Notes: generated from the sequence alone by a model not told the origin. DNA of 64,000 nt from Aplysia californica (GCF_000002075.1 NW_004798504.1:9235-73234), one strand, 5' to 3'; counted from the first letter of the stretch, positions 1 to 64,000 are shown. A program made the numbers and translations.

Positions 1-1676
1 TATATATATAAAGAATAGTCCAGTGACTTGTAAATTGCATTCGGCTTATACTATAGCAGTTTTGATGCCATTTGCACGCTTGACAACAATTGCGCGACGA
101 AGAGCTGGTGTTTTGTGTTGCAAACGAATGCTTTTCAAAAATTAGATGAACTTTCGTATCGATGTATTTAATAAAGATAACGTCCTATATTTCACAGACA
201 TAGAATAAAACCAGGGTGCATCCCTTTAGGACTAGTTTACAAGATACCCCATCCCTTTTAGAAGAGTTGAAAGGGTAAATTTATTTCGCCAGGTTGTAAT
301 CGGTCAAAAGAACGGTTACTGCAGTTATTAGAGGCACCTACCAACTCAAGAACAATCGAACAAGTAAAAAAGAGTGAGCAAACAACGTCACAAACAGGAA
401 ATAAAGGCCTGCATTAATTGATGCATCCCATTTATTTATAGAGTCCAGTCGTGACAATTTTGTTTTTTTAATTTGTTTTTTTAATTTTTTTTTTTTTTGG
501 GGGGGGGGGCACACTTGGTCCTTAAAAAATGTTATAAATTCCACTTTTATAGATCCCTGTATGCAAATCTGGTGAAATGGTGGAGTATATAGGCCAACAA
601 GTTTGTAACTCTAAAACTAAATACACCCAGGGGCGAAGCGTCTACACCCTACACCTGAGAGGTCTGCACAATCGATCGCTGTTCCCCTTCCATGATTTGG
701 GAGTATCGTTGCAGTCAAATTCACACATAGACCATATAGACGTAGGCCTCATAGATTTAAATAGACGATCATAAACTCGCCAATAAGCATGACATGCATA
801 TCCCCGCTCACCCCTTTTGGCCAACTCTCCTCATAAGCAGTCACAAACACTTATTATATAAGTTAAAAATGAGGCTGGTAGAGTCTACCTAAAAAGGTGG
901 GGGGGAGGCAACTTCTAATAATCTCATTCAGGACTGCTGAGTACTTGCTGTGTTTTTCTTTGACTTTTTGCCGCTCTGTAAGCAGGTCGTGGCTTGATTA
1001 TGGTAGCGGCTCCTGGCCACGAAATTAAAGGCAAGATGAAAGCAACCAAATTTGAAACCAAACTGATAATATAACATTTACATCTGTAGTACATGTATTG
1101 TCACCTCTGCTCCCGTGCCTTCTGTTTGTGCATTTATGGCTTCATTAAATGAAATGTAAGCCTACTGTTGAAAATCCCGAGACTATTTTCCCCACCGTAC
1201 GTTTTAAAGTTATAATATTGTGTTTTGCCCAAAGAGGAAATAAATATTAATTGAAGGGGGGGGGGTTCGATTATTTCGGAGGGTGAACATACAATATAAA
1301 TTCAGGACTCTCTGTTTTCATTCACAATTCAATGATTCCACCCAGGGTAAGAAGTTTTGTTTAAAATGGTATTCTTTATGTGGCAAAGCTTTTCGTGTGT
1401 GACATATCTGGTTCTTTGTCTAACTTTGATTACCCTGTCAAACAAGTCGGCCTTTGCCCCTGAAAAAAGCTTACATGTGTACATAAATGCATAAGCATGA
1501 TAATTTACCAAACTGACTGAAGAATCAGTACCAAACCAACAGGCCTACGCTACAACGTCTGCTGTATCATGCAGTACCAGCAGACAAAGTTTTCGTGTTT
1601 TGGTCAAGGAACGCCTGGTGACCACCCTGTAAACGTCTTTTCACCGACATTTTATGGTATGTACATTAGAACTCAC

Positions 1677-1837
1677 TGGCCACTCGGCCCCTGGAGCCCT
1701 CTCTGCTCTCTTCCCGCTGTTTCCAAAGATTTCCCGTTTTTCATAAAGACACCCCCTGGGCCGGCCATTGATCTAAGAGATGGGAGGGAGCTCGATCAAC
1801 CACTTGCCCGCCATTCTATTGTTAATGTGAAACACCA
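1677..1837 (-). other. Candidate spliced exon of a minus-strand gene extending left; possible start MAGPGGVFMKNGKSLETAGREQRGLQGPSG from ATG at 1768
   Basis: On - strand: acceptor TTTCCCATTCTCAG before 1837 and donor GTGAGT after 1677; GC-richer than flanks. No recognisable homology. Confidence 0.3.
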
Positions 1838-2037
1838 CTGAGAATGGGAAATTGCATACATTTGTACAAGCATCCTCAAAGTTGTTAAATTAATAACTTA
1901 AACAGTGCGGACATTTTTGTTTTCAGTTGAAGATACCCTTCATTTTAAAAAAAATTATGAATCATCATTTGTGAAGTAGCCTGCTACCCGATATATCTTA
2001 CTGAAAATAGTACCTAGAAAACGGCCTCAGCCTCCAC

Positions 2038-2122
2038 TAAGTTGTTTAATTTGTTTTTGCTCCTGTCGCTTGAAAAAGTTTTTTTTTCAAGCGACAGGAG
2101 CAAAAACAATTTAAACAACTTA
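2038..2122. repeat. Near-perfect palindrome, 40-bp arms, 5-nt loop
   Basis: TAAGTTGTTTAATTTGTTTTTGCTCCTGTCGCTTGAAAAA (2038-2077) vs TTTTTCAAGCGACAGGAGCAAAAACAATTTAAACAACTTA (2083-2122), one mismatch. Confidence 0.95.
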
Positions 2123-2544
2123 AGAGACAACCTTCTTCGACCTTCCGTTCAGGACGGGACCAACTCGGAGTGGCGGAGAAACTCCAGAACTCCCCAGTCT
2201 CCTCCTCCGCCTTCTCTGCCTACCCCCCCCCCTTTCCTTCTCGGGATTTGAAATCACATCTTGTGTGTCAAGTCGGATAGCCTAAACACTGCAACCCAGA
2301 AACTGGTCCTACCCAACAAGTTCGAGTATTGAATGAATCAACGGGAATGGGCATCGCCAGCAGTCAAAGCTTTCAGAGGACAGATTTTGCTTTTGATCAG
2401 GGCCTCAAAAGCCCCCAGAATACTCAGAAACATTATCGGCTTCCCGGGAAGAATATAGTGCAATCAGCAGATTAAGCGTTCAAACACTGTAACTCATAAC
2501 TACATTGAAGAACGAACTGACAAAATCGTTCACTGTCTATAGCC

Positions 2545-2685
2545 GGGTACCCTTTTCCACCTGGGTGAAATGAGGAAAATCCGTGTAAAGTGCCTTTCCC
2601 AAGGACACAACATAGGGCCTTTTACGAGATTCGAAATCACGACCTTACAGTTGCGAGTCCCACAGCCTAACCACTAGGCGCTAAC
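2545..2685 (-). mobile_element. tRNA-derived SINE fragment
   Basis: On - strand: A-box-like TAGTGGTTAGG, B-box-like ATTTCGAATC, then GTTGTGTCCTTGGGAAAGGCACTTTAC, typical of the body of metazoan core-domain SINEs. Confidence 0.6.
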
Positions 2686-5571
2686 GCCTCTTCCAACAAC
2701 AATTCTTTCAAAGAAAGGCCCGACGCCCCCCCCCCCCTTTTTTTTAAAACTCTTTTCCAGACAGGCACCATCCCCCCTTCCGAAACAATAACTCCACTGC
2801 ACATTTTATATATAGATTAGAAACGAAAGCAAAACAAAAACCAAAACCAAAATTAAACGGAACAGCCGGCAGAAAAATGTAAGGGACATAACTCATATAA
2901 TTTATATATATATATTATATAATATTTCTGTTTGTGAAAGGGATCTCTATCACCTATCCCTATCACTCTGTGCAGAGAAAGCCAAAAGTTGAAATAATAA
3001 TAATACACTGGCTTCCTGGAGATGTGCTCAACTCTTCTTCCCAAATCATAGTTGTTTATAGAATTGTAGGCCCTACAAAAACCCAAAAAAAAAGATTAAA
3101 AGTCACACATTTCGCAACCTCGCCTTGTTTTATCGAGCACATAGATCTAATTGAAAACTCAATAATTATTATCAAACTACGACGTAAGGGCGAGGACAGA
3201 GAGGCCGCCGAATAATATGTGTCGGCCTGTATCGGGCACATAATATTCACTCTGCGCCGATCTTTCCGAGGGTAGAACCAAAGAGTCTACATAACAAGAG
3301 GGGCCACTCCTCTCTTTGAGCCAATTAAAAAAGTGTCCTCAAAATTCGGTGGCGCCCTCTTCGCAAATGCGCACAGAGTTACGAAACAAGCCGCCACCGA
3401 TCCCGCAGATTGGCGCAGAGAATAGGCCGTGTCTCTGTGCATTTGTAGAAATTGTATAGATGGATTCCTATAACTTACGGCGCCTAGTGGTTAGGAGACA
3501 AAAATCGGCCGCCTTCGTGTTCTCCCTCTAATGAACGACCCTGATCGGGATCCTTAACGAATGGGGCGTTCTTGTAGTTTACTTCGTTTGCATAGGCATG
3601 CTCATAGAGTTAACTCCTTTTAAACTAGTGTACATCTATGGGCGTGTTTCATAACTCTCCTTCCACTCCATGCGCGAAGTCTTATCGGTGACGGAAGTTG
3701 TATTCCGACACCGTGCTCCTTAAAAAAAATAAATGCAATGTTTTCAGGGTGCGTTAAAACCAGCCCTATGGCCGCTATTGGTGAACGTTTAACAAAAAAG
3801 TCCCTGCCATAAATAAAGCTTCTATACGTAAGCCAGGGGCTGCTCGTGGGGCTTAAAAGTTGGCGTGCACAATTAAGCTATCTTATTCTTAGGCTGAAGA
3901 TAGTCAATGGCATTGTAAATGGAATGGTGTTTAATTTTAGGATCTTTTGGTTGGTGAGGGAGAACTTAGTGCTTTTATTTTCATTCTTTTTACTTGTCGC
4001 TTTGATTTCTAGAACTAGATCTAAATCTGTTTGTTACTTAAACATCAATTTCGTTCATCCTGCGTCGGAACTGAACACTCAAGTAATAACTTTCACCACT
4101 CCACTTCCAAACCATTCAAAGACACAACTCATAGGGTGGTATCTTAAGTATGCCACGTTCACCTCCCTCAGGTTCACGGTCACAGAGTCGCTTAAAATAG
4201 TGGCAAGACAATGAACCAATCACAGTTCAATTGAGCACTCCACCGGATTGCTCCGGGGATCACATAATTTTGGCATTGAATAGTGTACAGGCTATCGCGT
4301 TTATTTTTAGACTCCCTGCGGTGGGCTTTGTTTCGTGGGTGCACATTTGAGATGTGCCGTCTTATTAATGTTAATGTACCGCCAAAGTCGCTACGAGTGT
4401 CGTCTTCGCTGGGGTTATCCCAAATAGCGATTTATAGGCCAGACAGCCTCTGTTGAATATTCTATTACGTTTAGTTTAAGCGCGTGGACTTTGGCATGGC
4501 ATAGTAGTTGTTTTAGGGCGCTTTTGACACAGAAATGACAGTTACAGCTCCAGCGAGGACCTTGTTTTGATATTATTGGCTAGTGTCTGTTTCTGACTTC
4601 TTTTATTTCATGTTTGTGTGTGCTTTTCGTAATAGAACTTTCAAAAAATTTGGGCGGCACTGCACGACCGTGCTCTATGGACGAACCGCGCCTGAAAGAG
4701 ACATTAAGACAAAAGCAGTTAGCGATGGATATCTTTCAGGGAAAACCTTAACAGCTAAAAAAAAAATTTCTGCTTATAACTCTATGAAACTTTCTTTGAA
4801 CCCAATTGAATTAACAGCAATATTTTAAAAACCGTTTTGAAAGCTCACAAACACTACCTACCATTCGATATCCCTTTGGACCACGAGAGAGAAAACTCAA
4901 ATTAAAGGAAGAAAAAAATTCGAAAGTGACCTGGCTATTTCATAGAAAGAATATCCTTACTGGAATGTTGTTGTTTTTTAAAGCGACATGAACACTTACA
5001 CACCGGAGTAACTCTGTTCAAATTAAGCAGGTTGAAAGTTAATTGGCACCATACTGAACTTTTTTGTTCGTCCTTCGCATATGAAGATGACAATGACTTC
5101 ACAAATCGGTCTGTTGACGGTGACTGTGGGTCCGGAAATGGCTGATTAGTCCTATCCGGGCTCGGAAGGTTCGCCCACATTGTGGGCACAGGTAGTCCTC
5201 TGTTGGACTTGTGGTGGAGGCAGGTCTAGACTGGCGCACGTTGCGTTTTTGTTCGGCCTCGGCGATTCGCTTGGCTTCTGCTGCTTTGGCTCCCTTCATT
5301 AGCTTTCAGCGCCATGCGGGACGATCCAGGGCCAGCGTTTCCCTCGAGTCGCTCAGGATTCCAAGTTCTTTTAGAGAGACTTTGAGGCAGTCCCTGAAAC
5401 GTTTTTTTCTGCCCTCCAACTGAGCGCTAGCCATGGAGCAGCTCTCCATACGTCAACTGTTTTGGCGACCGGCTGTCCGCCATTCGGATCACGTGGCCGG
5501 CCCAACTGGCTCTCGTTTTGTGGAGGATGGTGTAGATGCTGGGGGTTCCGGCTCGCTCTAAAGGGGCTTTG

Positions 5572-6148
5572 AGAGATTCTTCCCCATTCCAACTACGAAA
5601 AAGCCAGACTTGGTGTTATGGGAGGAAAAAGACAAAGAGGTGCACTTGGTAGAGCTCATGGTGCCCCACGAGGACAATATTTATGCCGCACATGAGCGGA
5701 AAGAAAACCGTTACGAGGCATTCGTCGAACAATGTGAGGAGGCAGGATGGAAAGCAACCCATTTTCCGGTAGAGGTAGGATGCAGAGGTTTCGTAGCAAC
5801 AAGCACCCGTAAGTGGATGAGAGTGGCAGGACTTTCTGAAAAGAAAAGCAACGAACTCCCAAACTCCCTTCAGGAGACAGCAGAGAAAGCCAGTCACTGG
5901 CCACTGGATCTGGATGAAGCGAGAGGACGCAGGCTGGAATGAATCCTAAAAGTTGGCAGCAGAGGAAAACAGTCGAACTAGCATGGAGACCTCACATCGG
6001 TGAGGGGGCTCAGTGCGTCAGAAAAGCTGTAGAGAGGAAGAGCCCGAAACAGCGACGCATCCTCTCCTGATGATCTCTACGCTAGAGTCCGGGATACGGA
6101 GCGTTTGGCTGTGAGTGTGAGCAGTGCATACTGTTGTTAAGACTACGT
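5572..6148 (+). mobile_element. 3' fragment of an RLE-type non-LTR retrotransposon (HERO-like) nested in the RTE
   Basis: KKPDLVLWEEKDKEVHLVELMVPHED...AHERKENRY...GWKATHFPVEVGCRGF is the restriction-like endonuclease signature; flanked by a 9-bp direct repeat GGGGCTTTG (5563-5571, 6149-6157); the RTE frame rejoins as WQDKAPLERAG when it is removed. Confidence 0.88.
6006..6073 (+). ncRNA. Hammerhead-ribozyme-like motif with non-canonical strand order
   Basis: GUA triplet 6029-6031; GAAA 6046-6049; CUGAUGA 6067-6073; stem I GAGAGGA 6032-6038/UCCUCUC 6060-6066; stem III GCUGU 6026-6030/ACAGC 6049-6053; stem II GGGCUC 6006-6011/GAGCCC 6040-6045; extra helix UGCGUC 6014-6019/GACGCA 6054-6059. Confidence 0.55.
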
Positions 6149-8224
6149 GGGGCTTTGTCTTGCCATCGGATGCGGAGGATTTTACGAAGACAGCTCAGGT
6201 GGAATCGATTGAGCTGCTTGGCATGTCTGCTGTAGACAGTCCAGGTCTCGCTGGCATAGAGAAGAATGGAAAGAACCACTACCCGGTAGACCTTCAGCTT
6301 TGTGGAGAGGCTGAGTCCTCTGCACTCCCAGACATTCTTGCGGAGCCTCCCAAAGGCGACGCTGGCCTTGGCAACTCTGGTGTTAATTTCAGCATCTATA
6401 TGTACGGCACGTGAAAGTGTGCCGCCTAGGTAGGTAAAGTGGTCAGCTGCCTGGAGTTTCTGTCCCTTCACCATGATTTGTGGCACTGTGTATGGTTGTC
6501 CAGGGGCTGGTTGGTACATGACTTCGGTTTTCTTGGTGTTGATGGTGATGCCGAAGTTGTTACAGGCTAATGCGAAACAGTTCATTTCGTTTTGCACACA
6601 CCCTTCTGTGCTAGCTTTGAGTGCAGTCATCGGCGAAGAGAAGTTCCCTGATGACTCTTTCTTTCACCTTGGTGGCGGCCAGGAAGCGCCTGATGTTTAA
6701 CAGCCTGCCGTCAGTTCTGTACCTGATACGGATGCCAGCTTCACTGATGTGGAAGGCATCAGTTAGCATAGCGGAGAATACCATGCTGAAAAGAGTTGGG
6801 GCAAGGGCGCAACCTTGTTTAACGCCGTTGGTCATAGGGAAGGTGTCTGACTCACCTCCGTCCCCTAGGCTAACACCTTCACCATCATACCATCGTGAAG
6901 CTGTCTGACGATGGTGATGAATTTACTTGGACATCCATACTTCTCCATGATCCGCCATAGTCCTTCTCTGCTGACAGTGTCGAATGCCTTCGTTAGATCC
7001 ACAAAGGTCACGAGTAAGTCGCAGTGTTGCTCCTGGCATTTTTCCTGGAGTTGGCGGGCGGCGAAGATAATGTCTACAGTTCCTCGTTTGGCCCGGAAAC
7101 CGTACTGAGTCTCTGGGAGGAGTCCCTGTTCCAGATGATGGAGAGGCGGTTAAGTAGGACCAGAGAGTTTACAGGTAGGACGCGGGCCAGAATCTTGCCG
7201 GCTTTAGACAGGAGTGAAATTCCCCGGTGATTAATATGGAACACTCTCGCTCAAACCCCAGGCCGACCGTTCTTGGATTTCTTGAACCTAAAACTTTATG
7301 CAAGATCAGTGGGGAAGATCAGGTTAAAGTGGAAAGGAAAACAGAAAACTGAGAATTGCTTTCTTTGATTAAGGGAAATTTATCGGCGCAAACCATAGAT
7401 GTACACTATAGGTATAAAAGTAGACAACTGTATGGCGCAAACAGTAAAACATTTTCGAGGACAAGGGAGATAACTGCAAAAATAACTCTTCATACACAGT
7501 CATTGAAATGAGTTCCCCTTGAAGTAAACGACATTTCTGTCTCTGTAGCTGTAGCTGTAGCTCTGACTGGAGTTATAATTTCTTATACTAGATCTTGATG
7601 TAGGTCTAGATATCTATACTTAACATGTTTTTTTTTGTGCATTTAACATGATTTTTGCTTATAATCCTTATCCAAGAATGAGACCCTAGCATTTCACAAA
7701 TGGAAAGTAGATCTAACGGGTTTTATTTTTGAGACAAAAAAGTGCTCACATGTAGCCTACGTCCTGTAGTTTATTTACATGTTCACTGTTTTCCTAAATT
7801 AAAGAGTGACCACTTCATCAACTCTGGAAACAACAAACTGCTACTTTAAAAAAAAAAGAACATTTCGATTCAATCTTTGTAGGCCTATCTGAATGAGTAT
7901 GTTGTGCATAATTATTCACCCGATAAATCTAACTGGAGGTTAAATCTAAAAAAATGCGAACTCATAGGAATCAAAAACTTGGTCGGGTTTTTTTTTTTTT
8001 AAATTGTGGCTATGAACTTCACGACCACCTGTTTAGATCTGGTTTTAAATGTTTTGAGATTACGATAATTAAAAGTAGGTGAGTGAGAAGATAACTATGA
8101 ATTGCTCTTGACCCACTGTAATCGTTATTTGAAAAGTGAAATGTAAGCAACAATGCGAAATTATTCAATATTTATTTTGTTCACGAAAGCAAATATTTAA
8201 TGTAACTTCCATTTTTGGAGATTC

Positions 8225-8721
8225 TACACTACCACGCATGCGCAGAAGCCAATTTCCTTTTCCGCGTGTGTCAGGGCGTTTACTTCCACCCCCTTTTTTC
8301 CTGTATCGGGTTCAAGGAAATTGATGAGTATATTGATCGACGCTGCTCAAGTACAATAAAAGTAAGGAATTTACCAACAGTGTGATGTTTATCGGATAAC
8401 TTAGTTTTATTAATTTCCCCTTTTAACTCACAATTAATGCTCTCTGTTAACTTTCGAACGTATCCCGATGTGAGGATCGAGTAGCCGGGTGATTCATCGG
8501 TGTGTTGTACGACGGACGGCTTTTCCGGAATCTCTCTCATTGTTAGATATCTGTGTCAGCTGTAAGGTGCAGATTTAATTTTGTTACCGAAAACAAAGAA
8601 CGAATCGTACCACTGTAACCAGGACTCTTTTTGTTATATTGTCAAAGCTTATACCCCTCTAATGAATAAGTCTTTTACCGCTTTTTGCTGTCACCAACTC
8701 ACTACTCCCCTCAGTCTCAAA
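8225..8721 (+). promoter_or_regulatory. Candidate promoter and non-coding first exon of coronin
   Basis: CpG-containing segment with an NRF1-like ACGCATGCGCA near 8234; strong donor AA|GTAAGT at 8722; the coronin ATG directly follows an acceptor, so an upstream exon must exist; T/G strand skew starts about here. Confidence 0.45.
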
Positions 8722-8853
8722 GTAAGTGTAGGAGGCCTAGATCTATATGTCCTGGTGTAGTAAAGAGTTTCTCACTGCTGTCTTTCTTCCTTGTTCATCA
8801 TCATGCTTTCATTTGGTGTGTTAGAAGTTGTTTTGGGAGTATTTATGCCAAAT

Positions 8854-9195
8854 TCTAGATCTAGATCTAGATTTAGATCTAGGCTAGATTCTAGACTCTA
8901 GAATCCAGATTATAAATAGAGAATCTAAATCTACATCTAAATCTAGATCTAGAGATCTAGATCTTGATATATCTAGAATCTAGATCTAGATTCTAGATCT
9001 AGATCTAGATCTAGATCTAGATCTAGATTAGATCTAGATCTAGATCTAGTATCTAGATTCTAGATCTAGAAAATCTAGATCTAGATCTAGATATCTAATC
9101 TAGACTAGATCTAATTTGTAAAAAAGGGAAACTTTTTAGTTGTAGAGTCTAGCCGTACCTAGAATCTAGATCTAGATCTAGATCTAGATCTAGAG
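8854..9195. repeat. (TAGATC)n self-complementary hexamer array
   Basis: Dozens of degenerate CTAGAT units read directly. Confidence 0.95.
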
Positions 9196-10437
9196 TTCTA
9201 CAGGCCTATCTATCTGCCCAGATGTTAATAGATTTAATTGCCCTCATCATGCCTATCTCTGCTTTATCTGTCACCTCAATTTTTTTATTATTTTGTGCTC
9301 GGTTTGGTTCTTTATTCTCATAATTATCTGGAAGGCTGTGGACTCTTGTGCTTGATTCAATGACCCACTCTTCATGAAGGATTAGAAACGTTAGAAAAGT
9401 GGTAGATCTAGGCCTATTCTAATTTTCTTTTTCAAATCGAGTGTCGTCATATTCATGATTCATATGAAATGGATGAAAAGAAATTATGTTTTTATTCCGG
9501 TCAATTTACGAAAGAAAGCTGATTGATATTTGCAGCACAATCGAGCTCCTTCCAGCATATACGGCATAGAGGGCCTCTATACTAATAATTTTTCTCTTGT
9601 CCGTCAAGTTCTTAACTTGCTTTTGTTCTGTCTATGACATGAAATTATTATTGAAAGGAGAAAGGAGTTTTGTGGCAACTAAGTCAACTTATGGGAACTC
9701 ATATATATATATTCTCTCTGTCCACCACTTGTAGCTGTGCCCCTACCTCAACAATTTAGGTCTATCCCCATTCTTGCCCCACATTTTGGACCTTTCTCAT
9801 GCCACAAACACCATCCCATTCCTCTCTCCTTGTCATGATCTGTGACTCAAACGGTATCCTTTTTGACATGTGATGACCTGACCCCTTACTTATACCTGAA
9901 CCCACTTCCCCTAATTCTTTCTTCCTGCACCATTTAAACCACACCCCCTCTGACTTAAAACCACACCCCCTTGGCTTGTAAAATTGCAAAAACCTACTTT
10001 AATGTCTGATTTTTATTTCTGATCCTGTTTCTTTTTGAATATTTAAAGTTTGGTGTTTGCAGTAAATTAAAGCTATGGGATACTATACTTTTACAAATTG
10101 TCCTTATATAGTTAACAGAGAGCTGTCTATCAGTCTAGACTTTTGGGGCCTAGTGGTTGTGGTGAAGGCTAGAGTTTGAACTCTTATACTCCTTTCTCCT
10201 CCATAAGTGTTCAGTTCAGTTGTAGAAATTGTAGTCAGTCTTGCATGTGTCCCAAGTGATGGTGTAATGCTCACTTTTATGAAGTATTTACTGCAGAAAA
10301 TGCCCTTGCTTTGTTATTCGACCTAACTCATTGTGGTGAAGATTGCTGTAGATGTACTGGGTATTAATTGACTTTCAGACTTGTTTTAAGGATACTATAA
10401 ATGCATTTGAATGGTCATAGTTTTTTCTTTTAATTTG

Positions 10438-10931
10438 GTAAGTGTTTTACGGTGCTCGCAACTGCATAAAAGTTCATATGAGTGTGCTGGACACATTAAA
10501 CTTTTCCAGGTGGTAGAAAATTTTGAATTTTGCCCGGGTGGCGGCCGAAGCCTACTTTTATTGATTTTAGACTACCAAAGGATCTTGCACACAAGTCCTC
10601 CGAGATTTTTCGTCCTTGTTCGAGAAGGCTAGCTGTAGGTATTTCTTACCAGAAGATCAAGGGTGTGGCTGAAAGACAGCAGTAAGAAGGAGCCAAGGAG
10701 TAGCAGTAGAAAGGCTGCAGAAAGTCAGGAGCCCAGTGGAGGGGGCAAAGGAGGTGAGGGGGTGGGGGAAGAAAAAGGAGATGAAAGCAGATGACAGAAC
10801 GTTGCTAGAGAGCAGAAAAGCAGGAGAAAGGAGACAATTTCAGAGAAGAAAATGTTTTGGTTGCTACCCGAATTCGAAACCGGGACCTTTGAATGAGAAG
10901 CCAACGCCTTAACCTTTGGCTATGAGAGCCC
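10438..10931 (-). mobile_element. tRNA-derived SINE, family A, copy 1 (about 500 bp)
   Basis: Head GGGCTCTCATAGCCAAAGGTTAAGGCG...GGTTTCGAATTC, pyrimidine-rich body, tail GCAGTTGCGAGCACCGTAAAACACTTAC; four copies in the window. Confidence 0.85.
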
Positions 10932-11730
10932 CTGCTCAGAGTTGAGGTAATGGAATCAGTACAAATGTAACTTCACAACACTGCCATATTAATGTGAGTT
11001 GAAACCTTCCCAGATATTATAATTTCTTTGTAGGCAGGAAAGAGGAAGACAGGCACTCATTGTTAGAAGAAAATGGCTGTCTAAGGCTCCAAAGCAGGAC
11101 TTATTAAAATGAAGAACAAAACAAATCATATATTTCTTACGTCCCAACTGGAGGTGGTTGTAGACAGAGGACTGCCGTAAGGCCTGTTAAAATTAGGATG
11201 GTTTTTTTTCCTTTTTTGGAGGGAGGTTTCGTGGGTGCTGTAAGTGTTGAATTCTGCGAAGTGTTTCAGTTGAGGAAGACAGTTTGCAGGGAGAGGGTAA
11301 CAAAATGAAATCTGCTAGATGAGGAAGACCGAATTCCATGATAAAACTAATGGGTCGCCATAACTCCATAAATGAGCTACACCTCTAGCAAGTTCATGTT
11401 GACGTCCATTGTCAGTGACTGGGTAAAGAGAGCGACTTCTCATCTCATTTACTGTGTTGGTCAGAGCTGTGGACAGTGCTACTAGATTGTGGGAGCTCAC
11501 AAGCCTTCCTCACTAGCAGCTGAGAATTTGTTACTGACTGGTCAACTTGGGTGAAAGGGAATGGTTCATTAATTTGAGAGACTAACAGTAACGACGGTGA
11601 ATGGATTATGATAGCTTGTCCATAGTGTCAGTAGTTGAATATAATCTTTATAATGTGTCTGGCGATGAGAAATCTACCTTTATCCAACTTAAACAGTTTT
11701 ATATTTTTGGCTGTTGGTTGTTAAAATATA

Positions 11731-12563
11731 CAGTCGAACCTGTGTAAGACGGAATCGCAAGGGAGCCAGAAAAAAAATTCCATCTTAGACAAGGTAATTT
11801 AGAGGGAGATGGAGAGGGGGGGGGGGGAGGTCCAAAGGGAATGCTTGTCTGATTGGCTAGCAGTGGTCAAAACTTCACACCTCAATTGCTATCCTGTGTG
11901 ATAATGACATGCGTCAGTCTTACTGATCCAATTACCTCCAGTGCTTGGCTTTCACAGGATCACTGTTTGACCTATTAAAAACAGAAATGTTTGAACACCT
12001 CCTTTGCTTCCACCCTTAGCCACACCCTTCGTTGTAACAAGCAGGGTCTATCAATGCCACCCCTCACTGCCATCATGTAACAACGATTCAAGAAACTATT
12101 TTCTCTGCTGGCGGTACGATCAGGGCGGCAGGCATTGGTCAAACTAATTTTACACTTCTGGCTTCTGGCTACCCAGGAAAGTTTCGGTAGTGGCTCACTA
12201 CTCGAGCACTCTCACGGGCAGTCGTGAGATTTCACACCCACTCCACCCTGACCATCTGCATCTCTCGGGGCTCACTTGATGGGGGTAACATCTACCCCCA
12301 AATTGCACCCCAACTCTCCATCTTTGCTCAACGGCATGACCATGGCGTTCAGTTTAGAGCCAGCGGAACCAAAGGTGCGAGTTTTGTTTGAAATCGGGGC
12401 TAAGTGGGCAAAGCATTTTCCATCATAGACAGATGAAACCCTCGGAAGGGAGCGGAACTTTCTTTCCGTTTCCGTGTTTAACAGGTTTCTGTTTTGAACA
12501 TGTAATTAAAGAGGAATATATGAAGGGGGGAGCGGGGAGATTCCGTTAAGGCAGGTTCGACTG
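11731..12563. mobile_element. Non-autonomous Tc1/mariner (pogo/Tigger-like) DNA transposon
   Basis: Terminal inverted repeats CAGTCGAACCTG..ACGGAATC / GATTCCGT..CAGGTTCGACTG; TA on the left flank, AA on the right. Confidence 0.7.
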
Positions 12564-15500
12564 AAGTGGCTGTGTTCCGTTGGACAGATTATCGTTTTAT
12601 GCTGTGCCATAACCAGAAAAATGAAAGGGGAAAGGGGGGGGTGGATGGAAAGTGGGCGTCATGGCAGGTTAGACCAAAGTACTCAAAGGTCATCCCGTTC
12701 TTATCATAGACTGCTTTCTGTATTGCATCTTTTTGAGAACAGAAAAAATACTGATTATTTGTTTTATTTTTGAGTTTAGCAAAATAAATGGTTTTGGTTC
12801 CTCTCTGTGAATTGTTCTTCAAAATAATTGTTTTTTTGGGTGTAATATTTCGTTTTAACTTTTAAGTTGCTGTTCCAGATTCATTGGTTAGCAAATTAGG
12901 AGATTTTTTTCGTGCTGGTTTAGGGTAATTGTTTCATCTTACTGCAGTCTTGTATGAAGGCAGAGACCCTCAATATCTTTCTTGAGTAAACACTGTATTT
13001 TTATTATTTTTCCTTTATTTTCATGCTGAGGAGGACCCATGAGTCCTGTCTTTTTCTTTGTATTTCATTCAGTGTGGTCGGCAGTCTATTTTCTTCAACT
13101 TCTGCTGTCCCCCTCTTTTTCTTGCCTTTTAATCCCCAGTGATCAGATATTATCTTTTGAGTGTTGTCCTAAGACTTGACCAATTCTTGTGGATGTGTAT
13201 AGGTTGAGGGTTTCCCTCTTGGCTTCAGTATTTTTAATTCATGATGCCTCAAATGACTTGCTACCCACTGTGACTGCTTCTCTCCAAGTGGGTCCGTCAT
13301 GAGCTAGGCTAAGCTGTCTCATTCACAATGTTTCATTTTCATAGTTTCATTTCAATAGGCTATCAAATCATATTGACAATTGGTCGCTTTTAAGCACAAG
13401 TGGGATATCCTGAAAAAATGCTGTTTTGAGAAAGTCTGAGGTAAAGTTTTTGAAACCCTGTTCAATTTCTTTAAAAGATAAGGAGAGTTTAATCTATCAC
13501 CAAACAAATATACACACCAATGAAACCAAACTTCTCTTATACATAGGGCAATGCCTACTTTTGGTGTAGGTCAAGATTTCTGGAAACCCCCGAAATCTGG
13601 GTGTGCCCTCTTGTCCTTAAAAACGATCATATATAAAAAGTAAAAAGTGATCAGACAAGAAACAATTACATTAGTCACCCTTTAGCTACCAATGTTGCAT
13701 CATAAACATTCACTCTCAAGTTTCTGGTTCACACTTGCCTCAAATCNNNNNNNNNNNNNNNNNNNNNNNNNNNNNNNNNNNNNNNNNNNNNNNNNNNNNN
13801 NNNNNNNNNNNNNNNNNNNNNNNNNNNNNNNNNNNNNNNNNNNNNNNNNNNNNNNNNNNNNNNNNNNNNNNNNNNNNNNNNNNNNNNNNNNNNNNNNNNN
13901 NNNNNNNNNNNNNNNNNNNNNNNNNNNNCCACGTAAACATCTCAATCTTCTCATGGGCATCAGTATCACTCATGGGTCATTATTTCGTCATAGCAGAAAT
14001 AAGGGAAGCCAATGGGTTGGAGCTGAGTAGTGTCCATTGAAATCTGTATAAGAACTCGGACTGTTTAGTCTAAGAAACTGCCTTTTGTGTCTCTTGATGA
14101 CCAGGATCTTAGTCAGAGACCACTGTACTTTATTATATGTTTTTGCAAGAATGAAACAAAGCAAAGACAAATAATTTATAAATCTTTCTTTTATGAAAAA
14201 CAAATTGATAAGTATAGAATTTTTTGGCCCTGTGTTCAAGTCTTAAGTTGCTACCATTTTGAAGGGCATGTAAATAGATTTTGATATGTTGAGTAGTTTG
14301 CACAAATAAGTATTTGATACCAGTATTGTCCCTTGCATTTAAATGACATGATGGCAAGTCTCCTACTTGTTCTGGTGTAAGATTGAAGTGGCTCTTTCGC
14401 CACAGTGTGGAGGGGCAAGGTTAAGTACCAGTGTTACTCAAGAGCAGGACCAGGAAGTGGAAAATATCTGTCCTGGGTTCAGCCACTTGACTGTCTCGTT
14501 GAGTGGGCACGTTTGTTGTGTCAGGTTCTGACGTGCTCTACTTCTGTACAATAAAATTTCCATTGCCCTGCATGAGGTTATTGTGAGTCAACAGAGTGTT
14601 TGTTTGCTCTGTGTCTATGGGGGTAAAGATAAAGGGGGGTGGGGGGGTGTGTAATTAGTGAACTGATGGAGGAGAAGAAGGACTACTTATACTAATCTTT
14701 CTCCATTATAATTTGAAAGTTGTCATGGTTTCACAAGACAAAGATATTATTCTGATCACTTCTACAACTTCATTTTTAATTTTTATCGGTTTGTAGCTTT
14801 TGTTCAAGGTTCATGTACAAAAATTTAACGGAAAGATTTCTTGTTAGGAAATTTTGTTATTGATGGAGAATGATGCATGTGGTAAAGAAAAAGGATCTCT
14901 TATGTTTACTTTAGGGAGTCAGCATGTATTCAGTCTGATTTCTTTTCCCTTCTGCTCATCTGTCCTGAGACTGACTAGCTGGCAGTGAAAAAAACAAAAA
15001 ACGACATGCATCGTTGAGATTTGTCTTTGTCTTTCTTTCTTTTTCACTTTTGTTTGTTCTTTTTTTTCCTTTATTTTTTCTACTTCATTAAAAAAGCGTT
15101 GTCAACAATTAGACTAATTTGTTGTGGTCTGCCCTAAGGATTTCTAAATGTACACCTTCAAATAAAATCATGAATGGCAATCTTCTTTATTGAGTGGTGA
15201 TCCATTTTGCTGCATCATTTAAAGCTGAAAGCTCTTTAAAACAGTCACCTGTTGGTTGAGCTTATGGGTTATTGCTCAGGGGCGGAACAGGCCTGTCAGA
15301 TGGAGATTATAGGTGCATGGTTTCTGACAGGAATATGTCTCGGCTATGTGGAGAAGATGACACCTGTTGTGGTGTTGTGTGAGTCATGACTTTTTAGACT
15401 ATAAAGAAGAAAGAAGTGAACTCTTGCAGAGATGAATTCATGTTGTGGCTTGTTAAGATGTTTGTTTGTGCGTGTCTATGTGTGGTCATATGTATGTACA

Positions 15501-16726
15501 TCTGTATGTGTGACAGGTGACATGTGACATATGTCTTCGAGGCTTAGTATTCCTAGACTGTGGATTGTTAAGATGTTACTGTGGTAATAAATGCTATGCA
15601 TGCTGTATTGTCTGCTAAGGTTGTTCACTCCTGTGGACTCAGTGATCATATTTGTAAATGAAGTTTTCAAGTTTTTTGCTTTGTGTACCATAAATACACT
15701 TTTTCCTCCAAATAATAATCTTTATCGTCAGTACAGAAGTGCACAAAGATGAACACTCCTGCATCATAATGTGTTAGGAAGAAAGAGGGAACTTGTCAGC
15801 AGATAAAAAAAGTGTAAATTGCTGTCAGAAATACTATGTCAATGTTGAAATGAAAACTTTTATGTATATTGTATAATAACTTTGATAATAATTTATTCAA
15901 AGAAACCTCACCTGGAATTATGGTATAAAACAAGAGACTCATATTCTCACCAGTGGAGTCGTGCTTTGTTTCGGCTCTTTTCCTTGCTCTTAGACTTATT
16001 TTGAATCCCCTGTGGGGAAGATATTTTACCCAGCAACACTTTCCACTTGCATAATGTACCCCACCCAGTTGGCGATAGCCTGTACAGACAGGGTAAAAAA
16101 TTGCCTGTCACCAAAACGATCTAAATATTCTTGATGGTAAGGTGATGCTTAGTAGATGTTGGCCTGTGGTTTGGCTTTTTCACTCTTTATTATTACTGTC
16201 ATTACATTTTATTGTTACCATACACGCGGGGGTAAGAAGGTGTCACTGGTAGATCTTACTTCATTACCCTGGCCCCTGTTTTTTTGTTTTGTTTTTTGTC
16301 AGCATGTCTTGTTTCATAACCATCTCAAATCACTGTTTTTGTCAATTTGTGATTCTTCGTTTTACTCAACTTCAAGCCAAATGGCTGTTATAGTGTATAT
16401 ACTTTTCAACTTTCACTTATGACAGTTACCATGCTGACCTGTCGGTAAACTTGAGCTCAACTGTGCCCTGGACATTGCTGACAGTACTAAAATATGATTC
16501 AGCACTCACCTAAGGCGTCTTGCAATAGTTTCTGTAACTTTATTTTTGGCTTCCCCTACCCTTTCACAGGTTCAAATGCTGGCATAATTTCAGCTCATTT
16601 TCTTGTGCTGTGGCAGAATTTCCCCCTTGAAATATTGTTTAAAAATTTAATTTTTCTTCCTTTTTTATTTGCCATACTGTTTTTGAAACTCAGAAACAAA
16701 TTTTATTCTCTTTTTTTAAAAAACAG

Positions 16727-36330
<19,604 letters not shown>

Positions 36331-39300
36331 ATAGGAGGCGCGGGGCCCAGCGCCTGTTGTGTACAGTACGGCAAAACCTTGGTTGTGCGTACTCTCTGTG
36401 GGACCGCGTGCGCTTTTTGTTACAAAGTACACGGTTCTACGTCTTCCAGTCCCGGGGTAGCTTCCTTTACTTACGGTTGCTATGATTTTTTTTTTTTTTG
36501 ATTAAAAACATCTTTTTTTTTTTTGTTGGTGTTTTTGTAACGAGGGAGAGGGGGTATGCCGTACCGAGGTTTTGGTGTATTTCTCCTAGGGGAATGACAC
36601 GCATGCTATGACAATAACGTCTGTAGGGCAGCTTTTTGTCAAAGCTGTGACTTTTGACTTATCATCATCCAATTGTTTAGTTGTAGTACTGAGGTGAGTG
36701 TGAGTGGATGTTGTTGCCTTCTGTTTTATGGTTTGCCCCCAAAAAAGTAACTTTTTTTTGTAATACTGGACTCTGGAGGAAGGATTGAGAGCGTATTCTT
36801 TGAGTATTATCTACATATTGTTCTAGTGAAGCTAAAAATCATCTGCATGAAAAAAGTGCCCGTATAGTGTACCATTCAGCTTTCATTTCGCATATGGTCT
36901 GACTGCTTTCATCTTGTTTGCAGTAACACTTTTATCAAGGGCTCTCTGTTGTATTTTTTTTTATACAGGCTAAATCATTTCAGGTGTCAGCTCTTGTAGA
37001 TTATATCCATGGAACTCAGGGTGCCCAAGACACCCTCCCCCCTTTTTTTTTTGAAAGGGCATTCTTCGTCGCTTTTTGGAGTCTTCTGTATTCAAGGTTT
37101 CCTGGTCGGTATTTCCCCCAAATGCTGTGCCTTTGAAATGAACTGTTCTGTGTCTAGCTAGTAGGGCAAAGTGGGACAGAAAATCCCAACACCCTCTTGT
37201 ATATATATCTATGCACTGAAAGAATGGACACAGTCTCCCTGGCCGTGTCCTCTAGGTGCAGCTCCTCGTCTGTTACAGCTGCGGGTCTGCCCCGCCTTGA
37301 CTGCTGTCTGCCACAGTGCTGGTGGTAGCTCAGTCTTTGGCCTCAGAAATGAGTCTTACGAGCCTGACTGACGGTTCAGTTGTTCCACCCGACTCGTTTT
37401 TGCGCTGACTGATTTGTGCGTTCCACGTGTGTGTAGTCAGCTTTGATCTCCAATGAAGAAGTCGACGATGCAGCATCTCTCTTCCTCTGGGTGTCTGTAT
37501 TTTGTGTGTGTGTGTATGTATATAAGTGTCTTAAGCCCGGACTGTATGTGGCCTGTATATTGTCTAGAATGTTCTCCATCATTTGATGGACTTCCACTGA
37601 TTTTGTTGGCTGCGTATGTGTGGGTCTGCTTATTTTCCTTTATGTTGTTGTTTCACCTATAAGGATGGACAGTTTATTCTATGTGTCTGTTGCTGATATT
37701 GAACAAAATTTTCTGTTTTGTTTTGAAGAATGGAATTTATTTACTTCTTGCCTTTTGGAGTGGAGTTTTTGTTAAGGTAGGGTTTTTAGGGTGACATCAG
37801 AGTGAATAGATGTACAAGCTTGAACTAAAACACCCCTGTGCGCGCTCCCCCCCCCTTTATCTTTCTGTTTTTCCCCAAGTCTCAGAAAAATCTTACTTTT
37901 GATGTAGAACCATGCTGTTGTGTTACTAAGTTGAAAGTTTGACTCAGAATGAACATGGGGGTTAATGAAAGTACGAAAGAGCCAGGAAATTTTTTCGGGA
38001 GTAAGAGTGACACTTAGCCTTTCTGGCGTTTTTGTGTTGAATAGGTTTACAGTCTCTTATTGAGCTGCGTGGAGTGTGACGTGGAAAGGAGCCCAGTGTG
38101 TATGAAATTTCTATCTCTGCCATCTTTGACTGTCACACAGTCAGCTCAGTTGGTATCACGCTGGGCTATATTGCGCGTGACTGCAATTCAATTCCCCGAT
38201 GGCGAGTTCTTGAAATCGTGTCCTGGAGAGTTTTCAACGCTCGCTCTCCCCACCAACTTGACTGTTCTTTTGGGAATTGACGTTAAATCCAGAGGTCTGG
38301 CCCTGTTCAACATCCTTGTAGTGTTTGTAGAGGCCTTGTACCCATGCAGTGCTGTAATGATTTATTTGGTTTGGTTGCCGCTTGAGTTCTGCCCAAAGGT
38401 GGTACTTTTGTCTGTAGTTGCAGACTGCTATGTTGAAGCATAATTACACACTCAGCGAGGATCATTTGTTTTCTATAGGAGGCTATATCTTTGAGCATGC
38501 ATGTTTAGGTGAAAGAGGAGTAGAAATTTATATATATGCATTAACTCTTAAATCAGTGGTCTGTCTGCTAATGGATAATCTTTGTTTTGTTTACAAAGTC
38601 AGCACTAGTTTAGTTTAATGCCAAAGGTGTGCTGGAAAGTTGTTTTTTTTCTTTGATTGGGCATTTGTTTTTGTTAATTATGGAAATGATGTGATGAAAT
38701 CGGACAATTTGCCTTGTTTGTTGATTTGTATGAGATTGTTCTGACAAAGTTCTTGATTCACATTTTACTGTGCATACATGATGTTTTTTCCCCCCTCTGC
38801 CCACATGTTGGAATCTGTAAGAAACCTCAAACTATGTTGTGTTGCCCTGTGGACATTTGTTTCCAGCTCTTGATTTGCACACATTGTTCTGTCTTTTTTT
38901 TCAGGGGTTTGTCACAGATCTCTTAAAAACATACACCTCACACCATAGTATGATACTCGCACACATATTATTATGATAAGCACTTGCAAAATTTTCTGGA
39001 TACTGAAGAGTGTGTACAACAAAAATACTTTGGTATACACCGCAAGGCATGAGTTTTTTTTGTTTCCTGGTCCCACTTTTGATGGTGAGTGGACCCACAC
39101 TTTCTCTTTTCTCTGCCCTCTCTCTATTTTGCTGTTTGCTGACACGTTTTTGTTATAATGAAACTGGCACGGTGCTATCCTGAGTGATGATGATTGTCTT
39201 GGAAATGCAGACGTCCATGTGTGTGTGTGTGTGAGTTTGTACCCCTGAGTAGCAGTCTGTGTCTGTGTTTGGTTGGATTTTTTTTTTGGGGGGNNNNNNN

Positions 39301-42300
39301 NNNNNNNNNNNNNNNNNNNNNNNNNNNNNNNNNNNNNNNNNNNNNNNNNNNNNNNNNNNNNNNNNNNNNNNNNNNNNNNNNNNNNNNNNNNNNTTATAGT
39401 TGTGTCACTGTGGAGGTTCAATGAATTAACAGGTGAGAGACAGATATTTGGGGCTCGGTTGGTTATCTCCCTATGATTGTACTTGGTAGGCTCCGTGCAT
39501 CCACAATGGGCTGAGAATGTCTTGACTCTGTGGTAAAGTACTATAGATCTGTAGCTATAGATATACAATTAAAGAAAAAGTTTTGTTTTTATGCCAGTGT
39601 GTCTCAAGACAAGAGTCCCATCCTATTCTCCCCCCCCCCCCCAATTAAGTAGGATAACAGGTTGTTCTTGATAGGTCAACCTACAAGTGTTCTGTGTCAA
39701 TGTAGAGGAAATTGCATATGTCCATGCTCCCCCTCCTCGTTGTTTGTGATCTGTGCCTCTTATATCCTAATACTCAACTGTACATTGGTACTTTTACGGA
39801 CAAGAATAGTCAACTCATCATGCCCCAGCCTAAAAGATCTTTGTGTATTCTAAAAGCCATAACACCCACCATCACTACTATTTGTACAACAGCCACTTTG
39901 GGCTCCCCATAGGGTTTTTATATTGAACTAGTCCAGTCTGACTGTTTCCATATGTGCAAGACATAGAGTCGAACCTACCCAAGAGAACAACCCATTGTCC
40001 AGGAGGAAAGCGGCCATATCAGACAGGTGATCCTCTGGTCTTTTGTCATGGTGATTGTCTTGGACAGGTGGTCGTTAGAATAGGTTCATATTTATTTCAA
40101 TCTCTTTGTTACTGTCTGTGTGAGATGGTTTGGGTACACAGGGAACCACTTTTGTAGAACAGGTCGGGGACAGTTGCTTGATGTGTGTGTGTATGTGTGT
40201 GTTCATTTTTGTGTGTTTTTATCTTTGTTTCCAAGAAAGGCAATGTTGTTTCCTCCTCCTTTATTTTGTTGACCGTAGTTTACTATCGTTATTTTGGTGT
40301 GGACAACAACACAACTGCTAAATGGCTGAGAGCAAGAGTGTGTGATCCTGTAGATTCTGTGACTTCGAAGTCTTGAGTTGTTTTTTTTTTAAGCATTAGA
40401 ATAATTTGTACATAATCATGTTTGATAATTTTGTGTGTGTATGATTATGAATGTATGTATGTGTGTAAGGAAAGGCACATTCATGTTAATACATTTCTTC
40501 TTTACTTTTTGTTTGTTTGTTACTTTCACGTTGACTTGAGAATTTTGTTCAAATGATATTTCTGTGTTTATGTTGTTGTTTTGTTTAAATGCGGAGAGAA
40601 ATGACACTTAAATCACTTGCTATTGAATGCTCAGGTACTGTGGCCTGATACTGCGGGCTGATGGGCTGTACTGTAAGTGCATGGCCTGGCACTTGAGCAG
40701 GTGTACAGTAATTTCTTGCTTACCTTGGCTCCATGGAGACATTTGGGAGTGTTACTGTAAATATACACATGTAGGTGTGTGAACTAACTTCAGTGTTATA
40801 CAAAATTTCATCTGCTGAGCAGTTGCCAAAACTGAACATTCCGAAGTGCCCCTCTTGTCCCCTATACTCTTTATTCCCCCCCCACCCCCATATCCCTCCC
40901 TGTCCCTTCTACAGTTTCTGTGGAGTGAGTGCCTGTACTAAGAGTTCCTCTCAGAATCTCTCACTACGGCTGTAGCACACTCCCTGACCTGACTTACTCT
41001 ACCCACCAGCTGCTGCCCACCCCTACATATCTACTACAGCCACCACCGTTTTTCTCCCCACTCCCCCCTCTGACAGAAAGGCTGTGCTGTTTAAGTTTAT
41101 CTGTAACATTTTTCTATATTATCCCCACCCCAAAGTTTTTTAAATTCTGGGTGCTGAGGAAATGTCTCTACAGTCAATTTTGAAATTAAAAAAAAAGACA
41201 ATTGAGCCAATGAACTGTTCAGATTCTTTACTTCGTGGCATTGAGAGGCACTTTCTAGTGTAGCATGGTCACAAGTACAACAACGGGGCTGTGGGTGGGA
41301 TATGATGGTGAGGTCTAGTGTGAACTCTTTGCATTTTTTGTTTTTTTACCAGATTCTTTTCACTTCTGGGTTCAGCTCCTCTTGTTTTGTCAACTGCTCC
41401 ACCCATGTTTTGCCCACACATCCTGCCGTACTCTATACTCTTGCACTAAGGTATTGTTATAGACTGACAGAGTAGCAGAGGATGTGCTGATGGCTCAGTT
41501 TTTCATCAAGTTGAACTAGTTTTTCTGTTTGTCCATTTCTCTGTGTTGATGAATAAGTAGGGGAGTGTAAAAGTAAACGGGGCCAAAAGTAAAAGCATCT
41601 GATTTTTGTCACGAGTTTTAAGAAATAATGTTGCTGCCACTGGTGTGTGTTTCCAGCTTGTCTTTTGGAGTAGTGGAATTCATTTTCAATTTTCTGTTTG
41701 CGGTATCTTGCCCACAAGAAAGTTGAATCCCGTTTTGCACCACAGATGATTTTTCGGGCTACATCTCAGCATTAATGATTACAAGAAAGCAGGGAGGTGG
41801 ATACCCTGAGCATGTACAGATGTTTGATCCTGGCCACCGAGTGAGGTGTGAGTTTGACTCGATGTCGCTGACGCCAGCTTTCTTCCTGACTCCCCTCTCT
41901 CTACTCTGTGCGCGGTTTTGTGGCACATACCACAGCACATTCACCCATGCATCCTGTAGATATATCTGTCATCACCAGCAGTAGTTGTATCAGACAAAGG
42001 GATCCTGTCACCGTAGTTACAAGTAACAAAGTTTGTTGTACCGTACGTCATGCATGAGGCGCGTCTTTAGGAAAGAACTTGCTTTTTACGCTTCGTGATC
42101 TTGTTTGTTTGCCGAGAGAGAAAGAGAGAGAGCTAACATGCCAATGTAATGCAGCTTTGTAATCTAATTCTCTATTACTATGATTATAATTAATTCAGTT
42201 TATTTTAATACGACTGGCTTTGCTAAACTCGTCACTACTTGTAAAAGTCTGAGTATCTATTTATATCTACTCGACATGTATATCATTTATATCGCATATG

Positions 42301-44491
42301 CACATCCAGTACATCTCTAGTTCACCCAAAAGGTAGTTTTTTTTTCCCCCATTCTTGGTCATTTCACATCAAAGACTGGATTATTGAGTTTGTCACTATT
42401 TGTTTGGATGAAAAAAATGTCTTCTTGCAAGGTACCTGTCTTGACACGACAGCTGTCTTCTTGAGAAATGTCACATGACTGTAGGATCACAACGTCCAGG
42501 GACTGATGTGTTGTGTGTGTGTGTGTGTGTGTGGGCGTGCCTGCATGTGTGCATTCACTCTCAGCTCCTCACCCTTGAGAGTTGATGATGACTTAAAAAG
42601 TTTAATTTTTCTCTCGTGGTTGATTCTGTCTTGGATTTGTTTGTTTTTCGACAAGATTTTCTATTGTGTGTGATGTTTGGATTATGTTTGTTTTCGGTAA
42701 ATATCAAGTCATGAATCTTGTGAGAGTACTGTGTGGTTGAAGTGCCTTGGTTTCTGTATTATCATCGATAATCCTCCTCCCCCCCTCCCCTTCTTGTATT
42801 TACAACTTATCCTATACTTAAAATGTTCAGTTGAAATATTCTGCTGGTTTTATGATTTTGGCTGCTGGTAAAGGCTAAATTCTTTTTCATCTTCTTGAAG
42901 AAAAATCTGCAATATTCCATTTTTATCTTATTCTTTTGTACCCTGGAATGGTTCTGATCTTGGACTTACCACAGAATATGCTAAATTTTCAACAAAATCT
43001 CCCCCCCCCCCCCCCTTAGAATATTGATTTTTTATTATTTAGCTCTTCACATTGATTCCCACATCACATTTCATGGTCGTACCACCAGTGACAGATGTTT
43101 TTAGGTTTAAAAATATATTGCAGTTTGTTAGACGCTTTTGTTGTTTTTTTGTTTTTTGTTTTCACCCCAACACTAGTCCTGAAGACGTCCATTTTCTTTT
43201 TGAAGGATAGCGCGTGTTAGAATATGCTCACATAGCTCCCTCCCTGGGGGTAGTGATGAAGTGTCGTGCTACAATTATCTTATTATAAACACTCAAGAAT
43301 TCTTCAGTTTATAGAAATATGAACGATTTGGAAAGCAAAACTTAAGGGTTTTTTGTTGTTGTTTTTTTAGTAAGTGTAGTGTAAGCCATCCTAAAATTTC
43401 TGTCTGTTGCAATTTTTTTCTTGGCCTTTCTTCATTTTCACGCTCTAAAAATACTAAGAGCAATTTCAAAACTATTCATGTGATAGTATTCATGATTGTC
43501 GGTGACAAATTTGACATGGCCATCTGTTTTCGTAGTCTATTAAAAATAACCACAAGTATGGATTTCTGAGAAAAAAAGATCTTCCGTGGATTAATTTGGT
43601 TTTTAAAAAATTGTTTTTTAAAATTTGGGTGTGTGTGTTTCCCCCACTTGTGTTGAATCGCAGGGATTGTCGTGCAAATTGTATAAAGATGAGATTTTGT
43701 TTGTTTTGCCCTAGTCTGAATCGATTTGTAATGTCCTAGGTAGTGGAGACTATGCAAACATGTGCCTCCAGGTTTTCGTATGCGATGTAAATGAGTTGAA
43801 AGATGTACTGTAAAGGCATCTAGCTTTGTTTTGTCATATGATTCGTTCCTATTTATTTTGAAATGTTGTTTACCATGGTCTCGCAGCTAGGCACTTCTCT
43901 GTCACACACAGGAGACCTGAATTTGCTATTTTCACAGGACACCCAAGTTCGATTCCCAATTGGGGTGAAATTTTTATTGAGGATCTCCGTCTTTCTGCTG
44001 GAATCCTTCTAACAGCCCAGGTTGGCCCCGACTGGCGGGATCAGAAGCTGGCCTCTAATGTGATCTTAGTTGTGTCGATGGGTAAAAATGTCAACATTAA
44101 AAAAAAAAAGTGTTGCTTCCAAATTTATATTTGTTTTGTATGTAGGCCTAGATCTGATTTTACTGGAATTTTGTTGTAACTCTGTGGGTTTACGGTTATA
44201 CGGTTAGAGAGCAGAGGTCAGGCTGTCACCGATAGCCTGATATCGCCAACACTGCCGTAATAGATTATAGTCATGTTGGTAAAATTGGTTAAAGTGTTAT
44301 TGAAGCAATATTGATATTAGAATGTTGTAGAGAACAGTTATAAAAGATGAAATTTGAAACCTTAAATGAAAGAACAAAACAAAAATTTCTGCCAATCCAG
44401 TATATCTTTCTATTTTCATGTGCCTGTGTGAAAGGATTTAATAAGTATATATATGCGTGAATGCTGCGTGTTCCTTTTTTTGGTCTTTCTT

Positions 44492-44550
44492 AATAAACAC
44501 ATTCTGCAACTCGCTTGTAGATTTGGCTATTTGAATACATTGGAAATAAA
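44492..44550 (+). terminator. Candidate distal polyadenylation signals of coronin isoform B
   Basis: AATAAA at 44492 and 44545, followed by GT/T-rich sequence; the T/G skew ends shortly downstream. Confidence 0.35.
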
Positions 44551-46841
44551 TATTTCTCGCAATGATTTCTCAAATGTTGGAAGTTGTTTTCGGTCTTTGA
44601 AGTGGGTGGGTTGTGATTGAGAGCACCACGTACAGTGGGTTGTGCTTTTTTATGTTACAGTGCTCTCCCTTTGTTCATTCTTTCTTTTTCCCCACTTATG
44701 CTTCTTTTAACTTGAACCAGAACTGAGCTTGATGTGGGTAGTTGGTGGGTGCACTGGTGTGGTTTGATCCTCTTTTTTTGGTCAAACATCTGTCGTCCTT
44801 ATCTCTCCTTCTTTTTTGTGTATGTTACTCTCTTGTAAGGCATCTAATCATTGGCACATATGTAAAGTAATCTAATTGTGTTCCAAGTGCCATCAAATTC
44901 TTAATGAAACTAAATTGAGCTTGGTCCTTGTGAAAACATTTTTTAAAGTAGAGATTTAAGGTGCACATTGAATCTAGGAGTGAAAAAAGAAGAGAAAAAT
45001 GGAGACAGGCAGACAAGAGAGAGAGGATGAGAAGAGCCGAGTCAATTTGAGGCCAGTGAAGGCTGATGGAGGGCCTTCCTCCAGCATCACCAACAATGAG
45101 TCCTGTAGAGAGTTGTGAGCGCCGTAAAACCCTCTACTTTAAAAAAACAACAAAAACAAACAATGAGTCGAGTAGAGCGTACACCTGAAACTCTGCTTAA
45201 GTTCTGTTTTTAAGTCCAAACTTGTCTCAGGCATACCATTTGAAAACCCCCCCGGTAGATCTAGACCTCATTTGGGGAAAGTTAACGGGTGCTCTGGAGT
45301 GGTTTGCTCCTTTTTTCCCAGTTGAACATCTCGGTCATCCTTATCTCTTCTTTTTCTTTTCTTTGTACTCACTAGTAACACTTCTTAATCTTCAGCACTA
45401 AGGTCTATGACCTATTTGTGTTGCAAGTGCCGTAAAACTTTTTCTAAAAATTAAAACTAAACTTGGATCCATTGTAATGCTGGCAACCCCAGAGTGGCCA
45501 TTTCTGACTCCCCTAAATGATCTAAATTGTGTTGATGGGGGAGTTAAACATTTACAATCAATCAGTAATCAGTGACCATTTTCGCTTTCTGTTTGCTTGA
45601 GATTCTTAATTGCCACAGTTTTATCCATCACAAAGATGGTAAACTAGTCTATCTGAAATTTGGTTAGTAAATACTGAGTAGAACGATTTACAGCCAAAGA
45701 TAGTATCCCAGCAGATGTAGACACACGAACTTAACAAATAATTTCACCAATTCTACAATTGAACTAATTTGTTCTAGATTCTAAGTGCAACAGTTAAAAC
45801 TCTCAACTATCAAAATACATGCGCCGCCCCAGTTCTGCAGAAAGTCAAATGAATTAAGTAATGTCAAGATGAAAGAAGCAAACTGGTGAAAACACACAAA
45901 TATGAGACACCGTACAAAGAAACGCGAGAATGCAGTTTACTCTCCGTATATCACAATTTATCTCTGATTATCAACATTGCAAAATATATGCACACAAAAG
46001 TATTTCAAGTCAGCAGCTTACAGAAGACACAACAATCCTGCGTGGCAGTGCTGATTTACATAAAGTGGCCCCAGTACCTGATCACACTAGAACCACATCT
46101 ATGTAAATCTATTAATAGCAAACTTCCATACATGACAATGACTCACAGCGGGCCTAGTACATGTTCACCAAAACTCATTTCCAGAAATCAATAAGAACAC
46201 ACAATTTCCACGAAAAAGACGGAATAGTTGCATAAATAAATCAGAGCTCCGTAGATCAAATGCCCAGTTCAGGCACTCACACAAGATATATGTATACTTA
46301 TATTTGTATCCTGATACATGTATAAAAGCAGTCCATAATGAAAAAAGCACAATGTATTCATTCAGATAATTCACTGTCGGGTCCATCGCGGTTCTAAGAG
46401 CTCTGAATACAATGGGAAATGATAGACGGTAGAGGCCAGGACTTCTGTGTGGGTAAGCAAAATATATGTCTTACTTAACCAGGCCCATAAGTGAGAAATA
46501 TTATTGTTAAGCTCATATAAAATCATTCCATCATCATCATTATAATTTGTTACTGTAACTTCTCAAATTCTAAGAGAAGGTGATTGTTTTATTGTACAGA
46601 ATCAGCAACTATTAAGGAGAAATATTCACCCTACAAAAACTAATTACAGTATAACACAGATAGCTTGAATTCGTCGGGACCGGCCTCGGTAGTTCGAGGG
46701 ATATCTTACAAAGAGTAAAAAAAAAAAAGGGACCACAGGCACAGTTTGACGGATGCATGATTTCAAGTTTTCCATGTTCGACCTATCACTGTCCGTGTTA
46801 TATTGTATTATGGCTATTATCATAGAAAAAGAATCCATGAA

Positions 46842-58663: not shown

Positions 58664-61600
58664 TAAATAAAAAAAGAAAAAAAAGAGTGGGGCATAAATA
58701 ATCTATGCCCTTCTCAAAACATGTCCCAAATGTCTCTCTCTTCTCCTCTTTATGGTTGTAGTATATATCTTCAATCCCAGCTTTTTCCAACACTTCATTA
58801 TTTCTGAGAAATTCATTCCATTTTTTAAACAAAATTTTGTGTAGACATTTTGTTTTTAAAGCTTTTAAATTTTCGTTGAATTACTGTTAACACTACTTAA
58901 TTACCCTCCTGATCTCTCCGTCACAACACCTTAAAGGGTGATTTGAGATTATATTTTGTGCTCAGCCACACACATTTTACAGAATTGCCAAGTCTGATGA
59001 GGTATTTGGCCTTACATTTTGGCATAGAAAAAGTAAACACAAGTAACTTGCAATGAGTTTGATTCTTGCGCCGGTCACAACAATTTGTCCTATAAAGTTT
59101 GCATTAAGATTAGTAAAAACAGTGAACATTATTATCTATACAACTTTTTTATAGAGATTACAATTCGGGACTGACTTTTTTATCTTATAGATCGGCTTTG
59201 AAACTGATATGGTATATATATAGTACTAATCATGCTGACATTCAATGATAGTACTGGTTTTAATTTCCAGGAACAGAAAAAAATGTGAGTAGGTAAAAGC
59301 AGATGTAATCTTCCATACTTCTTGCATCAGGACTACATAATGTACTTCATCGCTTATTGGTGACAAGTTTCTGTTCTTTTCAAATATAGGGCGTACTGTA
59401 AATGTGATAATGATGCCTGTTTTTGAGTTATGCCACAGTAAACTGAATGACTAATTAATCATTGTCTTCATTTTAAGTTTTGTACAACAACTGTAGGAAG
59501 TTGGGCTATTGTTTGTTAAGGCAAGTTTTGATGTTAGGTTGAATTTTATCTTTCAAAGAATGCTTTGTCTTTTCTTTAAAGAATATTTTCAAGATTTTCA
59601 AGGTTTTGTTTAGATATATATATATATATATTCTTCTCCTTTTTTTTGGAACACCATCAATTATTTCAATATAATTGCTCTCACCTGGGAGTCTAATGGC
59701 CGGAAAGAGCTCTACCCTCGGCAGGCTACTAAAAAACGATAGAATGATGAACAAAAGACACTGCTATTGCAAGTAAATTGTCGCTCAACACTTCTCGCTG
59801 AAAATGACATTGTTGGATTGAGGTGACGTGAAAAGGGATTGTGGTTTTTTGTTTGATTGAAACATTCAAATACACTGATTGTTTACCTGTTGCAGCCTGC
59901 CATTTCATCATGTAGGCCCTAATTCTAGGGAAACTTTGGCTACTTGTGCAGGGTACATTGAATAATATGCATTTGATAAGAAAGGAATTTTCTGAAACTG
60001 TTTATTTCAATTCATTGAGTATCTAATTATTCATGTGTACCCTTCAAGTTCATGAAAAGGTAATTGTCTGTTTTTGTTGCTACAGCATTATTTAGTAAAA
60101 ATGTCAAGGTTAGATGAGGAAATGTCTTTATGAGGTCAAGGTTTTGTGAGAAAAAAACAACAAACATATTGTGACAATATCAGGTTCTATTGGACTCTTT
60201 GTACACCTGTCATTAGTTTCCTGCATCTGTGCCATGATTTTTTATTTATTAATTTAAAAAACTTTTTTTTTGGGGGGGGGGGGGGGGGGGAGGACTAAAT
60301 GATAATTTTTCAGCCAAGTAGAAGTTAGTTTCTTTGAATGACAAGATTCTTTTCTATAATACCACTGTTGTAAAAGTTATTATATTTTGAAAATTTTAAT
60401 GAATACATCATATTAGTCATCTTATTGGGACTGCTGCTGGGGAGTTGGGGTAGATATTTATGAAAGTGAAAGAATTTTGTGGGTCATATTGGATTCTACA
60501 TCATGCTTTCACATTTGACTTGTAGGAATACTATCGCTTCAGTTTTGAATTTTTAGAAACCTTTTGTTTGGCTTTTTGCCCCACAGACATGTGCTGTGCC
60601 TGTCCAGTCTCGCAAAAAAAAAATTACTGACTCTTGGCTTGTTACAAGCAAAATGTGAGCCCATACTGCCCAGCGGAGTAATAGCTCCCATCACAATAAA
60701 AACTCAGTTTGCTTTACTCTCACATGTTACATACAATGATACATCAGTTTGAAAAAGAGTGCTCCAATTGTGTGATAAAAATGTTGAATCTGATAGAAAA
60801 TTGTATGAAAAGGAAAAGGTTCTTCTAAATGTAAATTGAATTACATGTACATGTAGGCTTAGTGAGTTGTAGAAAGTGCAGTAATATAATGCTCAGTAGC
60901 ACATTGTAGAACTCAGTAACACATTGGTTGGTGTAAATATTAATGACATTTAGTAATGTTTAAATAACTACGGCCATAAAAACTTACTTTATGAAATGAA
61001 GTGCATTGGGCTCTCAGTGAGGTGCATTTTTAATCAGCATTCCTTGAAAGGAACTACAACTGCAAAATGTAGGGACACATCTTCTTCATCTCTTGAATTC
61101 ATAGCAATGTATTAGTCGTCGCAGTGTTACTTTGTCTCTTTTTACTGTTCTTTATCTATTGGTAACAATTTCTTCTCATATCTTTCGCAGGAGAAAAGAG
61201 GTCTTGGTTTTTGCGACCCAGTTCCATTTAAAAATTGCACTGCAAAAAAAAAAAAAAAGAAAGAGGTTAAATAAGGTTTTCTGATAAGGGCTCCTTACTT
61301 TGCTTGTGCACTGGAGATAACATTTGAACCCTGAAAAACAGTATATATAACCTCCTGTAACAAATTTCAACTTTTTAGTTTGAGTCATTTTTGCTGGTGC
61401 CTTTAATTAATTGCTTGTTGCAGCTGTTAATAGAAATAGTTAGCCATCCCTCATAGTTTTAGACCAGACTAAAATTGTTTTGTCTATCACCTCAATTGTT
61501 TGTTAAGGATAAAGTGTGATGGAGACTAAAGGTGAGATTTGTAAGAGAGTTGAGACATGACCTTCTCAGCTATGTGACTTGGCATATTTTTTTGTGGTTG

Positions 61601-62891
61601 ATAAGTTTCTTGCTGTTTTACAGAGGAACTTGTGTAAGGTTCAACATAATTATGATAATCAATGGAAAAATTTGAAATTGTTGATGCTGTAACTTTTAAT
61701 AAATCTACATGGCCTGCGCAATTAATTTGAAAATCTTTTGAAAATAGAAATACATTTGCTTTGTTTTACTCCTACTTGTATATTTCTAAGTAGGCCTACA
61801 ATGTATGGGTGTACCAATGTCAGAAAATAAAAATCAATTGCCATAGGTTAGATAAACACTCTTATTTCCTTCATGAAATGAGTATGCTGTGTTCCAATGG
61901 TCTTCTTTATTTGGAACAATTGTTCAACAATTTTTTCAAAACAGTATGGTAATAATAATAATAATGATGATAATAATCATAATAATCCATGTGTATTAAT
62001 ATTAATGTTAGTGTTGATTTAATAATAATAATAATAATAATAATAGTCATAGTCATAGTCATAATTATAGATTTCATTTATAAATACACATATCTCATAT
62101 TCTTACAAGAACGCAGGTTCTAGGTGCTTTACAATTATACTGATGATTTCATCATCATTTTAGTGGCTTTTAAATATCTGTTTGACAGTGCCCTCTGCTG
62201 ACTACTTATGTGAGTGGTGGAAATGACTGCTTTTTTACTATAGTTTTAAGGTGGTCTTCCATCAACTGTTCTGAGAGAACAGAAATAATTTTTAACTGAT
62301 GTATTTGCTAATTTCGAAAGATTTCAAGTCAGCTTGTTGGAGGATGCTAATAGTAGACCACAGACATTGGAATATTTCTCATCTTGCATTTCCTCAAGTT
62401 TTTTCCAGTGTTCATGTTTCTCATTCTGTATAAATTTCCTTTGCTTTTTACTGGGGCTCTTGTTTTTCCTTTGTATATCATCCTCCATTTTTAGTGGGGT
62501 TTGTGATTCTCCTCAGCCTTTACTGGGGTTCGTGTTTCTCATCTTGATTTTCCTCAGAGCACTCTATGGCGTTACTCACTTTATTTCTACTTGTACATAG
62601 ATAAGTAAATGAATATTACGGTGACGTAGTAGACAAGATTATTTTTTATTGATTGGATTGATTCAGTTGGGGTTTTTTTTTTCGATGAGGGGGAAAAGAT
62701 ATGGAGGCACAGTGTTGAGGTCCTTGTAAACTGTGGAAGATTAGCTTTTTCCTTACATATTAAAAAAAACCATATCTTGAGACAACTAAGTATGGAATAC
62801 AAACGAACAAGATTCTTACATATCCTAAACACCTGTGCAACTGACAACACAATGAGCAATCACTCATTCATTAAAAATTGTTGTTTGTCTG

Positions 62892-63404
62892 GTAAGTGTT
62901 TTACGGCGCTCGCAACTGTATAAGGTCATATGAGCGCCGAGACACACCAAACATTTTCAGTTTGTAGGAAATTTTGAATTTTGCCCGGGTGGCGGCCGAA
63001 ACCAACTCTTATCGATTTTAGACCACAGAGGGATCTTTGATATGCGCAACTTGCACCCGGGCCCTCAGATATTTTTCGCCCTTGTCGGAGAAGGCTAGGT
63101 GCAGATATTTCCTACCAGAAGACCAGGGGTGTGGCTGAAAGACAGCAGTTAGAAGGAGTCAAGGAGTAGCAGTAGAAAGGCTGCAGAAAGAGTCAGGAGC
63201 CATGAGGAGGGGGCAAAGGAGGTGAGGGGTGAGGGCAGAAAGCGGAGACGAAAACAGATGACTGAACTTTGCTAGAGAGCCGGAAAGGAGGTGAAAGGAG
63301 ACAATACATTTTTAGAGAAGAAAATTTTTCTGTTGCTATCCAGATTCGAACCCAGGACCTTTGAATGATAGGCGAACTCCTTAACCTCTAGGCCACGAGA
63401 GCCC
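62892..63404 (-). mobile_element. SINE family A, copy 4
   Basis: Head GGGCTCTCGTGGCCTAGAGGTTAAGG...GGTTCGAATC with intact A and B boxes; tail GCGCCGTAAAACACTTAC. Confidence 0.88.
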
Positions 63405-63671
63405 CCCAACTCATTCATGAGGGCCTTGAATGAAAGAGGGGGATGGAGAACTTTGACCACCAATGTCTGCTCCAGATAAAACATTTGATTATGATCATAG
63501 AAATACAATCTACACTCACTCTGTCATCATGAAAGTGCAGCACCACCTGTAGAAGGTTGTTTGACACCTGTTTGTCTTACTTTATTTGAAAAGTGGAAGA
63601 AGAGAAGGAGGAGAGGGATAAAAACACACAACCAATATTGTACATATTTATTTGTTTTTTTTTGTGTTCAG

Positions 63672-64000
63672 AGTTTCACCAACACAACGGATCAGTGAAC
63701 CACTCTGAGGACTCTGTTATAAAGAACCCGCAAGTGCTTGACGTAAAGTTGCTCAAGATGGGTCCTGGGGGCGGCCGTAAGGAAGATGAACAGCACTTGC
63801 ATGTTCAGAGCAACTCCACCATGGATCATTCAACGGCACCCAACGACGAGGTGTTGACTGGCTCACCTAACGGGACCACGGACGCAGACGAGGGTGCGGT
63901 CAAGTTTCGTTACGAGTACCCGCTGCTCCGGTTCAGCGTTGTCTTCAGGGTCGTCGTCTTCCTCTGCTCGGTGGTGACGATTGTCTTGTGGCTCACAGGT
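63672..64000 (+). CDS. Exon of an unidentified membrane protein (low-complexity N-terminus, then TM helix FSVVFRVVVFLCSVVTIVLWLT); truncated by the window edge
   Basis: Strong acceptor T-tract GTGTTCAG at 63671; frame open from 63674 to the end; in-frame ATG at 63758 (MGPGGGRKEDEQH...); GC3-rich; CAG|GT at 63998/63999 may be the donor. Confidence 0.75.

Follow-up and report, generated by a model that had tools for sequence, protein, structure and literature searches.

A predicted hammerhead ribozyme with a permuted strand order in the 3'UTR of an R2/HERO-like retrotransposon of Aplysia californica

The window analyzed here is a stretch of 64,000 nucleotides of the Aplysia californica genome (GCF_000002075.1, NW_004798504.1:9235-73234). 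It contains the last 584 bp of a retrotransposon unit of about 3.7 kb, as a 5'-truncated copy that aligns by blastn to positions 3085-3654 of the unit from a longer copy (L035) with 92.8% identity to the younger copies. Shortly after the stop codon, the sense strand contains GUA, GAAA and CUGAUGA, each next to the helix that a hammerhead ribozyme requires. In window coordinates, the features are as follows.

5565-6148 (+), 5'-truncated copy of a retrotransposon with a restriction-like endonuclease
5940-5942 (+), stop codon of the RT/endonuclease ORF
5982-5989 (+), helix E, 5' strand (CAUGGAGA), closing the whole domain; it pairs with 6074-6081, with 7 of 8 pairs in this copy and 8 of 8 in the younger copies
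5990-6005 (+), hairpin H0 (CCUCAC-AUCG-GUGAGG), abutting helix E and stem II with no unpaired base
6006-6011 (+), stem II, 5' strand (GGGCUC, G10.1 to 10.6), pairing with 6040-6045
6014-6019 (+), helix B, 5' strand (UGCGUC), pairing with 6054-6059
6026-6030 (+), stem III, 3' strand (GCUGU), ending in U16.1 and pairing with 6049-6053
6031 (+), H17 (A), with the predicted cleavage between 6031 and 6032
6032-6038 (+), stem I, 5' strand (GAGAGGA, N1.1 onward), pairing with 6060-6066
6040-6045 (+), stem II, 3' strand (GAGCCC), ending in C11.1
6046-6048 (+), G12 A13 A14 of the core
6049-6053 (+), stem III, 5' strand (ACAGC), starting with A15.1
6054-6059 (+), helix B, 3' strand (GACGCA)
6060-6066 (+), stem I, 3' strand (UCCUCUC)
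6067-6073 (+), C3 U4 G5 A6 N7 G8 A9 of the core (CUGAUGA)
6074-6081 (+), helix E, 3' strand, directly after A9
6082-6148 (+), 3' tail up to the fixed 3' end of insertions (ending GACUACGU), with a small conserved hairpin at 6089-6099

The first-pass annotation had correctly located stems I, II and III, the fourth helix (B) and the core segments, but not hairpin H0 and helix E. It had feared that UCUCUAC, just after CUGAUGA, would compete for GUAGAGA, but this sequence is part of the 3' strand of helix E.

The genome (927 Mb, 4332 contigs) holds hundreds of copies of the element and at least 150 complete copies of the RNA domain. L035 has a single ORF of 1095 aa with RVT_1 at residues 363-593, and the best solved relatives of its product are R2 proteins. 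In an alignment of 16 C-terminal regions, the residues of a CCHC motif (C183, C185, H193, C198) and of PD...E...K motifs (P289, D290, E305, K321) are invariant, which makes the element a non-LTR retrotransposon with a restriction-like endonuclease. One database relative, 96% identical, is named from Aplysia californica. Relatives about 45% identical occur in Branchiostoma, which is only suggestive of a place in the HERO clade.

The 3' end of the element was defined by aligning 30 Aplysia copies, in which the flanks diverge right after GACUACGU, 117 nt past the predicted cut. The DNA right after the 3' end of many insertions, including window 6149 onward, starts with AC or ACGTAC-like bases that extend the terminal ACGU of the element, suggesting microhomology or a target preference. 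One Aplysia copy (L002, G000:C382:606082-609268) ends in several tandem repeats of the last 50 nt or so of the 3' tail plus about 20 nt of other sequence, which could reflect repeated initiation or template jumping at the 3' end. On the opposite strand of the window, an ORF of 182 aa (6082-6630) abuts and overlaps the 3' tail. It has a weak, below-cutoff match to DUF6451 and may be a remnant of another repeat next to which this fragment inserted.

Rfam models gave no ribozyme match at window positions 5000-7000, even at E <= 10, as expected for a permuted order. The minimum-free-energy (MFE) fold of 5990-6100 is an unremarkable nested hairpin (z-score -1.43). As the Aplysia copies are too alike (92-100% identical) to inform on pairing, 3'UTRs of relatives were collected through their proteins (30-83% identical). 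Contigs encoding proteins 46-68% identical (L038, L039, L043-L046 and L061) and an amphioxus genome locus (L059) all show the same arrangement with different helix sequences. In L059 (4326-4443) the ribozyme overlaps the end of the ORF, and the stop codon spans the last base of the stem I 5' strand and the two-base link to the stem II 3' strand. The small hairpin of the 3' tail also covaries (CCG/CGG against CCU/AGG) in L038 and L039. A protein-anchored scan of metagenome contigs added 80 loci.

In total, 61 loci carry the same RNA, always on the sense strand after the ORF. A descriptor for the layout found 50 hits in loci chosen by protein homology alone, all on the ORF strand, with none antisense and none in shuffled sequence. 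Covariance models built only from nested helices found 52 and then 71 matches, the latter at E <= 0.01, all on the + strand. All 71 model matches and all 50 descriptor hits lie downstream of the ORF or in the spacer before the next ORF. Of 63 protein-selected loci with at least 260 nt of sequence after the ORF, 48 carry the motif, and about a quarter of related loci lack a detectable one. At least one close relative (L037, protein 75% identical) has a different 3'UTR made of repeats of about 130 nt (3943-4396), without a hammerhead-like motif in the 457 nt available. No motif was found in a Dreissena locus (L060) whose gene model has introns, and Rfam models gave no ribozyme match in 20 related loci that lack the motif.

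Stems I, II and III, helix B, hairpin H0 and helix E all covary. In an alignment fitted only to H0, B and III, stem I was paired in 96.2% and stem II in 82.5% of cells, and all 5 stem I pairs and 5 of 6 stem II pairs change on both sides. In a second alignment, fitted only to E, H0 and II, stem I was paired in 98.1%, stem III in 96.5% and helix B in 73.8% of cells. Helix B was paired in 90.9% of cells in the alignment fitted to it, and all 6 of its pairs change on both sides, as do all 6 pairs of H0 (95-96% of cells paired). Helix E is poorly aligned in distant members (62-70% paired), because its offset varies. Overall, 83.8-84.9% of cells pair in register, against 42-49% when the partners are slid by 1-3 columns. 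The covariation score is 0.62-0.64, against 0.09-0.15 for slid partners, and 0 of 500 shuffles reach it.

Core conservation was assessed in 63 distinct sequences found by a covariance model that does not enforce the core. G5, A6, A13 and A14 are conserved in 63 of 63 sequences, C3, U4, G8, A15.1 and U16.1 in 62 each, A9 and G12 in 61 each, and C11.1 is C in 60. N7 is U in 37, A in 13, C in 10 and G in 3 sequences, and H17 is A in 26, C in 26, U in 11 and G in none. This is the hammerhead consensus, including where variation is allowed. G10.1 is misaligned in some distant rows of the model alignments, but in the descriptor hits, which are anchored on the pair, G10.1-C11.1 is G-C in 44 of 46. 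A few relatives carry changes at otherwise invariant positions (G12A in L121:2378-2487, A9U plus A15.1G in L123:2360-2467, C3G in L139:834-951) and are probably dead copies.

The first-pass annotation had proposed a hammerhead core in a non-standard, pseudoknotted strand order, and this central reading is supported by the comparative data. Its statement that the known types are the circular permutations I, II and III is out of date, as natural non-circular permutations have been described and validated in vitro (Eckert et al., 2023, PMC10085705). The type-SGC ribozymes of that study (HRIMA-1 motif and variants) share with the present RNA the core consensus, the order of cleavage block, GAAA block and CUGANGA, and a short link (about 1-8 nt; mostly 1-8 nt here, about 3 nt in type SGC) from the stem I 5' strand to the stem II 3' strand. 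They also share the fourth helix, which joins the segment after the stem II 5' strand to the segment before the stem I 3' strand, and in some members the 0-nt join of stem III to that helix (0-44 nt in type SGC). In type SGC, however, the stem II 5' strand directly follows CUGANGA, because block C was assumed not to be interruptible. Here, the sequence after CUGANGA pairs with the region 5' of H0 and not with the strand before GAAA, and the 5' strands of stem II and helix B lie upstream of the cleavage block. The type-SGC chain ends (distal stem III and helix B) are joined here by a linker of 0-9 nt. Type-SGC RNAs were found next to hairpin ribozymes in metatranscriptomes, whereas the present RNAs are in animal genomes, inside an autonomous retrotransposon.

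The arrangement amounts to a circular permutation of type SGC, opened inside the core between A9 and G10.1. From 5' to 3', the order is helix E, hairpin H0, stem II 5' strand, helix B, stem III 3' strand, U-H17, stem I 5' strand, stem II 3' strand, GAA, stem III 5' strand, helix B, stem I 3' strand, CUGANGA and helix E. A9 runs into E, E runs into H0, and H0 runs into G10.1, without any unpaired base in Aplysia and in at least 12 of 46 distinct sequences. This is the connectivity of a perfect four-way junction, and we infer that stem II could keep stacking on the G-A pairs of the core while E stacks on H0. A break of the core strand at this point has no tested precedent. We found no paper with this layout, and none with a hammerhead in an element with a restriction-like endonuclease, in a literature search that did not cover most subscription journals.

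The elements lie head to tail in Aplysia, amphioxus and metagenome contigs. Two contigs of 4407 nt from separate assemblies (L041 and L042) have a 119-nt exact terminal overlap and are rotations of one 4288-nt unit, the signature of a circular molecule or a perfect tandem array. L040, L043-L045, L038, L046, L061 and the amphioxus locus L059 repeat their ends, and Aplysia ribozyme copies occur 3704-3707 nt apart on one strand. In every contig with enough upstream sequence, a ribozyme copy also lies 170-680 nt ahead of the ORF, and the ribozyme is thus not only at the 3' end. The 5' leaders of distantly related family members (L035:4369-4545, L043:1309-1400, L044:3690-3750, L061:3840-3935) share repeated short hairpin-like units built around GGAAAGAC (for example GUCGG-GAAAGA-CCGAC), a conserved feature of unknown role. 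In contrast to the 3' end, Aplysia insertions have no fixed 5' end; full-length copies continue through the unit junction into an upstream 3'UTR and stop at scattered points.

Together, we consider it probable that window 5982-6081 encodes a hammerhead-type self-cleaving ribozyme, with cleavage between A6031 and G6032 inferred by analogy and not measured. Because units lie head to tail, the cut would also free the RNA of the next unit ahead of its ORF, and unit-length products may be re-joined into circles that template cDNAs longer than one unit. This would resemble the HDV-like ribozymes at the 5' end of R2 and other non-LTR retrotransposons (Eickbush and Eickbush, 2010; Ruminski et al., 2011, as cited in PMC13725137). 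Those belong to a different class (nested double pseudoknot), encoded at the 5' end in R2, whereas the present RNA is encoded in the 3'UTR and reaches the upstream position only through the tandem layout. It would also resemble the hammerheads of Penelope-like elements and retrozymes (Cervera and de la Pena, 2014, 2016; Lunse et al., 2017; PMC11167929), which lie on the sense strand in the repeated inter-unit region, upstream of the next ORF, and for which unit-length RNA, circular RNA and rolling-circle copying have been proposed. Those are classical type I or III hammerheads, often minimal and acting as dimers, in elements with a GIY-YIG endonuclease or no ORF. Some observations argue against a simple version of this role. 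Among 11 Aplysia copies that span the unit junction, the 5' ends are spread from -1293 to +74 relative to the predicted cut, with only two near it at +5 and +14 and no clear pile-up, so that many templates were intact across the site. A cut in an element's own 3'UTR would remove the 117-nt tail at which insertions end, and cutting must therefore be partial, regulated or reversed by ligation. In a Penelope element, the hammerhead was not needed for insertion in vitro (PMC11167929).

The same observations could indicate a fold that resembles or derives from a hammerhead but no longer cuts, serving as the 3'UTR handle that the reverse transcriptase recognizes to start target-primed reverse transcription. 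R2 proteins bind a pseudoknotted RNA in the 3'UTR (PMC12222951), and cutting would remove the 3' tail. We regard this as unlikely, though the two roles are not mutually exclusive, since protein binding alone does not explain why the invariant bases are exactly the catalytic set, why N7 is free and why H17 is anything but G, and since the same four-helix layout cleaves in type-SGC ribozymes. A core formed only between two RNA molecules, as the first-pass annotation had suggested, appears very unlikely. Small Penelope-element hammerheads do act as dimers (Lunse et al., 2017, cited in PMC10085705), and by rough geometry helix B, with no linker to stems III and I, looks strained, a point also raised by Eckert et al. 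However, helix E and hairpin H0 close the domain within the molecule and both covary, and type-SGC ribozymes with the same four helices need all four for cleavage during transcription.

A chance resemblance within an ordinary nested hairpin, the MFE fold in which CUGAUG pairs with CAUCGG of H0, is contradicted by the data. The helices specific to this fold pair in 59.1% of cells against 57.4% in shuffles, with a covariation score of 0.129 against 0.117, compared to 0.62 for the hammerhead helices, and the descriptor had no hits in shuffles or on the antisense strand. A conventional hammerhead using a second GAAAC after CUGANGA is not supported either, as this GAAAC occurs in L038 and L043 but is absent in Aplysia and most relatives, and no stem II can form there. 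HDV-like or twister readings of the pseudoknots do not fit the helix order, judged by reading the sequence, or the Rfam results.

Until 2023, only three circular permutations of the hammerhead were known, and three non-circular ones were then proposed on the assumption that each core block is indivisible. The present RNA, if it cleaves, breaks that assumption, and it suggests that descriptor searches have been blind to a further class of hammerheads. Its compact domain of about 100 nt, closed by a stem, may also be a convenient format for ribozyme engineering. It would bring non-circular permutations from viroid-like metatranscriptome RNAs into animal genomes, and give R2/HERO-like elements a hammerhead where only HDV-like ribozymes were known. 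More tentatively, a whole clade of autonomous retrotransposons with a restriction-like endonuclease, found in molluscs, amphioxus and other marine and soil animals, may multiply through ribozyme-cut, unit-length RNAs that are re-joined into circles. Rolling-circle reverse transcription of those circles would explain the universal head-to-tail arrays and the lack of a defined 5' end. In this view, the ribozyme would be an independently evolved hammerhead topology in which a four-way junction replaces a core phosphodiester, which would show that the three hammerhead blocks can themselves be split. Together with the tandem layout, the RNA makes a testable link between autonomous LINE-like elements and the circular-RNA life style of retrozymes and Penelope elements.
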